Origin: an uncultured Puniceicoccaceae bacterium
Lineage (GTDB): Bacteria; Verrucomicrobiota; Verrucomicrobiia; Opitutales; Oceanipulchritudinaceae
Direction of reading: 5' to 3'
NCBI GenBank assembly: GCA_963933835.1
Contig: CAWVVV010000003.1
Span: 252,271-316,270 of the forward strand
Length of the DNA stretch: 64,000 nt
Shown here: positions 1-64,000 of the stretch, in pieces
Numbering within the stretch: position 1 is the stretch's first letter
Layout of the letters: each line of letters opens with the position of its first letter
Made by a program: the position numbers and the translations under genes
The notes under the pieces: generated by a model
Told to the model about the DNA's origin: nothing
Seen by the model: the letters and a program-made list of their open reading frames with translations, nothing else
Database searches by the model: none

Positions 1-1
1 C

Positions 2-76
2 CCTGACGATGTCCTCCCCACCGACAAAGCGATCTATCTGGAAGAAATCATCGAGGAGGTTTGGTCCAATGAATAA
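2..76 (+). CDS. 3' end of a gene running in from outside the window (...PDDVLPTDKAIYLEEIIEEVWSNE*), possibly a DUF6036-like nucleotidyltransferase
   Basis: Open frame from 2 to TAA 74-76, overlapping the ATG at 69 of the next gene; the family is only a recollection of similar gene pairs. Confidence 0.35.
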   Translation, partial: PDDVLPTDKAIYLEEIIEEVWSNE

Positions 77-596
77 CGAAGCTCCCAGTCGCTGGCCACG
101 CACTCTCGCCGAAGTGGCCGCATTTAGCCAAAGTCTAGAAGACTTCGGACGCTACCTCCGCGAATGGGAACACTCGATCTCGCGCAAAGGCGTGCACAGT
201 CGCCCCGGCCTCAGGAAAGCCCTCGCCGACGAACCCATTGTATTAGAAAATAAATACACTGGCGGTGATATCGCCGACGCCTACCTGGCCGCCCTTGCAG
301 AATGGCTCGTCCGCAAGCACGCGCTCAAAGAGATCGACTGGCCCAAAGATCCTAACCGCTACACCGAGCAAGCCTGGTGGGCAAACGGCTTTCAAGCCTC
401 CCTCCTCGCCAGCACCCCAGCCTCTTTTCGCACGCGTAATCTTTTCACCATTCCGCACGACCCCTTCAAATCCCGCCGCGGACGCCCGCCCGTCACTGAA
501 GAACAAAAACGCGAAAAACAAAGAGTCCGCCAAAAACGCTACCGCGATCACACGCGCGAGCTCCTCCAAATAGCCCGACAATTGGGGCACAGCTAA
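69..596 (+). CDS. Hypothetical protein with a basic C-terminal tail (RRGRPP...KQRVRQKRYR); possible antitoxin/DNA-binding partner
   Basis: ORF 9..596; ATG at 69 overlaps the upstream stop; motifs RTLAEVA, DAYLAALAEWL, TPASFRTRNLF. Confidence 0.7.
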   Translation: MNNEAPSRWPRTLAEVAAFSQSLEDFGRYLREWEHSISRKGVHSRPGLRKALADEPIVLENKYTGGDIADAYLAALAEWLVRKHALKEIDWPKDPNRYTEQAWWANGFQASLLASTPASFRTRNLFTIPHDPFKSRRGRPPVTEEQKREKQRVRQKRYRDHTRELLQIARQLGHS

Positions 597-617
597 GAGC
601 GAATTTCATGCTCAACA

Positions 618-653
618 ACTGCGGTCGGTTGGGGACAACCGACCCTACCCTAA
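618..653 (-). repeat. GTAG-type REP palindrome, copy 1
   Basis: Minus strand GGTAGGGTCGGTTGTCCCCAACCGACCG; 35/36 identical to 738-773; 30-nt core identical to 57575-57604. Confidence 0.85.
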
Positions 654-737
654 ACCCTGTTATCCTGAACATCCTGTCCAGCCATGTAGAAAACCCTCTG
701 TGCCTCTGTGCCTCCGTGAGAAATCTATCTCTTTACT

Positions 738-773
738 ACTGCGGTCGGTTAGGGACAACCGACCCTACCCTAA
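738..773 (-). repeat. GTAG-type REP palindrome, copy 2 (supplies the valS stop codon)
   Basis: Direct repeat of 618-653 exactly 120 bp away, one mismatch; its GTAG contains the valS TAG (765-767). Confidence 0.85.
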
Positions 774-3584
774 GGTCTCGAGCAGGCGCTTGATCTCGTC
801 GCGCTTGGCTTGAGTCTCGGCGAGTTGTTTGCGGGCGCCTTCGACGACTGCAGGCGGGGCGCTGTTGACGAATTTTTCGTTCTTCAACTTGCCTTCACCG
901 GCACGGATGCCGCCTTCGAGTTTTTGTAGTTCTTTTTCAAGACGCGTGCGTTCGGCATCGACATCAATCGAGCCGGAGAGGTCGACGAAGACGGAACCCA
1001 GATTTGTCACTGAAGCAGGCATGCCTTCGGGAGCAGCGGACTCAATCGAGATCTTTGCTACCGGGATAAGGCTGAGGAGCATCTCCTCATTCTTCGTCAG
1101 CGCATCGCGGGAAGCATCGCTTTCTGGAACGACGTAAAGATCGACATCCTTTTTATTTGCGAGGCGATACTGTGCTTTGAGAGCACGGGCGCGGGTGATG
1201 AATTCTTTAAGCGATTCGAGTTCATTCGCTGTTGTATCTGAAATCTCAATACCTTGGGCCTTGAGGCCCGCTTCAATCTCGTCGGCTTTCGCCACGCGAT
1301 TATCTTGAAGGAGCTTGCCTTCGACGGCGAAGCCGAGCCCTTGGAAGAGCTCTTCAGTGATGAAAGGCAGAACTGGATGCAGGAGTAAGAGTCCCTGACG
1401 CAGAACGAGGTCGATGACGGCGAGGGCGTTGTCTCGATTCGCTTCGTCGCGCAGGCGTGGCTTTACGATCTCAACATACCAGTCGCAATAGTCGCTCCAG
1501 AGGAAGGCGTAGAGCTGCTCGCAGTATTGCGGCATCTCATAGCGCTCGAAGTTGCCTTCGATCTTACGCGTCGTCTCGATGAGGCGGGCGAGGATCCAGC
1601 GGTCAGCGGTTTCGAGCTGGGCAGGATCAATGCGAGCAAACTGGCTCTCGAAGTCACTGCTTTTCACTACATCGCCACTCATCTGACGGAAGCGGATGGC
1701 GTTCCAAAGTTTATTACAGAAGTTGCGTCCGAGTTCTGAGGACGGCACGTCGATGCTTTCTCCATCCTTCGCCGGAGTGAACTTGTAGAGGATGTCTTGC
1801 CCGCTTGGCGCGAGACTGACGACGCCCCAGCGCATGGCATCGGCACCATACTTCTCGATGATCTCAAGCGGATCGGGTGAGTTGCCCAAGCTCTTCGACA
1901 TCTTGCGGCCTTTGCCATCGCGAATAAGGCCGGTCATGTAGACGTCCTTAAACGGAATACGCTCTGCGAGCTGTTCATCGGTGAGGGTTTCGCTCGCCTC
2001 TCCTTTGAATTCGAGCCCCGCGATGATCATGCGGGCGACCCAGAGGAAGATAATATCAAAGCCCGTCACGAGGACGCTTGTCGGGTAGAAGTAAGCGAGC
2101 TCTTTGGCTCCTTCGCCGTTTTCTTCCGGCCAGCCAAAGTTTGCTAGGCACCAGAGCCATGATGAGGCCCAGGTATCCAAAACATCATTCTCCTGCTCCC
2201 AGTTCTCGGGATCACTTGGGCCATCGACGGAGACGTGGACGAGCTCAGGATTCTGATAATCGGCTTCAGTCCAAGCGGAGCGATCACTCCCCTTCTTATA
2301 CCAGACCGGAATGCGGTGCCCCCACCAAAGTTGGCGGCTGATGCACCAGTCGATCTTGTCGTTCTGCATCGTATCGAGCCAATGCATGTAAGTCTTTTCC
2401 CAGCGCTTGGGGTGGAACTGGATGATGCCTTTTTCGACGACCTGCTTGGCTTCTTCGACCTTCGGGTAGCGCATCCACCATTGTTGGGTGAGACGCGGCT
2501 CAACCGGCACGCCACCGCGCTCGGAGTAGCCGACGCTGTTTTCGTAGGCTTCGGTTTCGACGAGGAGTCCGAGTTCTTCGAGCTTCGCGATCGCTTTTTT
2601 GCGGGCTACGAAGCGATCGAGGCCGGCAAAGTCTTCTCCCGCTATGGCGCTGAGGGTGCCGTCGGGATTGAGGACGTCGATGATTGGCAGGTCGTGGCGT
2701 TGGCCGATCTCAAAGTCGACCGAGTCGTGCGCAGGCGTGACCTTGAGGCAACCGGTGCCAAATTCGCGGTCAACTGCCTCGTCACCAACGATAGGAATTT
2801 CTTCGCGTGGGAACGGGCGCCAAATTGTCTTTCCGATGAGATGCTGATAACGCTCGTCCTCAGGGTGAACCGCCACAGCGGTGTCGCCCATGATTGTCTC
2901 TGGACGCGTCGTCGAGATCTCCAAGTGCGTGCGCTTCACTCCATCGGGACCGGTGGACGGCTCGGCAAGCTCGTAGCGCATCTTGTAGAAGGAACCTTTC
3001 TGCGGACGCATGAGGACCTCTTCATTGCTGAGCGCAGTCTGGTCTTTCGGGCACCAGTTACTCATGCGTAGACCGCGGTAGAGGTAGCCGCGCTCGTAGA
3101 GTTTCACGAAGGCCGCTAGAACCGCTTTCGCATAGCTCTCATCGAGGGTGAAGCTCTGGCGATCCCAGTCGCAGGAAGCACCGAGTTTCTGGAGCTGATT
3201 AAAGATGATGCCGCCGTGCTCTTCCTTCCACTTCCAAACTTCGTCGACAAACTTTTCGCGCCCGAGGTCGCGGCGATCGATGCCCTCTTCCTTCAGCTTC
3301 TTCTCGACCCGAGATTGCGTCGCAATGCCAGCGTGGTCGGTCCCGGGGTACCAGAGCGCCGACTTTCCTTCCAAGCGGGCACGGCGGGTAAAGATGTCCT
3401 GAAGGGTGTTGTTCAGGATGTGTCCCATGTGCAGAATCCCCGTCACATTCGGCGGCGGAATCATAATCGCGTGCGGCTCACGCTCGTCGTCGACAGTGGC
3501 CGCGAAGGCTTTTTGGCGGAGCCATTCGGCATACCAGCGGTCTTCTACAGCAGAGGGGTCGTATGTTTTGGCGATTTCGGACAT
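765..3584 (-). CDS. valS: Valine--tRNA ligase
   Basis: 939 aa; PPPNVTGILHMGH (HIGH), KMSKS, DWCISRQLWWGHRIP, C-terminal coiled coil. Confidence 0.98.
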   Translation of the reverse strand: MSEIAKTYDPSAVEDRWYAEWLRQKAFAATVDDEREPHAIMIPPPNVTGILHMGHILNNTLQDIFTRRARLEGKSALWYPGTDHAGIATQSRVEKKLKEEGIDRRDLGREKFVDEVWKWKEEHGGIIFNQLQKLGASCDWDRQSFTLDESYAKAVLAAFVKLYERGYLYRGLRMSNWCPKDQTALSNEEVLMRPQKGSFYKMRYELAEPSTGPDGVKRTHLEISTTRPETIMGDTAVAVHPEDERYQHLIGKTIWRPFPREEIPIVGDEAVDREFGTGCLKVTPAHDSVDFEIGQRHDLPIIDVLNPDGTLSAIAGEDFAGLDRFVARKKAIAKLEELGLLVETEAYENSVGYSERGGVPVEPRLTQQWWMRYPKVEEAKQVVEKGIIQFHPKRWEKTYMHWLDTMQNDKIDWCISRQLWWGHRIPVWYKKGSDRSAWTEADYQNPELVHVSVDGPSDPENWEQENDVLDTWASSWLWCLANFGWPEENGEGAKELAYFYPTSVLVTGFDIIFLWVARMIIAGLEFKGEASETLTDEQLAERIPFKDVYMTGLIRDGKGRKMSKSLGNSPDPLEIIEKYGADAMRWGVVSLAPSGQDILYKFTPAKDGESIDVPSSELGRNFCNKLWNAIRFRQMSGDVVKSSDFESQFARIDPAQLETADRWILARLIETTRKIEGNFERYEMPQYCEQLYAFLWSDYCDWYVEIVKPRLRDEANRDNALAVIDLVLRQGLLLLHPVLPFITEELFQGLGFAVEGKLLQDNRVAKADEIEAGLKAQGIEISDTTANELESLKEFITRARALKAQYRLANKKDVDLYVVPESDASRDALTKNEEMLLSLIPVAKISIESAAPEGMPASVTNLGSVFVDLSGSIDVDAERTRLEKELQKLEGGIRAGEGKLKNEKFVNSAPPAVVEGARKQLAETQAKRDEIKRLLETLG

Positions 3585-3736
3585 GGTCTGAAAGGGGCTT
3601 AAAAGAAGCCGAAAAGAGAGTTCTTCCCAGCTCAGTAGGTCAACGGGAAACGCTAGGGGGGCAATCTAAGGGAAGGAGAAACAATCCGGCTACTCTTCCG
3701 TCTTGCCCCACGCCCGCACAACCCCAGCGTGAGGCG

Positions 3737-4462
3737 ATGGATAGCACCGAAGTGCGGCTACAAAAGTATCTCGCGGACCAAGGCATCGCCTCCCGCCGCC
3801 AAGCAGAAACTTTCATCGAAGAAGGGCGCGTGCGCGTGAACGGCCAACGCGCTAAACTCGGGACGAAAGTCACCGCGGGCAAAGATGAGGTCGTCTTCGA
3901 TGGCAATCTGATTGGTCACATCCAGCAGAAGCCCGTCGTTCTCGCTTTGAACAAACCGAAGGGCCTTCTCTGTAGCCACCGCGATCCGTATCACAAGCGG
4001 ACGATATATGACCTCATTCCTCCGCCCTTCAGCGAGCAACGTCTCTTCTGCGCTGGACGCCTCGACAAGGAGAGCGAAGGCCTGATCATCATCACAAACG
4101 ACGGCGCACTCGTTCACCGCCTGACCCACCCTTCGAGCCAAATCATCAAACGCTATAAGGTGACTCTCGATAAAGACTTCAACGAGAAGCACACGCGCAA
4201 CCTGCTCGAAGGCATCACCTGGGAGGGCGAACGCCTGAAGGTAGAGAAGGTCCTTCCCGATCGCCACGTCGGCTGCCAAAACCAACTCGAACTCCACCTC
4301 CACCACGGGAAGAAACGTGAGATCCGCCGCCTCATGGTCGCACTCGGTTACGATGTGCAGCGTCTCCAACGCTTCCAAATTGGAAATCTCGGGGTGAAGG
4401 GCATCAGCAAGGGACAAGTCAAAGTCCTCCGCAAATCGGATATCGATCGATTATTCAATTGA
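3737..4462 (+). CDS. RsuA/RluB-family rRNA pseudouridine synthase
   Basis: S4 domain RLQKYLA..GIASRR, GRLDKESEGL, GKKREIRR; start moved to ATG 3737. Confidence 0.93.
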   Translation: MDSTEVRLQKYLADQGIASRRQAETFIEEGRVRVNGQRAKLGTKVTAGKDEVVFDGNLIGHIQQKPVVLALNKPKGLLCSHRDPYHKRTIYDLIPPPFSEQRLFCAGRLDKESEGLIIITNDGALVHRLTHPSSQIIKRYKVTLDKDFNEKHTRNLLEGITWEGERLKVEKVLPDRHVGCQNQLELHLHHGKKREIRRLMVALGYDVQRLQRFQIGNLGVKGISKGQVKVLRKSDIDRLFN

Positions 4463-4503
4463 ACTGAACAAAGCTTCACGACACACTTTTAAAACCTTTC
4501 CCA

Positions 4504-5331
4504 ATGAGAACTCTGTCCTTCATCACCCTCTTTGCCACGATCACACTTTTGGCTTCAGCGGTTCAGGCGGTGCCTGTATCGCTCTATGCAACCCCGAATG
4601 AGTCGAGCCGCGTTATCGCCGTCGCAGAGCCAGGCTCAAGCAGCCTAGAACACAGCCAAAAGGTCTCGGAGCTTCCGGGTTGGAACTTTGCCGCTTACAC
4701 TGGACCGATCACCGGTTATGTTGCGCTCGCCGATGTCGATGACTCCGGAAAACCAACCCTTGGCGCTCCCCTCCTCCTCGAGCCTAGCAGCGATGCCGAA
4801 TCGATCGCATCCATTTTCCCCAGCGATGAGGTCTTGATCGAGACAAGTTCAAACCCAGAGTTCTTTCTCGTCACTTTTCAATCCTCGATCGGCCTCTACT
4901 ATTCTGACCAACAACCCGTTGAAGTTATCATCGTGGATGATGTCGTCGGCACAGTGGATACACCACCCGCAGTGGAAACCCCTGTGATAGAAGCGCCTGC
5001 AGTTGCAACGCCCGCAGAGGTCAAAGTGCCAGCGCCCACTGCACCTCCAGGACCGAAGCAAAAACCCACTCTAGTGGATACGTCCTTCACCCTGCGCGGC
5101 ACCCTTCAGACCAAAATCTCTTCGTTCTATTTCTTTGCCCCTCGTCATCGCTATCTGCTGAAGGACGACGATGGATCCCGCCTCGCGTGGCTCGAAATTG
5201 ACAACGCGGTGCTGGCTCGACCGCTATCGTCCCTCATTGGCAAAGAAGTCGTCATCTATGGCGATCGAAAGCTGCTCCCTGAAAGCAGGGGTGCTTACAT
5301 CGCGGTTCGAAGCATCCGCATCGCTTTCTAG
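4504..5331 (+). CDS. Secreted hypothetical protein with a Pro/Ala/Thr linker
   Basis: 275 aa ORF with signal peptide (..ASAVQA) and a Pro-rich mid-region. Confidence 0.75.
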   Translation: MRTLSFITLFATITLLASAVQAVPVSLYATPNESSRVIAVAEPGSSSLEHSQKVSELPGWNFAAYTGPITGYVALADVDDSGKPTLGAPLLLEPSSDAESIASIFPSDEVLIETSSNPEFFLVTFQSSIGLYYSDQQPVEVIIVDDVVGTVDTPPAVETPVIEAPAVATPAEVKVPAPTAPPGPKQKPTLVDTSFTLRGTLQTKISSFYFFAPRHRYLLKDDDGSRLAWLEIDNAVLARPLSSLIGKEVVIYGDRKLLPESRGAYIAVRSIRIAF

Positions 5332-5432
5332 GATAGCTAAACTTTTTCAGGCAGTTACAAAAGTAGGCACCTCATTCTTTGTTTAGGACAGAGAAGAGAG
5401 CCCACGCACAGGCTTCGTCTAAAGTTATTCAT

Positions 5433-6317
5433 ATGAACGTAATTAGTGGTAAAACCATCTCTCAAAGTATCTTCAACGAGATCAAAGACTGTGTCAGCCA
5501 GCTGGATGGGCGTCCGCCAGCGGTGGCCTTTATTCGAGTTGGTGACGATCCAGCGTCCGTTTCCTACGTCCGCACGAAGGAAAAGCGGGCAATTGAAGTC
5601 GGGATCAAGTCACTCATGCACTTGCTCCCGGAAACAATCAGCCAAGAGGAGCTATTTGCCGTCATCGACGAGCTAAATGCAGACGAGACGATCGATGGGA
5701 TCCTCGTACAGGCCCCGCTCCCGAGCCATCTCGACGAACGCGCCACCTTCAACCGCGTCTTACCGGACAAAGACGTCGACGGCTTCAACAGCGCCAATCT
5801 CGGCCGCCTTGTGCAAGACGATCCAGACGGATTTATCGCCTGCACCCCAGCGGGCGTCGTAGAGATGATCAAACGCAGCGGCATCGAAACTACGGGTCGC
5901 CACGTCGTCGTGCTCGGCCGAAGTCTCATCGTTGGAAAGCCCGCAGCCCTCCTTTTCATGCGCAAAGGCGCTTTCGCAGATGCGACCGTGACGGTCTGCC
6001 ACTCACGCACCCAGAACCTAGCAGAGATCACAAAAAAGGCAGATATCCTCATCGCGGCGATAGGAAGACCTCATTTTGTCACTGCGGATATGGTTAAAGA
6101 GGGAGCCGTGGTGGTCGATGTTGGAATCAATCGTGTTGATGCACCTGAAACAGCAAAAGGTTACAAAGTCGTAGGAGATGTTGATTATGACGCTGTGGCC
6201 CCGAAAACATCACATATCACTCCCGTCCCTGGCGGGGTTGGTCTAATGACAGTGGCCATGCTCATGGCTAACACCTTCAAAGCGTACCAGCTCCATACCG
6301 CCGCCCTGAAAACATAA
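5433..6317 (+). CDS. folD: Methylene-THF dehydrogenase/cyclohydrolase
   Basis: YVRTK, KDVDGF, CTPAG, GRSLIVGKP, ITPVPGGVGLMT. Confidence 0.97.
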   Translation: MNVISGKTISQSIFNEIKDCVSQLDGRPPAVAFIRVGDDPASVSYVRTKEKRAIEVGIKSLMHLLPETISQEELFAVIDELNADETIDGILVQAPLPSHLDERATFNRVLPDKDVDGFNSANLGRLVQDDPDGFIACTPAGVVEMIKRSGIETTGRHVVVLGRSLIVGKPAALLFMRKGAFADATVTVCHSRTQNLAEITKKADILIAAIGRPHFVTADMVKEGAVVVDVGINRVDAPETAKGYKVVGDVDYDAVAPKTSHITPVPGGVGLMTVAMLMANTFKAYQLHTAALKT

Positions 6318-6323
6318 AACTCA

Positions 6324-7508
6324 GTGAAAACTCCTTCCAAAGTCCTCGTCGTTGACGACCAGCCCGTAAATGTAAAACTTCTCCAACGTAAATTGGAGCG
6401 CGTGGGCATGAGTGTCGTCACTGCATTTCGAGGGGAGCAAGCACTCAAACTTGCTAAGGAAGAGCTGCCAGACATTATCCTTCTCGACATCATGATGCCT
6501 GAAGTGGACGGATTTGAAGTCTGGCGTCGGCTCAAAGAGAAGAAGTCAACCAAGTCGATCCCAGTCATCTTTATCACTGCGAAGACATCTCGTGAGGGTA
6601 AACTGAAGGGTCTAGATACAGGCGCTGCAGACTACATTACAAAACCGATCGACCTCGACGAAACGATCGCTCGGATCAATGCGCAGCTTAAAATCCAGCA
6701 AAACCACAAAGAGAATCTAAACCTGCAGAACCGCCTCAGTGAGATGCGCAAGCAGGCTGCCGTCGGCCATGTTGTCGAAGGGATTGCTCACAATTTAAAT
6801 AATCTCCTTGGGGTCGTCGTTGGCTACCTCGATCTCATGCGTAACTCTTTCGATTCGAAAGAACGTTTCGACCGCAGCTCTGACCAGCTCGACAGTGGCG
6901 TAAAGCGCTTGGTGGAGATCGTTCGCCAGCTCACGACAGTGGCTGAGTTCGATGAAGTCAGAAAGTCACCCCACTCCCTCGAAGTCATCGTCGAGAACGG
7001 CATTCAACGCTTTCATCAGGAAACGGGGATACACCATCCCGTGAAGCTCACGATGCGCGATCTGGACATGGACATCGATACGAACGCTGAGATGCTCGAA
7101 GACACCGTCGTCCGACTGCTTACTAATTCGTGGGAGAGCTATGAGCGCTTGCCGGAAGTGCCGGAAACACGGCCACTCAATATCGAGGTAGCGATGTCTA
7201 GCTATTTGGATAAACCGGCTGCACTGATCCAAATCATCGACGAAGGCTGCGGACTTCCCGAAGATATGTTGGAAAACGTCTTTGATCCATTTGTCACCAC
7301 CGACCCAGCTGTTGGGCGTGGCATGGGAATGACAATTGCACGTCACTCAATTCGCTCCCTTGGCGGTGATATCCATATCTCAAACCAGCCGACCGGCGCC
7401 GCCATCGTTGCGATCAAGCATCCCTTGGGTATTGATGACAAACCATCGATGGTGGACGTCGTCTCAGGCAAAGCGCAGGTAAATCTGCCCGTCAGCAACC
7501 GCTTTTAG
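6324..7508 (+). CDS. Hybrid receiver / histidine kinase
   Basis: N-terminal REC (VVDD, LLDIMMP), H-box GIAHNLNN, G boxes DEGCG, FDPFVTT, GRGMGM. Confidence 0.92.
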   Translation: MKTPSKVLVVDDQPVNVKLLQRKLERVGMSVVTAFRGEQALKLAKEELPDIILLDIMMPEVDGFEVWRRLKEKKSTKSIPVIFITAKTSREGKLKGLDTGAADYITKPIDLDETIARINAQLKIQQNHKENLNLQNRLSEMRKQAAVGHVVEGIAHNLNNLLGVVVGYLDLMRNSFDSKERFDRSSDQLDSGVKRLVEIVRQLTTVAEFDEVRKSPHSLEVIVENGIQRFHQETGIHHPVKLTMRDLDMDIDTNAEMLEDTVVRLLTNSWESYERLPEVPETRPLNIEVAMSSYLDKPAALIQIIDEGCGLPEDMLENVFDPFVTTDPAVGRGMGMTIARHSIRSLGGDIHISNQPTGAAIVAIKHPLGIDDKPSMVDVVSGKAQVNLPVSNRF

Positions 7509-7581
7509 AAGCGCGCTGGGGAGAACCCAACGCGAAAGGTGCCTTGCCAGTCGGGGCATTCTTAACAATAGTCTCACTGAT

Positions 7582-8394
7582 ATGAAATCAGGAGAGCAGC
7601 TCGGCTTCATAGGTTCAGGCCGCATGGCGCAAGCCATGATCAAAGGGATTCTCGAAAACGCTTATTGCGCACCCGATCAAATCCGATGCACCAGCGCGAC
7701 GGATGGAACAGGAGAAGCCGCAGCGACACGTTTTGGCATTTCATACACGCCTGATCTCGACGCGCTCGTCGATCCCAGCGATACGCTCATCCTCGCGATT
7801 AAACCGCAGCAGCTGAATGACCTTCCGAGCTCTATTGCAGAGGACACGCAGGGCAAGTTGATCGTCTCGATCCTTGCAGGCACTCCGCTCAAAAAGCTCC
7901 AAGCGACCTTTCCAAAAGCACGCAACATCGTCCGCGCGATGCCCAACACACCGGGCATGATCGGGCATGGGGTGACTGCTTATGCTTCGGCAAACACCCT
8001 CAGTGAAACTGACGACAGTATCGCCGTCGGACTCCTCGGGGCCCTAGGAAAACTCATTTCCCTGCCGGAAGATAAGCTGGACGCTGTCACCGGCGTGAGC
8101 GGAAGCGGACCAGCCTACCTCTTTGAATTTGTCGCAGCCCTCCGCGACGGTGGTATCGCAGCTGGGCTCGACAGCGAGACAGCCTATACCCTCGCTCTGG
8201 AAACGACGCGAGGCGCTGCCGAACTGCTCAAACAAGTACCTGAGACACCCGAGCAACATCGCGACTGGGTGAGCTCTCCCGGAGGCACGACGCTCGCTGG
8301 GCTAGGCGTAATGAAAAGCCACGACGTTCGCCAAATTCTGAAAGACACCGTTCTCGCAGCCGCCGCCCGCTCGAAAGAGCTCGCGCAGGATTAA
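7582..8394 (+). CDS. proC: Pyrroline-5-carboxylate reductase
   Basis: GFIGSGRMA, RAMPNTP, GSGPAY, VSSPGGTT. Confidence 0.96.
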   Translation: MKSGEQLGFIGSGRMAQAMIKGILENAYCAPDQIRCTSATDGTGEAAATRFGISYTPDLDALVDPSDTLILAIKPQQLNDLPSSIAEDTQGKLIVSILAGTPLKKLQATFPKARNIVRAMPNTPGMIGHGVTAYASANTLSETDDSIAVGLLGALGKLISLPEDKLDAVTGVSGSGPAYLFEFVAALRDGGIAAGLDSETAYTLALETTRGAAELLKQVPETPEQHRDWVSSPGGTTLAGLGVMKSHDVRQILKDTVLAAAARSKELAQD

Positions 8395-9152
8395 AGGTCG
8401 AGATCAACGCCCACTGGGCAGTGGTCGCTTCCCATCACATCCGGCCAGATAAAGGCGTCCTTCAAATTCGGGCGCAGTGCTTCTGACAAGCAAACGTAGT
8501 CGATTCTCCACCCGACATTTCTAGAGCGTGCACCCATCCGGTAGCTCCACCAAGTGTAGTGATCAGGCTCATCTGGATGCAGCTCGCGGAAGCTATCGAT
8601 AAAACCCGCCTTAAAGTGTCCTGAAAGTTCACTACGTTCTTCATCGGTGAAGCCGGCGTTCTTTCGATTCGTTTTCGGATTCCTCAAATCGATCTCCTCG
8701 TAGGCAACATTGAGGTCACCGCAGAAAACCAGTGGCTTCTTAGCTGAAAGGGCCGAGCAATATTTACGAAATTTCTTGTCCCAAGTTTGCGTCCGAAACT
8801 CGAGCCGCGCGAGCTCGTTACCCGAATTTGGGGTATACACATTGAGGAGGTAAAAGTCATCGAATTCCGCGGTAATCACCCTGCCCTCTGCATCCCCTTC
8901 GGCCTCGCCAATGCCAGTCCAGACTGAGATCGGTGCAACGCGTGTGGCAACCAGCGTACCTGAGTAGCCTAGCTTGTTAGCCGAGTTCCAAAACACCTGA
9001 TAGCCCTCCGGCCAATCAAACTCAACCTGCTCGGCTCGCGCCTTGATTTCTTGCAGGCAAATCACGTCAGCGTCGGCCTTCGCGACAAAGTCAGCAAAGC
9101 CCTTCCCGATGGCAGCCCTCAGGCCATTCACATTCCAGCTCACAATACGCAT
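8391..9152 (-). CDS. xth: Exodeoxyribonuclease III (ExoA/Xth)
   Basis: SWNVNGLRA, LQEIK, CGDLNVA, YTWWSYR, GWRIDY, GSDHCP; start at ATG 9152. Confidence 0.96.
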   Translation of the reverse strand: MRIVSWNVNGLRAAIGKGFADFVAKADADVICLQEIKARAEQVEFDWPEGYQVFWNSANKLGYSGTLVATRVAPISVWTGIGEAEGDAEGRVITAEFDDFYLLNVYTPNSGNELARLEFRTQTWDKKFRKYCSALSAKKPLVFCGDLNVAYEEIDLRNPKTNRKNAGFTDEERSELSGHFKAGFIDSFRELHPDEPDHYTWWSYRMGARSRNVGWRIDYVCLSEALRPNLKDAFIWPDVMGSDHCPVGVDLDL

Positions 9153-9260
9153 ACCTTCGAGGCTCATCGAGCCCTCCCTCAAAGCAAGGGTTATCGGCAC
9201 TTTTTGAAAAGATGAGACACTTGCTATTACGATGCCGGCACGTTTGTCTGGATAAGAACT

Positions 9261-9575
9261 ATGATCCTAACAAATTTGGAAACCGTCCCTGGTAAAAATA
9301 TCCTGGCACATTACGGACTGGTGTCGGGCAACACGGTACGAGCAAAGCACGTTGGTAGGGACATCGCTGCGAGCCTCAAAAACATCGTCGGAGGCGAGCT
9401 CAAAGGTTACACAGAACTTCTTGAAGACTCGCGCAAAGAAGCAACCGCGCGCATGTCCGAGCAGGCGACAGCACTTGGAGCGAACGCCGTCATCAATATA
9501 CGCTTTTCCACCTCCGCCGTGGCCCAAGGCGCCTCCGAACTCTACGTCTACGGCACTGCCGTAAGCGTCGAATAA
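9261..9575 (+). CDS. YbjQ/UPF0145 family protein
   Basis: GRDIAASLKNIVGGELKGYT, GANAVINIRF, YGTAV. Confidence 0.92.
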   Translation: MILTNLETVPGKNILAHYGLVSGNTVRAKHVGRDIAASLKNIVGGELKGYTELLEDSRKEATARMSEQATALGANAVINIRFSTSAVAQGASELYVYGTAVSVE

Positions 9576-9600
9576 GGACCAGAAACGAATCACGCGAACG

Positions 9601-10074
9601 ATGTCTACTGGACTCCTCATTGCCCTCGCCTATGGCATACCGCTGATCTTAGCCGTCGGTGGCTTGATCATCGGAACGATTCTTGAGCGGCGCCACTTCG
9701 TCTCGATACGTGAACGCGAAGCTCGCTTTCTACATTGCCCAGCGATAACGAGCAAACACTGGGACGCATCCCGAACCGTCGACGCAAGCACGATCGTTTC
9801 GGCATCGACGGTTGTTTCTCTCGATTACTTTAAGCGCATTCTAGCTAACTTAAGAAACCTCTTTGGAGGGCGTGTTCGCTCCTACGAAACCCTCATGGAT
9901 CGCGCAAAACGCGAAGCGATTCTTCGCCTCCACGAGGCTTCACCTGAATGCGAGATCATCCTTAACCTCCGTATTCAAACCACTACGATCGTATCCGTGC
10001 ACAACCGCGGCAAAGGTATCGGCGGTATTGAGGTCCTCGCATACGGTACCGCTGTGCGTTATACGGCTGTTTAA
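9601..10074 (+). CDS. Membrane-anchored YbjQ family protein
   Basis: N-terminal TM, LRNLFGGRVRSYETLMDRAKREA, EVLAYGTAV. Confidence 0.88.
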   Translation: MSTGLLIALAYGIPLILAVGGLIIGTILERRHFVSIREREARFLHCPAITSKHWDASRTVDASTIVSASTVVSLDYFKRILANLRNLFGGRVRSYETLMDRAKREAILRLHEASPECEIILNLRIQTTTIVSVHNRGKGIGGIEVLAYGTAVRYTAV

Positions 10075-10716
10075 ATGAAGTTCGTCCAACGTCCGCTTGG
10101 CGAAGCCACTGAAGTGAACAGTGGAGGCGGCATAGGTTCAAAAATTCGCGAGATTGCGACCCTCGGTGGTCTAGCACTCCTCACCCTCCTCGGTCTCTTT
10201 TTTGTCGTTAGCTGGATCACTGATGCAGTCGTTTACCGACTTTCACCGCAAAGAGAAGCCAAGCTCTTTGCCTTCTACGGCGACACCTTCACGGGGGATA
10301 TTCAGGTTCCGGAAGCACTCGAGGCAAAATGGTCAAAAGCACACGAACTCCTCGATGAACTCGTCGCCGCATCCGATCTCGGCGAGATCAATTTCAAGCT
10401 GGGATATCTCGCATCAGAGGAACCCAATGCCCTCGCTGTCCCCGGAGGCTCAATCGTTCTAACTCAAGGCCTCCTCAAGGGCGTCGAAAGTGACATTGGC
10501 CTCGCCTTCGTCCTCGAGCACTCCCGCGAGCGCGAAGCGGCAGCCGATGCCTACGCGATCGCCCTCCTTGAAAAGACTTATGAGACGACAGAAGGTGCCG
10601 GGGAACTCTTTCGGCTACTCGAAGAAACGAATGATCTACCTGGCTGGGCCTACATGTTCGCAACCCATCCCGATAACCTCGAGCGCTTGAAGAAACTCGC
10701 CAAAGATACGCAATAA
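10075..10716 (+). pseudogene. M48 metallopeptidase lacking the HExxH segment (in-frame internal deletion)
   Basis: PNALAVPGG, LAFVL, SRExExxAD and THP motifs present, but LAFVL is fused directly to EHSRERE with no HExxH. Confidence 0.75.
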
Positions 10717-10821
10717 AACGGAGACCAAACGGGGTGTTTCACCTAATTCGTGCTTGATCCTAAATGACATAAGCGCCATAAAAGGCATTTCTCTGTCTAA
10801 AATATCTGTATAGGAACTGTC

Positions 10822-11648
10822 ATGAAACACGCCCCGATTCTCTCCCTCTCTGTCTTTCTCGCCGCCTCTGCTGCAACGTCCGTTAGCGCCACCATTATGA
10901 TGACGCCGGTGCAAAACGGCACCTTCGGGAGCTCCAGTGATGGCACCTATACCGACTTTGCCTTTGGGCCTACTATTTTGGCGGGCAAGACCAAATCAGC
11001 GGCTTTAAGAAATTCGATTCATCACTAGGCACCCTCACAAGCGTCCTCCTCTCTTTCACTTACACAGCGTCAGCAGACACCTCCCTAGAAGTCTATGCGG
11101 TTGGACCGGACATCCCGTTTGGTGACGGTTTCTTTGCCTCTTATTTCTCGGATGTTCAAACCGACGTGATCTACGGCCCTTCGAATACTTCATTCGGCCA
11201 TTCAGCAGTGACGCACGGCTTTAGTCTCACCGGCGGCTACATTGATGGCGACGTTGACGATTTTGTTTTCTTCGACCCGAACGAAGGTGATGATGTTTTA
11301 GTGGCTTTCGACGGATCCCACGATGCTGCTGGACCAGACACCGCAAACGGTCAAATCGATCCTGCAGCCTCATTTTTCTTCGCGAATGATTTCGTCGGAT
11401 CACCAACCGAAGAAGTAGATACCCTTTTCGCTGGTTTCTACTTAGAGGCTATTGATGGTTTTGATGCAGACACCTCGCTCGACCCAAACACGGTCTTTGT
11501 TGACGTAGGCGTCATGATGGACGCAGGCACCGCTACACTCCAATATGTTTACGATGATGGTATTGGCGCTATCCCAGAACCTGCCACCGCCAGCGCACTC
11601 TTCGGCCTGATCGCACTGGGCGGGATGATTACGCGCCGGCGGCGCTAA
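10822..11648 (+). pseudogene. Frameshifted PEP-CTERM protein (choice-of-anchor-E-like)
   Basis: Signal peptide in the 10822 frame; second frame open from 10941 with FDSSLGTLTSV and ending IPEPATASALFGLIALGGMITRRRR. Confidence 0.8.
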
Positions 11649-11669
11649 GCTAAAGCGACCCCCTCGGCT

Positions 11670-12227
11670 TCAATGAGCCGTATCAAACTTTGAAGCGGGT
11701 AACTTGGCCCGTTTCTTGTTTTTCAGCCTCTTCGCTAGCTTCAGCCACTGTGCCTGCGACACGATGTAGCCAACGCAACTAGGCTTTCCACAGCGGCATG
11801 TATGATCGAGGAAATGCTCGATATCGTACCCGTAATCGAAGGAGATCTCTTCGCCTTTGCGAATGTCGCTCAAGGCATAGAGGTAGAGCCGACCATCTTC
11901 ATCGATCATCTCGGCATTCGGCTCACAGGTGTGGTTGATCAGTCGTGCTGGATTCCACTCCTTGTCCCCGTCGAGATCATGCGTCTCATCGAGGTCAAAA
12001 ATGTAGACGGAAGCCCCACCTGTATGTTGCGACGTTTCGAAGAGCTCATTGCCTCGGCGATTCGACTCCTCTTTGTCGATGAGTTCACCGCGGTATTCAA
12101 TGATCTTGCTCCCTAGACGAAGGTTTCGGGAGGTAAAGACGCCCCGTCCATGGATCTTGGAAAAGCGGATCTCACAAAAGGCGTTCACCGGTCGTGGTGA
12201 GGGCTGCTGAAAGTGATTCGAAAGCAT
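11670..12227 (-). CDS. SET domain protein-lysine methyltransferase
   Basis: SKIHGRGVF, RLINHTCEPN, EEISFDY, post-SET CRCGKPSC. Confidence 0.93.
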   Translation of the reverse strand: MLSNHFQQPSPRPVNAFCEIRFSKIHGRGVFTSRNLRLGSKIIEYRGELIDKEESNRRGNELFETSQHTGGASVYIFDLDETHDLDGDKEWNPARLINHTCEPNAEMIDEDGRLYLYALSDIRKGEEISFDYGYDIEHFLDHTCRCGKPSCVGYIVSQAQWLKLAKRLKNKKRAKLPASKFDTAH

Positions 12228-12327
12228 CGGACTGTTTTTCTGTGGGCTCATTCGACGGGGGCAAGTTCGGAATCAAATCATCATCGGTAAACTTGCTTTA
12301 GAAATAAAAGCCCCTAGCCTCCAGAAA

Positions 12328-12678
12328 ATGTCAGAAACGACTGCAAAAGAGATTGTCGATGAGGCCACCTTTGAGTTTACGATCGGAAATCACACCGAGG
12401 CGCTCGAACTGCTCAAACGGGCAATCAGCCTTGATAACGACTGCTTCGATGCTTGGCTCGCCAAGACCGAAGTCCACTTCGACTTGAGAGACCTAGACGA
12501 AGCGCTCAGCGCGGGTGAAACGGCGCTCAAATTGAAGCCTGAAGACGTCCATATTCAAACAAGCCTCTCTCGTATTTGGATGGAACGGGGCGACAAAGAT
12601 AAAGCAGAACACTACGGCGCACAAGCACGTCTCAAAGGCTGGAAAGTCGAACTTCAGTCAGATTCCGAAGAGTCCTAA
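12328..12678 (+). CDS. TPR repeat protein
   Basis: Helical TPR-like repeats (ALELLKRAISLD, ALKLKPED). Confidence 0.82.
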   Translation: MSETTAKEIVDEATFEFTIGNHTEALELLKRAISLDNDCFDAWLAKTEVHFDLRDLDEALSAGETALKLKPEDVHIQTSLSRIWMERGDKDKAEHYGAQARLKGWKVELQSDSEES

Positions 12679-12753
12679 GGACCGAATCCTCAGATAATTA
12701 ACCCTCGACGAAAGCAGCTTCGATCCATTCGATAATGCGCTTCCCCGTTCACT

Positions 12754-13755
12754 ATGGCCACTGAAACACCGGAATTTATTCTCGAATTTGAAAGACCCCT
12801 GCGCGACCTCCAACGCCAGCTCGATGCTTTGCGCGTAACCTCAAAGGAACACTCCTTCGACGTCTCAAAAGAGGTCGCTGCGATCGAAGAACGGATCGAG
12901 GAAACAAAGCGTAACATTTACTCGAATCTGAGCCCGTGGCACCGCGTTCAACTTTCCCGCCACCCAAAGCGCCCATTCTCCTTGGATTACATCAAACTGA
13001 TGTTTGAAGACTTCCAAGAGTTGCACGGCGATAGGGTTTTCGGCGACGACCAAGCCCTTATTGGAGGCACCGCTTCTTTCGATGGGGAACCCGTCATGAT
13101 CATCGCCCAACAAAAGGGTCGAGACGTGAAGGAAAACCTCCAGCGCAACTTCGGCATGCCCCACCCTGAGGGCTACCGCAAAGCTCTCCGCCTTTTCCAA
13201 CTCGCCGAAAAGTTTAAACTCCCGGTGATTTGCTTTATCGATACAAAAGCTGCCTACGCAGGTGTCGGTTCGGAAGAGCGCCACGTAAGCGAGGCGATCG
13301 CGCGCAATCTTCGAGAAATGTCGATGCTCGGCGTTCCAATCGTAGGAGCCATCCTCGGCGAAGGTGGCAGTGGCGGCGCACTTGGTATCGCGGTCGTCGA
13401 CCGTCTTCTCGTCCTCGAGCATGCCTACTACTCAGTCATCCCACCTGAAGGCTGTGCAGCCATTCTTTGGCGTAATCGCGCCTTCGCAGAACAAGCCGCA
13501 GACGCCCTCAAGCTGGGCGCCCGTGAGCTGATCAAACAGGGTATCGCTGACCTGGTTGTTGAAGAACCTCTCGGAGGTGCCCATCGCGATCCGGCAGCTG
13601 CTGCCAAAGAGCTTAAAAAGCAGATCACGAAGCAACTCAATGCGCTCAAGAAGCTGTCTAAAAAGAAGCTCCTCGACGAGCGGTACAATAAATACCGCCA
13701 AATGGGTAAATATACTGAGGAAACGATCCGCTCCCTCAGCGCAGCACAGTCTTAG
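12754..13755 (+). CDS. accA: Acetyl-CoA carboxylase carboxyltransferase alpha
   Basis: LEFERP, RNFGMPHPEGYRKA, GEGGSGGALG, EPLGGAHRD. Confidence 0.97.
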   Translation: MATETPEFILEFERPLRDLQRQLDALRVTSKEHSFDVSKEVAAIEERIEETKRNIYSNLSPWHRVQLSRHPKRPFSLDYIKLMFEDFQELHGDRVFGDDQALIGGTASFDGEPVMIIAQQKGRDVKENLQRNFGMPHPEGYRKALRLFQLAEKFKLPVICFIDTKAAYAGVGSEERHVSEAIARNLREMSMLGVPIVGAILGEGGSGGALGIAVVDRLLVLEHAYYSVIPPEGCAAILWRNRAFAEQAADALKLGARELIKQGIADLVVEEPLGGAHRDPAAAAKELKKQITKQLNALKKLSKKKLLDERYNKYRQMGKYTEETIRSLSAAQS

Positions 13756-13978
13756 AGGCGGGTCTTAACCTGTCTACTGAATAGGCCGTCGATCGACAGT
13801 CATTCAGCATCCTCAGATCGCATATATGAGATGCCCACTAGGGCTTTCGCTCTAAGTCTTTCTACTTAGATCACGATCGTGCATTCATTAGATGCACTTG
13901 GAATAAGCTTCAATTGTGAACAAACGAAGCCCGATGCTTATATAAAGCCCTGCGAGGACGATATATTCATCAACGGCT

Positions 13979-14434
13979 ATGCTTCTGTATTCCAACACCA
14001 AAGTCCTCATTATCGAGGACGAAGAGATGTTTCGTACCATCCTGGTTCGCTACTGCCAGATGTGGGACTACTCGGTCGTGGGATCCTGCGACAATGGGCG
14101 GGATGGTCTCATCCAAACGGTACGCCTCCAGCCGGAGCTTGTTTTGATCGATATTGATATGCCTGAATACGATGGCCTAGACGTCATCGCAGCTATCCAG
14201 CTGAAAGCACCGCCGACCAAAACGATGATCATTACGAACACCTCAAATGGCATGAATCTTCCAAAGGCGCTCAAGCTGAACGTCAGCAGCATCATCGATA
14301 AACGCACTGATTCCTTCGATAACATCGGGAAGGTGATCCCCGATGTGCTCGCTGGGAAGAAATACTTTTCGCCGACGGTCCGTGACGCCGTCCGGCGCCT
14401 CTACCCTGAGAGTGTGTCCGTCGGTACTCTATAG
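13979..14434 (+). CDS. Single-domain response regulator (NarL-like receiver, no HTH)
   Basis: LIIEDE, LIDIDMP, K after the fifth strand, GKKYFSP. Confidence 0.85.
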   Translation: MLLYSNTKVLIIEDEEMFRTILVRYCQMWDYSVVGSCDNGRDGLIQTVRLQPELVLIDIDMPEYDGLDVIAAIQLKAPPTKTMIITNTSNGMNLPKALKLNVSSIIDKRTDSFDNIGKVIPDVLAGKKYFSPTVRDAVRRLYPESVSVGTL

Positions 14435-15208
14435 CACGACGCGCAGGCCATCGTAAGCGAGTTCAACCTTTGGCGGTAGAACCGCACTAAAACGGTCGTG
14501 GTCGACCATGTAGGTCATATGGGTAAAGTAGGTTGCCTTGCCTTCGAGATCCGCCGCCGTAGCAAGCGCCTCATCGATCGTCATATGCGTCGGGTGTTCC
14601 ATCGGGCGCAATGCATCGAGCACAATCAAATCTGCCTCATGCGCAAGAGCTCTGCCCTCCTCCGGGACACGCTTGCAATCTGTGAAATAGGCCAGGCGCT
14701 TACCGGTTGCGTTCTCTTCAAAAACAAGTCCGAGCACGTCGACGTTTCCATGCGGAAGCAGACACTTTTTTACGGTCCCTCCAGGCAGCTCCAAAACTGA
14801 AGGCATTTCATGGAGCTTAAAAGCGGGGTATCCGCGTGAAGCCGGTCGATCACCGATGGCGTAGGGGAATATCGCGCGGACGCGACCAAGCCCAGCCTCT
14901 GTCGAGTAGACAGGAAGTGCGCGCCCATCGCGCAAATCGATAAACCGGCGCAGATCATCCATCCCTGCGATATGATCCGCATGCCCGTGCGTAAGAATGA
15001 ACGTATCGACTTTTTCGATACGGTTTTGAATACACTGGAGTCGGAGTTCTGGCGCGGCATCGATTTGGATGTGGTGACTACCCATAATAACGTGCGCGCT
15101 CGTACGCGTCCGCCAGTTGCGCTTATCCTCAAGGTCGAGCCCCTTTGAATCATGCGCGATCATCGGAACTCCTTGAGATGTACCAGTGCCTAAGAAAACG
15201 ATCTCCAT
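14429..15208 (-). CDS. PhnP-like metallo-beta-lactamase fold hydrolase
   Basis: FLGTGTSQGVP, THGHADHIAG, AYDG. Confidence 0.93.
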   Translation of the reverse strand: MEIVFLGTGTSQGVPMIAHDSKGLDLEDKRNWRTRTSAHVIMGSHHIQIDAAPELRLQCIQNRIEKVDTFILTHGHADHIAGMDDLRRFIDLRDGRALPVYSTEAGLGRVRAIFPYAIGDRPASRGYPAFKLHEMPSVLELPGGTVKKCLLPHGNVDVLGLVFEENATGKRLAYFTDCKRVPEEGRALAHEADLIVLDALRPMEHPTHMTIDEALATAADLEGKATYFTHMTYMVDHDRFSAVLPPKVELAYDGLRVVL

Positions 15209-15380
15209 TAACGACCTCATCGAGGCAAAGGCTCAGCCAATGAGCAAAGCCGAATTTTGATATTTTCGCCCCACCCACGCCAAAGCCAATGCAGCAATAG
15301 CTCGCGCTTGTATATTTCAGCCCGCAACGACACCATCGCTAGGCTCGCCGAGGGCGCCTGACACTTAGGCTAGATAACCT

Positions 15381-16247
15381 CTAGATCTTCGTTCCGCGCT
15401 CACGTGCGACGGTGTGGAAATCTCCAAGCAAGACCTTCGTCAGTTCGCCCACAACGCCAGACCCGAGCTTACGATCATCCATTTCGACGACTGGAATCAC
15501 CTCTGCGGCTGTCCCCGTGAGGAACATTTCGTCACAGGTCCAGAGCTCGTAACGGGTCAGATTCTTTTCAGAAATCTTCATTCCGCGCGCTTCCATCAAG
15601 TCAATCACCGCACCGCGAGTGATCCCCTTCAATGCACCGGCAAAAAACGGTGGAGTGAACCATTCATCGCCCTGGCGAATAAATAGGTTGTCGCCCGTAC
15701 ACTCGGCAACGAAACCGTCATCGTTCAACATCACGGCCTCGAGGCAGCCCGCGGAGATGGCTTCCATCTTCGCGAGGATATTATTCAGATAATTCAGGCT
15801 CTTAACCATCGGAGGGAGCGCAGCCGGATTGATCCGCCGTGTCGCCGCCGTCACGATTTTGAGGCCCTTCTCGTAGTATTCCTCTGGATACAGTGTAATC
15901 TTGTCTGCGATGATAAAGTGGGACGGCTTCTTGCAGGTAAACGGGTTGATTCCCAGATTACCGACGCCACGAGTGATAACCTGACGGATGTAGCCGTCAC
16001 GAAGCCCATTCACCCGACAAGCCTCACAGACCGCCTCCTTCAACTCTTCGCGCGACCAAGGCAGGTCTAGCCGAATCGCCTTCGCCGAAAGCTCAAGACG
16101 ATCGATATGCTCGTCCAGCATGAAGACGTTTCCGTCGTAAAGACGGATACCCTCGAAGACACCATCGCCATAGAGCAAGCCATGGTCGAAAACCGAAATT
16201 TTCGCATCCGCTTCATCCACAAATTCGCCATCTAGAAAGACCTTCAT
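15381..16247 (-). CDS. ilvE: Branched-chain amino acid aminotransferase
   Basis: DHGLLYGDGVFEG, KSLNYLNN, LKGITR, GTAAEV; start at ATG 16247. Confidence 0.96.
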   Translation of the reverse strand: MKVFLDGEFVDEADAKISVFDHGLLYGDGVFEGIRLYDGNVFMLDEHIDRLELSAKAIRLDLPWSREELKEAVCEACRVNGLRDGYIRQVITRGVGNLGINPFTCKKPSHFIIADKITLYPEEYYEKGLKIVTAATRRINPAALPPMVKSLNYLNNILAKMEAISAGCLEAVMLNDDGFVAECTGDNLFIRQGDEWFTPPFFAGALKGITRGAVIDLMEARGMKISEKNLTRYELWTCDEMFLTGTAAEVIPVVEMDDRKLGSGVVGELTKVLLGDFHTVARERGTKI

Positions 16248-16402
16248 AAGTCGCCCAAGGTGAACAGCCCTCGCCCGCATGTCTAGCCGATTGACAACAT
16301 CCTCCAGATTTGAGAGTTTAGTCGGCTTGTTCTTTGAGAAGGTCATATACCTTCATCACACAGCGTCATTCTTCCGTTACCTGCTTTTATGTCAAAAAAA
16401 AG

Positions 16403-16754
<352 letters not shown>

Positions 16755-16780
16755 TTTTAAGCGGCATACAGGGCCACTAG

Positions 16781-17683
16781 CCCTCATTCCTGCTCTTATC
16801 CAGTCAACTCATTGCTGGATTTGGAAGCGTAGATGTTCATACCATCGCTACGCCAACCCATCTATCCAACCTCGCTACAATCGGCCCCGCCGAAGACGCG
16901 CCCCTCCCAAATTCCTTTCGCGAAAGTGATCTCGAAGCCGGTTGGTATTTCGAAGAGAATTTCGGCTACTACTACGCCACCTCTGAAGTCCGTGGAGGCG
17001 CCACAACCACCGGCTGGATCTATTCTCCATGGACCGATTGGGCCTATATGCTCCCCCGAGCAGCCAATGGCAGTTTCTGGCTCTGGCACCTTGAACTGGG
17101 CTGGTGTTTCATGGGCGCCGATGTCGCCGACTACATTTGGCTCAGCTCCGCCGGTGAATGGATCTTTTTCATCAACGACGACCCGACCGCCGCCTACTAC
17201 TACAGCTTTGCCCACAATCGCTGGACCGCCTTCAGTGAGGTTCCTGCGGTCAACTTGCGAGGCTTCGATCAGTTCGTAACCGATATTTTTAATGAGGGCG
17301 TCGAAACGTATCAAATCACCCCGAATGCAGCAGGCACGGGAGGCACGTTTTCAATCAGCGGAACAGAAACATTAGGTTTAGATACCGCCAGCATCACCTT
17401 CTCGGGAACGTTCTATTTCGCCCTCCCGAGCCCGACCTCAGGCCAAGCCTCCCTCGTATTCGATATCACAAACTACGCTATAGAAGTGAGGCCCTTTAGG
17501 GGTCAGAAAATCACCTTCAATGGGACTGCCCAACAGTTCTACAACAGCTATGGGCAAACACTTCCCGACGAGCTCGAATTCAATTTGATCTTCGACCGTA
17601 AATCCAGCGGCAGCTACACCGCCGCCGCCAAATTCAATAGCACTAACCTCCTATTTGAAGACGGATCCTTCGGCCTTGAATAG
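16781..17683 (+). pseudogene. 5'-truncated secreted Trp/Tyr-rich protein
   Basis: Frame open from 16781 (after TAG 16778-16780); starts LLLSSQLIAG like a signal peptide tail; GWYF/GWIYSPW/LGW motifs lie upstream of the first ATG at 17048. Confidence 0.6.
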
Positions 17684-17779
17684 CCTTCGCCGCTTCTAGG
17701 CGAGAAGTAGCTAAATCCATCCCGAGAATTTTCCCATTCTCGATTCTTGTGCTAGCGTTCCTCTATGAAGCTCTACTAG

Positions 17780-20023
<2,244 letters not shown>

Positions 20024-20054
20024 GCGAGCAGGTTCATTCCATAGCACATTTCAC

Positions 20055-20087
20055 AGCCTGATGCTCATTTGAGCATCAGGCTTTTTT
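20055..20087 (+). terminator. Intrinsic terminator after katG
   Basis: 12-bp stem AGCCTGATGCTC / GAGCATCAGGCT, 4-nt loop, T run. Confidence 0.88.
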
Positions 20088-21506
20088 CTACTCACTAAGG
20101 TCGCGGCGCATATAGCGACCGAAGGCTTTCATCACCCAAAGATGAAGGACTGCCTGCGTGGCATTGTAGAACAGCCACGGCAGCCGCGGACGATAGCCGT
20201 GAATCGCCGTCAAGAGGACCTTCCCGCCAAGGACCTGACGGAATTCGAACCGTCCAAGTGCTTCAGCATTCGCATCCGCAAGCAGGCCTCCAACGATGTA
20301 GTAGGAATCAAGATGCTCACTGCTCAGCTCCTCACTGCGGCGTAGAGAAAACAGCGGCGCCTTTAATCCAAACAATCGAATGTCACGATCGTTTCCTGAC
20401 ATATCAACCCGAACAAGACCTTTAAAGAACCTGCCCAGCCACTCGAAATAGACCTCCGCACATTCAGCTGTACTTTGGGAGTGAGGCAGGTGAACTCGCT
20501 GGACTGATCGCACTCTCCGAGCCTCTCGAATCAGCTTATTATCCTGCTTCTGCGTCCGCTCCCTTTGGTTCGGAAGCACTTGCCCGTTGTCATCAATTGA
20601 ACGCTTAAGGGCGTCTTCAAATCCTTCTGCACTGACCGAAACCTTCTCTTGCAAAGGATTAGGACGAAGGTCGAGGTCGTGTTTCAAGCTATCAACCAAT
20701 GGCCCGGTGAGGGAGCGTGGACTTCCACTGAACAACTGAATCCAGAGCTTCGAAATCGAAGTCGAACGTATTGGGATGGGAATAAAGAAACGCCTCCGCC
20801 CCAGCACTGCGGCGCAACGCTGGATCATTTCTCCGTAGGTCAAAGGTTCCGGGTAACCAATGTCGTAGCTCCCTTGAGCAAAGCTTGAATCCTTCAGCGT
20901 AATCTCAAAAGCCCGAACCACGTCATCAATCGAAATAAAGTAAGTGCGTGAATGAAGCCAACGTGGAAGCAACATCACTGGGAGGCGTCTCACGAGGTTG
21001 ACCAGCATCCGCAAAGACGAACCTCCAGGCCCCACGATAATTCCCGCACGTAAAACCGTCACCGGGGTAGGATAACTCCGGAGCGTTTGTTCGACTTCAT
21101 CCCGACTACGGAGATGGCCTGAGCGTTCTCCACTTGCCTCAGGTTGAAGCCCTCCAAGATAGATCAACCGTTTCACCCCACTGGCTGCGGCTGCGCGGGC
21201 GAAATTGTCTGCCAGAAGCAGGTCCAAGTCCTCAAAATTGCTCTGATTCAGTCGAGAAGATGGCAGCATCGAATGGACCAGATAAATAGCATAATCGGCC
21301 CCTTTCAAAGCATCCGTCATTTCTCGCAGTGAAAAGAGATCACAACGTATCCAACGCTCTGCCTTGTCGTTGGCCGTCGTTGAAGCACGCGTCGTGGAGC
21401 GGGTCAGCGCTATCAGGTCGTAATCCGCCCGAAGGTTTTCACGGAGAGAGGACCCGACAAAGCCTGAGGCACCTGCGAGCACTACGGTTGGGCGTTTATC
21501 TATCAT
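20088..21506 (-). CDS. Atypical SDR / NAD(P)-binding oxidoreductase (YbjT-like) with an extra C-terminal domain
   Basis: LAGASGFVG, YLVHSM, IYLGG, HLRSR, LRAGIIVGPG. Confidence 0.88.
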   Translation of the reverse strand: MIDKRPTVVLAGASGFVGSSLRENLRADYDLIALTRSTTRASTTANDKAERWIRCDLFSLREMTDALKGADYAIYLVHSMLPSSRLNQSNFEDLDLLLADNFARAAAASGVKRLIYLGGLQPEASGERSGHLRSRDEVEQTLRSYPTPVTVLRAGIIVGPGGSSLRMLVNLVRRLPVMLLPRWLHSRTYFISIDDVVRAFEITLKDSSFAQGSYDIGYPEPLTYGEMIQRCAAVLGRRRFFIPIPIRSTSISKLWIQLFSGSPRSLTGPLVDSLKHDLDLRPNPLQEKVSVSAEGFEDALKRSIDDNGQVLPNQRERTQKQDNKLIREARRVRSVQRVHLPHSQSTAECAEVYFEWLGRFFKGLVRVDMSGNDRDIRLFGLKAPLFSLRRSEELSSEHLDSYYIVGGLLADANAEALGRFEFRQVLGGKVLLTAIHGYRPRLPWLFYNATQAVLHLWVMKAFGRYMRRDLSE

Positions 21507-21620
21507 AAAAATGCCCCTGAAGAGCGTCTTAACACTGCATTGATAGTGAATCCCATAAGAGTCTTTAGGCAATCGCCATCATTCGTTTGTCTATTCTACA
21601 GAATACCTTGAAGTTGAAAA

Positions 21621-21962
21621 ATGCTTCCTTTGCTCATCGGGTTCTCTGCGCTGTCATTTTTCGGTTACGGACTGGCATGCATCTGGTCTCCGCATATGCA
21701 GATCGAGTTCACCCGCTACGGCCTTGCACGCTTCCGCGTAATGGTTGGCACACTACAGGTCTTGGGCGCTATTGGCTTACTAGTAGGACACGCTTATCCC
21801 CTAGTTACTCTGCTCGCCTCTGCCGGTCTCGCGCTCCAAATGCTTCTCGGGGTCGGCGTTCGGATTAAAATCAAAGATTCGATCCTCCAGACGACACCCG
21901 CGTTCGCTTACTTTCTGCTCAATAGCTACATCGCGGTGGAGACCGTTCGGCTTAGCTTCTAA
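21621..21962 (+). CDS. DoxX-like membrane protein
   Basis: Four hydrophobic segments, EFTRYGL, VGTLQVLGAIGLL, RIKIKD. Confidence 0.82.
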   Translation: MLPLLIGFSALSFFGYGLACIWSPHMQIEFTRYGLARFRVMVGTLQVLGAIGLLVGHAYPLVTLLASAGLALQMLLGVGVRIKIKDSILQTTPAFAYFLLNSYIAVETVRLSF

Positions 21963-22321
21963 AGCACAACTAGAGCTAGAGCCATCACAAGCATCAGGGT
22001 GGCCGGAAGTGAGCGCTTGGCTGGATCTTTGATTTTCAAATGCATTCCAATCGCACCAAGCATCAAGATGACGAGCAAACCAGCTGCCGGCTGAACTACC
22101 GGTTGATACCAAATCCCTGCAATCAAAGCCAAAGCGATCGCCAACTTCAAAAAGCCAACGACCCACACCATTAAAGGCGGCAGCCCATAGGCCAAAAACT
22201 CATCCCGCATACAGGTCGAATCCCCTCCCCGATAGGCAGTCGATTTTTTGTAACGGAGCATCCAGACATTCAAGAGACCACCTGCCACGACGACTTGAAG
22301 AGCAATTTTTAAGTATTCCAT
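21959..22321 (-). CDS. DoxX-like membrane protein
   Basis: EFLAYGLP, VGFLKL, HLKIKDP..RSLPA; convergent with its paralog, stops overlapping. Confidence 0.85.
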   Translation of the reverse strand: MEYLKIALQVVVAGGLLNVWMLRYKKSTAYRGGDSTCMRDEFLAYGLPPLMVWVVGFLKLAIALALIAGIWYQPVVQPAAGLLVILMLGAIGMHLKIKDPAKRSLPATLMLVMALALVVL

Positions 22322-22486
22322 AAGCTTACTATCTCACACTATTCTAGTCACACCAACCAAAGACTGGAAATTTACCCGTCGACCGAGGCGAACAAAAGCC
22401 CCCTGCCCAGAAGGATACACTTAAGTGAGTGTCGGGCCGCTTTTGAAACAGAACTCAGGCAAATCCGGCAGCGCTCAGCGACCGAC

Positions 22487-22888
22487 CTACTTCGCTAGCT
22501 CTTCAAGAATCTCGTAGCGCTTAAGAATATCCTGCTCTGAACATTCGCAGAGATGCTCGGCCCTTTCGGGGTCTCGACGTTTGAGCATCTGGAAGCGCCC
22601 TTCGTTCGCCATAAACTCGGCGAGACTGATCTTTGGCCTCTTTGAATCCAAGCGGAGAAGCGGTTGTCCATTTTCCTTCTTACGCGGATCAAACCGGTAG
22701 AGGGGATGCACGCCCGCGTCGACGGCCGCCTTTTGGTGGAAAAGGCCATCATCCAACCCGAAACCATGCGAGACACAATGGGCATAAGCGATAATGAGCG
22801 AAGGGCCCTCATAACTGGCGGCCTCGTTAAAGGCCTGCACGGTCTGCGTATCCTTCGCGCCTAGCGCAACTTGAGCGACATAGATGTG
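22487..22888 (-). pseudogene. nifJ: C-terminal fragment of pyruvate:ferredoxin/flavodoxin oxidoreductase
   Basis: HIYVAQVALGAKDTQT..AFNEAASYEGPSLIIAYAHC..HG..YRFDP; preceded by an in-frame TAG and unrelated AT-rich DNA. Confidence 0.88.
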
Positions 22889-23213
22889 CTATTTTGCGCT
22901 TTATGACTTTTTTCCATACTGAGCCTATTTTGAATACCACTCGTTTAAACCAACTGCTTGCTACTATACATCAAACGCTATTGAAGGTATCCAAGCTGCA
23001 ACCCTTCAAGCAATTTCTAAATATTAGGAGGTTAGAGTATCAGCAGAACACAAATAGTCTGCTGTGAGCAGGCTTAAACTCGAGTAAGCTGAAGGAAATA
23101 CTATTCCTGCCGAATTCCTGTCAAAACAGGTGCATCGAAACGACTATCCCTTGCAACCCACTGCAAAGAATACCGGCATAAACACTATGCAAGCCACTAT
23201 TTATCAGGGGCCA

Positions 23214-23243
23214 ACGCGGTTTCGACTCCCGCCACCTCCACCA
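23214..23243 (+). repeat. Copy of the tmRNA 3' end (att site 2)
   Basis: ACGCGGTTTCGACTCCCGCCACCTCCACCA, 29/30 identical to 16723-16752. Confidence 0.93.
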
Positions 23244-23434
23244 CCTCAAACCATAAAATGCTGATTATTAGCATCTTATGGATCACATAGTGGCGAGTTA
23301 AAAACCCGCCACCTTTTTCTTGCAGGGGCAATTTTTCATTTTGTATTTAACTCTAAATCAAGGACTTAAAGCCTTATTTACACTTAAGGATATCTGATTC
23401 AACTCCAAGGGACTAAATCTTGGGCTTAATTATG

Positions 23435-23454
23435 GTGTCCCTATATATGTCCCA
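23435..23454 (+). repeat. Putative integrase arm-type site pair (left)
   Basis: GTGTCCCTATATATGTCCCA, 18/20 identical to 27904-27923; two TGTCCC units 12 bp apart. Confidence 0.65.
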
Positions 23455-23823
23455 TTTCGACAACGATTTGAAGGCATTACAATTCGTGCTTTCTGACTAG
23501 GAAACTAGGTAATTAAGTCAGATGATGAATTTGACTTAACGCGTTCAGAGGATTTATCCGGTAATCCACTACTAATTGATTACCAGAACTGCTTCGCTGC
23601 GCGGTATTCATGTTTTGGCGATGGACCGGGAGTTTATCGGAAAAGATTGGTTTCGGTGGCTCAATCGTAAGGCCATCGGCTACATTGCCCAAATCAAAAG
23701 CAATACGATCATCAGTAATCAACACGCAAGATAACAAAAAGTATAAAGTGTCTCATCGAATCGGCATGACACCTTTTACAGCACTGCATAGCTTAAATGC
23801 TTGACCGAGCACCTCCTCCTTAT

Positions 23824-23838
23824 TGAAAGTGACTTTCA
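23824..23838. promoter_or_regulatory. Fur-family (likely Zur) 7-1-7 operator
   Basis: Perfect palindrome TGAAAGT-G-ACTTTCA, 17 bp downstream of TTGACC (23801-23806), overlapping the ATG at 23838. Confidence 0.75.
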
Positions 23839-24221
23839 TGAAGAGAGGAAGAAAGACGAAGTATACAAGAACCGCATCACCTGCGCGGCGCTGGGCTTCG
23901 GCTTTAATGGTAGTGCTCTTGCTAACCTTGTCTTTCGCAAGCGTCAGCCCGATCTTACATGATTGGCTTAATGCGGGCAACTCCTGCGAATCGGTTTGCA
24001 GCAGCGAATCGCATGGTTCTACGGAGGACCAAACCGTCCACGTCTGCGCGGTAGAAATTTTTGGAATGGGCGCGGACTGTCCATCTTCGATAGAGATTCC
24101 ATCCGCAGCTTTGATCGAGGTCGCACAACTCTCGTCTTATTATAATTCAACTTGGGATGAGAAGAGTGTCCGCTCCCGCTGTGCACGTGCCCCACCGATT
24201 GAAAGTGTCGTTACCGCTTAG
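23838..24221 (+). CDS. DUF2946/CruR-like membrane leader protein with a C-terminal RAPP motif
   Basis: Basic N-terminus, TM segment, His/Cys cluster (LHDW, CESVC, HVCAV), RAPP at 24186-24197; 79 bp upstream of a TonB-dependent receptor. Confidence 0.78.
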   Translation: MKRGRKTKYTRTASPARRWASALMVVLLLTLSFASVSPILHDWLNAGNSCESVCSSESHGSTEDQTVHVCAVEIFGMGADCPSSIEIPSAALIEVAQLSSYYNSTWDEKSVRSRCARAPPIESVVTA

Positions 24222-24300
24222 TCTCTAAGCACTACACTCACCGTACCTATGCTGTGAGTGTTACTTCAACAACAACTTTCAACAACAACTTTCAATAACT

Positions 24301-26391
24301 ATGCACAGCTTTATAAAAAAAAGCGGCCTCTTTGCCTGCGCCGCTCTTCTCACGAATATCACCCAAGCAGATCAACTTGATTCCGATTATGTTTACGTAC
24401 TAGACGAATACATTATATCAGCGGGTCCCTTACCACGTCAGATTGAGGACTATTCCAATCCTTTCACCGCTCTCGATACTGATGCGATTCGCCAAGAGTC
24501 CGGCGGCACACTCGGCGAATTACTAGATGGGCAACCAGGTGTTACTTCAACCAGCTTTGGAGCTGGAGCCAGTCGCCCCATTATCCGTGGTTTCGATGCC
24601 GCTCGTGTCCGAATTCTGGAGTCGGGCCTAGGTTCACTCGATGTTTCTGAGACCAGCCCCGATCATGCAGTTTCCGTTGAGCCACTGCTCACGAAACGTA
24701 TTGAGATACTGCGTGGTCCTTCCACATTGCTTTACGGCAGCTCGGCCATCGGCGGCGTGGTCAATGTAGTTGGCCGCGAAATCCCACGTGTTCCGGTCGA
24801 TCCGAAAGGCTACGAAGGTGCCTTCGAGACACGCTATGACACCGTCTCCGAAGGAGAGACTTACCTCGGCTATGGCACAGTTGGCGGTGAGAATTGGGCC
24901 TTTGGAGTATCGGGACTAACTCGGAAAACTGAAAATTATGAAATCCCTGGAGAAGCCGAAGCTTTCCACGAAGAAGAAGCACATGAGGAAGACGACCACG
25001 AGGAGGAAGCATCCGGCGACACACTGGAGAACAGTTTCGTCGAAAATGATTTTATCTCAGTGGGCGGCACTTGGTTCTTCGGAGAACAAAGCTACCTCGG
25101 CGCATCTTTTTCATCCTATGACGCTTTTTACGGAGTGCCGGGACATGGGCACCACGAGGAGGAAGCGCATGATGACCATGAAGAGGAAGATCATCACGAA
25201 GAAGAAGAAGGCGTCGCTATCGATCTGGAACGAAAGCGTTTCGATCTGGAATTGGCGCTTTTTGAGCCGATCGATTGGATCGAAGCTGTTCGCATCCGTT
25301 TCGGCTACACCGACTACGAGCACCTTGAGAACGAAGGTGACGAGATGGGTACTGTTTTCCAACGTGACGGCTGGGAGTTTCGAGCCGAAGCCGCACACCA
25401 TGAATGGACATTTATCGACGAAGGAATCTTCGGGATCGATATTTCGGACACTCGTTTTGAAGCAATCGGGGAAGAGGGCGCTGCCTTCGGCCCACCAACT
25501 GAAACGCGCAATCAGGCATTTTTCATTAGTGAGCAGATTCACCAAGATAAAATGCACTACGAGTTCGGCGGCCGGCTGGAAGCCCAACAAATCGACGCAG
25601 AGGGCGGCTTATCTGATTATAGTGGACTCGCCCTTAGCTTGGCCGCTGGACTCATCTATGAAATCGATGAAAATAACTCTCTTGCGCTCTCCTTACAACG
25701 CTCGCAACGGAACCCAACCTCTTCTGAACTCTATGCCAACGGTGCCCACTTGGCTACCAGCCAGTTCGAAATTGGCGATGCAGACCTTGAGCTTGAAACT
25801 GCATATGGAGTCGATCTAAGCTATCGACACAGTAATTCAGTTTGGAATACCCGCCTCTCAGTCTTCTATACTTACTTCGAAGATTATATCTTCGCAGAGG
25901 CGACCGGTGCTGAAGAAGACGAACTAGCGGTCTTTGCATTTACTGCTTTAGATGCATCTTTCTATGGGCTCGAAGCTGAACTGGAATACCTGCTGATCGA
26001 CAGCAGTGATATCCAATTCAAAATTGGATTACTGGGCGATTTCGTGAAAACTGAAAACCACTCAGCGAAAGATGCACTTCCCCGAACACCTCCACTTCGT
26101 ATCGGAGGAAAGGTCCGTCTGATTCACGGCAACTGGGACACTGGAGTAATCTTACGTCACGCTTTTGAGCAGAACGACACCGCACCGCTTGAAACAGAAA
26201 CTGATGGATACACCGAACTCCAAGCGGACCTGTCATATACCTTCGACTTAAGCAATGACATGGATTTCACGCTATTTGTTCGTGCAGACAATCTATTAGA
26301 CGAAGAGATCCGCCCGCACACATCCTTCCTCAAAGATGATGTGCTGCTCTCTGGCCGTAATTTCACGCTAGGCGCTCGGTTGGAGTTCTAA
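24301..26391 (+). CDS. His/Glu-rich TonB-dependent receptor (ZnuD-like)
   Basis: Signal peptide, plug SRPIIRG..SPDHAV..EILRGPSTLLYGSSAIGGVVN, two HEEE tracts, DNLLDE..GRNF, terminal F. Confidence 0.93.
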   Translation: MHSFIKKSGLFACAALLTNITQADQLDSDYVYVLDEYIISAGPLPRQIEDYSNPFTALDTDAIRQESGGTLGELLDGQPGVTSTSFGAGASRPIIRGFDAARVRILESGLGSLDVSETSPDHAVSVEPLLTKRIEILRGPSTLLYGSSAIGGVVNVVGREIPRVPVDPKGYEGAFETRYDTVSEGETYLGYGTVGGENWAFGVSGLTRKTENYEIPGEAEAFHEEEAHEEDDHEEEASGDTLENSFVENDFISVGGTWFFGEQSYLGASFSSYDAFYGVPGHGHHEEEAHDDHEEEDHHEEEEGVAIDLERKRFDLELALFEPIDWIEAVRIRFGYTDYEHLENEGDEMGTVFQRDGWEFRAEAAHHEWTFIDEGIFGIDISDTRFEAIGEEGAAFGPPTETRNQAFFISEQIHQDKMHYEFGGRLEAQQIDAEGGLSDYSGLALSLAAGLIYEIDENNSLALSLQRSQRNPTSSELYANGAHLATSQFEIGDADLELETAYGVDLSYRHSNSVWNTRLSVFYTYFEDYIFAEATGAEEDELAVFAFTALDASFYGLEAELEYLLIDSSDIQFKIGLLGDFVKTENHSAKDALPRTPPLRIGGKVRLIHGNWDTGVILRHAFEQNDTAPLETETDGYTELQADLSYTFDLSNDMDFTLFVRADNLLDEEIRPHTSFLKDDVLLSGRNFTLGARLEF

Positions 26392-26424
26392 GTAGAGCGA
26401 GTCGCAAAAAAAATCTTCTTTAAG

Positions 26425-26460
26425 AGGAGTTCGCAAGAATGCTTGCGAACTCCTTTTTTT
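26425..26460 (+). terminator. Intrinsic terminator after the receptor
   Basis: 13-bp stem AGGAGTTCGCAAG / CTTGCGAACTCCT, 4-nt loop, T run. Confidence 0.88.
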
Positions 26461-26481
26461 CGGGTAAAATGAGCCGCTATA

Positions 26482-26919
26482 ATGCCCCTCAAAAAGACAG
26501 AGCTTTTAGAAGTTATCATAGATCGCCTAAAGTTAAGCGGCGGCCGCATGACGAAAAAGCGCGAGCGCATCCTCGGTGCTTTACTGACCTTTGATCACCC
26601 CGCTACTGCTGAAGAAATCCGCGAACGGGCAGAGTTACCCCCCTCGGACTTGGTGACAGTCTATCGAAATCTCGAAACCTTTGAATCGATCAACTCGCTC
26701 CAACGGATTCCGCTCGAAAACGGCACTCAGATTTTTGAGCTGACTGCACCTGGAGAGCACTACCACCATCTCATTTGCCGCGAGTGCCACAAAGCCGAAC
26801 GCTTGGACGTCTGCGTAGGCAAAGAATTGATCCACAATGCAAAAGCACGCGGCTACTCACAAATTTCCCATATCATGGAAGTCTACGGCGTCTGCGAAAG
26901 CTGCGAAAGCCCAGCCTAA
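26482..26919 (+). CDS. Fur-family regulator (probably Zur)
   Basis: RMTKKRERIL, TVYRNL, HYHHLICREC, YGVCESC. Confidence 0.93.
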   Translation: MPLKKTELLEVIIDRLKLSGGRMTKKRERILGALLTFDHPATAEEIRERAELPPSDLVTVYRNLETFESINSLQRIPLENGTQIFELTAPGEHYHHLICRECHKAERLDVCVGKELIHNAKARGYSQISHIMEVYGVCESCESPA

Positions 26920-27029
26920 ACGGCAAACCTTGACCTCGCATAATTCAAAGACTTTTACCCAAGAAGCTTAGACACTCCGATCGCTATACACACTTCTCGC
27001 CTCATTACTGAATAAGGGTGGGGTAAAAA

Positions 27030-27527
27030 TTAGTGTGAACATTGGCTCTTCCGGCAGAGGCGAAAGTTCCTTACATGAGCTCCCGCGAGGAAGAGGCCAC
27101 CGATAGTATTAATCCAGGCTCCCGCATTTAACGGTAGAGGCTCTTCAGAGAGATCACGCGAACAGCTTGAGCAGCTGTGCACACAAGTCGCTTCAACGCC
27201 ATCATGTGCTGCCGCATATTGACGCTCATGTATGAGCGCAAAAATCAGAAGACTCAAGCCGACAGCACTCAACGCTGCGACCCACTTATCTTTATGCTTA
27301 CGGCAGCCCATAAACATGGCGAAACCCGTCGTTGGCAGCACCAGTAGCAACATCCAAAGGTGGAAATCCTCATGCACGAAAAAGCTCGTGGCTACAATCG
27401 GGAGCAGCACCAACAAAACCGGCGTTAATAAACAATGTACCGCGCAGACTGTTGCCATCCCAATTGCAAGATGATCGAGCCAGCCATGTGTACGACAACT
27501 ATTTTGAGCGCTATTCATAGTATTCAC
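27030..27527 (-). CDS. MerC-domain membrane protein with a His/Cys-rich loop
   Basis: DHLAIG..VCAVHCL..P, RKHK, AHVRN..LC; insert HDG..CVHSCSSC. Confidence 0.88.
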   Translation of the reverse strand: MNTMNSAQNSCRTHGWLDHLAIGMATVCAVHCLLTPVLLVLLPIVATSFFVHEDFHLWMLLLVLPTTGFAMFMGCRKHKDKWVAALSAVGLSLLIFALIHERQYAAAHDGVEATCVHSCSSCSRDLSEEPLPLNAGAWINTIGGLFLAGAHVRNFRLCRKSQCSH

Positions 27528-27903
27528 AGGTAAGTCAGCACTGGGCGCTAATGCAAGTCTCTTTCGATAAAATATTGCGCAATCCCTTCTCTCAAACCCA
27601 AGATGATCCTGATCGGAATAGCACTCCCATCACTGCCCCCGCACACACACGGGTGCAGCGGTTTTTCCATTGCTTTCAGATGTAACTGCACAGTCTGCGC
27701 AGTACCCATCCCTTGGCTTCAACATATCCAATCGAGCGCAAATCCAGGAGATACGTAACTTTACAGAGTTGCTTCCGCAGATTCTGTTCATTCAAAAGAA
27801 ATAGAATCAATTATGGCCTCAATCCCGGCTTTCATCGCTTCGGGCAGTTTATCTCATTGATTGGATATCTTAGACAGTCTGGGACAGTCCCTGCCAAAGC
27901 GTT

Positions 27904-27923
27904 GTGTCCCTATGTGTGTCCCA
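27904..27923 (+). repeat. Putative integrase arm-type site pair (right)
   Basis: GTGTCCCTATGTGTGTCCCA, 18/20 identical to 23435-23454, about 60 bp before att site 3. Confidence 0.65.
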
Positions 27924-27984
27924 ACTACTTGACTAAAGCCACAAGTGTATTGAATTTCAATGCTTTGTGAATTCAAGTTGAAGA

Positions 27985-28008
27985 GTTCGACTCCCGCCAC
28001 CTCCACCA
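27985..28008 (+). repeat. Copy of the tmRNA 3' end (att site 3)
   Basis: GTTCGACTCCCGCCACCTCCACCA identical to 16729-16752, both followed by TTTT. Confidence 0.93.
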
Positions 28009-28085
28009 TTTTAACAAAGCGATTATCGGCTCAAACAGGCTTGAAACGATAAGCGGGGCGTTGAGCTACTATGCTCCACAGATCG

Positions 28086-29276
28086 CTAGCTATTGAGGTT
28101 ATAGAGGGTCGCTCCCTGCGCCAGAGAGGTCGTGAAGATGTTTGGCTCGTAGTCGAAGGCAGCCATAAACCGCGTCATCATCGCCTTCTCCACCGCATCG
28201 GCTGAGTCCTTGCGAACAAGCGCGACACAACTACCGCCAAAGCCGCCGCCGGTCATTCGACAGCCGGCAACGCCATCGAGCTCCTGAGCTGTGGCTGCGA
28301 TGAAATCGAGTTCTTTGCAGCTGACTTGAAAGTCGGCGCGCAGAGATAGGTGACTACCATTGAGCAAAGTTCCAAAGGTATCGATCGAGCCGCGCTTGAG
28401 GGCTTGGACTGCCTTTTGGGTCCGATCGACCTCCGTCACAACATGGCGCACGTAGCGGCCAAGCTCTTCATCGATGAGCGCGTGCTCCAGCGCTCCAGCG
28501 AGTTTCTCAATAGGCAGATGGCCGAGAAACTTAAGTCCGAGGATGTCTGCCGCCTTATCACAGCCCTGACGGCGCTTGGCATACTCGCCATCGACGAGGG
28601 CATGCGTCACCCGCGAATCGATGATCATTACAGTCCAATCAGGGAAATCAAAAGGCGTTAAGGCCGACGTCTCAAATTCACAGTTCAGCAAAAGCAGGTG
28701 ATCTCTCTCACAATTTAGAACCGCCGCCTGATCCATAATGCCACAAGGGACGCCCGCGAAATCGCGCTCTGCCATCTGGCAAATCTTCGCCAGCGCCATG
28801 CGATCCATTGTCTTTCCTGCGAGCTCCAGGCAAAGTAGCGCGAAAGCCGCCTCAAGGGCAGCACTACTACTCAGGCCCCCACCGATCGGAATCGTCGAGT
28901 CCACATAAGCATCGAATCCAGTCGTCTCGACGCCAGCCTCAGTCATCCCAGCTAAGACGCCCTTCACATAGCGCTCCCAACCCTCGTCCCCGACAGCAAG
29001 ATCATCTAGTTTGAATTCAATCGCGTCGGTAAACCCTTTCGCAGTCAAACGCACGACGCCGTCTGTGCGTGGACTCGCCAAAACCAGTAGATGCTTGTCG
29101 ATCGCAGCGGGCAGGACATTGCCACCGTTATAGTCGACGTGTTCACCGATTAGATTCACGCGACCCGGGGCGATAACAGCGATCTCAGGCTCAACATTCC
29201 AACGAAGCTTCATCCGCTCTAGGGCATCAGCAAAAATCGGCGAAGAGAGTATCAGACTATTCGGTTTTTCAGTCAC
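28086..29276 (-). CDS. galK: Galactokinase
   Basis: APGRVNLIGEHVDYN, PIGGGLSSSAALE, CGIMDQ, GCRMTGGGFGG; start uncertain (GTG 29276 chosen, ORF extends to 29339). Confidence 0.93.
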   Translation of the reverse strand: MTEKPNSLILSSPIFADALERMKLRWNVEPEIAVIAPGRVNLIGEHVDYNGGNVLPAAIDKHLLVLASPRTDGVVRLTAKGFTDAIEFKLDDLAVGDEGWERYVKGVLAGMTEAGVETTGFDAYVDSTIPIGGGLSSSAALEAAFALLCLELAGKTMDRMALAKICQMAERDFAGVPCGIMDQAAVLNCERDHLLLLNCEFETSALTPFDFPDWTVMIIDSRVTHALVDGEYAKRRQGCDKAADILGLKFLGHLPIEKLAGALEHALIDEELGRYVRHVVTEVDRTQKAVQALKRGSIDTFGTLLNGSHLSLRADFQVSCKELDFIAATAQELDGVAGCRMTGGGFGGSCVALVRKDSADAVEKAMMTRFMAAFDYEPNIFTTSLAQGATLYNLNS

Positions 29277-29609
29277 GGTTAGGGTTGATTTAAAGGAACC
29301 CGACAAATCATTCCGACGGAATCGGTAAAATTCAATCATCCAACTTCAGAAAACCACCTCAAGTAGATACGAGCTAGAAGGAGCTGACTATCCAAGTGTC
29401 ATAGGGAAGTATCTTTCTCCTCCCAATAATGTGAATCACTAGCGTGCAGAGTATATCCTTTTTCGAGTTCGTCCCAACAGCGTTCCCAACTGTGTTAAAA
29501 GTGAATCCGTCGACGTTAGCGGGGTGATGATGCCAGCATATTCATAAGGCGTAAACCTGCATCTCGGCGCTTTCCTTTTACCCTAATATTGGATAGCCTG
29601 ATAATCGTC

Positions 29610-30548
29610 ATGATTAGCCCATCCCATATCCTCTCTTACAGCTTTCTCGCCTTTACGGGCCTTGTTTCCCCTCTTTCAGCTCAAATCACCTTCTCGATCG
29701 ATGGAGGGAGCGCCGTGCCCCCTTTCAGTTCGGCAGATCTCATCGGTCCGGGACCGGCATTGATCCTAAAGGGTTCATCCATCGGCGTCGAAGTGAATGC
29801 CTTTCCCTATGGCCGCCACCCCATTGATGCAGAGCTCGGAACTCCCTATTTCAGTGTCATTCCGGGTTCTACGGGGGCGCCAGGTTCGGCTGTTGCAGCT
29901 GAGTTTTTGAAAGGTGGCGATGAGCCAGCCGATGTCTACGGCGCAATCATCGGCAGTATGACCAACTTTTAAGCTTGGGACGGAGACGGCTCGTCCGCCC
30001 CCTTCCTCGGTCTTCCCGAACCCTCGATGGCAAATGTGGACGCCTAGGACATGCGGCCAACTATCCCATTTGGAGTCGGCACGGGACTCTACTGGTCCGT
30101 CGATGCTGCATCTACTTTTTTGCTTCCTTACTCTACTGGAGGGACCGAAGCCGATATCTGGTTCAGCCCTCCGGTCGTTGATTTTGCTGATATGCCCGCG
30201 CTCTATGCGCCCGCCGTTGCCCTTGGACTGGCGGCGGGGGACGACATCAACGCACTCGTCGTGATCGATGATGGATCCGCTGGTTTCTCGATAGCTACCA
30301 ATCTGGTTTTCTTATCCCTCGCCACCGGGTCGCCAACGCTTCTGGCATTGGGCGTGGGGCCTGAAGACGTTTTGATTGTTGGCGGCGGGGCGGCGTTGAG
30401 CCTCGCTCTTCCGGGTGCAGCCATCGGCTTGGCTCCCGGCGACGATCTGAATGCACTCGATTTCCACATCGTGCCTGAACCCGCGCTCCTCACCCTAATG
30501 GGTAGCCTTCTCGTTCTATTTACCGCGGTCCAACGTCGACGGATTTAA
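29610..30548 (+). pseudogene. PEP-CTERM protein with two in-frame stops
   Basis: One frame throughout: signal peptide, TAA 29970-29972, TAG 30045-30047, LGL..GDDxNAL repeats, VPEP + TM + RRR. Confidence 0.82.
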
Positions 30549-30757
30549 AAGAGCGGACATACGCACAATAGTAGTATTTCGATAAGGCTACATGTGTACT
30601 GATCAACCGGATACAGTTGAGCCGTAATTAAAAACAAGATGACTGCCGTGCGCCGGTCCAAGATGGGATCAAACCATCAGCGCATTGAAACGTATCCACA
30701 GGATCGCTACAGATAGCTAGCCCCTTAGGATTGTTCGTCGAAGAAGACGACCTCGGT

Positions 30758-30804
30758 GCCCTTACGGCCCAGCTTAGTCTTGCAGAGTTTGCCCGTGGGT
30801 TGTC
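30758..30804 (-). repeat. Diverged duplicate of the rsmH 3' end
   Basis: 43/47 identical to 32400-32446; translates DNPRANSARLSWAVRA versus DNPRASSAKLRWAVRA. Confidence 0.88.
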
Positions 30805-30954
30805 CAAAAAGTAGTTAAATAGTCCAATTAAGCCCTATTTATTGGTTCCTAGCAGTCACTACTCTCCCGTAAAGCGGCGTTCTAAACGGCAAATTCCTTG
30901 CCTTTTCACCGCCTATGTCTTGTCGCTCATCATTGTCACTTTCCTTTCATCGCC

Positions 30955-32361
30955 ATGACTGAGCCTACAGCACAAAAGATCCTTTCCACCTACGAAAAGA
31001 CCCTCGCGATCAATCTTGATCCGGAAACCTACGGCGTTTTTGCGGAGATCGGGGCTGGTCAGGAGACGACCAACTGGTTCTTTCGGGTCTCAGCCAGCGC
31101 GGGAACGGTCGCCAAATCGATCTCGGCCTATGACATGACGATGAGTGACGCGCTCTATGGGAAAGCCCAGCGCTACGTATCGCAGGAGCGACTTCGCTCG
31201 ATGCTGGCCTACGAGTACGATCTGCTCGATCAGCGACTAGGGCCAGAACGCGGCGCGAAATCGACCTTCTTTTCCTTCTGCAACACTGTGAGGGCGCGTG
31301 GCTACCGTGACACGGCCGAATGCCACGGGTGGCTCGGAGTGCGTTTTCAACTCAAGCCCGAAACGCCCCCCTGTGAGATCGTCCTCCACCTGCGCCTGCT
31401 TGACGAATCCAACGCCGATCAAATGGATGCACTCGGGAAAGTCGGGGTGAATCTCATCTATGCCGCTTTTTATCACCGCGAGAGTCTCGGCACCTTTGTC
31501 CAATCGCTGGCGGACAACCTTAACAGCGACCAGGTCGAAGTCGATATGCTCCGCTTCGATGGCGAGGGCTTCCAGCATATCGACAACCGCCTCTGCGCGC
31601 TCGAGCTCCTCCAGTGCGGCCTGACAAACGCCGCGATGTTCAACAAGGACGGCGAGGTCGTGCAGGCAGCCGACGCGCTCTACAAGCGCCCTATTTTGTT
31701 ACTACGAGGCAGTTTCAATCCTGTCCTAAAACTCCACCTCGACATGATCCACCAGGCCAGTTCGGTCTTCAGCCAGGTGATGGATGCGAAGCAGCACGAG
31801 CGCGCCATCGAGCTCTGCGAAATCAGCACGAAGAATCTCTTAAGGGACGGCGCCCTCGACCATGAAGAATTCCTCAACCGCGCCGACGCCCTACAGAGCC
31901 TCGGAAAAACCGTCCTCGTCTCAAGCAGCGCAGAGTTTCACCGCATCGCGACCTATCTCAGCCGTTACACCGCTGAGCCGATTGGGATCATCCTGAGCAT
32001 AGGCCTACTCAATGAGCTCTTTAAGGGCAAGTGGTCAGAGAACCTCTCTGGTGGCATCCTCGAATCCTTTGGTCGGCTCTTTAAAAACGGCGTCCAGCTC
32101 TTCGTCTACCCTTGGCACAACACCCGTAGTAAAGAATTGGTGACAGCTGATAGCTTTAAGGCACCCGAGAACTGGCAACACTTCTACCAGCACCTCATCC
32201 AAAATACTCGCGTGCGTTCGATCGGCGTAGGTGACCCTACGCTCCTTTCCAACACAGGTCGCAAGGTGCTCGACATGATCCATTCCGGCGACACCGAATG
32301 GGAGAAGTGGGTCCCTGATGAGGCGCACTCAATGGTCCGCCGCCAGATCGAGAAGAGCTAG
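30955..32361 (+). CDS. Conserved cytoplasmic protein with a nucleotidyltransferase-like (NadD-like) C-terminal domain
   Basis: YGVFAEIGAGQE, AGTVAKSISAYDM, RGSFNPVLKLH (HxGH-like region); no signal peptide. Confidence 0.75.
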   Translation: MTEPTAQKILSTYEKTLAINLDPETYGVFAEIGAGQETTNWFFRVSASAGTVAKSISAYDMTMSDALYGKAQRYVSQERLRSMLAYEYDLLDQRLGPERGAKSTFFSFCNTVRARGYRDTAECHGWLGVRFQLKPETPPCEIVLHLRLLDESNADQMDALGKVGVNLIYAAFYHRESLGTFVQSLADNLNSDQVEVDMLRFDGEGFQHIDNRLCALELLQCGLTNAAMFNKDGEVVQAADALYKRPILLLRGSFNPVLKLHLDMIHQASSVFSQVMDAKQHERAIELCEISTKNLLRDGALDHEEFLNRADALQSLGKTVLVSSSAEFHRIATYLSRYTAEPIGIILSIGLLNELFKGKWSENLSGGILESFGRLFKNGVQLFVYPWHNTRSKELVTADSFKAPENWQHFYQHLIQNTRVRSIGVGDPTLLSNTGRKVLDMIHSGDTEWEKWVPDEAHSMVRRQIEKS

Positions 32362-32395
32362 ACGAGCCAGCCCACGAACAACGGCAGTGCTACCT

Positions 32396-33436
32396 CTACG
32401 CCCTTACGGCCCAGCGTAGTTTTGCAGAGCTTGCCCGAGGGTTGTCGTGCTGCTCGTTGAAGGAGGCGCGGATGACGTCGTCGCTGATCGCACTGTAGCT
32501 TCCATCGGCTAGACCCGCTTTGAAGGCTTTTTTCACCCGACGATCCTCTCCGCTGTGAAAGGTCAGAACAGCAACGCGTCCGCCGGACCTGAGGCAGTCT
32601 GGCAGCCCGAGCAACCAGCGGTCGAGAACTTGAAATTCATCATTCACCGCAATACGGAGCGCCTGAAAAACACGACGCTGAGTGAGTCTGAGCCGATCGT
32701 CGTCAATAGAGCTTGGTAGGGCCTGCGCGATGGCGCGTGCGAGCTCTCCAGTGGTCTCAATTACCTGATGGGCCAAGGCGCTTGCTAGACGTGCGGCATC
32801 GGGCTCATCGGCATTTTCACTCAACAGCTGCGCGAGTTCCGCTTCGCTCGATTTGGCGATCAAGGTGCTGGCTGACAGTCCCTTCTTCGGGTTCATTCGC
32901 ATATCGAGCGGCCCTTGGTGTTTAAAGCTGAACCCCCGTGCTGGATTATCGACCTGCATCGAAGACACCCCTAGGTCGGCGAGAATGGCACCCGCACCAT
33001 CGGCCCAGCCAATTTTAGTCAGCACGGCGCGCAGGGCGACAAAGTTGGTGCGTTCGCAATGGAGGGTTTCTGCTGGAAACCCAGCTGCACGCAGACGCTT
33101 CTCCGTTTTGGGCAACTCGATGGGATCTTGATCCACTCCGAGCAAGCAGCCACTGGGCTGCACAGCCTTCAAAAGTTCTACAGCGTGACCTCCATAACCG
33201 AGGGTGCAGTCGACCACCCGCTCACCCGCTTTGACCGAGAGTGCCTGCAAGATCTCACCGATCATGATCGGCACATGTTGGCCGGCAGGAGTTTTCCCAC
33301 CCGCGAGCACATGAGCTACAGTGTCTGTGTAGCGCTCAGGATTGAACTCTTTGTATTTATCCTCAAAGCGCTGTGGGTGCTTACCCTTGTAACGCACTCG
33401 GCGCTTGTGTGGTTCAGGCGTCTCCTCGCTTGCCAT
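32396..33436 (-). CDS. rsmH: RsmH/MraW-family methyltransferase with an N-terminal extension
   Basis: HVPIM, DCTLGYGGH, DLGVSSMQ, LDMRM, FQALRIAVN, TFHSGEDRRVK; outside the dcw cluster, so possibly a paralog. Confidence 0.88.
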   Translation of the reverse strand: MASEETPEPHKRRVRYKGKHPQRFEDKYKEFNPERYTDTVAHVLAGGKTPAGQHVPIMIGEILQALSVKAGERVVDCTLGYGGHAVELLKAVQPSGCLLGVDQDPIELPKTEKRLRAAGFPAETLHCERTNFVALRAVLTKIGWADGAGAILADLGVSSMQVDNPARGFSFKHQGPLDMRMNPKKGLSASTLIAKSSEAELAQLLSENADEPDAARLASALAHQVIETTGELARAIAQALPSSIDDDRLRLTQRRVFQALRIAVNDEFQVLDRWLLGLPDCLRSGGRVAVLTFHSGEDRRVKKAFKAGLADGSYSAISDDVIRASFNEQHDNPRASSAKLRWAVRA

Positions 33437-33502
33437 ATGCCCAGAACATGAGGGACGGACTCTGAGCAGCAAGCGGAATGGGGGTGCAATTAATCCACCG
33501 TC

Positions 33503-34741
33503 TTAGGGAAGCAGTCGCGATCTTTCCTCTGCGGTTGGGAGGGCGCAGGCACCTTTGGGGAAGATGCGAAGACGATTGGCCGCGATGAGGCCGTAGATGC
33601 GGTCTCGGAGAAAGAGGGGGACAACGCGGCCCAGCCATCCGAAAGGACGCCAGAATCCGCCTATGTCTGTGAGCGCTTTGAGCACCGCATTAGATTTGAT
33701 CTGCTGCATCGAGTTTTTGCCATCGTCGATGTAGTAGACTATGGTAGAAAGATCGCTACTGTTACGGAGTTCCTCTGGCAATTTATTCGATGCCATTTCA
33801 CCTTGGAGAGGTGCGTATTTTAAGATGCCCGCAGTATCCGCCTCCATCAGAAATTTTACCGAATTGGTGCACAGCCCACATTCACCATCATAGAAGATGA
33901 TACGCTGTATCGTGTCCTTTTTCGCTCGAAACCAATCCGGATCAAAAACGAAGAGATGGATCAAGACCATGGCTGCGGTGAGATCGAGAAAGTCGACGAC
34001 GAGTAAAATCCCACCATGCATGCCTAGCATCAGGGTCCAGATCGCGAGGCGACCTCTCCGGAAGAATGATAGCGGGACAAAGAGAATTTCACCGGCGAGC
34101 GAGAGCCATGTCATGCCCTTAATAAGCGGCAGTGGTAGGTTTACAATGATCTCTCTAAAAACACCTGGGCGCGCCAATGGGTTTTCAGCCAAATGTAGTA
34201 AGGTGGTGCCATCGAGCCAGCTTGGGCTACCCAGTTTGATAATGCCGCTGAAGCTATAGTCGAAGGCTAATAGGCACCAAGCAGTCCAATAGACTCCCGC
34301 AGGATAAAACCATTTCTTTGCGTCCGCTTCACCTAAGCGAAGGGCTTCGTGGCTTGGAATTAAGAGACTAAGCATCAGCATCAGCCCGGTGTAGCCAAGC
34401 GAAGGGTTGGCGATCAAAGGATTGCGGCAGAAGAGGACGGCCCAGACATAAAGTGCAACGAAAGCCGCGATTTTTCGCCTCCATCCCAGAAGTATTGCCG
34501 CGGAACATACGGTTGCGACACTGAGTAGAATGCTGGCTACAAGTGGCGTATCCGCTAACCAAAATGGGCTAGGAAGGATCTTAAAGAGTGGGCTCAGGGA
34601 AGGATCTCCGAGGGTGCCTTCTTTGCTGAACAACTCACCCGCATAGGGAATCAAGAGGGCAAAATGCCAGAACAGATAGCTTCCCAGCAAAATCCTGAAG
34701 AACGTAAATTGCCAGCGTGAGATATTTTTTAATCCAAACAT
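33503..34741 (-). CDS. HTTM-like membrane protein fused to a DCC1/DUF393 thiol-disulfide oxidoreductase domain
   Basis: FRILLG..., multiple TMs, YSFSGIIKL..PSW.DG; C-terminal IFYDGECGLC..APLQG..RDRIY..IAANR. Confidence 0.85.
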   Translation of the reverse strand: MFGLKNISRWQFTFFRILLGSYLFWHFALLIPYAGELFSKEGTLGDPSLSPLFKILPSPFWLADTPLVASILLSVATVCSAAILLGWRRKIAAFVALYVWAVLFCRNPLIANPSLGYTGLMLMLSLLIPSHEALRLGEADAKKWFYPAGVYWTAWCLLAFDYSFSGIIKLGSPSWLDGTTLLHLAENPLARPGVFREIIVNLPLPLIKGMTWLSLAGEILFVPLSFFRRGRLAIWTLMLGMHGGILLVVDFLDLTAAMVLIHLFVFDPDWFRAKKDTIQRIIFYDGECGLCTNSVKFLMEADTAGILKYAPLQGEMASNKLPEELRNSSDLSTIVYYIDDGKNSMQQIKSNAVLKALTDIGGFWRPFGWLGRVVPLFLRDRIYGLIAANRLRIFPKGACALPTAEERSRLLP

Positions 34742-35217
34742 GGCGGTGTGAATGTCCAGTGGTCATCCCGACCTATGGTCTTCGTTTCGATTTGAATAGA
34801 AATAGAAGAATATTCCGGGCCGATCTTTAATTCTTCACGCAAAGGTCCATTGAAGCCGTAGCAGAAAACGCTTTGCCAAAGTGGGTCTGGTAAACGCGGT
34901 GCATAGCTCAGGGCCGCGCCATAAACATTGCGGCGATTGTAGGGCCCTTTAAGTTGCTGATAAAACTGGGGAGTGACTTCGCGCAACTCGGTCGTTCCAT
35001 CCGGTTTGTGGAGGATCAAACTAAAGCGTGCCGCGTAGGTTTCGAAGCCGTCGACATCTGAAAAGACCTTTGTGTATGGAGCGAATCCATAGGCGGCGCC
35101 GAGACCGCGCAGGGCTGGCATCTTCAGGAGGGTGCCGGCGAATTGCAGGCTTCCAAGGCATAGAATCGCGATCGCGCACCAGCCGATCCATTTCGGGCAT
35201 TCAGGGCGTTCACTCAT
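34729..35217 (-). CDS. Hypothetical membrane-anchored protein
   Basis: Start overlaps the upstream stop (ATGAGTGA); TM, then APYTKVF..ETYA..GPYNRRNVYGAALSYAP. Confidence 0.8.
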   Translation of the reverse strand: MSERPECPKWIGWCAIAILCLGSLQFAGTLLKMPALRGLGAAYGFAPYTKVFSDVDGFETYAARFSLILHKPDGTTELREVTPQFYQQLKGPYNRRNVYGAALSYAPRLPDPLWQSVFCYGFNGPLREELKIGPEYSSISIQIETKTIGRDDHWTFTPPCLD

Positions 35218-36049
35218 CGCTACTTCTGGTTTCGGCTTCCGCTCTTTGCCGGGACTCGGTACAGGCCCATTTCTTTTTGCAGCCGATACAGGTTGGCAAG
35301 AGGTGCAGTGGTGAAACGGACGCAGCATTTTTAGCATTCACGTCACGAAATGCGAGCATGTCGTCGAAGCGGTCTTCGCGCCAGTCGTCGTAGCCGAATT
35401 GTGTTAACTTGCTACTACGCCCGTTCTGAAAAGTTCCAAAAAGCAGATCCCAAATCGGAAGGTCAGCGAAATTTTTCGTATGCCGGTGATACTCGTGGTG
35501 TATCCGATGTGACTCCGGACGTTGGAAGAGATACCCCAGCTTTTCCGGCGTGCGTATATTCCAATGATAAAAATATTCTGCCACTGCGGTGAAGAACACG
35601 TAGAGCGCCCCGCCGGGGATACTCAAACCAAAGAGGCTGTAGACGATGAGTGAACTCAAGACAGAGTTGATCGCAATTTCAACCGGGTGTTTATAAAACG
35701 AAGTGAGTATCTCGATACGCCGAGGCGAATGGTGAAGCTGATGACAGAGTCGCCAGAAGAAGCGCGAATCATGACGCATCCGATGCCACCAGTAGTAGAT
35801 AAATGTAGACGCGAAGTAGGCAATCGATGCGCCTGCCAGCGGATGCATGCTAGCGCCAAGATGAAGCAGTGATCCCCGTTGTAACCAGCGGTCCCAAGTC
35901 ATACCGGCAAGCACCACAATACCGAGTTGGATCAGATTAACAAAAGCGACCCGCCACCACCAAGCCCGGACCTTCGGCAGCTCCGTAGCTGGCCAAAGTC
36001 GCTCAACAATTAGGCAACCGACAGCAATCAAGATAGTCAGGTAGAGCAC
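35210..36049 (-). CDS. Sterol desaturase / fatty-acid hydroxylase family protein
   Basis: His boxes YYWWHRMRH, HQLHHS, YFYHWN, HRIHH; WDLLFGTF; C-terminal CIGCKKKWAC. Confidence 0.9.
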   Translation of the reverse strand: MLYLTILIAVGCLIVERLWPATELPKVRAWWWRVAFVNLIQLGIVVLAGMTWDRWLQRGSLLHLGASMHPLAGASIAYFASTFIYYWWHRMRHDSRFFWRLCHQLHHSPRRIEILTSFYKHPVEIAINSVLSSLIVYSLFGLSIPGGALYVFFTAVAEYFYHWNIRTPEKLGYLFQRPESHRIHHEYHRHTKNFADLPIWDLLFGTFQNGRSSKLTQFGYDDWREDRFDDMLAFRDVNAKNAASVSPLHLLPTCIGCKKKWACTESRQRAEAETRSSDE

Positions 36050-36155
36050 AGTTGATGACGCTGTTTAAAATATGCTTAAACGGAAAGACAAAAAGCCGGT
36101 GGTCAGCGAGGGAGCCAATGGAGGCTAAGGCAAAATTTCGAGACCCATCCTGCGC

Positions 36156-37406
36156 TTAGTCCTTCAAATCTTCCGCGGCTTTGGCGGCTGCTTCGCGGAG
36201 TTTGTCTTTCTTGCTCTTCCGCTTGCCTTTGATCCCACCAATTTTGGGCTTCTCCGGAACGACGACACGGTTGGGGACAAACGCTTCGAGCTGCTCACGC
36301 GGCAGGGTGCGTTCGATCTTCTTTTCGATCAGCTTGAGATGAGCGTTGGTTTCGGCGCTCACGAAACTGATTGCAAGGCCGCCTTCCCCTGCCCGACCCG
36401 TTCGCCCGATGCGGTGCATGTAGGCGGCGGGTGATCGCGGCAGGTCATAGTTCACCACGACCGGCATCTGAACAATATCGATCCCACGCGCGACAAGGTC
36501 AGTTGCGACGAGAACCTGAAATTCGGAATCTTTGAAACCTTGAAGCACCTCTGTCCGGGCGCCTTGACTTAGCTTTCCGTGCAGAGGAGCCGCCTCGATC
36601 CCGAGCCGAAGGAGTTTCTGCGCGATGTGTTCGGTGGCGTAGGAGCTGGCTGCAAAAACGAGGACACGACTCCAGACATTTTCCTCGATGAGGTGTCGCA
36701 GAATCCGTGTCCGACGCTCGACATCGACCTCGATCACGCGCTCGACGATCTCCGACGGCGTGACGGGCTTAAGATCCATCCCGACCTGTAACGGCTCGTT
36801 CAGGATGCTCTCTGCGAGGGCCTTCACTTCATCTGGGTAGGTCGCGGAGAAGAAGAGGTTTTGGCGGCGCGGTGAAAGAAGTTTAATGAGTCGCCCAAGC
36901 TCGTCCTCAAAACCGAGCTCCAAGAGGCGGTCAGCTTCATCAAGGACAAGAATCGAAGCCGCCTTCAGACGAACGGCATTCTTCTCAACGAGCTCAAGGA
37001 GGCGTCCAGGTGTCGCGATGATAATGTGAGCGCCGCCACGCAAAGCCATCATCTGCGGGTTGATCGAGACCCCGCCAATCGCCGTGACGATCTTCAAGGT
37101 CTCAGAAAAGTTCTGACTGTAGAGCTGAAAGAACTCCTCAACTTGGGTGGCGAGCTCGCGGGTTGGCACAATGACCAACGCGAAGGGGCGGCGCAAATCG
37201 ACCGGACGGATATCAAGCAACCGCTGGAGAATAGGCAGCGCAAAGGCGGCCGTCTTACCCGAACCCGTTTGGGCGCAGGCCCAGACATCCTTCCTCTCTA
37301 AAACAGTGGGAATCGTCGCTTCCTGAATAGGCGTTGGAGCGGCGTAATTACGCTCGGAAAGAGCGCTCGTGAGTGTCTCGGACAAACCCAAATCGGAAAA
37401 CTGCAT
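36156..37406 (-). CDS. DEAD-box RNA helicase (RhlE-like)
   Basis: Q motif, AQTGSGKT, PTRELA, DEAD, SAT, ARGID, HRIGRTGRAG; start ATG 37406. Confidence 0.95.
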   Translation of the reverse strand: MQFSDLGLSETLTSALSERNYAAPTPIQEATIPTVLERKDVWACAQTGSGKTAAFALPILQRLLDIRPVDLRRPFALVIVPTRELATQVEEFFQLYSQNFSETLKIVTAIGGVSINPQMMALRGGAHIIIATPGRLLELVEKNAVRLKAASILVLDEADRLLELGFEDELGRLIKLLSPRRQNLFFSATYPDEVKALAESILNEPLQVGMDLKPVTPSEIVERVIEVDVERRTRILRHLIEENVWSRVLVFAASSYATEHIAQKLLRLGIEAAPLHGKLSQGARTEVLQGFKDSEFQVLVATDLVARGIDIVQMPVVVNYDLPRSPAAYMHRIGRTGRAGEGGLAISFVSAETNAHLKLIEKKIERTLPREQLEAFVPNRVVVPEKPKIGGIKGKRKSKKDKLREAAAKAAEDLKD

Positions 37407-37493
37407 GGTACGTCGATGACGGCCAGCCCACCTCTTGTGAATCAAAATCCGGCCATCAAGCACAGATAGACACCGATCTGATCAACTGATTAT

Positions 37494-37914
37494 TCTCTCA
37501 CAGAGGCGCAGCGCCACAGAGGAAAGACAATCACTGCAAAGTTGAACCACGGATCTTTTGCTCCTGAATTCTTACATTGATGCACAGGATAGACAGGATG
37601 TTTTAAGGGACTTTCTCCGGGCTCTCCGTGTCTCCGTGGTGAACCCCTTCCAGAGCCTAAGCCAGAGCACCCATTTCTGTGTCTTTTGTGCCTTCTGTGG
37701 TTCCCCAAGTTTCACAGAGCCTTAGCACTAAAGCCAAAGCCATCCTGCATATTCTGTTCATCGATGTAAAAGAAACAGAGCCTTAGCTTCGTGCTCTCTG
37801 TGTCCTCTGTGGTTAAATCTTACAGAGCCTAAGCAATCCGTGTTCATCCGTGGTTAAACTTACAGAGCCCAAGCAATCCGTGTTCATCCGTGGTTAAACT
37901 TACAGAGCCCAAGC
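37494..37914. repeat. Mosaic repeat tract including an array of 12-bp CAGAGCCYWAGC repeats
   Basis: Repeat at 37651, 37715, 37776, 37823, 37863, 37903; inserts are short self-repeating motifs. Confidence 0.85.
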
Positions 37915-38014
37915 AAGGACCCCAAGACGCAAAGCAGTTCAAAATTCCTGCCCTAGGGACACACTAGCCTACGCTTGCCAAGTGCAGAGGGATTTTCGAA
38001 GTTCCTTATCCTCT

Positions 38015-38926
38015 ATGGCCCAGATCATTATCCGTGCGTTTTATAAGTTTGTATCGCTGGAGGACTTCGCAGCCCTCCAGAAAGGCTACCAAGGACGCGG
38101 TCTAGAGCTCAACATCAAGGGCACCATTCTCCTAGCCAAGGAAGGGATCAATGGGACGATCTCAGGCAGCCGCGAAGAGTTAGACGCCTTCTTTGCCGAG
38201 CTACAGAGTGATCAGCGCCTGAAAGACCTTCGCTATAAAGAATCGATTGATGCGGAACAGCCCTTTTACCGCCTCAAAGTGCGTCTCAAAAAAGAGATCG
38301 TTTCAATGGGAATGCCCGAAGTGGATCCCAACGAATACGTCGGCACCTATCTCGAAAGTAGAGAATGGAATGAACTGCTCGATGACCCGGATACCGTCGT
38401 CATCGACACACGCAACCACTACGAAGTCTCGATCGGAACCTTTAAAAATGCGATCGACCCGAAGACAAAATCCTTTCGCGAATTTCCGCAATGGGTTGAA
38501 GAGAACAAAGAGAAGATCGAGGGCAAAAAGATTGCGATGTTTTGCACCGGTGGAATTCGCTGCGAAAAAGCGACTTCATTCATGAAGTTGAAGGGCTATA
38601 AAGACGTCTTCCACCTCAACGGCGGCATCCTGCAATACCTCGAAGACACGCCAAAAAAAGAAAGCAAATGGGAAGGTGAATGCTTCGTTTTCGATAACCG
38701 TGTCACCGTCGATCATGAACTTCAGGCCGGCTCTTACGACCTCTGCCACGCCTGCCGTATGCCCCTCTCTGAGGAAGACCTGTCATCTGAGCATTATGAA
38801 AAAGGTGTCTCCTGCCCACACTGTCATGAAATGCACACGGAAGAACGCCGCGAAGCATTCAAAATGCGCCAAAAGCAAATCGAGTTAGCAGCACAGCGAG
38901 GCACGCCTCACTTTATCTCTGAATAA
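38015..38926 (+). CDS. trhO: Rhodanese-domain tRNA uridine(34) hydroxylase (TrhO/YceA family)
   Basis: FYKF, GTILLAKEGINGT, DTRNHYE, CTGGIRCEK, CFVFDNR, CHAC..CPHC. Confidence 0.92.
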   Translation: MAQIIIRAFYKFVSLEDFAALQKGYQGRGLELNIKGTILLAKEGINGTISGSREELDAFFAELQSDQRLKDLRYKESIDAEQPFYRLKVRLKKEIVSMGMPEVDPNEYVGTYLESREWNELLDDPDTVVIDTRNHYEVSIGTFKNAIDPKTKSFREFPQWVEENKEKIEGKKIAMFCTGGIRCEKATSFMKLKGYKDVFHLNGGILQYLEDTPKKESKWEGECFVFDNRVTVDHELQAGSYDLCHACRMPLSEEDLSSEHYEKGVSCPHCHEMHTEERREAFKMRQKQIELAAQRGTPHFISE

Positions 38927-38955
38927 AAGTCTCCGCCTCAGGGATTTCGACACAC

Positions 38956-39291
38956 ACCCAAATCGCCGTGACGATCTTCAAGGTCTCGGAAAACCGCATG
39001 GACGTCGATGACGGCCAGCCTACCTCTTGTGCATCAAAATCCGGCAATTTAGCGCAGATAGACACCCATCTGATCAACTGACTATTCTCTCACAGAGGCA
39101 CAAAGATCACAGAGGAAAGACAATCACTGCAAAGTATCACCACTGATGGACACAGATCTTTTGCTCCTGATTTCTTACATTGATGCACAGGATAAACAGG
39201 ATGTTTTAAAGGACTTTCTCCGTGCCTCGGCGAGAGAACCTTCAGAGCCCAAGCCATCCGTGTATATCAGTGTTTTTATCTGTGGTTAAAC
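38956..39291. repeat. Diverged direct duplicate of the helicase 5' end and upstream repeat tract
   Basis: 38961-38987 identical to 37077-37103; from about 38988 colinear with 37395 to about 37662. Confidence 0.88.
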
Positions 39292-39364
39292 AAACCAGCG
39301 CATAAGAACCTCCCTTCCCTCTTCAAAAGCCATCCGTCCCGGCATGAGCCTGCCGAACACTTCG

Positions 39365-39437
39365 CATTCATCACTCATTCATCACTCATCATTCATCACT
39401 CATCATTCAAAAATCCATCATCCAAAATTCATCATTC
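39365..39437. repeat. Heptamer tandem repeat (TCATCAT/TCATCAC/TCAAAAT)
   Basis: Visible tandem units; the same units form an inverted repeat at 46040-46140. Confidence 0.8.
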
Positions 39438-39752
39438 CCCTCTCTTCCGTCTTGCCATCGCACCACACTTCACCTCATCTAGAAAGCGTCTTTCCTCACT
39501 CCTATGTGAGCACTCAACAGCGCTTCCTCACCCAACGATCCGGCCGAACAACTGCCCGACCAAGGGCGGCAGCGTATTTACAATTAAAGACTATCGAGCA
39601 GCCTAAGCCATAGGGCACAAAAGGCGGCACAAAAGGGGTCAAACGTTTAATTTAAACATCACCCTAGCCCGGCACAAAGTGGGGTGAAACCGGAGTGACG
39701 CTCGCTACGGGCAGCTTTGACAATCGCTACACTGGGGACATCGTGCGTTTCC

Positions 39753-40745
39753 ATGACGCTAGAGGTTGAGGCATTGATCAGGAAGGCAACGGGCGCGAAC
39801 CGGTGTCGGGAGGTGGGTGCTCTACAGAGCCTCTGGAGCGGGTATGGCTCGATTTTGCGTTACGCACTGGAGGGGGCCGAGCGAGCGAGCGTGATCGTGA
39901 AGCATGTCTCGCCTCCAACGACGACGAATCATCCACGAGGGTGGAACACGAATCTCTCGCACGCGCGCAAACTGAAGTCTTATCAGGTGGAAAGCGCTTG
40001 GTATCAGGACTACGCCGCCCGCTGCGGTGCGCATTGCCGGGTGCCTGAATGCCTCGCGGTCGAGACGAAGGGTGATGAGGTTCTTATTTTCCTCGAAGAC
40101 CTGGACGCGTCGGGCTACGGCGATCGACGCAGCTCGGTGGGCGAACCGGAGCTGAACGCCTGCATTGCGTGGTTTGCACAGTTCCATGCGAACTTCCTCG
40201 GCAACTCATCTGAGAAACTCTGGGACTGCGGAACGTATTGGCATCTGGATACGCGCCCCGATGAGCTGGATCAACTCTCGACCGAGGATCCGGACTTGTG
40301 GAAGGCTGCTACTTCGATTGATGCAAAACTCAAGGCGAGTCCCTTTCAAACCCTCGTTCACGGTGATGCAAAACTCGCCAATTTTTGTTTCTCACCGGAC
40401 GGCACCTCGGTCGCCGTAGTGGACTTCCAATACATCGGCCGCGGTTGCGGGATGAAGGACCTCGCCTACTTCATCGGCAGCTGCTTCGGCGAGGAGGATT
40501 GTGAACATCACACCCCCACTCTCCTCGACATCTACTTCAAGGTCCTCCGTTCCGCTCTCAAGGAACGCGGTGTCAGCGTCGATCCCGACGCTCTCGAAGC
40601 CAACTGGCGGGCGCTCTTTCCTGTCGCCTGGACGGACTTCCATCGATTTTTAAAAGGCTGGAGCCCTGGGCACTGGAAAATTCATGGTTACAGCGAACGC
40701 CTTGCCCAAGAAGTCATTGCGCAGCTAAACACAGACCACTCATGA
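39753..40745 (+). CDS. Choline/ecdysteroid-kinase-like phosphotransferase (DUF1679-like)
   Basis: [27 protein letters not shown]. Confidence 0.88.
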
Positions 40746-41617
40746 AACTCGCCCCCGAAGATCTCAACACCCTCGCTGATCAAGCCTGTCTCGCAGCGAA
40801 AGAAGCCGGTGCGCTGATCGCCAGCTATAGCCACCGCGAGGTCGATGTGAAAAAGAAAACCGGCGGTGATAGTGACGCGGCACAAGTCGTGACCGAAGTC
40901 GACGAGCGTAGTGAGGAACTCATTTTGCGCCTCCTCGAACCGACGACCCAACGCTACGACCTCGCGGCCCTGACGGAAGAGACTGAGGATGATCAGCTCC
41001 GCCTGACGAAGGACTATTTTTGGTGCATCGATCCGCTCGACGGCACCCTCCCCTTCATCCAAGGCATCCCCGGCTACTCCGTCTCGATCGCGCTAGTTCG
41101 TCGCGACGGCCAAGCCCTCATCGGTGTCATCTTCGACCCGATCAAAAACAAGCTCTATCGCGCCGTCGCTGGTGCGGGCGTCCAGATCAACGGCTCCGCC
41201 TTCACCCCGTCAGCGAACGAAACGAACGTCCCCCTCAAGTTCTTCTGCGATTGCACCTTCCCGATGCATCCCGAGCGCGAAGCGCTTATCCGCGAGGTCG
41301 AAACCATCGCTACGCGCGAGGGCTACCGCGGGATCGAAGTCATCGAAGGCGCGGGCGGTGTGCTCAACGCCTGCTGGGTGCTCGAACAGGGCCCTGCCAT
41401 CTACTTCAAAAAGCCTAAGCTAAAGAATGGCGGCGGATCGCTCTGGGATTTCGCCGCGACAGCCTGTCTATTCGAAGAAACCGGGCTCTATGCACGCGAC
41501 TTCGACAGGCAACCCCGCGATCTAAATCGAACCGAATCAACCTTTATGAACCACCGCGGCGTCTGCTTCGCCTCTACACCTGAGCTAGCAGCCGCGCTAC
41601 GCGGCGGATTGAGCTAG
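40742..41617 (+). CDS. Inositol monophosphatase / CysQ family phosphatase
   Basis: [29 protein letters not shown] overlap with the kinase stop. Confidence 0.92.
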
Positions 41618-41621
41618 AAGC

Positions 41622-43215
41622 CTACCAGAACACGGCGTAGAGTGCGATGGTCGCGATAACGACACCGATACCACAGATCTTTGCCCCGGTGGAGCTGGTG
41701 AGCTCGATGTCATGATTCTCTGGCATTTTGACCGGCGCAGGGAGTGGCTTCAGAAGGGTCAATACGACCCCAGCAGTGAGGACGATGAAGAAGCAAATCG
41801 CCATGCGATCGAGGAATGCAATTTGATTCGCATACCACCAGCCTTTGGAAACGAGGAACGGCCCGATCAGCCACTTGAAGGCGCCATAAGAGACGACGTT
41901 TAAGCCTATCCCTACCGCGCCGAAATAACGCGGGGTACGAGGAGAGAAGAAACCAAAGATGAAGACCGCGAGAATCCCTGGGGAAATGAATCCTTGGAAC
42001 TCCTGAATGTAGGCAAAGATGCTCGTGAAGTTATCGAGCGCAGGCGCAACCAGACCAGCCATGACGACGAAAAGCACGACAAAGAAGCGACCGACTTTGA
42101 CCAGCTTCTGCGGATCTTTCTCACCGGTGAATTTCGCATACAAATCCATCGTCGCGATCGTAGAAGCTGAATTCAACATCGAGGCCAGTGAGCTGATAAC
42201 AGCGCCGCATAGAGCGGCTAAAACGAATGACGAGAGCAGCGGCAATGGCTGGACCAAGTTTCGAACCAAGACCGGAAATGCCCGGTCGTAGTCGTATTCA
42301 CCGGTCGCAGCATTTAAGAGGTCATGGCTGAATAGGTTGTATGCGAGGATACCAGGAATCACGACAATGAACGGGATGAGGAGTTTGAGGACCGCCGCGA
42401 AGACGATACCTTTCTGACCCTCCGCGAGTGACTTTGATCCAAGCGCCCGCTGGATAATGTATTGATTCAGGCCCCAATAGAAAAAGTTAGGAATCCAGAG
42501 CCCAATCATGAGCGCGGTCCATGGAATATCTGAGTCCGTCGTCGGGCGCACCATGTGCACCTTACCACCCGAACCGTTCGGTCCTTCAAGAGCCACAGCC
42601 TCCCCGTTCACGCCATCATTCAGGAGCATGAAACGCTCCCATCCACCGGCGCCCTCGAGATCAGCTACAGTGGCTTCGGAGTTGGCTACCTTTGTGAGGA
42701 TAAGTTCTTCAGCGGGTTTCTCTGAGAGTGCGCCAAAGGCGAGGAACATCACGATCCCTCCTCCGACGATGAGCCCAATGCCCCAGACCAAATCTGTCCA
42801 CGCACAGGCTTTCAAGCCACCGATAAACACATACACCGCCGCAAAAATTGCGATCGCCCAGCAGACGAAGGTCAGGCTATTGAGCAAGGGCACTTCATTA
42901 AAGTATTCAGAGACGAACTTACCGCCTGAAAAGATGACGGATGAAGTCGCCACAAAGACCAATGTCACGATGGCTGGAATGGCCATCGCAAGGCGGGCCA
43001 CTCCGTCGAAGCGATACTCAAGAAACTCTGGGATGGTGTAGACACCCGCGCGGAGAAATTTCGGCAAAAACCAGAAGGCGACGAAAATCAAGGTGACTGC
43101 AGCCATCCATTCGTAGGAAGCGATCGCCATTCCCAGCCAATTGGCTCTTCCAAATGCCAAGGCCAATAACACCAACAACGGCGACAACGAACAGGATAAC
43201 TTCTAGTGCAATCAT
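41622..43215 (-). pseudogene. Sodium:solute symporter (SGLT-like) with an N-terminal frameshifting deletion
   Basis: TM1 MIALEVILF..GIWKS in the 43215 frame; body from ANWLGMAIASYEW in another frame; conserved DYFLAGR..ISTEQFVG segment absent. Confidence 0.8.
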
Positions 43216-43422
43216 AGTTTTGGGGTAGCGCAGGGGTTATGCAGTAGAGGGGTCCCCGAATGCATATTTATGGATAAAGCAGCCTCTTGCTTCTTCTCTG
43301 AGCCCGATCTTAAGCGGATCCCCTCCCCAAAACCCTCAAGATCAACGCTCGCCCACTAAACAAAAAATTTACGCGCTGCTGCGTTGACCCGCACCCGACT
43401 TCTCGGCTTTCTACTTTTTTCG

Positions 43423-44172
43423 ATGCCCCCAAGTTCGGAAAACACCGCGAGCGCTCCAGCGCCCAAGTATAAACGAATCGTTCTCAAACTCAGCGGAGAA
43501 GCCCTGGGTAACGATCAAGAGAACGAACCGATCGATCCGGAGATCCTTGAGCGTATCTGCCGTGAGGTGAAAGAAGTCTACGATCTGGGCGTGCAAATCG
43601 GTCTCGTCATCGGCGGCGGAAACATTTTTCGAGGCCTCCAAGGCTCAACTAAACGCGGTGTCGCTCGGACCACTGGAGACTACATGGGTATGCTCGCGAC
43701 GGTCATCAACGGCCTCGCCCTGATGGACTGCCTCGAAAAGATCGACGTCCCCGTCCGCGTCCTCAGCGCGATCGAAATGGATCGCGTTGCAGAGCCCTAC
43801 ATCATGCGCCGTGCCGTTCGCCACATGGAGAAGGAGCGCGTCGTGATCTTTGCAGGTGGCACAGGAAACCCTTACTTTTCGACCGATACGACGGCAGCGC
43901 TCCGCGCCAACGAGATCGACGCAGAAGTCGTCTTCAAGGCAACGAAAGTCGACGGCATCTACGACAAAGACCCGATGAAGCACGATGACGCGGTCAAATA
44001 CGACGAAATAGGCTTCGTCGACGCGCTCAAACAGGGCCTCAAGGTGATGGATGCAACCGCCTTTGCGATGTGCATGGATAACAATCTCCCCATCCTCGTT
44101 TTCAACCAAAACGAGCCCGGCTCCATCAAGCGCGCCGTGATGGGCGACAAGATTGGCACGATTGTCCGGTAG
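43423..44172 (+). CDS. pyrH: UMP kinase
   Basis: [33 protein letters not shown]. Confidence 0.97.
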
Positions 44173-44311
44173 GCGTCCACCACCCGGCAGCTACGGCACT
44201 TTCTCCGAGTGAAGCTCCTCTCCACTTTCCATCTGCCTCCGTGCTTGCTACGACGGACATCACAGCCAACCTTTTGGCTTTCACTTCATTCACCCCATTG
44301 CAACAAGACCT

Positions 44312-44878
44312 ATGGATCTCGATGACATTTTTCTCGAAGCGCAGGACAGTATGGACAAAGCCGTCCAGCATGCCCTGAAGGAATTCTCTAACATCCACAC
44401 TGGCAAAGCGACGCCAGCGATGGTCGACGGGCTCTCCGTTCATATCGAATCCTACGGCACATCGATGCCCCTGCGCGATATCGCCGCCGTCACGACACCT
44501 GACGCCCGCAGCATTCAAATCACGCCTTGGGATCGCACCAATCTCGTTCCGATCGAGAAGGCTATCCAATCAGCCAACCTCGGACTGAATCCCGTCGTGC
44601 GCGGAACCGTCATTTATGTCCCTGTCCCAGAACTCTCTGGTGAGCGGCGCACAGAACTCGTAAAGATCGCCTCCGGTCACGCCGAGGACGGACGCGTTGG
44701 CGTGCGTAAAGCCCGCCAAGCAGCGATGGATCAGCTTAAGGCGCTCAAGTCCGAAGGCCACACGAGCGAAGACGACATCAAACGCGGCGAGGAAAATGTG
44801 CAGGAAGAGACCGACGCCTCCGTCGAAAAGATCAACTCTTCGCTCAAAGCTAAAGAAGCTGAACTGCTCAACGTCTAA
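44312..44878 (+). CDS. frr: Ribosome recycling factor
   Basis: IHTGKATP, ITPWD, IEKAI..ANLGLNP, SEDD; follows pyrH. Confidence 0.96.
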   Translation: MDLDDIFLEAQDSMDKAVQHALKEFSNIHTGKATPAMVDGLSVHIESYGTSMPLRDIAAVTTPDARSIQITPWDRTNLVPIEKAIQSANLGLNPVVRGTVIYVPVPELSGERRTELVKIASGHAEDGRVGVRKARQAAMDQLKALKSEGHTSEDDIKRGEENVQEETDASVEKINSSLKAKEAELLNV

Positions 44879-44901
44879 GCTTCGGAGGAGACCGACGACT
44901 C

Positions 44902-46035
44902 TTGGAAGAAAATCATTCATCGATCCAGTCGACCTCGTTTCTACCCGCTAACATTGAGCGCGTCGTCGTAAAGATCGGCACGCAAACGCTCACAGGCGGT
45001 GGGCGCACGATCGATGTGCGTCGCGTGCAAAGTCTTTGTGCACAGGTCGCTGCCCTGCGTAAGCGTGGCATTGAGGTCATCATTGTGAGCTCCGGCGCCG
45101 TCGGACTCGGGATGGGCGTGCTCGGCTACGAAGAACGCCCAAAAGAACTCGCTAGCCTGCAAGCCTGCGCCGCCATCGGTCAGACCTTGATGATCGAGAC
45201 CTGGCGAAGCTCCCTCTCCAATCATAAGCTCACCGCTGCACAGATCCTCCTCACCCACGAGGACGTTCGCGGGCGAAAGCGTCACCTCTCTGCCGGTCGG
45301 ACCCTCGAACGCCTTCTCGAAATCGGTGCTATTCCGATCGTAAACGAGAACGACACCGTGAGCGCCGATGAGATCAAGTTTGGTGACAACGACCTCCTCA
45401 GTGCTCTCGTTGCAAGCTTGAGCCAAGCTAGCCTCCTTGTCATATTAACGACTGCCCGCGGCCTCCTCGATCTCAGCACCGACAGCCTCATCCCCGTCGT
45501 CGAAGAGATCACACCCGAAATCAAAGCCCTCGCAGGTGGCACCGACGACCCGACCGCGACGGGCGGCATGACGACCAAACTCAGCGCCGCCAATGTCGCC
45601 ATGCGCTCTGGCTGTGGTGTCTTTATCGGCGACGGCCAAGATCCCAATCTTCTACTCCAACTCCTCCAAGGCACGGCCATCGGCACCTTCTTTGTACCCG
45701 ACAAATTATCGCTCGGGGCTCGCAAACGTTGGATCGCCTTCTTCGGTCGAGCAAATGGCTCTGTCGTCATCGACAAAGGCGCAGCCAAAGCCTTGCGCAC
45801 CGATGGTAGCAGCTTGCTCGCCATTGGCGTTACGGCCACCACAGGCAGCTTTGTCGAAAACGATATCGTCACCGTAACCGACGCATCAGGCCAAGTAATC
45901 GCGCGCGGACAGGTCCGCTTCAGTGCCACCGAGCTCGAGTCCCTCATCGGCCTCAGCCGCCAAGAGGTCGAAGCACGCTTTCCCGATCGCAAACACTTCG
46001 AAGTCATCCACCGCGATGACCTTGTGCTGATTTAA
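44902..46035 (+). CDS. proB: Glutamate 5-kinase with PUA domain
   Basis: VVVKIGT, VSSGAV, PIVNEND, FGDNDLL, TGGMTTK, IHRDDLV. Confidence 0.96.
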   Translation: MEENHSSIQSTSFLPANIERVVVKIGTQTLTGGGRTIDVRRVQSLCAQVAALRKRGIEVIIVSSGAVGLGMGVLGYEERPKELASLQACAAIGQTLMIETWRSSLSNHKLTAAQILLTHEDVRGRKRHLSAGRTLERLLEIGAIPIVNENDTVSADEIKFGDNDLLSALVASLSQASLLVILTTARGLLDLSTDSLIPVVEEITPEIKALAGGTDDPTATGGMTTKLSAANVAMRSGCGVFIGDGQDPNLLLQLLQGTAIGTFFVPDKLSLGARKRWIAFFGRANGSVVIDKGAAKALRTDGSSLLAIGVTATTGSFVENDIVTVTDASGQVIARGQVRFSATELESLIGLSRQEVEARFPDRKHFEVIHRDDLVLI

Positions 46036-46039
46036 GTGC

Positions 46040-46140
46040 TGAATGATGAAGAGTGAGTGATGAATACAATTAGATACGTCTGTCTATCGATTCCAAAGGT
46101 CCGCGCCGCGAATCATTCATCACACATGCTTCAAAATTCA
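46040..46140. repeat. Imperfect inverted repeat of heptamer units
   Basis: 46040-46065 versus 46115-46140, 21/26 complementary. Confidence 0.7.
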
Positions 46141-46149
46141 CCCTTATAA

Positions 46150-48207
46150 ATGTTTCACTCGATCGATTTCCGCAGCGATCTGAATGACGAGCAATACGCC
46201 GCCGTCACAGCGCCCGATGGACCCGCCCTCGTGCTCGCTGGAGCTGGATCAGGCAAGACGCGCACCCTCACGTATCGCGTCGCCTTTCTCATCCTTGAGC
46301 AAGGCATCGACCCACGCGATCTTCTCCTCCTCACCTTCACCAATAAAGCGGCTCGCGAGATGGTCGATCGCGTCATGGAGCTCACCGGATCGGCTTATCC
46401 ACCCGCGTGGGGCGGCACATTTCACAGCATCGGCGGGCGTATCCTTCGTCGCCACGGGGATAAAATCGGGCTCAAATCGAGCTATACGATCCTCGACTCG
46501 GGAGATTCCGAAAGTCTCCTAAAGAAGGTCATCAACCATCACGACAAGGCGTATTTAAAAAGTAAGGACAACCCCAAGGCCAAGGTCATACGTGATCTCA
46601 TCAGCTACGCCCGCAATACCCGCGAAGCCGTCGACAGCGTCGCTAAGACGCGCTACCCATGGCTCGAAGCTCTCCCCGGCCAGATCAAATCCTTCGCTGA
46701 GCTTTACGAGGCCGATAAACGCGAGATGCAGGTCACCGACTACGACGACCTGCTCGTTCTCTGGCTTAAGCTACTCAAAGAACACCCCGAGGTTCGCAAC
46801 TTTTACACCGATAAGTTCAAACACGTTCTCGTCGACGAATACCAGGACACTAACTCCCTCCAAAGCGAGATCATCGATCTCCTCTCCCCCCACCACAACA
46901 TCATGGCGGTGGGCGACGATGCGCAGTGTATCTACACTTGGCGCGGCGCGGACTTTGAGAATATCAGTAGTTTTCCTGAGCGACACCCAGACACGACGAT
47001 CTACAAGATCGTGCGCAACTACCGCAGCACGCCGGAAATCCTCGCCCTTGCCAACAGCGTCCTCGCAGCCCAACCCGCTGCTGCTGGTTACGAGAAGGAA
47101 CTCGTTGCCGCTCGCGACCACAGCACAGTGCCCTACGTCGTCCCAGTTATGGATACACGGATGCAGGCACAATTCCTCATCTCCCGCATCGAGGGCCTTT
47201 ACGATGAAGGCTATAAACTCGGCGACATCGCAATCCTCTACCGCGCCCATTTTCAAGCCCTCGAAACTCAACTCGAATTCACTCGAAAAGGTATTCCTTT
47301 TGTCATTACAAGTGGATTGAAATTCTTTGAGCAAGCTCACGTTCGAGATTACATCGCGCAGCTTCGTTTCGTCAGCAACCCCGAGGATTTCACTGCCCTC
47401 GAACGCTTTCTCTGCCTCTTGCCTAAGGTGGGGCCAGCCACCGTGCGTAAGCTTTTAAAGCACTGCCAGAAAGAGATTGAGAAGGCGCGCAAAACCCAGC
47501 GAGAAGCGAGCGGAGATTTCTTCACGCCCGACGATGCGCCCGATCCGACTAGCCTCATCACTGCTCTCGCCCGCGAGGACACGATCGCAAAAGTGCCCGT
47601 CGATGCCCGCGCTGATTACGCCTCCCTCGTCGCCACGCTCCAAGAGCTCGATGGGCTCATGCGCAAAGACACCAGCGGTGTAGACCAAAGCCGCGAGGCT
47701 CCCGGCGAGATTGTCGCGCGCGGAATTGAAGGCTGGTATGGCGACTACCTCTCGACCGTCTACACTGACGCTGATCGACGTCGCGAAGACCTTGAGGGTC
47801 TCGTCTCCTTTGCCCAGCGCTACCATACAATGGCCGAGCTCCTCGCACAACTCGTGCTCCTCAATTCGGAAACGAGCAACAAAAGCGTCGAAGGCCACAC
47901 CGATGACGCCGTGCGCATGAGCACCATCCACCAAGCGAAAGGCCTCGAATACCCCGTCGTCTTTGTCATTGGCTGCGCCGACGAACTTTTCCCCCTCCGC
48001 CGTGCGATTGAAAATGGTGAGGTCGAAGAAGAGCGCCGCCTCTTCTACGTCGCCGTCACCAGAGCGATGGACGAGCTTTACCTAACGATTCCTATCCTGA
48101 CTGGTGGCCGCGGTGGTGGCCCTCTTCGCCTAGAGCCTAGCCGCTTCATCCAAGAGCTCCCTCCAGAACGCTACGAACGCCTCGGCTACAAACCAGCGCG
48201 GTATTGA
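46150..48207 (+). CDS. UvrD/PcrA/Rep family helicase
   Basis: AGAGSGKT, TFTNKAA, DEYQDTN, GDDAQCIY, NYRS, STIHQAKGLE, EERRLFYVAVTRA. Confidence 0.96.
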   Translation: MFHSIDFRSDLNDEQYAAVTAPDGPALVLAGAGSGKTRTLTYRVAFLILEQGIDPRDLLLLTFTNKAAREMVDRVMELTGSAYPPAWGGTFHSIGGRILRRHGDKIGLKSSYTILDSGDSESLLKKVINHHDKAYLKSKDNPKAKVIRDLISYARNTREAVDSVAKTRYPWLEALPGQIKSFAELYEADKREMQVTDYDDLLVLWLKLLKEHPEVRNFYTDKFKHVLVDEYQDTNSLQSEIIDLLSPHHNIMAVGDDAQCIYTWRGADFENISSFPERHPDTTIYKIVRNYRSTPEILALANSVLAAQPAAAGYEKELVAARDHSTVPYVVPVMDTRMQAQFLISRIEGLYDEGYKLGDIAILYRAHFQALETQLEFTRKGIPFVITSGLKFFEQAHVRDYIAQLRFVSNPEDFTALERFLCLLPKVGPATVRKLLKHCQKEIEKARKTQREASGDFFTPDDAPDPTSLITALAREDTIAKVPVDARADYASLVATLQELDGLMRKDTSGVDQSREAPGEIVARGIEGWYGDYLSTVYTDADRRREDLEGLVSFAQRYHTMAELLAQLVLLNSETSNKSVEGHTDDAVRMSTIHQAKGLEYPVVFVIGCADELFPLRRAIENGEVEEERRLFYVAVTRAMDELYLTIPILTGGRGGGPLRLEPSRFIQELPPERYERLGYKPARY

Positions 48208-48237
48208 TTCTTTTGCTCCGTCGGAGGCTACTGACCA

Positions 48238-49437
48238 ATGATAGACTCTCTCTCCGTACAGGAAGCCAGGAAACTGGTCTTGTTATCTCAGAGGGTGCTG
48301 GGGGCGAAGCAAGGCGGACCTGCAACTGCAGCCACGCTGTCAGCGATTGAGCACCTCGGATATATTCAAATTGATGCCATCTCTGTTATTCAGCGTGCTC
48401 ATCACCATACCCTGTGGAATCGAAACCCTCGATACAAAGGCGATCAACTCGATCAACTGATTGGCGATAAGCAGGTTTTTGAATACTGGTCTCATGCCGC
48501 CGCTTACTTGCCTATGCGCGACTACCGGTATAGTCTCCCCCGCAAAGAGGGGCTCGCAAAAGGTGAGCAAAATCATTGGTATGAACGCGATGAGCGGATG
48601 ATGAAATCAGTGCTCAAGCGTATCACCACTGAGGGGCCTTTAATGGCCAAGGACTTCGTGCATACGGGCAAAAGAATCGGAGAATGGAAAACGAAACCAG
48701 CCAAGCGCGCCCTCGAGTATCTGTTTATGCAGGGTGATCTCATGGCACCAAAACGGGTCAATTTTCATAAAGTTTATGATCTTACCGAGCGAGTCTTGCC
48801 TGCTGGCACTGATACCACACGGCCCGACCCAGAGACGTACGCCCGTTTTCTTATTACCCGCTACCTACGGGCAAATGGATTGGGCCAGCCTTCAGAGGTC
48901 GCGTATTTGCAGAATCATACGAAGCAACTTATTTCCAAAACCATGGAAGATATGGTTTCGAGCGGAGAATTGTTAAAGATTCACGTCACAGACAACCTCT
49001 ATTACGCGTTTCCACCTGCCCTAGAATTGCTAAGCAACCCGCTGGCTCGCAGTAAACTGAAGCTACTTTCGCCCTTCGACAACCTGGTCATTCAGCGAAA
49101 GCGCATGAAGGCTCTTTTCGGATTCGACTACCAAATCGAGTGCTATGTCCCCGAAGCTAAACGCCAATACGGCTACTTCTCTCTACCCATTTTGTGGGAT
49201 GGAAAGCTAGTCGGTCGAATGGACTGCAGAACCGAGAGGAACGAAGCCCTGCTGCACATCCACCATCTCTCTATGGATTCCTCAGCCTTGAAAAGAGATG
49301 TATTCTTTCTTGCCCTGCGAAAGGAATTGAAAGCCTTTCTGAAGTTCAACAATTGTAACCAAATCCGGATACACAGAACCACCCCTTCAATGATCAAGCC
49401 GGAGCTTCAGGCAGTGCTCGACGATATTTCGAAATGA
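48238..49437 (+). CDS. YcaQ-like interstrand-crosslink DNA glycosylase
   Basis: IQIDAISVIQRAHH, FEYWSH, LLSPFDNL..QR.R, ECYVP..KRQYGYF. Confidence 0.88.
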   Translation: MIDSLSVQEARKLVLLSQRVLGAKQGGPATAATLSAIEHLGYIQIDAISVIQRAHHHTLWNRNPRYKGDQLDQLIGDKQVFEYWSHAAAYLPMRDYRYSLPRKEGLAKGEQNHWYERDERMMKSVLKRITTEGPLMAKDFVHTGKRIGEWKTKPAKRALEYLFMQGDLMAPKRVNFHKVYDLTERVLPAGTDTTRPDPETYARFLITRYLRANGLGQPSEVAYLQNHTKQLISKTMEDMVSSGELLKIHVTDNLYYAFPPALELLSNPLARSKLKLLSPFDNLVIQRKRMKALFGFDYQIECYVPEAKRQYGYFSLPILWDGKLVGRMDCRTERNEALLHIHHLSMDSSALKRDVFFLALRKELKAFLKFNNCNQIRIHRTTPSMIKPELQAVLDDISK

Positions 49438-49519
49438 GACACTGGCTAAGACTCGATCTGTATGTCACCCCGCGTGCTTGGTCTTTACCTTCGCTCAAAT
49501 AGAAGCGAAACTGTCTCTC

Positions 49520-50278
49520 ATGTCATCGAATAAGAAAGACCAGATATGCGCCCTGCTCAAGGGGATTGAAACGGGCGACCCGGCAGCCGTTACAGTTGTC
49601 AACGAAAGCAAATACATCCAACACAACCCCCTTACACGTGAGGGGAATCTTGGTCTGGCCGAGTTCTTCAAGCGACTGGCTAAAACCTCTCCAAAGGTTG
49701 AGATCGTGCGGGTCTTTGAAGATGGCGACTTCGTCTTTGCGCACACCGATTACGATTTCAATGTCGTTGAAGTGGGCTTTGAGGTTTTTCGATTTGAGGA
49801 CGGGCTCGTCGTCGAACACTGGGATAATCTCCAGTCGAAACCAAGCCGTCCAAATCTCTCCGGTCACACCACTCTTGATGGATCAACGAAGATAACAGAC
49901 CTCGATAAGACGGAGGTGCATCGGGAACTGATTCGGTCATTCCTCGAGGAGGTCTTGCTGAAATCTCAGTTCGAAAGACTGAGCCACTACATCGATCCTG
50001 ACCACTACGTGGAGCATAACCGGCAGATGGAGGACGGCTTTGAAGCACTGCACACTGCGCTCTCAAGCGATCAGCCAAAGCGAAGTTATGAACGGATTCA
50101 TCGCCTCCTTGCAGAAGGAAATTTCGTCCTCTCAGTATGCGAAGGTCACCTCGATGGGGAACATATCTCGTTTTATGACCTTTTTCGTATCGCCGATGGC
50201 AAGGTCGTTGAGCACTGGGACACGATTGATCCCGTTCCCCCGCGCAGTGAATGGGTGAACGACAACGGGAAGTTTTAG
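49520..50278 (+). CDS. Tandem SnoaL/NTF2-like domain protein
   Basis: YIQHNP..EHWD and YVEHN..EHWD duplicated domains. Confidence 0.88.
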   Translation: MSSNKKDQICALLKGIETGDPAAVTVVNESKYIQHNPLTREGNLGLAEFFKRLAKTSPKVEIVRVFEDGDFVFAHTDYDFNVVEVGFEVFRFEDGLVVEHWDNLQSKPSRPNLSGHTTLDGSTKITDLDKTEVHRELIRSFLEEVLLKSQFERLSHYIDPDHYVEHNRQMEDGFEALHTALSSDQPKRSYERIHRLLAEGNFVLSVCEGHLDGEHISFYDLFRIADGKVVEHWDTIDPVPPRSEWVNDNGKF

Positions 50279-50346
50279 CGTGTTGCAATCCGGCCAGCCC
50301 TTTTTCTCTGGATTGACGCCCATCATTGCGAGGCCATCTTAGAGCA

Positions 50347-50808
50347 ATGATTCGGCCCCTCATTCTTTGCCTTAGCTTCATTATTTCACTCTCACTCAGT
50401 GCCGTTACAATCAAAGACGCCTATACGCGTCAGATGGAGACGGAGCAGTTCCAGCGGGTGAGCGAGTTTTTCACCGGCAACGAAAACCCAGGAGGAGCAA
50501 CCATCCTGCGCTCTCAAGAAGAAGAGCGGGACGGGCTCTATTTTCATCTCAAGCTTTCGGAGAAACTCGAAAGCACCGCGGTTGAACATACCTTTGTTCT
50601 CGAGGTTATTCGCAGCGACGCCTTGAAGTTGACTGAATACACCTTCGCTCTCACTGGAAAAGAAGCAGCGAAGAAGCGCGTCATACTCGGTTTAACGGGC
50701 GCGGACTGGCCGGACCCAGAACTACAGGCGATGGCGTGGCGCGTCAGGCTCCTCTCTGGTGAAACTGAGGTGGCGAGTTGGAAGAGTTTCCTTTGGGAAA
50801 TGCCGTAG
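50347..50808 (+). CDS. Secreted hypothetical protein
   Basis: Signal peptide; FQRVSEFFTG..GLYF..GLTGADW..AWRV..SFLW. Confidence 0.75.
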   Translation: MIRPLILCLSFIISLSLSAVTIKDAYTRQMETEQFQRVSEFFTGNENPGGATILRSQEEERDGLYFHLKLSEKLESTAVEHTFVLEVIRSDALKLTEYTFALTGKEAAKKRVILGLTGADWPDPELQAMAWRVRLLSGETEVASWKSFLWEMP

Positions 50809-50814
50809 CCTCAG

Positions 50815-51555
50815 CTACTGTTTCTGAAAGCTAAGATCGTTGAGCAGGCGGTTGATTGTATCCTTGATCGCAGCGCGGTCACGCTCGTCACAGGCGCCGA
50901 GAAGAATGATGAACTCGTTCTTTAGGCCTAGGATGATGCGTTGCTCTGAAGCGCGGCTGCTCGTCTCAGGATTGCCGGCGTAAAAGTAGACAAGATCCCC
51001 AGCACCTCGTTCCGCTCCATAGCTCCATCCATTTCTCTCAAACCACCCTTTTTCAAATCGAAAGGCGCCAAAGCGCAAGAAGCGGACGAGCTGATCTTTC
51101 GGAGTCGCTGCGAAGGTCTCCTGCACGCGCATCCGCGACTGCTTGAGTTCGAGGCTCTCACGCACGGCATCTGTCGCACCTCCAACATTGCGCCGAAGCC
51201 ACAACATTTCACCCGGAATCAAGGCGAAGTCGAAGCCTGTCTCGGTGGTCAAATAAATCGGTTCGAAGTAGCGATAATCCGTCCCTTCGCCACCCCGGAG
51301 ATTTTCAGCCCATGACGCAAGGTAGCTGCGATGGCTCGTGGCCATAACAACCGGATCAGCCCCCGACCGGTCTCCGCTCTGCAATGGCAACGTCGCTCCG
51401 TAAAAGCCAATGTCATCGATACGGATTTTATCGAGCGCTGATGTTTGATCCAGGCGATAGGTCGCACCATCACCTGAACGGCAAGCAATGAAAACAACGA
51501 CGAGGGACAGGCCAAGAAGGGTGTGACAGATAGAGCGACAGCGGAGACAGGACAT
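50815..51555 (-). CDS. Hypothetical protein, probable lipoprotein
   Basis: Hydrophobic stretch ending FIAC. Confidence 0.65.
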   Translation of the reverse strand: MSCLRCRSICHTLLGLSLVVVFIACRSGDGATYRLDQTSALDKIRIDDIGFYGATLPLQSGDRSGADPVVMATSHRSYLASWAENLRGGEGTDYRYFEPIYLTTETGFDFALIPGEMLWLRRNVGGATDAVRESLELKQSRMRVQETFAATPKDQLVRFLRFGAFRFEKGWFERNGWSYGAERGAGDLVYFYAGNPETSSRASEQRIILGLKNEFIILLGACDERDRAAIKDTINRLLNDLSFQKQ

Positions 51556-51633
51556 TGTGACTAAACTAAACGAGAAATGATCACAGGGAGCAAAAGAATT
51601 GCAGCAAGAGGTGCGTTACGATCAGATTCGGAT

Positions 51634-52029
51634 ATGCCCGACATTACGAAGACGTATCATTTCACCCAAGCCATCGATAAAGTCTATATGGCTTGGGTTT
51701 CGGATAAAACCGTCATTCCTCCGGCCGCAGAAATGCGAGTAGAGCCCAAAGTTGGTGGCGAATACACCATCATATGCAAGATGGGTGAGAGCGATTGGGT
51801 GATGAAGGGCATCTTCTCCGAAGTCATTCCCGAGCAACGGCTGGTCTATTCGTGGGAGTAGAATGACGATGGCGAGGTCTCAACCGTGACGGTCAACTTC
51901 AGCACAACGAACGACGGCACCCAGATCGACATTCTTCATGCCAACCTCAGCGAAGCTGCGGTCGAGCCGCATTCAACGGGATGGGATAGCTACGTCAGCG
52001 GATTCGAAAAGCTGATCGCTGAAGCCTAA
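51634..52029 (+). pseudogene. SRPBCC/AHSA1 domain protein with an in-frame TAG
   Basis: KVYMAW..PKVGG..RLVYSWE*NDDGEVSTVTVNF..H..HSTGWDSY; TAG at 51859-51861. Confidence 0.85.
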
Positions 52030-52056
52030 TTCTTAATCTTCGGCTCATTCTGTACC

Positions 52057-52593
52057 ATGCCTACACATCTCTCACTCCTGCGCGGCATCAACGTTGCAGG
52101 TCACCGCAAATTAAAGATGGCCGAACTGACGGCGCTCTACGAAGCGCTCGGATTTACGGAAGTAACGAGCTACCTGCAGAGCGGTAACATCCTCTTTTCT
52201 TCCGCCGACACAGAGGCCGCCCTAGCGAAACGCATCGAAACTGCCCTGCAAAAGACCTTCGGCCTCGATGTTTCTGTGCGGGTGTTTTCGAAGGCAGAAT
52301 GGCTGAGGCTGGCAGCGAACAACCCACTGACTGCGCAACAGGGAGTTGATGCGCAATTTCTCCACCTCACAGTGTTGTTTGAAGAACCGAAAACGGCCGT
52401 CGAAGCAATCCACCTACCACTTTCCGATGACGAGGCGGGGGCCTATGCCAACAACCACTACTACCTCTACTGCCCACATGGCTATGGGCGGACTAAGATC
52501 CATAACAGCTACTTCGAGCGCACCTTGAAAGTCGTTGCGACGACCCGAAACTGGAAAACCGTCCAAGCCCTGAAAGACCGTCTAGCTAGTTAG
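52057..52593 (+). CDS. DUF1697 family protein
   Basis: LLRGINVAG, SYLQSGNILF, ATTRNWKT. Confidence 0.92.
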   Translation: MPTHLSLLRGINVAGHRKLKMAELTALYEALGFTEVTSYLQSGNILFSSADTEAALAKRIETALQKTFGLDVSVRVFSKAEWLRLAANNPLTAQQGVDAQFLHLTVLFEEPKTAVEAIHLPLSDDEAGAYANNHYYLYCPHGYGRTKIHNSYFERTLKVVATTRNWKTVQALKDRLAS

Positions 52594-52595
52594 GG

Positions 52596-53546
52596 TTAAG
52601 CCTTCTTGCCGTAAGCCGCGTGCAGCGCCGCCGCCGTATCGAGAAAGTCAGCAGGATCGTCTGCAACGAGTGTTAAGCGCTCGCCCGTCACTGGGTGATC
52701 CAGCTCTAGTCGCGCAGCGTGTAGCATGACTCGAGGGATCACTACCTTATCGTTTTGGCGCGGACGATAGCCATAAGTGCGATCACCACAGAGAATGTGA
52801 CCAATGTGTGCACAGTGAACGCGGATTTGATGGGTACGGCCCGTGTGCAACTTAAGGTTAAGCCAACCAAAGCGTGTCCCGATACTCTCACGCAGTTTCC
52901 AGGTTGTTTTAGATTCACGTCCATCATCGCGAATCGTCATCCGCGTACGTTGCATCGAGTGACGGCCAATCGGCGCATCGATCACCCCAGCAAGTAGTCG
53001 TGGTGCATTACAGACGAGAGCGGTGTAGTGCTTTTCTAGTGACCTTTCAGCAAATGCTTGTGCGAGGCCTTGGTAACCACGGTCGCTTTTCGCCGAAATA
53101 ATCACCCCACTCGTCTCCTTGTCTAGACGGTGCACGATGCCCGGCCGCTCGACACCACCGATGCCACTGAGCTCGCCTTGGCAATGATGTAATAAAGCGT
53201 GAACGAGCGTATCTTCACCCGTGCCTGCACCCGGATGGACGACCATCCCTGGTGCTTTGTTCACCACGATAATGTCTTCGTCTTCAAAGATGACGTTAAG
53301 CGGGATATCGACAGGACAAAGCTCCAGTGGAACAGGCTCCGGTATTGAATAACTGATGACATCACCCGTATTCACCTTCGCGCTCTTGGAGAGGACATCG
53401 TCCCCAAACCAAACTCGGCCGGCGGCAAAGAGGCGCTGTACTTGACTTCGAGAAAGCTCATCGAGGTGCTCTGAGAGCGCTTTATCGGCTCTTAAATGAT
53501 GGCCATCGGCCGTTACTTCAAAGCTCTGCGTTGGTTCATCATGCAT
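52596..53546 (-). CDS. rluD: RluA/RluD family pseudouridine synthase
   Basis: S4 domain, NKAPGMVVHP, HRLDKETSG, TGRTHQIRVH. Confidence 0.9.
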   Translation of the reverse strand: MHDEPTQSFEVTADGHHLRADKALSEHLDELSRSQVQRLFAAGRVWFGDDVLSKSAKVNTGDVISYSIPEPVPLELCPVDIPLNVIFEDEDIIVVNKAPGMVVHPGAGTGEDTLVHALLHHCQGELSGIGGVERPGIVHRLDKETSGVIISAKSDRGYQGLAQAFAERSLEKHYTALVCNAPRLLAGVIDAPIGRHSMQRTRMTIRDDGRESKTTWKLRESIGTRFGWLNLKLHTGRTHQIRVHCAHIGHILCGDRTYGYRPRQNDKVVIPRVMLHAARLELDHPVTGERLTLVADDPADFLDTAAALHAAYGKKA

Positions 53547-54549
53547 GATCTAAAAGGGTTTTATCGATTTCGCTCAACCAGTGAGCCTTGTCTGCTTTCG
53601 AAAGGTCGCCATGGGCGTAGCCATTGCGGGCAAACTGCGCGAGCTCTTCGAAGGTGAAGTCTAGCTCGGTCGCCATAGCGCGGTATTCATCATCGAGAGA
53701 ATTGCCAAAAGAGATCGGATCGTCGGTGCTGATCGTGCATGTAATCCCTGCATCGATGAGCTGGCGCATCGGGTGCTCCGCCATCGACGGAACAACATCG
53801 AGCTTCACGTTACTAATCGGGCAAATATCAAGGATCACACCCTGCTCCGCAAGGAGAGCGGGCAACTCAGGATCTTCGACCGAACGAACACCATGCTGGA
53901 TGCGTTTTATATCGAATTGCTTTAGAACCTGTCGGACAAATTCCGATCCGCAGAATTCACCCGCATGGGCCTTTGTTTTACGACCACTCGCGCGGTAGCG
54001 TGCCCATAGGTCAGGCAAATTCTCAGGGACAGGGTCATCCTCAGGTCCGTGCAGATCAATCCCGTCAATAAAGGGGCAGTTCAGCGTATCATCGACCCAC
54101 TTATAAGTATTCTCGTTGTAGCCAGCGTGATGCATTCCCATGAAGAGCTTAAGCTCGAATCCTTTGGGTGCAGCAGACTTAATCGCCTCTGCATTGGCCT
54201 GAATATCACCGCCCGCGTATTCGACGATACCCGAAGCAAAACTACACTCCATGTAGTGGACATTCTGCTCGCGATGGAGTCGGCCAAAAATCTCGGAAGC
54301 GGCCTCGTAGTAGCGTTCTGGAGACGAATACCAAGCGGCAACCATATCGAGCAGTTCGACTTCGAATTGGCGGAAGTTTTTAAACTTAAAGTCCGGCGCC
54401 CATGAATCAGGCACTTTGTCATAGCGATCTGGATACGCTTCTTGAACAAAGTGAAAGGGCAAAGCGCCCTCGATGTGAAGGTGTGTCTCTGTCTTTGGGA
54501 GCGCCCGAATAAAGGCGTTCAAACGATCTAATGAATCAGCAGGAGTCAT
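53539..54549 (-). CDS. Adenosine/adenine deaminase
   Basis: PKTETHLHIEG, AHAGE, RIQHG, CPISN, STDDP. Confidence 0.92.
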   Translation of the reverse strand: MTPADSLDRLNAFIRALPKTETHLHIEGALPFHFVQEAYPDRYDKVPDSWAPDFKFKNFRQFEVELLDMVAAWYSSPERYYEAASEIFGRLHREQNVHYMECSFASGIVEYAGGDIQANAEAIKSAAPKGFELKLFMGMHHAGYNENTYKWVDDTLNCPFIDGIDLHGPEDDPVPENLPDLWARYRASGRKTKAHAGEFCGSEFVRQVLKQFDIKRIQHGVRSVEDPELPALLAEQGVILDICPISNVKLDVVPSMAEHPMRQLIDAGITCTISTDDPISFGNSLDDEYRAMATELDFTFEELAQFARNGYAHGDLSKADKAHWLSEIDKTLLDHA

Positions 54550-54563
54550 GGAATCTTTATAAA

Positions 54564-55757
54564 TTAGGCGCGGGGTTTGGACTTAACCGTCTTGCGCGCA
54601 GTCTTCTTCTTCGCAGCTGGAACCTTTTTAGCAGGATCCGCGAGGAGGTAATCGGGGTTCAGTTTCTGGAGTGAAGGCGGGACAAAGAGTCCATTCTTCC
54701 GAATCAGTTTCCCGTCGAACCAGATCTCACCTCCACCGAAGTCACGTCGCTGAATGCTGACGATATCCCAGTGGATTTGCGAACGGTTGCCGTTGTCGCC
54801 GGGTGTATTCCCATACGCTTGGCCCGGTGTGAAGTGAAAGCTACCCGCAATCTTCTCGTCGAAGAGGATATCGCGAATCGGCTGTAGAATGTGCGGGTTA
54901 AACCCAATTGCAAATTCACCGATGTAGCGTCCACCTGGATCAGAATCGAGGATGCCATTGAGTGCCTTGTTGTCACCGGCACAAGTGGCTTTGACGATCT
55001 TGCCTTTTTCGAAAGTGAATTGGATCCGATCAAAAGAGATCCCGCGATAGACCGTCGGAGCGTTGTAAGTGATCACCCCTTCGACACTGTCGCGCACTGG
55101 AGCGGAGAAGACTTCACCGTCGGGGATATTATATTCCCCCGCGCACATGATTCCGCCCATGCCTTCGAGCGAGAAACTCAGATTGGTTTCTGGGCCTTTG
55201 ATCTCCACCTTCTCGGCTTTGTCGAAAGCTTTCTTAAGGGCGCGCTGTCCCGGCAACATCCTGCCGTAGTCCTGCGTGCAAACACGGAAGTAAAAGTCTT
55301 CAAAGCTCTCGGTGCTCGTCAGCGCCTGTTGCGCCATCGCACCGGTCGGCCAGCGGAGGACAACCCATTTCGTTTGTTGTACGCGGTAGTTATGGACCTT
55401 CCGCATCGCGCTCATCGCGACTTCCATCTTTTTAGCCGGGATATCCGACGCTTCAAAAATATTATTCGCACCGCGCAATGCGATGTAGGCGTCCATCCCC
55501 TTCATCCGTGAAAGCTCATACGAAGCTTGAACGCTCAAGTGTTCACGGCTTGTCTCGAGGAGCAGCTCCCGCCCAATACGAGCCGTATTGAGCTGGACGT
55601 AGGGCAGCGCTTTGCGCGCCCGCACTTCACGAACAAGGGCGATCACCATCGCCTCGGGCACATCGTAGGCATCGATGAGAACGCGTTCGCCCTTCTTCAG
55701 CTTAATAGAATAGCCGACGAGGTTTTTCGCTAATTCGTGATAACGGGGATCCATCAT
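54564..55757 (-). CDS. M29 (AmpS/PepS) aminopeptidase
   Basis: [36 protein letters not shown]. Confidence 0.93.
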
Positions 55758-55847
55758 GCGCTCACAATGAAAGCCCCCGAGCGCGTTTGTCGAGGAGCCA
55801 TGCGGATGAATTCTACAACTGACTAAAGCGGGCCGAAGGCGGCGGCT

Positions 55848-57050
55848 CTAGCGCCCACGGCGAATGACCGAACCTTCAAAGGTGATGTTGAAGCGATAAA
55901 CGCGTTTTCGGCGCGTAACGATGCTACCGGTATCGAGGTCGATACGGTCTGGAATCTCTTCCTGGTGAATATCGATTGCAGCACGGTATCCACGCTCGGA
56001 AAAGATATCGATCACCATCGCGAGTGCATCTGGGTTTCGGAAAATCGGATCCTCAGAGCTGATGTATGCGCGACCTCCGATCGCGTGACGGCGGATGATA
56101 GGGAAAAATGTCTCCTCGACCAATTCGACGATGTGGCGGAACAAGTCGGCGTCGGTCCGGACATATTTGTCGAGCCGTTCAACCAGTGCCTGACGCGCAT
56201 GGACAATAATGCTCTGCGAGACCGGAATCTTGTCGATGAGCGCATAGGTCGCCTGATCCAGCTCCAACGAACTCTGGTACTTGAGCTCACGAACAATCGC
56301 CTCCTGCACGGCCTCGATCGACTGCTGCGCATTGACGTAGTGATAGTGAAAGACTTCACGGAGCGAGGTGAGCGACTCGTAGGTTACCTCTTTAAATGTT
56401 CGGTAACGGTTCCGCGCCAGATCAGACGAGAGGTCCGTCTTGCGCACATCGCTCTTTGCATCTTTGTCGTCACCAGCCAGATCGATGGATTGCTCACCGC
56501 GTTTGAGCTGACGTTCGACCGAGACGGCCTCATCGACGTAGAGCACGACGATGTGAAAGACTGGCTTGTAGAGCGTGTGGTCTTCGCCTGTGACGAGACG
56601 CTCGCGGCGGAGATCCATCAGCCGCTGGTAAAAAAGTTTGAGACACTGGACCTGCACCATGGTGCGAGGATAACCATCGATCACGACGCCGGTGTTACGC
56701 TCTGGCTTGAGAAGCTCGGCCATGAGAAGCTCCGTCACTTCTCCATCTCCGACCATCATTCCTGCATCCTTGAGGCGGAGCGCTTCGGGACTCTTGAGCA
56801 GCTCCGAGATCAAAATCGGCTTCGCCGTGAGGCCCGTATACTCCATAATGAAACGCGTCTGCGTTCCTTTACCAGCACCAGGAGCACCGTTGAGCCAAAA
56901 GATCTCGCGAGGGAAACGGAGTTTCTCAAGTCCATGCTCACGCTCTAGTTTGGCCCAGACACGATTAAAGATAAGCTGTGCATCCTTGATCTCAAGATCG
57001 AGGGTGCGGGCTTCGCGCTTCAGCGCTGATTCAGGCAGATGGCTACTCAT
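55848..57050 (-). CDS. adk: Adenylate kinase-like protein with N- and C-terminal extensions
   Basis: GAPGAGKGTQ, GMMVGD, IDGYPRT..Q; start ATG 57050. Confidence 0.8.
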   Translation of the reverse strand: MSSHLPESALKREARTLDLEIKDAQLIFNRVWAKLEREHGLEKLRFPREIFWLNGAPGAGKGTQTRFIMEYTGLTAKPILISELLKSPEALRLKDAGMMVGDGEVTELLMAELLKPERNTGVVIDGYPRTMVQVQCLKLFYQRLMDLRRERLVTGEDHTLYKPVFHIVVLYVDEAVSVERQLKRGEQSIDLAGDDKDAKSDVRKTDLSSDLARNRYRTFKEVTYESLTSLREVFHYHYVNAQQSIEAVQEAIVRELKYQSSLELDQATYALIDKIPVSQSIIVHARQALVERLDKYVRTDADLFRHIVELVEETFFPIIRRHAIGGRAYISSEDPIFRNPDALAMVIDIFSERGYRAAIDIHQEEIPDRIDLDTGSIVTRRKRVYRFNITFEGSVIRRGR

Positions 57051-57219
57051 TGAATAACAAAAAAACGGCGGAAGGCTCCTCCGCGGTAGAGTGACTGGCA
57101 AACCTCAATTCTACTCAAAGCCCAAGAAAGTGCCTCGGCTCTTGATTCTAAGGGCGAAATCTTTCACTAATTTACCTCAGACGTGATCTCCCCTCGGCAC
57201 GATCACGCCCTTCCATCTT

Positions 57220-57702
57220 ATGGACATCAACGCACTTCTCCTCACGATCGGCCTACCGGCATTCTTTGCCTCCCGAGCCTTCACGACCACTTTTGTAACC
57301 GCGCTCGTCCTGCATTTTGGCGATACACTGCCCTATCTTAAAGACTTGGAGTTTCTCCAGGCGACGGGAGCAGAGCCTATTTGGTTTACCAGTATCCCCA
57401 TGCTCATGGGCCTTGGCACCCTTGCCGTCCTCGAACTCGTTGGAACAAAGTTCACCGAGGCAGAAGAGCTGCTCGGAGAAGTCCACAAATACTCTAAGAC
57501 AGGGATGTCCTTCCTCACCACGATGGGGATTCTCTCGGCCAAGGATACCGGTTTCATTGAAGGTGTCTTCGATCAGGGTAGGGTCGGTTGTCCCCAACCG
57601 ACCGTCGCGTTTCCATTCAAATCGGATCCTTTCCTTACATCACCAGCTCGGCGCTCTAGGGACAGAGCGCGAGCGCCCTACCTAATGTTCCCTGTCGCTT
57701 AA
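57220..57702 (+). pseudogene. Membrane protein (DUF4126-like), apparently truncated at a REP pair
   Basis: Hydrophobic N-terminus (..ASRAF..WF..LAVLE..K); protein-like character ends at 57575, where the REP begins. Confidence 0.55.
57575..57683. repeat. REPIN-like inverted pair of GTAG REPs
   Basis: 57575-57604 is the exact reverse complement of 622-651; a variant REP in the opposite orientation at 57649-57683. Confidence 0.82.
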
Positions 57703-57712
57703 CTCCAGCGCT

Positions 57713-58966
57713 CTACTCGTAGCGGAGCGCTTCGACAGGATCGAGCTTTGCTGCACGCCACGCTGGATACATCCCAAAGCCGACTCCAATGATGGAGCAG
57801 ACGATGACCGCTGCCGTCATCCAGAACCATGGGATGATCATACTTGCATTGAGGAAGGTGGCGATGACGTTGCCTAAGACAACACCCCCTAGAATTCCAA
57901 AAGCCGCCCCTGCCTCGCTGAGAAAGACGGACTCAAGGAGAAATTGTAGTAGGATGTTACGCTTTCGTGCGCCTAAAGCCTTCCTCACTCCGATCTCACG
58001 CGTTCGCTCTGTCACGCTCACGAGCATGATCGCCATGATACCAACTCCGGCGCAGACCAGTGCAACACCACTGACCCCAAGGCTGACCATTCCTACAAGG
58101 AGAGCGATTTCTGCAAAGATCGCCTGCAGCGCCTCATTCGAGGTGATCTCAAAATTGTTTTCATCCTCAGGCTCAAGCTCACGCGCCAATCGCATCGCAC
58201 CGATGATCGTATTCTCTGCCGACGGCATTTCCTCAGGGGATGGGGCCTGCACGTTGATATCCATCGACCGCCAGTGATTCCAGTTATTCGCGACAAAGCG
58301 CGGGAATGGAATGAGGGCGATGTTATCCATTGCTTGACCAAATATTTCGCCCCGCTCAGCCAAAATACCCACAATCAAGTAGCGATTACCATCGAGTAGG
58401 ATCAATTTATCGAGCGGATCTTCATTTGGAAAAAGCTCCCCTACGAGGTCTTGCCCAACGACGGCGACTGGGCGATTAAAGTCGATATCGCCCAGGGTAA
58501 GGTTACGCCCGGCTTCCAATTCGTATTTATTCGTAAGGAGAAAGTTTTCGTTGCTTCCAATGATGGTGAACGAGGGGTTCGTCCTCTTTTCTCTATAGGA
58601 CGCCCGCTCTCCACGGTCCTCTGCCATGATCGAGGTCGGCAGTCCCTCTGCATCCATCATCTCCTTAAAGTCCAAAGCCTGCTTCGGCGTGATCGGTGGA
58701 CGGCGGCTGCGCCTCGGTCCATGATTGGCTTCGAGTGCTGAATTACGGCTCACTTGCAAAACATTCGCCCCGAAGACCTTCAACTCGTTGTCGATACTTT
58801 GACGAACGGCCGAGAGCGCTGTCATCACAATGACAACGGAAAAGACCCCGATCGACACGCCCAAGATAGTGAGCAAAGACCGCACGACATTGCTCCCAAG
58901 CGAGTTCAGCGCGAGGAGGAAGAGGTCAACCGGGCGGAGCCCTCCACGCTCTGGAAGATTATTCAT
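57713..58966 (-). CDS. MacB-type ABC permease
   Basis: RSLLTILGVSIGV, VSVTERTREIGVRKALGA, YPAWRAAKLDPVEALRYE; start ATG 58966. Confidence 0.95.
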   Translation of the reverse strand: MNNLPERGGLRPVDLFLLALNSLGSNVVRSLLTILGVSIGVFSVVIVMTALSAVRQSIDNELKVFGANVLQVSRNSALEANHGPRRSRRPPITPKQALDFKEMMDAEGLPTSIMAEDRGERASYREKRTNPSFTIIGSNENFLLTNKYELEAGRNLTLGDIDFNRPVAVVGQDLVGELFPNEDPLDKLILLDGNRYLIVGILAERGEIFGQAMDNIALIPFPRFVANNWNHWRSMDINVQAPSPEEMPSAENTIIGAMRLARELEPEDENNFEITSNEALQAIFAEIALLVGMVSLGVSGVALVCAGVGIMAIMLVSVTERTREIGVRKALGARKRNILLQFLLESVFLSEAGAAFGILGGVVLGNVIATFLNASMIIPWFWMTAAVIVCSIIGVGFGMYPAWRAAKLDPVEALRYE

Positions 58967-60248
58967 GACGGAGGGCGTTAGCGGGATCCATCCGCGAGGC
59001 AAGCCAAGCAGGGACAAACCCCGCAGCGATACCCGTGCAGACTGAAATGATGACAGCAAAGGCAACAAGCTCCGGAGAGAGACTTGTGCTGAAGTAAAAA
59101 TCTTTTGTCCCCAGAAACGCCTCAATCCCCAGTTGGCATATCTTCGCCAACCCTAAACCAATCGCACCACCAATCAAACTGACAAAAGCGGCCTCGACGA
59201 GAAACTGTAGTAGAATCGTCACTCGTCTTGCACCGACGGCTCGTCGAGTGCCAATCTCCTGCGTGCGCTCCCTGACACTGACAAAGGTGATGTTCATGAT
59301 CCCAATCGCTCCAACAAACAGAGACAGACTTGTAATCCCAAGACCCGCCATCGCGACGACACCCGTGACTCGACCAAGCTGATCCTCAATCATGTCGGAT
59401 GAATTCACTTCAAAGTCTTCTTCTTCGCCGGGAAGCAGTCCGCGAATGCGTCGCATTGCCCCGATAACCTCATCGCGAGCAACCTCACGATCGGCCTCCG
59501 GCTTCTTTAAAACACGGATAGAGGTGGTATCTCGCCGGCGACTACCGACAAAGAATTTGCGCATCGAGCTCAGAGGCATGACGGCGTTACGATCCCAGCT
59601 TTGCATCCCCAAGAAGTCGCCTTGTTCTGCAAATACGCCAAGAACGGTGAACTTGATCTTGGAGAGACTGATAACCTGCCCAACAGCGTGTTCCCTACCT
59701 TCAGGGAAGAGGGCCTCGGCGACTTCTGAACCGAGCAGAGTTAGGTTCTGTCCACTCAGGGCTTCGGCTTCACTAAAAAATCGGCCATGTTCAACTTCAT
59801 TGCTCCCGAGGAGGTTAAACGCTGCCGTCGTCCCAAAGATGATGACATTATCAATAGATAGGTTATCCCGTTGAAGACCTGTAAAATGGGCGACTGTCGG
59901 GGCCGCAAGGAAGAGATCGGAACGCGGATTTTGAGCGATCATCTGGTTAAGCTCTTCCGCATAACTTGCCTCAAGATGCGTGCGATTGCGGAATTTCATC
60001 CAATCGTCGCCCACATCGCGCCAGGGAAATTTCTCGATGTAAAACAGATCACTGCCGAGCAAACTTAGGCTGCTCTTGATCCCATCATTGAGCCCACTGA
60101 CGAGGACTCCCATGAGAATGACAGCCCACACTCCAATGATCACACCTAGGGCGGTCAGAATGGAACGGAGGATGTGTGCTCGAAGCTGTTCGATCGCAAT
60201 TCGAATGCTCTCCCATAATTCCAAAAATAGTTTCCGCACAGCCCTCAT
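58959..60248 (-). CDS. MacB-type ABC permease
   Basis: RSILTALGVIIGV, VSVRERTQEIG, ASRMDPANALRHE. Confidence 0.95.
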   Translation of the reverse strand: MRAVRKLFLELWESIRIAIEQLRAHILRSILTALGVIIGVWAVILMGVLVSGLNDGIKSSLSLLGSDLFYIEKFPWRDVGDDWMKFRNRTHLEASYAEELNQMIAQNPRSDLFLAAPTVAHFTGLQRDNLSIDNVIIFGTTAAFNLLGSNEVEHGRFFSEAEALSGQNLTLLGSEVAEALFPEGREHAVGQVISLSKIKFTVLGVFAEQGDFLGMQSWDRNAVMPLSSMRKFFVGSRRRDTTSIRVLKKPEADREVARDEVIGAMRRIRGLLPGEEEDFEVNSSDMIEDQLGRVTGVVAMAGLGITSLSLFVGAIGIMNITFVSVRERTQEIGTRRAVGARRVTILLQFLVEAAFVSLIGGAIGLGLAKICQLGIEAFLGTKDFYFSTSLSPELVAFAVIISVCTGIAAGFVPAWLASRMDPANALRHE

Positions 60249-60952
60249 TATTGAGCTATCGTTTTTGCGATCGTCTCGTCGCTCTCAATCAGTCCATCAC
60301 GCAAGCGGATATGGCGTGAAGCGTGTTTAGCGATGTCCTCTTCGTGTGTTACGAGAATGATCGTGTGACCTTGACTCTGAAGTTCGTCGAAGAGGGCCAT
60401 GATCTCGATGCCCGTCTTAGAGTCGAGGTTACCGGTCGGCTCATCAGCGAGGATGATCGATGGTTCGGTGACAAGGGCTCGAGCGATGGCAACGCGCTGT
60501 CGCTGACCGCCTGAGAGTTCATTCGGCCGATGATCCATGCGATCGCCGAGTCCAACACGCTCTAGAGCAGCCTCAGCCCGTTGGGTCCTCTCAGAACGCG
60601 AGATACCGGTATAGACGAGGGGCAATTCCACATTGCGAAGGGTCGAGGAACGAGGAAGGAGGTTGAAACTCTGGAAGACGAAACCGATGCGGCGGTTACG
60701 GATGTCAGCAAGCTGGTTGTCGCTCATGCGGGCGACGTCTTCACCCGCGAAGAGGTAATCCCCCGCCGTTGGCGTATCAAGACACCCGAGCATATTCATG
60801 AGGGTGGACTTGCCACTGCCCGAAGGGCCCATGATGGCAACATACTCACTATCGTAGAGGATCAGATCAATTCCGGCGAGAGCATGCACCTGCGTACGTC
60901 CAAGATCGTAAACCTTCGTAACGCCTGTGATTTGAATGAGTGGGGCTGCCAT
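60248..60952 (-). CDS. ABC ATPase (MacB/LolD-like)
   Basis: [29 protein letters not shown]. Confidence 0.97.
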
Positions 60953-60988
60953 TGTATCCAGTTAGTTAAGACTTAATCGCCTTCGATC

Positions 60989-62305
60989 CTAAGAATCTTT
61001 GCCACTCTTCTTGTCCCTACTTCCACCTTCGCGGCTTTTCTTATCTTCAACCGCGACGGCTTGGTCGTGTTTGAGTTCTCGGGCGAGGACCCGATAGCTG
61101 CCAGTGACAACTTCATCACCCACTGAAATTCCTGATGTAATCTCGATCCAGCGGTTGTCAGCAATTCCAGTTTCAACACGGGCGAGGATCGCTTTACCCT
61201 CTTCAACGCGGAAGACTAGGCGTTGCAGATTATCACGACGACGGCGGTCTTTGTCATTTTTGTCGCCGTTCTCTTTCTGTTCGTCATCCGCCACATCGTC
61301 TTTGGGCGACTCTTCATCAAGCTGCTTACGCACATCGGATTTAGCCCGAACCGTGACCGCCTGTAGTGGAACTTTAATTACATTTGAATGTGTCTTCGTC
61401 TTGATGTCCGCCGTCGCCGTCATTCCGGGGCGAATTTGAACCGAAGTCTCAAGCAGCTTCACTTTAACTTTAAAGGTCGTTAGCTGGTCCTGTGAACGTT
61501 GATTTGAGGTGTCAGCAGAGTTTGCGATCTCGGTCACCTCTCCGACAAAAACTCGATCAGGGAAGGCATCAATTTCGATGTCAGCGGCGTCACCAATCTT
61601 CACTTCAACAATATCCGCTTCACTCACATCGACCTGCACCTCCATTTTATCGAGATCGGCAATCCGCATAATCTCGGTCCCTTCGAACTGGCCTGTGCCC
61701 ACGACGCGGTCGCCCAGCTCAGAATTCAGAACCGTGATGGTGCCATCGATGGGGGCGTATGTCGTCGCTTTTGCGAGCGAATCACGTGCTTCCTTCAGCT
61801 GCATTTCTTGCTGCTCGATGCGTGAAAGCGTCGCGTCGAAAGAGGCTTTACCGATTTCGTAGGTAGTGCTGGCTTCGTCGACGCTATCTTGCGTGGCAAA
61901 GCCTTTAGCAAAGAGGTTTTTGATCCGCTTGAGATTTAATTCAGATTGGAGCATCTGGGCGCGGGCTTGTTGGCTATTGGCCTCCGATGCACGCAGCGCT
62001 GCTTCCTGCTGTGCCGCTTGCGCGTCGAGGGTGTCCGTATTGACTCGAACAAGAAGCGCTCCGCGCGCAACCGATTTACCCTCTTGAACAGAGAGCTGAA
62101 TGATCTCTCCAGGAACCCCCGAGGAAATGCGCACTTCCGTCTCGGGAAAGATTTTGCCCGTCGCGGTGACAACACTCGTGATGTCACCCTCGATAACTTT
62201 AGCAATCGTGACCATCGTCTCGGTCTGTTTTTTGCCCTTAAAGACGAGGGCACCCCCCACAGCAAGAATGATGACAAGGGTGAGAATAATGAGGATCTTC
62301 TTCAT
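60989..62305 (-). CDS. MacA-like periplasmic adaptor (membrane fusion protein)
   Basis: N-terminal TM, ATGKI, coiled hairpin, APIDGTI, RPGMTA. Confidence 0.94.
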   Translation of the reverse strand: MKKILIILTLVIILAVGGALVFKGKKQTETMVTIAKVIEGDITSVVTATGKIFPETEVRISSGVPGEIIQLSVQEGKSVARGALLVRVNTDTLDAQAAQQEAALRASEANSQQARAQMLQSELNLKRIKNLFAKGFATQDSVDEASTTYEIGKASFDATLSRIEQQEMQLKEARDSLAKATTYAPIDGTITVLNSELGDRVVGTGQFEGTEIMRIADLDKMEVQVDVSEADIVEVKIGDAADIEIDAFPDRVFVGEVTEIANSADTSNQRSQDQLTTFKVKVKLLETSVQIRPGMTATADIKTKTHSNVIKVPLQAVTVRAKSDVRKQLDEESPKDDVADDEQKENGDKNDKDRRRRDNLQRLVFRVEEGKAILARVETGIADNRWIEITSGISVGDEVVTGSYRVLARELKHDQAVAVEDKKSREGGSRDKKSGKDS

Positions 62306-62353
62306 GAGTTAGCGGGGAAAGTGGGGGGGTAGAGAAAGGGAGGCTATCGACGT

Positions 62354-63901
62354 TTAAGGCTGAGAGAGTGCTGCATTCCAGCTCAGACCATGTCGTTCAA
62401 GCAGACTTCCACGTATGCGCTCAAGCGAGACTTCGGCTTGAATCGCCGCAGAGCGTGCACTGAGGAGACTGAGCTGAGCATCATCCAGGTCTGTCCGTAT
62501 TTCGAGAACGTCGCGCAGGGTTGAAAGCCCTTCATCAAGTTTTACGCGTTCTTGTTCAAAGGTCTGTTCTTGCAGGCGGAGAACGAGTTCGGCCGCCCGC
62601 AGACGCTGCTTACGTGTATCCAGTTCTCTCCACGCTGAGCGCACTTCTTGGAGCAAATCTTGCCTAATTTCGAGCAGCTGAAGCTCGGCTTGATCGAGAC
62701 GACGATCCGCATTGCGCCAGCCAGCACGCGCAGCGCGTTGGCCGAGGGGATAGTTAAAGCTAAATTCGACACTCCACGCTTCGCGCTCATCATCAAGCAA
62801 GCGATCATAAGCGTCTTCGGCATCCTGTTCAGAACGGCCTCCAACGGTTGCGGAGAGGCTAAGGTCGAGCTCTGGTTTCCGAGCATTGCGCGCCACGATG
62901 CGATCGATTTCACGCTGAGTAACAACCTCTTGCTGCCGAAGACTGGTATAGTCGCTGCCCATTGCATCACGCCATACTGAGGCGAGCTCAGGAGTTTCGT
63001 TCGTAATCAGTGGGAGTTCAGCCACATCAATATCAACCGAGAGCGCGAGGGCATAGTCCATCCGGCCAAGCAGCCTTAGGAGACGGTCTTTAGATTCATC
63101 GACCGACTGTTGGGCAACGAGGATATCCTCGATCCGCTGCGCGAGATTCGCCTCTGCTTGAATCACATCCAGCGCGGTCAGAAGCCCAAGCTCCTCACGC
63201 TCACGCGTTTCTTCGAGGAGGCGTTCAGCGAGTTCCCTGTTTGTATCCGTCAGCAGCCTCCGGGCATTCGCCTCGGCGAGGCTCCAATAGGCAAGCTCGA
63301 CTGATTCTAAAAGCTCGAGTGTTCCATCGCGCAACTGCAAGCGTGCGATACGCTGACTCGCTCTTGCCTTGTTAAGATCGGCCGTTGCAACCTTCGCGCC
63401 AAAGTCTCGCAGCAGAGGCTGCGTCACCCCCACCGTGATGCCACTTGTTGCGATCAACTGACCACCCACGACCTGATCAAAGTCTTCATTATAGCTACTC
63501 CCATCGTTTCTACGCAGGTTAGTGCGCGCCGAGAGCGTCGCGTTCGTTAAGGCGAGTCGCTTACTAACACCCGCGCTGTATGAGCGGGAGTCGTTTGTAG
63601 TAAGAAAGTCGTCGTCCTCACTTTGCCCCAGCGAAATATCAGCATTCAGGACTGGGTCGAAGCTAGCGGATTCAATCACCACGTCATCCTCGGCGATGAG
63701 CGGATCATAGCGGTCGATGCGCAGAGACAGGTTGTTCACCAAAGCTTCGTCGATAGCATCTGCGAGGGTGAGCATCGGCCCACGCTCAATCGCTTCCTGT
63801 CCGTGCAGGCTGAGCGCACAGGCAAAGCCACTGAGAAGGCAGACTAGTCGGGTTGGTTTCAAAGGTACGAAACGGAACTTTGAGCGATTAAGCGAATTCA
63901 C
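62354..63901 (-). CDS. TolC-family outer membrane channel
   Basis: Signal peptide, LTLADAIDEALVNN, TQPLLRDFG, two helical repeats; first gene of the exporter operon. Confidence 0.92.
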   Translation of the reverse strand: MNSLNRSKFRFVPLKPTRLVCLLSGFACALSLHGQEAIERGPMLTLADAIDEALVNNLSLRIDRYDPLIAEDDVVIESASFDPVLNADISLGQSEDDDFLTTNDSRSYSAGVSKRLALTNATLSARTNLRRNDGSSYNEDFDQVVGGQLIATSGITVGVTQPLLRDFGAKVATADLNKARASQRIARLQLRDGTLELLESVELAYWSLAEANARRLLTDTNRELAERLLEETREREELGLLTALDVIQAEANLAQRIEDILVAQQSVDESKDRLLRLLGRMDYALALSVDIDVAELPLITNETPELASVWRDAMGSDYTSLRQQEVVTQREIDRIVARNARKPELDLSLSATVGGRSEQDAEDAYDRLLDDEREAWSVEFSFNYPLGQRAARAGWRNADRRLDQAELQLLEIRQDLLQEVRSAWRELDTRKQRLRAAELVLRLQEQTFEQERVKLDEGLSTLRDVLEIRTDLDDAQLSLLSARSAAIQAEVSLERIRGSLLERHGLSWNAALSQP

Positions 63902-64000
63902 AGGATGATGAATGGTTTTCAGTCGGAGGAAAGGAGTTTAAAATATTAGGGGGCACCTCTGAAAAGACCGTTTTGACGGCGCGGGTTAGGTTGTTTTGTA

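Follow-up and report, generated by a model that had tools for sequence, protein, structure and literature searches.

We know of only two metal-sensing arrest peptides, CruR and CutF, both of which are copper cases. Ribosomes are reported to be stalled by RAPP and RGPP motifs, CruR stalling with two Pro codons in the P and A sites, and the Arg of the motif is reported to be irreplaceable in SecM, ApdA and ApdP (PMC12992588). The first and second Cys of CruR are given as lying 49 and 46 residues before its Arg (PMC9426467), and CutF stalling is described as melting a stem-loop that masks the cutO ribosome-binding site (bioRxiv 10.1101/2025.02.05.636593). Copper is the response described for every characterised member of DUF2946 (PMC9426467; bioRxiv 10.1101/2025.02.05.636593), and His-only CutF-like proteins have been proposed as sensors of other metals, Ni/Co (bioRxiv 10.1101/2022.11.11.516240). 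Small ORFs with RAPP or RGPP have also been reported in silico upstream of TonB-dependent receptors across Gram-negative phyla (PMC12992588). Here we analysed a 64-kb stretch of DNA (the window) in which a small ORF, probably a regulatory arrest peptide of the CruR/CutF (DUF2946) kind, precedes a ZnuD-like receptor gene and would switch receptor translation via a start-masking RNA helix.

Results

The leader ORF

The leader frame runs from an ATG at 23838 to a TAG at 24219-24221 and encodes 127 aa, with the following features.

23838..24221, plus strand: leader ORF, 127 aa, putative divergent DUF2946/CruR-like arrest peptide (ORF translation, homologue profile)
23880..23945, plus strand: N-terminal export signal or membrane helix, residues 15-36, with a Lys/Arg-rich segment before it (AlphaFold2)
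23958..24047, plus strand: putative metal-binding loop His41-Cys70, including C49ESVC53 and H68xC70 (residue content)
23958..23960, plus strand: His41 codon, invariant (149/149 aligned members)
24045..24047, plus strand: Cys70 codon, invariant, in place of the first Cys of the DUF2946 CXXC (149/149; hhalign)
24186..24197, plus strand: predicted RAPP arrest motif, residues 117-120 (family conservation)

The N-terminus, MKRGRKTKYTRTASPARRW, has 7 Lys/Arg, and a hydrophobic stretch spans approximately residues 20-36. AlphaFold2 models residues 15-36 as a helix (pLDDT about 90), which together with the basic N-terminus gives the signal/membrane segment typical of DUF2946, and the model as a whole is mostly coil (pTM 0.39); by the positive-inside rule, the topology would be N-in/C-out. 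The His and Cys residues lie in LHDW (His41), C49ESVC53 and H68VC70A, so that the loop from His41 to Cys70 contains 3 His, 3 Cys and 5 Asp/Glu, and Cys70 is 47 residues from Arg117. After RAPP only IESVVTA remains before the stop. Translation and AlphaFold2 hence confirmed what an initial annotation of the window had described here, namely a 127-aa ORF that opens with a basic segment, contains a single hydrophobic helix and His/Cys residues, and carries RAPP seven codons ahead of its stop. From the CruR toeprint reported in PMC12992588, the ribosome is predicted to stall with its P site on Pro119 (24192-24194) and its A site on Pro120 (24195-24197). The strand of the leader showed no sigma-70-like promoter. 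A transposase fragment lies about 100 nt upstream of this copy of the leader.

Conservation in the leader family

Leader homologues were found in 37 of 401 genomes of the phylum, nearly all from one order, and the genomes of the relatives are mostly uncultured marine-type Opitutales; of the seven sequencing runs that cover half of the stretch or more, most are marine metagenomes, and no RNA run contains the region. A family profile built from 32 homologues matched 1213 protein clusters (at 50% identity) at E<=1e-3, and residue conservation was counted in the aligned best 149 of these 1213 clusters. There, His41, Cys70 and Pro119 are each invariant (149/149), followed by Pro120 (148/149), His45 (146/149) and Gly78 (143/149). 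The leader of the window itself has Asn45 where 146 of the 149 members carry His, an exception not visible from the window sequence alone.

An x[A/G]PP motif lies at most 12 residues from the C-terminus in 145/149 relatives; the distance from Pro-Pro to the end is 2-7 residues in 142 of these 145, and the invariant Cys is found 46-50 residues before the motif in all of them. This Cys has His at -2 (HxC) in 97/145 members and Cys at -3 (CXXC) in 0/145. The first position of the motif is Arg in 116/149 and the second Ala or Gly in 147/149; Arg is missing in the remaining 33 members (22%), replaced by His (12), Gln (10), Cys (9) or other residues (2), and the RAPP-class feature is therefore not universal in the leader clade. 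An N-terminal hydrophobic window is present in 149/149 members (median Kyte-Doolittle 2.39), while the His41-Cys70 loop ranges from 16 to 53 residues and has median contents of 5 His, 2 Cys and 6 Asp/Glu; C49xxxC53 of the window falls in this variable loop, at a position not conserved across the family. Between Gly78 and the motif, no alignment column reaches even 90% conservation among the 32 sequences, a pattern that fits a spacer of fixed length. Since motif, His, Cys and spacing are kept in homologues at only 17-47% identity, these features of the leader are not due to chance. The initial annotation had staked its proposal beforehand on conservation of a RAPP-like motif and of the His/Cys positions in homologues, and both are indeed conserved (motif in 145/149, His41 and Cys70 in 149/149).

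The same annotation had likened the leader to CruR of DUF2946, a link that an HMM search upholds for part of the family and not for the window protein. The latter matched 0 families at E<=1 and had no DUF2946 (PF11162; gathering score 23.7 bits) match at E<=10. PF11162 was matched by 11 of the 32 homologues at E<=10 (best 3e-4), and weakly by 56 of the 149 relatives at E<=1 (best 6.4e-8); hhalign paired HxCAV with HSCVAC of a DUF2946 clade, in a weak alignment (probability 11%, E 0.0027). Matches to PF11162 above the cut-off occur in 7/401 genomes of the phylum, and in 0/61 genomes of the two families where the leader clade is common, and all 8 canonical DUF2946 loci of the phylum have CxxC. 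We take the leader to be an arrest leader of marine Opitutales (Verrucomicrobiota) that resembles CruR/CutF but has diverged. The earlier suggestion of a CruR/DUF2946-like leader that lacks the canonical CXXC, in another phylum and before a ZnuD-like receptor, is thus supported.

The receptor and its neighbourhood

A 79-nt gap separates the leader stop from the next ATG (24301). Both this gap and a TonB-dependent receptor with two His/Glu tracts had been noted initially, and ORF translation and Pfam bear them out.

24301..26391, plus strand: ZnuD-like TonB-dependent receptor, 696 aa, two His/Glu-rich tracts (Pfam, NCBIfam, solved structures)
26482..26919, plus strand: Fur-family regulator, third gene of a putative operon (PF01475, E 5.1e-18)
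27030..27527, minus strand: MerC-like membrane protein, convergent with the Fur-family gene (PF03203, E 5.6e-26)
23824..23838, no strand: perfect 7-1-7 palindrome TGAAAGT-G-ACTTTCA, abutting and overlapping the leader start codon (genome motif scan)

The receptor has Plug and TonB beta-barrel domains (Pfam), and its His/Glu tracts are FHEEEAHEEDDHEEE and GHGHHEEEAHDDHEEEDHHEEEE. Its top match by a wide margin is the NCBIfam ZnuD model NF038289 (E 5.6e-135, 451.6 bits), with receptor residues 27-696 aligned to model positions 23-685 of 685; the curated cut-off of 950 is not reached, and we therefore call the protein ZnuD-like, not ZnuD. The copper receptor model TIGR01778 gave 52.2 bits against these 451.6, and among solved structures ZnuD 4rdr comes first (E 3.8e-57), with the second at 8.4e-10. 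A same-strand ORF of at least 200 aa lies closely downstream of the leader in 33/33 loci; of the 20 larger loci, 17 had both Plug and barrel confirmed there and one further locus the barrel only, and ZnuD was the best match for 19/20 receptors. Four related Opitutales loci have the receptor without any leader.

The best solved relatives of the Fur-family protein, whose gene is one of 4 Fur paralogues in the genome, are 3mwm/7vo0 and 2o03 (zinc uptake regulator FurB) at E 1e-14 to 3e-13, followed by Fur at 6e-12, which places it marginally nearest the solved Zur proteins. The MerC-like gene adjoins the Fur-family gene in 6 of 21 loci examined. In these 21 loci, no CopC, PCuAC or multicopper oxidase gene adjoins the leader-receptor pair, and the sole PepSY_TM gene, in locus L045, sits beside a second, opposite-strand receptor. 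The palindrome at the leader start codon has one other perfect copy in the whole genome, at a gene of unknown family, and with at most 2 mismatches it occurs at 13 genome sites versus 4 for a reversed control. Copies with at most 1 mismatch lie at the equivalent place in two related loci (L016 and L060), and three others (L063, L066 and L068) have such a copy upstream of a ZnuD-like receptor that lacks a leader. It is a candidate operator, possibly for the Fur-family protein of the operon. A different palindrome, which precedes znuA in this genome, was not found at the leader-receptor operon.

A predicted RNA helix masking the receptor start

In the predicted fold of the window RNA (z = -4.74), the leader 3' end pairs with the receptor start region from -20 to +8.

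24178..24185, plus strand: 5' arm of helix A (GCUGUGCA), just 5' of the RAPP codons, pairing with 24302-24309 (fold)
24302..24309, plus strand: 3' arm of helix A, covering UG of the receptor AUG and codons 2-3 (fold)
24198..24212, plus strand: 5' arm of helix B, leader tail codons right after Pro-Pro, pairing with 24281-24296 (fold)
24281..24296, plus strand: 3' arm of helix B, -20 to -5 from the receptor AUG (fold)
24216..24261, plus strand: two local hairpins within the long-range helix, 24216-24230 (with the stop codon) and 24234-24261 (fold)

Similar GC-rich apical hairpins are present in related intergenic regions. Folded alone, 33 of 39 regions form the helix (median z = -3.41) and 6 do not, and a stable helix was absent in 5 of 39 loci. 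In 23/33 loci, the receptor start region has its strongest pairing partner -12 to +6 nt from the Arg codon. Cognate tail/start duplexes average -14.4 kcal/mol versus -7.7 for non-cognate ones, a value equalled in 0/5000 permutations, and in 22 of 38 cases the cognate pair is the best of all. The helix begins with the final base of the second Pro codon, at an offset of +11 from the Arg codon (IQR 11-12) over tails of 2-7 codons, whereas relative to the stop codon its start varies from -2 to -22. Compensatory changes were seen in 4 of 6 RNAalifold pairs; run on a 14-sequence MAFFT alignment, RNAalifold returned no consensus structure. No Shine-Dalgarno-like GGAG, GAGG, AGGA or GGGG was found at -20 to -4 of any of the 39 related receptor starts, and the receptor start in the window has no Shine-Dalgarno either.

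In these computations, the RNA structure overlaps the predicted footprint of the stalled ribosome and occludes the downstream start, as arrest-controlled unmasking of the SecM-secA, MifM-yidC2 and CutF-cutO type requires. As the helix is anchored at the Pro codons and pairs with the receptor start, a ribosome stalled at RAPP would therefore unmask that start. This predicted output mechanism, an anti-start-site helix anchored at the stall codons, was unforeseen by the initial annotation and is new here.

Discussion

According to the model that we favor, the nascent leader chain would be targeted to the membrane, and the ribosome would stall on reaching Pro119-Pro120, where it would cover roughly 24180-24207 and therefore keep both leader helix arms single-stranded, freeing the receptor start region for the receptor to be made. 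At the moment of the stall, the His41-HxC70 loop would lie just outside the exit tunnel; upon binding its metal, it would fold or be pulled, and arrest would be released. Termination would follow, the helix would re-form and receptor translation would be off, the net effect being negative feedback on the uptake receptor. The sensing logic would be that of CruR and the output that of CutF/SecM, and a Fur-family repressor acting at the palindrome on the leader start codon may add transcriptional control.

In regard to the metal, zinc is the likeliest candidate, with a chance approaching even, copper is considerably less so, and other metals share the rest. We counted for zinc the ZnuD-like receptor, the Fur-family protein marginally nearest to Zur proteins, and a CXXC-type DUF2946 leader of the same phylum that heads an AztC/ZnuA-like binding-protein gene; in Caulobacter, a DUF2946 gene is listed at the head of the Zur-activated czrCBA-zntA operon (PMC4176598, Table 1). 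Against zinc are the absence of the znuA palindrome at the operon and the other perfect copy of the operon palindrome, found at a gene of unknown family. It is also possible that the same arrest switch senses copper, the leader being a CruR orthologue minus the second Cys and the ZnuD-like receptor importing copper or a copper chelate. All characterised DUF2946 members are described as answering to copper (PMC9426467; bioRxiv 10.1101/2025.02.05.636593). Copper, too, is bound by His and Cys, and ZnuD-like receptors also follow leaders with the canonical CXXC, in a Vicinamibacteraceae MAG (28.1 bits, above the cut-off), in Kordiimonas and in L095, a genome of the window's own family, so that receptor type does not separate the two leader types. 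This alternative is nonetheless unlikely in our view, given the far higher score of the receptor for ZnuD than for TIGR01778 (451.6 vs 52.2 bits), the Fur-family gene in the operon, the lack of CopC, PCuAC or multicopper oxidase genes adjoining the pair in 21 loci, a loop that is rich in His/Asp/Glu in a family with CXXC in 0/145, and the AztC/ZnuA-like gene headed by a DUF2946 leader in this phylum. We know of no copper-sensing member of the Fur family.

Other alternatives concern what the leader does. Rho-dependent transcription attenuation could be the output, instead of or besides start unmasking, if the stalled ribosome blocked Rho loading on C-rich RNA, for which Bordetella CruR offers a described precedent (PMC9426467); C exceeds G in 37 of 39 intergenic regions (mean C 0.32, G 0.21; window C 0.29, G 0.09), which fits a Rho loading site, and the window has CAA-rich repeats at 24266-24296. 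A covarying helix that is anchored at the Pro codons and occludes the start is, however, not needed for Rho control, and in many leader-receptor intergenic regions, just 49-62 nt long and largely paired, Rho would find little free RNA, which makes this output rather improbable. We give still less credit to a stable small membrane or periplasmic metal-binding protein (a chaperone or receptor partner), with a helix that reflects ordinary translational coupling and a Pro-Pro without regulated arrest. Conserved His and Cys with a membrane helix would suit a metallochaperone as well, any ribosome translating the tail would open the helix, 33/149 members lack the Arg, and four loci lack the leader. 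Conversely, the roughly 40 residues before the motif are conserved in length only, not in sequence, coil dominates the predicted structure, the helix begins at a set distance from the Pro codons but not from the stop codon, and Pro-Pro occurs in 148/149 members, placed 2-7 residues from the C-terminus in 142 of the 145 motif-bearing ones. Furthermore, RAPP/RGPP is reported to be strongly avoided in bacterial proteomes unless used for arrest (PMC12992588), and CruR and CutF proteins are described as not detectable (PMC9426467; bioRxiv CutF papers). That the leader product is not mainly a stable protein is, therefore, the best explanation. Least probable is a secretion or insertion monitor, in which pulling by membrane insertion alone releases arrest and reports Sec/YidC capacity rather than metal. 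An N-terminal export signal with a C-terminal RAPP is the architecture given for ApdA, ApdP and SecM (PMC12992588), but every locus has a metal receptor downstream and not a Sec/YidC component, and the invariant His and Cys and the His-rich loop would have no role.

The novelty initially attributed to this locus stands only in part, as RAPP/RGPP ORFs before TonB receptors (PMC12992588) and the Ni/Co idea for His-only proteins (bioRxiv 10.1101/2022.11.11.516240) appear in the cited texts already. A first zinc-sensing nascent-chain switch, in which His41/His45/HxC70 reads zinc, zinc releases RAPP arrest and a helix at the A-site codon masks the ZnuD-like start, is what we tentatively propose, as a reading that is possible rather than probable. 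The leader clade keeps the CruR/CutF geometry (signal, Cys about 47 residues before R[A/G]PP, metal-transport gene) and swaps CXXC for His/HxC, and is thus a natural test case for retuning of the sensor to another metal through its ligand chemistry. Its output module is unusually clean, with a covarying helix anchored by its 5' end to the A-site codon and receptor genes without a Shine-Dalgarno. If this is true, the DUF2946 design would be a general, retunable metal sensor, with Cys-Cys for copper and His-Cys or His-rich ligands for zinc, and a zinc switch, acting in addition to a Zur-like repressor, would be widespread among marine Verrucomicrobiota. With its 1213 clusters the clade is large and comes mostly from marine-type genomes and metagenomes, and it therefore bears on ocean trace-metal acquisition.

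Comparison with known systems

The receptor resembles ZnuD of Neisseria meningitidis (PDB 4rdr) and ZnuK/ZnuL of Caulobacter (PMC4176598) in its full-length alignment to the ZnuD model, its His-rich tracts and the Fur-family regulator beside it. ZnuD-type genes are described in these sources as Zur-controlled at the promoter, whereas the gene studied here has a leader peptide and scores 451.6 against a cut-off of 950, and its zinc transport is predicted. With ApdA, ApdP, SecM and the in-silico RAPP/RGPP class the leader shares a C-terminal R-[A/G]-P-P near the stop, an N-terminal localisation signal, a same-strand downstream gene and variable sequence N-terminal to the motif. It differs in that 22% of its family replace Arg, mostly by His, Gln or Cys; the description of the in-silico class in PMC12992588, as far as it is cited here, is annotation only and does not extend to the HxC/His41 signature, the fixed spacing, the ZnuD-type partner or the RNA helix.

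CutF of Rhodobacter capsulatus is likewise described as a stalled, exported DUF2946-like peptide that opens RNA masking a downstream initiation site, and its CxxxC has a counterpart in C49ESVC53. Its reported arrest, however, uses an EF-P-dependent PPP motif, and copper induces stalling and switches on a detoxifying oxidase; since the target here is an uptake receptor, the sign is probably reversed. The CutF stem-loop is reported as intergenic and masks a Shine-Dalgarno, whereas the 5' arm in the window starts inside the A-site codon, with no Shine-Dalgarno.

The closest parallel is CruR (Bp2923, Bordetella pertussis, DUF2946; PMC9426467), which, as reported, is also the first gene before a TonB-dependent transporter. 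In both leaders an export signal is combined with a Cys that precedes the C-terminal RAPP by about 46-49 residues, and both products are poorly structured; CruR has 45 intervening residues between Cys motif and RAPP, give or take 1-2, and the distance from Cys to motif in the window family is 46-50 residues. Unlike CruR, with its described CXXC, CrtA/BfrG receptor and PepSY_TM partner, the window family has CXXC in 0/145, with HxC and an invariant His41 instead, and the window has a ZnuD-like receptor and a Fur-family gene. CruR is reported to act via Rho over a 162-nt intergenic region, whereas in the window a short, structured region would mask the start by a helix, and the phylum, Verrucomicrobiota, is a different one. 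In spite of these differences, the expected logic would be the same in both systems, with metal releasing the arrest and the uptake gene being turned off.

The leader ORF and its family

Translation of the sequence finds the leader ORF where the initial annotation had placed it, with RAPP seven codons ahead of the stop and the receptor ORF 79 nt further on. The features of the locus are as follows.

23576–23731: fragment of a DDE transposase, 52 aa (PF01609, E 0.0013), about 100 nt upstream of the leader
23824–23838 (no strand): perfect 7-1-7 palindrome TGAAAGT-G-ACTTTCA, ending on the A of the leader ATG
23838–24221 (+): leader ORF, 127 aa, from the ATG at 23838 to the TAG at 24219–24221, by sequence translation
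24186–24197 (+): RAPP, residues 117–120 of the leader, followed by seven codons and the stop
26482–26919 (+): Fur-family gene, 3' of the receptor
27030–27527 (-): MerC-like membrane protein that has Cys motifs; its gene and the Fur-family gene converge

The N-terminus of the leader is basic and residues 15–36 are hydrophobic (an AlphaFold2 helix, with a pLDDT of about 90); His41 (in LHDW), C49ESVC53 and H68VC70 come after it. Because the AlphaFold2 model is mostly coil and gives no distances, we do not claim that these His and Cys residues cluster. A second membrane span after Cys70 was considered and rejected, as the Kyte-Doolittle value reaches at least 1.6 in just 33 of 149 family members and stands at 0.61 in the window protein.

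A word-indexed search with the leader returned one true relative, at 41% identity. Six-frame searches found homologues in 5 of 41 relatives and, across the phylum, in 37 of 401 genomes, nearly all of them from the window's order (20 of 26 genomes in the bacterial family f18, 14 of 35 in f19). A profile made from 32 homologues and run against 1.84 billion representatives retrieved 1213 clusters with an E-value of 1e-3 or lower, 457 of them at 1e-10 or lower, and the window protein was then aligned with 148 sequences from the best representatives. Across these 149 sequences His41, Cys70 and Pro119 are invariant, and Pro120 (148), Pro38 (145) and Gly78 (143) nearly so, as is His45. At position 117, 116 sequences carry Arg, 12 His, 10 Gln and 9 Cys; at position 118, 82 carry Ala and 65 Gly. 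An x[A/G]PP motif lies at most 12 residues from the C-terminus in 145 of the best 149 representatives, and in all 145 it follows the conserved Cys by 46–50 residues. Between His41 and Cys70 runs a loop of 16–53 residues with a median of 5 His and 6 Asp/Glu. In the spacer from Gly78 to the motif, no column of the 32-sequence alignment is invariant or reaches even 90%; the spacer is conserved in length alone. The alignment proposed in the initial annotation to follow RAPP and the His/Cys positions through the family finds the motif, His41 and Cys70 kept, and on these comparisons the leader is a real and strongly conserved feature.

Some observations at the edges of the family deserve mention. 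At residue 45 (23970–23972) the window leader carries Asn where 146 of 149 members have His, and its close relative at locus L060 carries Ala at the counterpart (LHDWLAAEG), so that this sub-lineage seems to do without one ligand residue. Pfam DUF6153, a family of small proteins of unassigned function, is matched by 11 of the 149 members (best E 4.7e-4), and the two may belong to the same superfamily. An Atlas search also gave unnamed look-alike clusters in Nitrospirota and Gemmatimonadota, one of them 12% DUF2946, which we treat as leads and not as evidence.

An RNA helix in register with the expected stall site

The main new result of our analysis is an RNA helix that links the end of the leader to the start of the receptor. 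In the predicted fold of 24170–24340 (-45.8 kcal/mol, z = -4.74), GCUGUGCA (24178–24185) pairs with UGCACAGC (24302–24309), that is, with the UG of the receptor AUG and codons 2–3, and the tail codons of the leader (24198–24212) pair with 24281–24296, at -20 to -5 from that AUG. The two leader arms flank the RAPP codons and together correspond to the footprint expected when Pro119 occupies the ribosomal P site. Most of the 5' leader of the receptor, and the source of the 3' arm of the helix, is a CAA-rich, G-free direct repeat at 24266–24296, in which UUCAACAACAACUU occurs twice.

The pairing recurs among the related loci. For 23 of the 33 loci, the best 33-nt partner of the receptor start region falls between -12 and +6 nt relative to the Arg codon, over intergenic lengths of 49 to 217 nt. 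The mean duplex energy is -14.4 kcal/mol when both arms come from one locus and -7.7 when they are taken across loci (near-identical arms left out); the cognate duplex surpasses all non-cognate ones in 22 of 38 loci and lies in the best tenth in 30, and none of 5000 permutations equalled the observed cognate mean, a count that is not a formal probability given that the loci are related. Where the duplex is -11 kcal/mol or stronger (34 of 39 loci), pairing begins at +11, counted from the Arg codon's first base (IQR 11–12), and so at the third base of the second Pro codon. This register is kept with tails of 2, 3, 4, 5, 6 and 7 codons, and relative to the stop codon the helix start ranges from -2 to -22; since the offset is constant from the Pro codon and variable from the stop, the helix takes its register from the expected stall site rather than from termination.

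Single-sequence folds from the second Pro codon to AUG+5 contain at least 8 such long-range pairs in 33 of 39 loci, with a median z of -3.41 and z <= -2 in 31. From seven sequences alike in architecture RNAalifold recovered just the first six pairs, of which four show compensatory changes, and it found no consensus structure in a 14-sequence MAFFT alignment, where the variable loops shift the arms out of register; for this reason we rely on the energies of cognate and non-cognate duplexes and on the single-sequence folds. Duplexes are weak in five of the 39 loci (L003, L028, L030, L034 and L035), and the helix is absent in six when each is folded alone (L003, L028, L029, L033, L034 and L035). 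Taken together, these comparisons show a covarying helix beside a conserved leader anatomy. No Shine-Dalgarno-like sequence was seen in any of the 39 receptor start regions, and therefore the accessibility of the start region should decide initiation at the receptor.

Relation to DUF2946

The comparison with DUF2946 (PF11162) envisaged in the initial annotation gave nothing for the window leader itself, which matches no Pfam model even at E<=10. Weak matches to PF11162 were obtained with 11 of the 32 and 56 of the 149 relatives (best E 6.4e-8). Alignment of the clade to an acidobacterial DUF2946 clade by hhalign, itself weak (probability 11%, E 0.0027) and used just for which motifs align, pairs HxCAV with HSCVAC and R[A/G]PP with RGPP. 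In the phylum, canonical DUF2946 was found at 8 loci in 7 of 401 genomes, all eight with [H]xCxxC and all eight with the same P-x-x-H motif after the membrane helix as in the leader clade; the 401-genome scan found none in the two families rich in that clade. The second Cys of CXXC occurs in none of 145 clade members, in keeping with the earlier statement that the leader has no canonical CXXC, and HxC occurs in 97 of them. Set against the DUF2946 hallmarks, the clade departs in model score and CXXC, and agrees in signal, RAPP, spacing and operon position. We read it as a divergent branch of the DUF2946 lineage that has lost the second Cys of CXXC.

Receptor, neighbouring genes and candidate operators

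The receptor ORF (696 aa) carries Plug and TonB barrel domains by Pfam and two His/Glu tracts. Its description as ZnuD-like in the initial annotation is borne out, as ZnuD is both the best NCBIfam model (451.6 bits; the runner-up model scores 108.8 and the copper receptor model 52.2) and the best solved relative (4rdr, E 3.8e-57; next, 8.4e-10). Directly after the leader, each of the 33 loci examined first has an ORF of 200 aa or more on the same strand; Pfam confirms Plug together with the barrel in 17 of 20 larger loci and just the barrel in one more, and in the other two (L051 and L055) the crude ORF caller missed the receptor ORF. NCBIfam ZnuD is the best match for 19 of 20 receptors (E 1e-98 to 1e-146, all below the curated cut-off), the exception being L052:9425–11854. 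The relatives found with the receptor protein as query belong to Verrucomicrobiota, Opitutales, and include Thalassobacterium maritimum (66% identity) and MAGs of Coraliomargaritaceae and Puniceicoccaceae; the DNA of the window occurs in marine metagenomes.

Of 21 loci, 7 carry a Fur-family gene 3' of the receptor and 6 a MerC-like gene, convergent with the Fur-family one, and a divergent RmuC gene lies upstream in most f18 loci. The MerC-like protein could provide the inner-membrane step of the same uptake route. No recognised copper gene adjoins the leader-receptor pair in the 21 loci, and the sole PepSY_TM gene among them sits at L045, beside a second receptor on the opposite strand. The window's genome has four Fur paralogues. 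Among solved structures, the Fur-family protein of the operon best matches 3mwm/7vo0 and 2o03 (E 1e-14 to 3e-13), ahead of Fur (6e-12), Nur (1e-11) and PerR (1.4e-11); 2o03 carries the name zinc uptake regulator FurB, and 3mwm we take to be the Streptomyces Zur. These matches lean towards Zur, which is not proof.

The 7-1-7 form of the palindrome at the leader ATG resembles Fur-family operators, and we regard it as a candidate operator of this kind. With at most one mismatch, TGAAAGT-N-ACTTTCA recurs before the ZnuD-like receptor operons of five related genomes: in L016 and L060 it occupies the corresponding position, and in three leaderless loci (L063, L066 and L068) it precedes the receptor. 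Its copies in the genome give no clue to the metal: the one other perfect copy (contig C7:3040–3054) is at a gene without a Pfam family, and a copy with one mismatch is intragenic. A different palindrome, AATGTAGC-CTGT-GCTACATT, is found exactly before a ZnuA-family gene (contig C2:349094–349113; L076/L080) and in tandem, one copy exact and one with 1 mismatch, before an outer-membrane barrel gene (PF13557; C7:36423–36464; L081), and AATGTAGC-N4-GCTACATT is a candidate for the Zur box of this genome. A Zur box common to znuA and the leaders was rejected, as this palindrome is missing upstream of the leaders, with single half-sites in 3 of 39 loci; a 9-mer common to the znuA region and the window, also discarded, is no more than chance allows and sits in the transposase fragment. 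A second ZnuA-family gene in this genome (C2:296915–297665; L077/L078) matches Pfam in two overlapping pieces in different frames, a pattern that points to either a frameshift or an error of assembly.

Between 23300 and 24500 the promoter scan detected nothing sigma-70-like on the + strand. Where the window has the transposase fragment, relatives have divergent rmuC and a conserved TTGAC(A/G)-type promoter, and the window locus may have been rearranged upstream.

The metal and the mechanism

As to the metal sensed, we give zinc nearly an even chance, hold copper to be less likely, and leave the rest to other metals. In favour of zinc are the ZnuD-like partner, the Zur-leaning regulator, and a loop rich in imidazole and carboxylate and poor in thiol. 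A CXXC-type leader of the same phylum (L091, G341:C47), which ends in CGPP, heads a gene for an AztC/ZnuA-like binding protein (AztC E 3.2e-39, ZnuA 5.4e-34, both below cut-off), and in Caulobacter the Zur-activated operon czrCBA-zntA, for zinc/cadmium efflux, begins with a DUF2946 gene, CC2720 (PMC4176598, Table 1). Against zinc, however, all tested DUF2946 members sense copper, and in Vicinamibacteraceae, in Kordiimonas and in a genome from the window's own family a ZnuD-like receptor likewise follows a CXXC-type leader; as both leader types stand before such receptors, both may read one metal.

The arrangement of leader and receptor is not uniform. At L095 (G006:C8) a canonical CXXC-type leader ending in RAPP lies upstream of a ZnuD-like receptor, and in a Kordiimonas sp. 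MAG two tandem leader-like ORFs (L069:1627–1950 and L069:1973–2353) precede one such receptor, both ending in RAPP, one with HPC (49 residues from Cys to Arg) and the other with CALC (48), possibly as a double sensor. Four loci from Coraliomargaritaceae, Opitutales and Opitutia MAGs (L063, L065, L066 and L068) have no leader ORF before a ZnuD-like receptor that is 51–54% identical to that of the window, and the leader was apparently lost or never gained in part of the order.

The proposed output mechanism of the leader is well supported. A ribosome stalled at Pro119/Pro120 would keep 24178–24212 single-stranded and so free the receptor start; metal bound by the His41-HxC70 loop would release the arrest, the helix would re-form, and translation of the uptake receptor would stop. 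At the stall the peptidyl-transferase centre would lie 49–79 residues away from this loop, which would place the loop just outside the tunnel. Nilsson and co-workers reportedly found in 2015 that SecM arrest can be relieved when a small domain close to the exit of the tunnel folds on zinc, which makes a force-based release in the leader plausible. Rho could also contribute a share of the output, C exceeding G in 37 of 39 intergenic regions.

The general class is already in print: PMC12992588 describes small ORFs with RAPP/RGPP that precede TonB-dependent receptors across the Gram-negative phyla generally, and bioRxiv 10.1101/2022.11.11.516240 non-copper, His-only CutF-like proteins beside HupE/UreJ genes. 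As the initial annotation had remarked, no zinc-responsive arrest peptide has been described as far as our search of the literature on arrest peptides, DUF2946 and ZnuD goes, and this search found neither an HxC-type DUF2946 clade in Verrucomicrobiota nor such a helix, with the limit in each case that supplementary tables of the cited papers may list clade members.

Among the known systems, RAPP and RGPP stall ribosomes from several phyla, and when the Bordetella leader CruR arrests in vitro, the P and A sites are occupied by its two Pro codons (both from PMC12992588). In the Rhodobacter leader CutF, the stalled ribosome melts a stem-loop that masks the cutO ribosome-binding site (bioRxiv 10.1101/2025.02.05.636593), and in CruR copper lifts the arrest and so permits Rho termination (PMC9426467). 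The pattern of the leader family, in which a conserved sensor and a conserved arrest core are joined by a spacer fixed in length and free in sequence, is the one that Roy et al. report for CruR, with its CXXC at 90–93, its RAPP at 139–142 and a spacing kept within one or two residues (PMC9426467).

Follow-up and report, generated by a model that had tools for sequence, protein, structure and literature searches.

The closest described systems to the locus studied here are small genes that end in a ribosome arrest motif and control the gene that follows. In SecM-SecA, MifM-YidC2 and ApdA/ApdP, arrest at a C-terminal motif (RAG/P or RAPP) of an exported or membrane protein rearranges the mRNA and exposes the next start (PMC10951233, PMC7897499, PMC10987492). 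The peptides report on the Sec/YidC components under their own control, whose pulling force ends the arrest. In CruR (Bp2923)-BfrG of Bordetella pertussis, as set out in the parts of PMC9426467 drawn on here, a copper-responsive DUF2946 upstream open reading frame precedes a TonB-dependent transporter and is coupled to it via Rho termination; the signal peptide of CruR is dispensable, and the 45-residue spacing between Cys and RAPP matters. In CutF-CutO of Rhodobacter capsulatus, the sections used of PMC9973294 and bioRxiv 10.1101/2025.02.05.636593 describe a stem-loop between the two genes, which hides the start signal of the second gene until a stalled ribosome opens it. Small open reading frames with RAPP or RGPP upstream of TonB-dependent receptors have also been surveyed (PMC12992588, main text). 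For RAPP-ending small genes in front of such receptors, the record thus comprises one experimental case, CruR with its Rho read-out, and one survey.

The locus described here lies in the window, by which we mean the whole stretch of 64,000 nucleotides that was analysed, from an uncultured Puniceicoccaceae bacterium. By the main text of PMC12992588 it is an instance of the surveyed class, with a small secretory protein, the motif near its C-terminus and a TonB-dependent receptor downstream; that text differs from the present account in using none of the terms 'secondary structure', 'stem-loop' or 'zinc'. The likeness to CruR extends to a small first gene with a putative export signal, a C-terminal RAPP that follows a Cys motif at a distance of about 45 residues and comes just a few residues ahead of the stop, then a long spacer and a TonB-dependent transporter, with C exceeding G in the gene end and spacer, and to a weak sequence kinship through the PF11162 matches of relatives. 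Unlike CruR, the window leader has no PF11162 match, carries one invariant Cys in place of the CXXC, and precedes a ZnuD-like receptor that is not of the copper type; furthermore, Results parts 2-3 and the Discussion of PMC9426467 describe no start-masking helix anchored at the stall site.

With CutF, as portrayed in the cited parts of those two sources, the locus shares a DUF2946-like, putatively exported leader with a Cys motif (a CxxxC is likewise present in the window leader) and a proline-rich end at which stalling is expected, together with the principle of shielding a start signal. There, however, a multicopper oxidase is induced by copper, the metal enhances stalling, and the stem-loop shields a Shine-Dalgarno sequence. 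At the locus described here the receptor start has no Shine-Dalgarno sequence, the helix is long-range with its 5' arm within the last leader codons, and what follows is the gene of an uptake receptor, which metal should repress. The likeness to SecM and MifM is that the start region is held in a helix whose other strand sits at the arrest site, although the downstream gene is a TonB-dependent receptor and not a Sec/YidC component. Since the regulated gene encodes an outer-membrane receptor, the feedback signal must differ from Sec/YidC pulling and is presumably metal. Among the papers listed by our literature search, none connected ZnuD with a leader or arrest peptide, an upstream open reading frame or Verrucomicrobia. 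As argued below, a translational switch operated by ribosome arrest is the most likely reading of the locus and, in our judgement, a probable one.

The leader peptide and its relatives

The first gene of the locus encodes a small protein whose basic N-terminus leads into a hydrophobic segment, a putative export signal or anchor; it also carries His/Cys motifs and has the C-terminal end ...SRCARAPPIESVVTA-stop. The hydrophobic stretch, visible in the translation and the alignment after the basic N-terminus, is 18 residues long. The features of the gene are as follows.

23838..24221, + strand: leader gene, 127 aa from ATG 23838 or 132 aa from TTG 23823 (open reading frame list, homologues)
23892..23945, + strand: hydrophobic segment WASALMVVLLLTLSFASV, a putative signal peptide or membrane anchor, then conserved SP-x-LH-x-W (translation, alignment)
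24039..24053, + strand: H-V-C-A-V with the family's invariant Cys, 46 residues before the Arg of RAPP (alignment)
24186-24197, + strand: RAPP codons CGT GCC CCA CCG (read from the sequence)

The leader family was found in 57 of 301 genomes of the order Opitutales, and a profile search returned 666 cluster representatives at E<=1e-3. In the leader alignment P38 is nearly invariant, while H41 and C70 are invariant. All 32 Opitutales loci end in R[AGDS]PP plus 2-7 residues (20 RAPP, 7 RGPP, 3 RDPP and 2 RSPP), with RAPP plus seven residues in the window, and R-x-P-P recurs in 145 of the 149 top profile hits. The distance from the invariant Cys to the Arg of the motif is similarly constrained. It is 45-47 residues in 27 of 29 loci (46 in the window) and 49 in two, and it spans 44-49 in all 145 motif-bearing hits among the top 149, the commonest values being 46, 47 and 45.

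The window leader has no match in Pfam (E<=0.1) or NCBIfam, and a six-frame search of the genome with PF11162 (DUF2946) at E<=1 gave nothing at the leader locus. Weak, sub-threshold PF11162 matches were obtained for 7 of 29 relatives (best E 0.016), and 2 of 36 sampled profile hits pass the cut-off of that model. At the site equivalent to the CruR CXXC there is a single invariant Cys, in the context H-x-C in 18 of 29 sequences. A separate C-x(2-4)-C lies 17-23 residues upstream of this Cys in 11 of 29 relatives, a twelfth match (locus L003) falling inside the hydrophobic segment; the corresponding CxxxC of the window leader (CESVC) is placed 20 residues before it. The leader is classed as a distant, Pfam-invisible relative of CruR/CutF (DUF2946).

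The receptor and its start region

Two genes follow the leader on the same strand.

24301..26391, + strand: TonB-dependent receptor, ZnuD-like, with His/Glu-rich loops, ATG 24301 (Pfam Plug, TonB_dep_Rec_b-barrel)
26482..26919, + strand: Fur-family regulator gene, directly 3' of the receptor (Pfam FUR, E 5e-18)

The best NCBIfam model for the receptor is ZnuD, which matches over the full length with 451.6 bits, below the 950-bit cut-off of the model. The Fur, PerR and Zur models of NCBIfam all match the regulator below cut-off. All 32 leader homologues precede a long open frame resembling the window receptor. The spacer between leader and receptor is 79 nt in the window and 49-217 nt over the 32 loci, where the start codons of relatives were chosen by eye and are ambiguous in L005, L007, L010, L017, L026, L029 and L035.

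The last 25 nt before the receptor ATG contain no G. The earlier note on this DNA had seen no Shine-Dalgarno sequence there, which is correct and also true of the genome as a whole, in which Shine-Dalgarno motifs are not enriched (0.12 vs 0.12). Initiation should therefore depend on an open start region. A search for the 16S 3' tail gave two matches with surroundings that are not rRNA-like, and did not yield the anti-Shine-Dalgarno sequence. C exceeds G in the window from about 24100 to 24460, with G at 9-17% in 24240-24340, and the same excess is found in the spacers of 30 of 31 loci but not in the leader coding region. A rho gene is present in the genome. Within 22000-27000, Rfam 15 gave no match at E<=1 except a 15-bit tmRNA fragment elsewhere; a promoter and terminator scan of 23000-24500 found no promoter-like site on the + strand and no terminator-like site in the spacer; and ARAGORN reported no tRNA or tmRNA in 22800-23900.

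A long-range helix between the arrest motif and the receptor start

The mRNA around the spacer folds into a multi-branch structure that joins the codons around RAPP to the start of the receptor gene. Its elements are listed in order along the strand, together with a second copy of an arm sequence further upstream.

23820..23830, + strand: TTATTGAAAGT, repeating the arm sequence shortly before the leader ATG (inverted-repeat search)
24178..24185, + strand: 5' strand of an outer helix, GCTGTGCA, the codons directly before RAPP; partner 24302-24309 (inverted-repeat search 8/8, minimum free energy fold)
24198..24212, + strand: 5' arm of the long-range helix, core ATTGAAAGT 24198-24206, extended by 24207-24208 and 24210-24212 (fold, inverted-repeat search)
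24216..24230, + strand: inner hairpin 1, GCTTAG-TCT-CTAAGC (24216-24221/24225-24230), holding the leader stop TAG 24219-24221 (sequence, fold)
24234..24261, + strand: inner hairpin 2, ACACTCAC/GTGAGTGT (24234-24241/24254-24261), plus three more inner pairs (fold, inverted-repeat search)
24281..24296, + strand: 3' arm of the long-range helix, core ACTTTCAAT 24288-24296, ending 4 nt 5' of the receptor ATG 24301 (fold, inverted-repeat search)

The two cores, ATTGAAAGT and ACTTTCAAT, are complementary at 9 of 9 positions. Sequence, inverted-repeat search and TRF reproduce every position that the earlier note had given for the arms, the hairpins and the repeat discussed below. The minimum free energy structure of 24180-24320 computed by RNAfold is exactly the multi-branch fold described, at -34.1 kcal/mol, so the long-range helix is favoured as the note had proposed. 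Shuffled sequences average -20.7 kcal/mol (z -4.10), and none of 200 is equally stable. Beyond the earlier description, the minimum free energy structure contains an outer helix, GCTGTGCA 24178-24185 with TGCACAGC 24302-24309, a perfect 8 bp whose 3' strand consists of the TG of the receptor start codon and codons 2-3. A shorter, 4-bp form of this helix is common to the window and locus L011.

Repeated sequence elements occur at and around the arms. The 8-mer TTGAAAGT has 6 copies in the window vs 2.2 expected, a number reached in 3 of 100 shuffles, and 4 of the 6 copies fall within the leader-receptor locus. The 11-mer TTATTGAAAGT at 23820-23830 is complementary at 11 of 11 positions to 24288-24298 and has a local alternative partner, ACTTTCA at 23832-23838. 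It also precedes the leader ATG in L040, and a partner of this type near the leader start was not top-ranked in the other loci scanned.

A polymorphic 13-nt repeat

The 3' arm lies within a tandem duplication.

24265..24299, + strand: tandem duplication, 13-nt unit CAACAACAACTTT twice; 2.7 copies, 95% matches (TRF)

The inverted-repeat search places an alternative 8-bp partner of the 5' arm at 24275-24282, in the first repeat copy, and in that sense the second pairing register proposed in the earlier note exists. Ensemble folding of 24150-24340 gives repeat copy 2 as the main partner of the 5' arm (mean probability 0.82, as against 0.09 for copy 1), and forcing the copy-1 register costs 1.6 kcal/mol. 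The duplication was not found in L011, L040 or the other relatives examined. It is a strain polymorphism: contigs from runs X3 and X5 carry both copies of the unit, and those from runs X4 and X6 (one study) are short by exactly 13 nt at this point and otherwise identical. Because of the repeat structure, the single-copy allele is deduced to keep the 3' arm and its 4-nt distance to the ATG. The further proposal of the note, that the duplication tunes or leaks the switch, is doubtful given the low probability of the second register, the relatives without a duplication and the polymorphism.

Recurrence of the helix in Opitutales

The long-range helix recurs in relatives of the window with compensatory changes, as indicated by a duplex test and by a model-fitted alignment; the lack of conservation that the earlier note had named as refuting its reading was not observed. 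In the duplex test, 21 nt at the end of the Pro-Pro codons were paired with 33 nt at the receptor start, and either arm was shuffled. Of the 32 loci, 15 have a natural duplex better than the shuffles at p<=0.01, a number that rises to 18 when the limit is p<=0.05. Measured from the end of the Pro-Pro codons, the 5' arm of the 18 significant loci starts at -1 to +2 nt; between the 3' arm and the receptor start there are 0-6 nt (11 nt in L005). The arms occupy these positions with sequences that vary between loci, such as GACUGUAAGUGUU/AACACUUACAGUC, UUUAUCCUGAU/AUCAGGAUAAA and GAUGAAAAG/CUUUUCAUC; those of L032 are GACGGU..UGUUGU/ACAACU..ACCGUC with an internal loop between. When the stall-site arm was free to choose its best partner anywhere in the spacer, the partner ended 0-6 nt before the start in 18 of 31 loci. 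Conversely, when the pre-start segment was matched against the entire leader gene, its best pairing fell no more than 2 nt from the Pro-Pro end in 12 of 29 loci.

A covariance model built from two sequences (R1) recovered only 6 true loci, 2 of them its own seed, plus one match on the reverse strand. The model built from its output (R2) recovered 12 true loci, all in the expected places, including 6 that were not part of the seed. On the alignment fitted to R2, which includes 2 reverse-strand rows and consists of related rows, the long-range helix has 9 pairs, 7 of them changed on both sides, with 95.2% of cells paired. None of 500 shuffles reaches the observed score on this model-fitted alignment, and partners slid out of register are 28-42% paired vs 86%. 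MAFFT alignments of 16 and of 3 spacers placed the 3' arms in different columns and were not used for a consensus fold. The inner hairpins are also maintained. Two pairs of hairpin 1 are changed on both sides between the window and L011, and a hairpin of other sequence occupies the place of hairpin 2 in L011 and L040. The further loci L040, L041, L042, L047, L050 and L039, of the type collected by a search with the receptor protein, agree with this picture.

The start-proximal helix is not significant in 14 of the 32 loci (L003, L007, L013, L019, L020, L022, L025, L026, L028, L029, L030, L031, L034 and L035). One family among these, L019, L022, L026 and L029, has its best duplex starting at or within 3 nt of the Pro-Pro end, though of the four just L022 and L026 reach p<=0.05; here 21-47 nt separate the 3' arm from the chosen start downstream, and a second hairpin comes after the arm. 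L013 and similar loci, which have no start-masking helix, have an open, C/A-rich spacer. With the whole spacer as target the test loses power, and only 8 of 31 loci reached p<=0.01. Equally good pairing is frequent among decoy windows taken from coding sequence, and only 6 of 32 loci beat all 60 decoys.

Modelled opening of the start region by an arrested ribosome

Applying the RAPP arrest geometry published in PMC10951233 to the CCA and CCG codons of the window predicts that the arrested ribosome has CCA 24192-24194 in its P site and CCG 24195-24197 in its A site. By this geometry the 5' arm begins immediately 3' of the A-site codon, in the part of the mRNA that the arrested ribosome encloses in its channel. 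When a 29-nt stall footprint was held unpaired in the folding model, the unpaired probability of the start region in the window rose from 0.35 to 0.85. The footprint increases modelled accessibility of the start by at least 0.2 in 15 of 31 loci, whereas an equal control footprint in the middle of the spacer does so in 0 of 31. Within the L019/L022/L026/L029 family the modelled gain appears in L022 only. The central suggestion of the earlier note, that a stalled ribosome would cover the 5' arm and free the initiation region, is thus supported at the level of modelling by the footprint folding run, along with thermodynamic and comparative evidence.

Under the translational switch that we consider probable, the leader would belong to the His/Cys peptides of the wider CruR/CutF (DUF2946-like) group, be exported or anchored in the membrane, and end in the arrest motif RAPP. 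In the free mRNA, the outer helix 24178-24185/24302-24309 and the inner helix 24198-24212/24281-24296 would clamp the receptor start, which has no Shine-Dalgarno sequence, and enclose the two hairpins. The RAPP codons lie between the 5' strands of the two helices, so both strands would be covered by a ribosome that has arrested with CCA 24192 in its P site, and the start region would become single-stranded and open to initiation. Once the arrest was released, seven more codons would be read, termination would occur at TAG 24219 and the clamp would re-form. The output of receptor should accordingly follow the dwell time at RAPP. We infer that RAPP causes arrest in the window leader and that the nascent His/Cys motif releases it on binding metal, most likely zinc; the invariant Cys, 46 residues from the Arg, would then be just out of the exit tunnel. 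If metal binding releases the arrest, the receptor would be made when metal is scarce. In the OFF state, the untranslated, C-rich and G-poor receptor mRNA would presumably also be exposed to Rho.

A role of Rho as the main coupling, as in CruR-BfrG, has to be weighed against this switch. The arrested ribosome would shield a C-rich site in the leader end and spacer, release would lead to Rho termination before the receptor, and the helix would be an accessory pause or spacing element. CruR, which has the same gene order, motif and Cys-to-RAPP spacing, acts in this way according to the parts of PMC9426467 cited here. Furthermore, the C excess at about 24100-24460 and in 30 of 31 spacers, unlike the leader coding region, the presence of rho, and the open, C/A-rich spacers of helix-less loci such as L013 all suit this explanation. 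It gives no account, however, of the closeness of the 3' arm to the start (0-6 nt in 18 of 31 loci) or of the pairing of the start codon itself in the window, and G-poor, A-rich regions before the start are equally needed for initiation without a Shine-Dalgarno sequence. We therefore regard Rho as the main coupling as unlikely, though still a serious contender; Rho termination and start-masking are compatible and may act jointly.

The structure might instead be a conserved element unrelated to stalling, serving mRNA stabilisation, as a processing site or in spacer protection, with an incidental overlap of the stall site. Spacers are structured in all loci, the inner hairpins are maintained by compensatory changes, and one family has a stall-site helix without start masking, yet incidental overlap would hardly place the 5' arm within 2 nt of the Pro-Pro end in 18 significant loci, make the stall-site arm the top partner across the whole leader gene in 12 of 29 loci, or keep the register despite sequence change. 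This makes such an element quite improbable. We give still less credence to re-initiation, in which the helix would join the leader stop to the receptor start so that completion of the leader, not stalling, turns the receptor on. The multi-branch loop does bring TAG 24219 near ATG 24301 in space, but from the geometry part of the 5' arm would still lie under a terminating ribosome, which makes the bridging helix impossible at that moment, the modelled terminating state keeps the start codon paired by the outer helix, and the conserved arrest motif would be left without a role. Chance complementarity in an A/T/C-rich spacer is hardly credible. The core is only 9 bp, the window arm is of low complexity, and six copies of TTGAAAGT are not beyond shuffled sequence (3 of 100); against this stand the z of -4.1 and the recurrence of the helix with different sequences at the same two anchor points, and both the duplex shuffle test and the model-fitted alignment contradict it.

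Implications for metal uptake

With the present analysis the leader family takes in proteins that Pfam does not detect and is connected to a receptor of the zinc type. Comparison between loci suggests a SecM/CutF-like unmasking of a start without a Shine-Dalgarno sequence across a whole order of marine Verrucomicrobiota. Taken jointly, the observations admit a broader reading, which we put forward tentatively and with more doubt than conviction. The leader may be the first arrest peptide that senses zinc, and not copper or secretion activity, gating the translation of a ZnuD-type receptor on the mRNA in bacteria without Shine-Dalgarno sequences. Its family would read out one and the same stall through two or more RNA designs: most lineages would use a start-masking helix, others a stall-site helix with a second hairpin or an open, C-rich spacer (Rho). 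If the switch itself is confirmed, outer-membrane metal uptake would be tuned co-translationally, on top of any control by a Zur/Fur repressor.

Leader gene and gene neighborhood

The leader gene, whose product ends in the RAPP arrest motif, precedes a ZnuD-like receptor gene in the following arrangement.

23838-24221, + strand: leader gene, from ATG 23838 (more likely) or TTG 23823 to TAG 24219-24221; product ends ...SRCARAPPIESVVTA
24301 (ATG), + strand: TonB-dependent receptor gene, 696 residues, 79 nt past the leader
26482-27527, 3' of the receptor gene: Fur-family gene (Fur, PerR or Zur type), MerC-like membrane protein gene on the other strand

The Fur-family regulator, the MerC-like protein, and the receptor with its His/Glu-rich loops make up a small metal-handling cluster. 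The best NCBIfam match of the receptor is the ZnuD model, which aligns over the full length at 451.6 bits and does not reach its cut-off of 950 bits, while a copper-receptor NCBIfam model scores 52 bits.

About 100-600 nt 5' of the leader lie a tmRNA-like fragment of 37 nt (23207-23243; Rfam 15.1 bits, E 0.0043, far under the gathering score), at which ARAGORN found no gene, and an open frame of 52 residues (23576-23731) that weakly matches a DDE transposase (E 0.0013, 19 bits). Both resemble insertion remnants, and an insertion may have displaced the original upstream region of the locus. The public gene call P0001 (203 aa, 23610-24221) runs from an ATG in the transposase-remnant ORF (23610-23804) into the leader, and shows one residue where the window carries a stop; its first 71 N-terminal residues probably do not belong to the leader protein.

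A conserved leader family at the edge of DUF2946

A word-index search for the leader returned a single relative, with 41% identity and the end CARAPPIESVV. A wider six-frame search of whole genomes, using an alignment of five leaders as query, found matches in 57 of 301 sampled genomes of the order and in 31 of 121 genera. All 32 loci examined carry R-x-P-P at the protein end, with 2-7 residues between the motif and the stop, in the variants RAPP (20), RGPP (7), RDPP (3; loci L025, L028, L031) and RSPP (2; L026, L029), the last two with Asp or Ser in place of Ala/Gly. All 32 also have a long open frame 49-217 nt past the leader (starts chosen by eye), which was judged to be like the window's receptor on its N-terminus; the three frames examined in full have Plug-like starts, with His-rich loops in two (L002, L005). 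Named receptor relatives come from the Opitutales of the Verrucomicrobiota (Coraliomargaritaceae, Puniceicoccaceae, Thalassobacterium maritimum).

The invariant residues of the family are a His (in SP-x-LH), a Cys (mostly in H-x-C-A-V), and the R, P and P of the motif. Between Cys and Arg the spacing is 45-47 residues in all but two of the 29 loci, where it is 49. A 29-member profile run against 1.84 billion proteins retrieved 666 cluster representatives at E<=1e-3, of which 183 reach E<=1e-10. Among the 149 best hits, the window's own excluded, 145 have R-x-P-P in the last 12 residues, with a Cys spacing of mostly 46; RDPP and RSPP occur five times each among the 149 top hits. Judged by this conservation, the leader is a real gene.

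Neither Pfam nor NCBIfam recognizes the window's leader, and a six-frame search of the genome with PF11162 (DUF2946) gave no match at the locus. Seven of 29 relatives match PF11162 weakly (best E 0.016), and among 36 hits sampled from the 149, two pass the gathering score and three more give a match below it. Because of these weak matches and the two passing hits, the leader family is best described as a remote branch on the margin of DUF2946. Studies exist on two proteins of this wider kind. In Bordetella pertussis, CruR is encoded 5' of a TonB-dependent transporter gene, and its CXXC lies 45 residues from RAPP, a spacing that is described as important (PMC9426467); CutF of Rhodobacter capsulatus is described with a CxxxC, a proline-rich end, and an intergenic stem-loop that hides the start signal of the next gene until a stalled ribosome opens it (PMC9973294). 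A survey reports that RAPP/RGPP small ORFs are enriched 5' of TonB-dependent receptor genes in Gram-negative bacteria, and its main text does not contain the terms 'secondary structure', 'stem-loop' or 'zinc' (PMC12992588).

Predicted RNA structure between the stall site and the receptor start

The earlier note had proposed, from the sequence alone, a multi-branch RNA joining the stall site to the receptor start, and the minimum-energy structure computed by RNAfold for 24180-24320 is exactly this one. The two 9-nt arms (24198-24206 and 24288-24296), the two perfect hairpins they enclose (24216-24230 and 24234-24261), the 13-nt tandem unit and the alternative 8-nt partner at 24275-24282 are all found where they had been placed. 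The predicted energy is -34.1 kcal/mol, compared with -20.7 on average for shuffles (z -4.1), and none of 200 shuffles folds as well. The fold also holds a perfect 8-bp outer helix, absent from the earlier proposal, in which 24178-24185 pairs with 24302-24309, so that the codons directly 5' of RAPP are joined to the TG of the receptor start codon and the next two codons. With this helix added to the long-range one, the initiation region is, in the predicted fold, doubly clamped, by helices that have their 5' strands on either side of the RAPP codons.

A second copy of the stall-site arm, TTATTGAAAGT (23820-23843 region), stands directly 5' of the leader ATG. It is complementary at 11 of 11 positions to the receptor pre-start segment 24288-24298, and has ACTTTCA, which overlaps the leader's own start, as an alternative local partner. 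The identical 11-mer precedes the leader ATG in L040, a locus whose receptor is 59% identical. Through this copy, translation of the leader may be controlled at a second point.

Only the window's genome has two copies of the 13-nt unit; a CAACAACA...TTTCAAT-like segment occurs just once in each of the loci L011, L040, L009 and L010. In contigs from one study (sequencing runs X4 and X6), exactly 13 nt are missing at 24265 and the sequence otherwise matches the window over 23800-24674 and 24216-24720; contigs of runs X3 and X5 have the unit twice. Since the runs differ by exactly 13 nt and are otherwise identical, the duplication (24265-24299) is, on this comparison, a recent strain-level polymorphism. 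The repeat structure implies that the 3' arm would stay intact, 4 nt from the ATG, in either allele. The alternative register takes an ensemble share of 0.09 at a cost of 1.6 kcal/mol; tuning of the switch by the duplication is unproven, and any effect would be small.

Conservation and covariation of the long-range helix

Each locus was folded from 12 nt 5' of the Arg codon to 30 nt beyond the receptor start, which was chosen by eye in the relatives. Roughly half of the minimum-energy folds again have a long-range helix that encloses one or more hairpins and links the nucleotides directly 3' of the Pro-Pro codons to those just 5' of the start. In a duplex test of 21 nt around the Pro-Pro end against 33 nt ending at the start codon, with 500 shuffles of either arm, 15 of 32 loci passed at p<=0.01 and 18 at p<=0.05, and 14 failed. 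In each of the 18 passing loci, the first base of the 5' arm falls at -1 to +2 relative to the Pro-Pro end, and 0-6 nt (11 in L005) separate the 3' arm from the start. The arm sequences themselves differ widely between loci (GACUGUAAGUGUU/AACACUUACAGUC in L008, UUUAUCCUGAU/AUCAGGAUAAA in L015, GAUGAAAAG/CUUUUCAUC in L016, UGUUGAACCGU/AUGGUUCAACA in L005, and in L032 GACGGU..UGUUGU with ACAACU..ACCGUC, interrupted by an internal loop), which means that the two strands have changed in concert; as the 5' arm belongs to the coding sequence, its variation carries over to the residues that follow RAPP.

When the stall-site arm was free to pair anywhere in the spacer, its best partner in 18 of 31 loci was one ending 0-6 nt 5' of the start; when the pre-start segment was offered the whole leader gene, 12 of 29 loci had the best partner <=2 nt from the Pro-Pro end. 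Tested over the full spacer, p<=0.01 was reached in 8 of 31 loci only, and coding-region decoys often pair equally well. In a separate decoy comparison, only 6 of 32 loci outdid all 60 decoys.

RNAalifold on the window and L011 keeps the entire multi-branch, with four inner-hairpin pairs changed on both sides. A covariance model of the structure recovered 12 true loci at the expected coordinates, six of them outside the seed (E 8e-7 to 6e-4). In its alignment, which was fitted to the model and includes two reverse-strand rows and related sequences, seven of the nine pairs of the long-range helix have changes on both sides and 95.2% of cells are paired; none of 500 shuffles reaches the observed covariation, and slid partners are 28-42% paired versus 86%. 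The helix of the window thus recurs in relatives with covariation, as the earlier note had left to be checked. Loci fetched via the receptor protein agree (L040, L041, L042, L047, L050, L039), as does L044 if its start is read, by eye, 12 nt further on (p 0.47 in the duplex test with the uncorrected start).

A Kordiimonas sp. MAG (L049:1-1100) carries two consecutive small ORFs, both with RAPP at the end (…SARAPPPYI and …GAIRAPPRSVTPF), 5' of a receptor with 37% identity. Past the second of these ORFs, CUGUAACCC pairs with GGGUUACAG, which overlaps an AGGA before an AUG; this suggests that the wiring extends to an alphaproteobacterium using Shine-Dalgarno sites.

In the sister family L019, L022, L026 and L029, the best-scoring duplex (GAUUCAGG/CCUGAAUC, CUUUUCAGGU/ACCUGAAAAG, AUCGUAAGGU/ACCUUACGA) begins at or <=3 nt from the Pro-Pro end, its 3' arm ends 21-47 nt before the chosen start, and a second hairpin of the form CAGG...CCUG lies between duplex and start. 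The shuffle test was passed at p<=0.05 in L022 and L026 only. This arrangement hints at a different read-out of the stall. In L025, L028 and L031, a short UUUGG just 5' of the Arg codon finds its partner, CCAAA, near the start, and the folds of L013, L003, L034 and L035 contain no comparable structure.

Proposed switch and a possible role of Rho

A ribosome protects roughly 12-15 nt on each side of the P-site codon. Arrest would put CCA 24192-24194 in the P site, and because of this reach the arrested ribosome would enclose both 5' strands, 24178-24185 and 24198-24206. With the footprint modeled as unpaired, the mean unpaired probability at -15..+6 of the start rises from 0.35 to 0.85 in the window, in line with the earlier suggestion that a stalled ribosome frees the initiation region. 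Across loci, the stall footprint raises start accessibility by >=0.2 in 15 of 31 (mean 0.46 to 0.63), compared with 0 of 31 for a control footprint of equal size in mid-spacer.

The last 25 nt 5' of the receptor starts average 8% G. In the window's genome (G000), GGAG/GAGG/AGGA/GGGG are not enriched at -18..-4 of 1070 long ORFs (0.12 vs 0.12 in a control window), and G is not raised 5' of the crudely called starts; this genome appears to initiate without Shine-Dalgarno pairing. Because of this lack of enrichment and the low G content, initiation should depend on an open, A-rich start region, which would make structural masking an effective control. The receptor would be made while ribosomes dwell at RAPP, and metal bound by the nascent His/Cys motif would release the arrest, the invariant Cys being just out of the exit tunnel since it lies 46 residues from the Arg. 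By analogy with CruR, the receptor would be ON at metal scarcity. As for the sensed metal, zinc is suggested by the ZnuD-like receptor and the Fur-family gene next to it; copper would also suit Cys-rich motifs.

The same stall could be read by Rho. Arrested CruR is described as blocking Rho-dependent termination in the spacer, with copper lifting the arrest, and an excess of C over G is the signature used to find its terminator (PMC9426467). In the window, C outnumbers G between about 24100 and 24460, and G makes up 9-17% near 24240-24340; 30 of 31 loci have a C>G spacer, a bias that the leader coding region does not share, and the genome has a rho gene. Termination by Rho leaves it unexplained why the 3' arm sits at the start codon. 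Rho may strengthen the OFF state, or serve as the main read-out in those clades that have no start-masking helix.

A RAPP leader before a TonB-dependent receptor and a stall that opens a start-masking structure are both already in print, for different systems. What is new here is a Pfam-invisible Opitutales branch of leaders tied to a ZnuD-like receptor, comparative evidence for a covarying long-range helix that would wire the stall site directly to a start without a Shine-Dalgarno site in this branch, and signs that sister clades may read the same stall differently.
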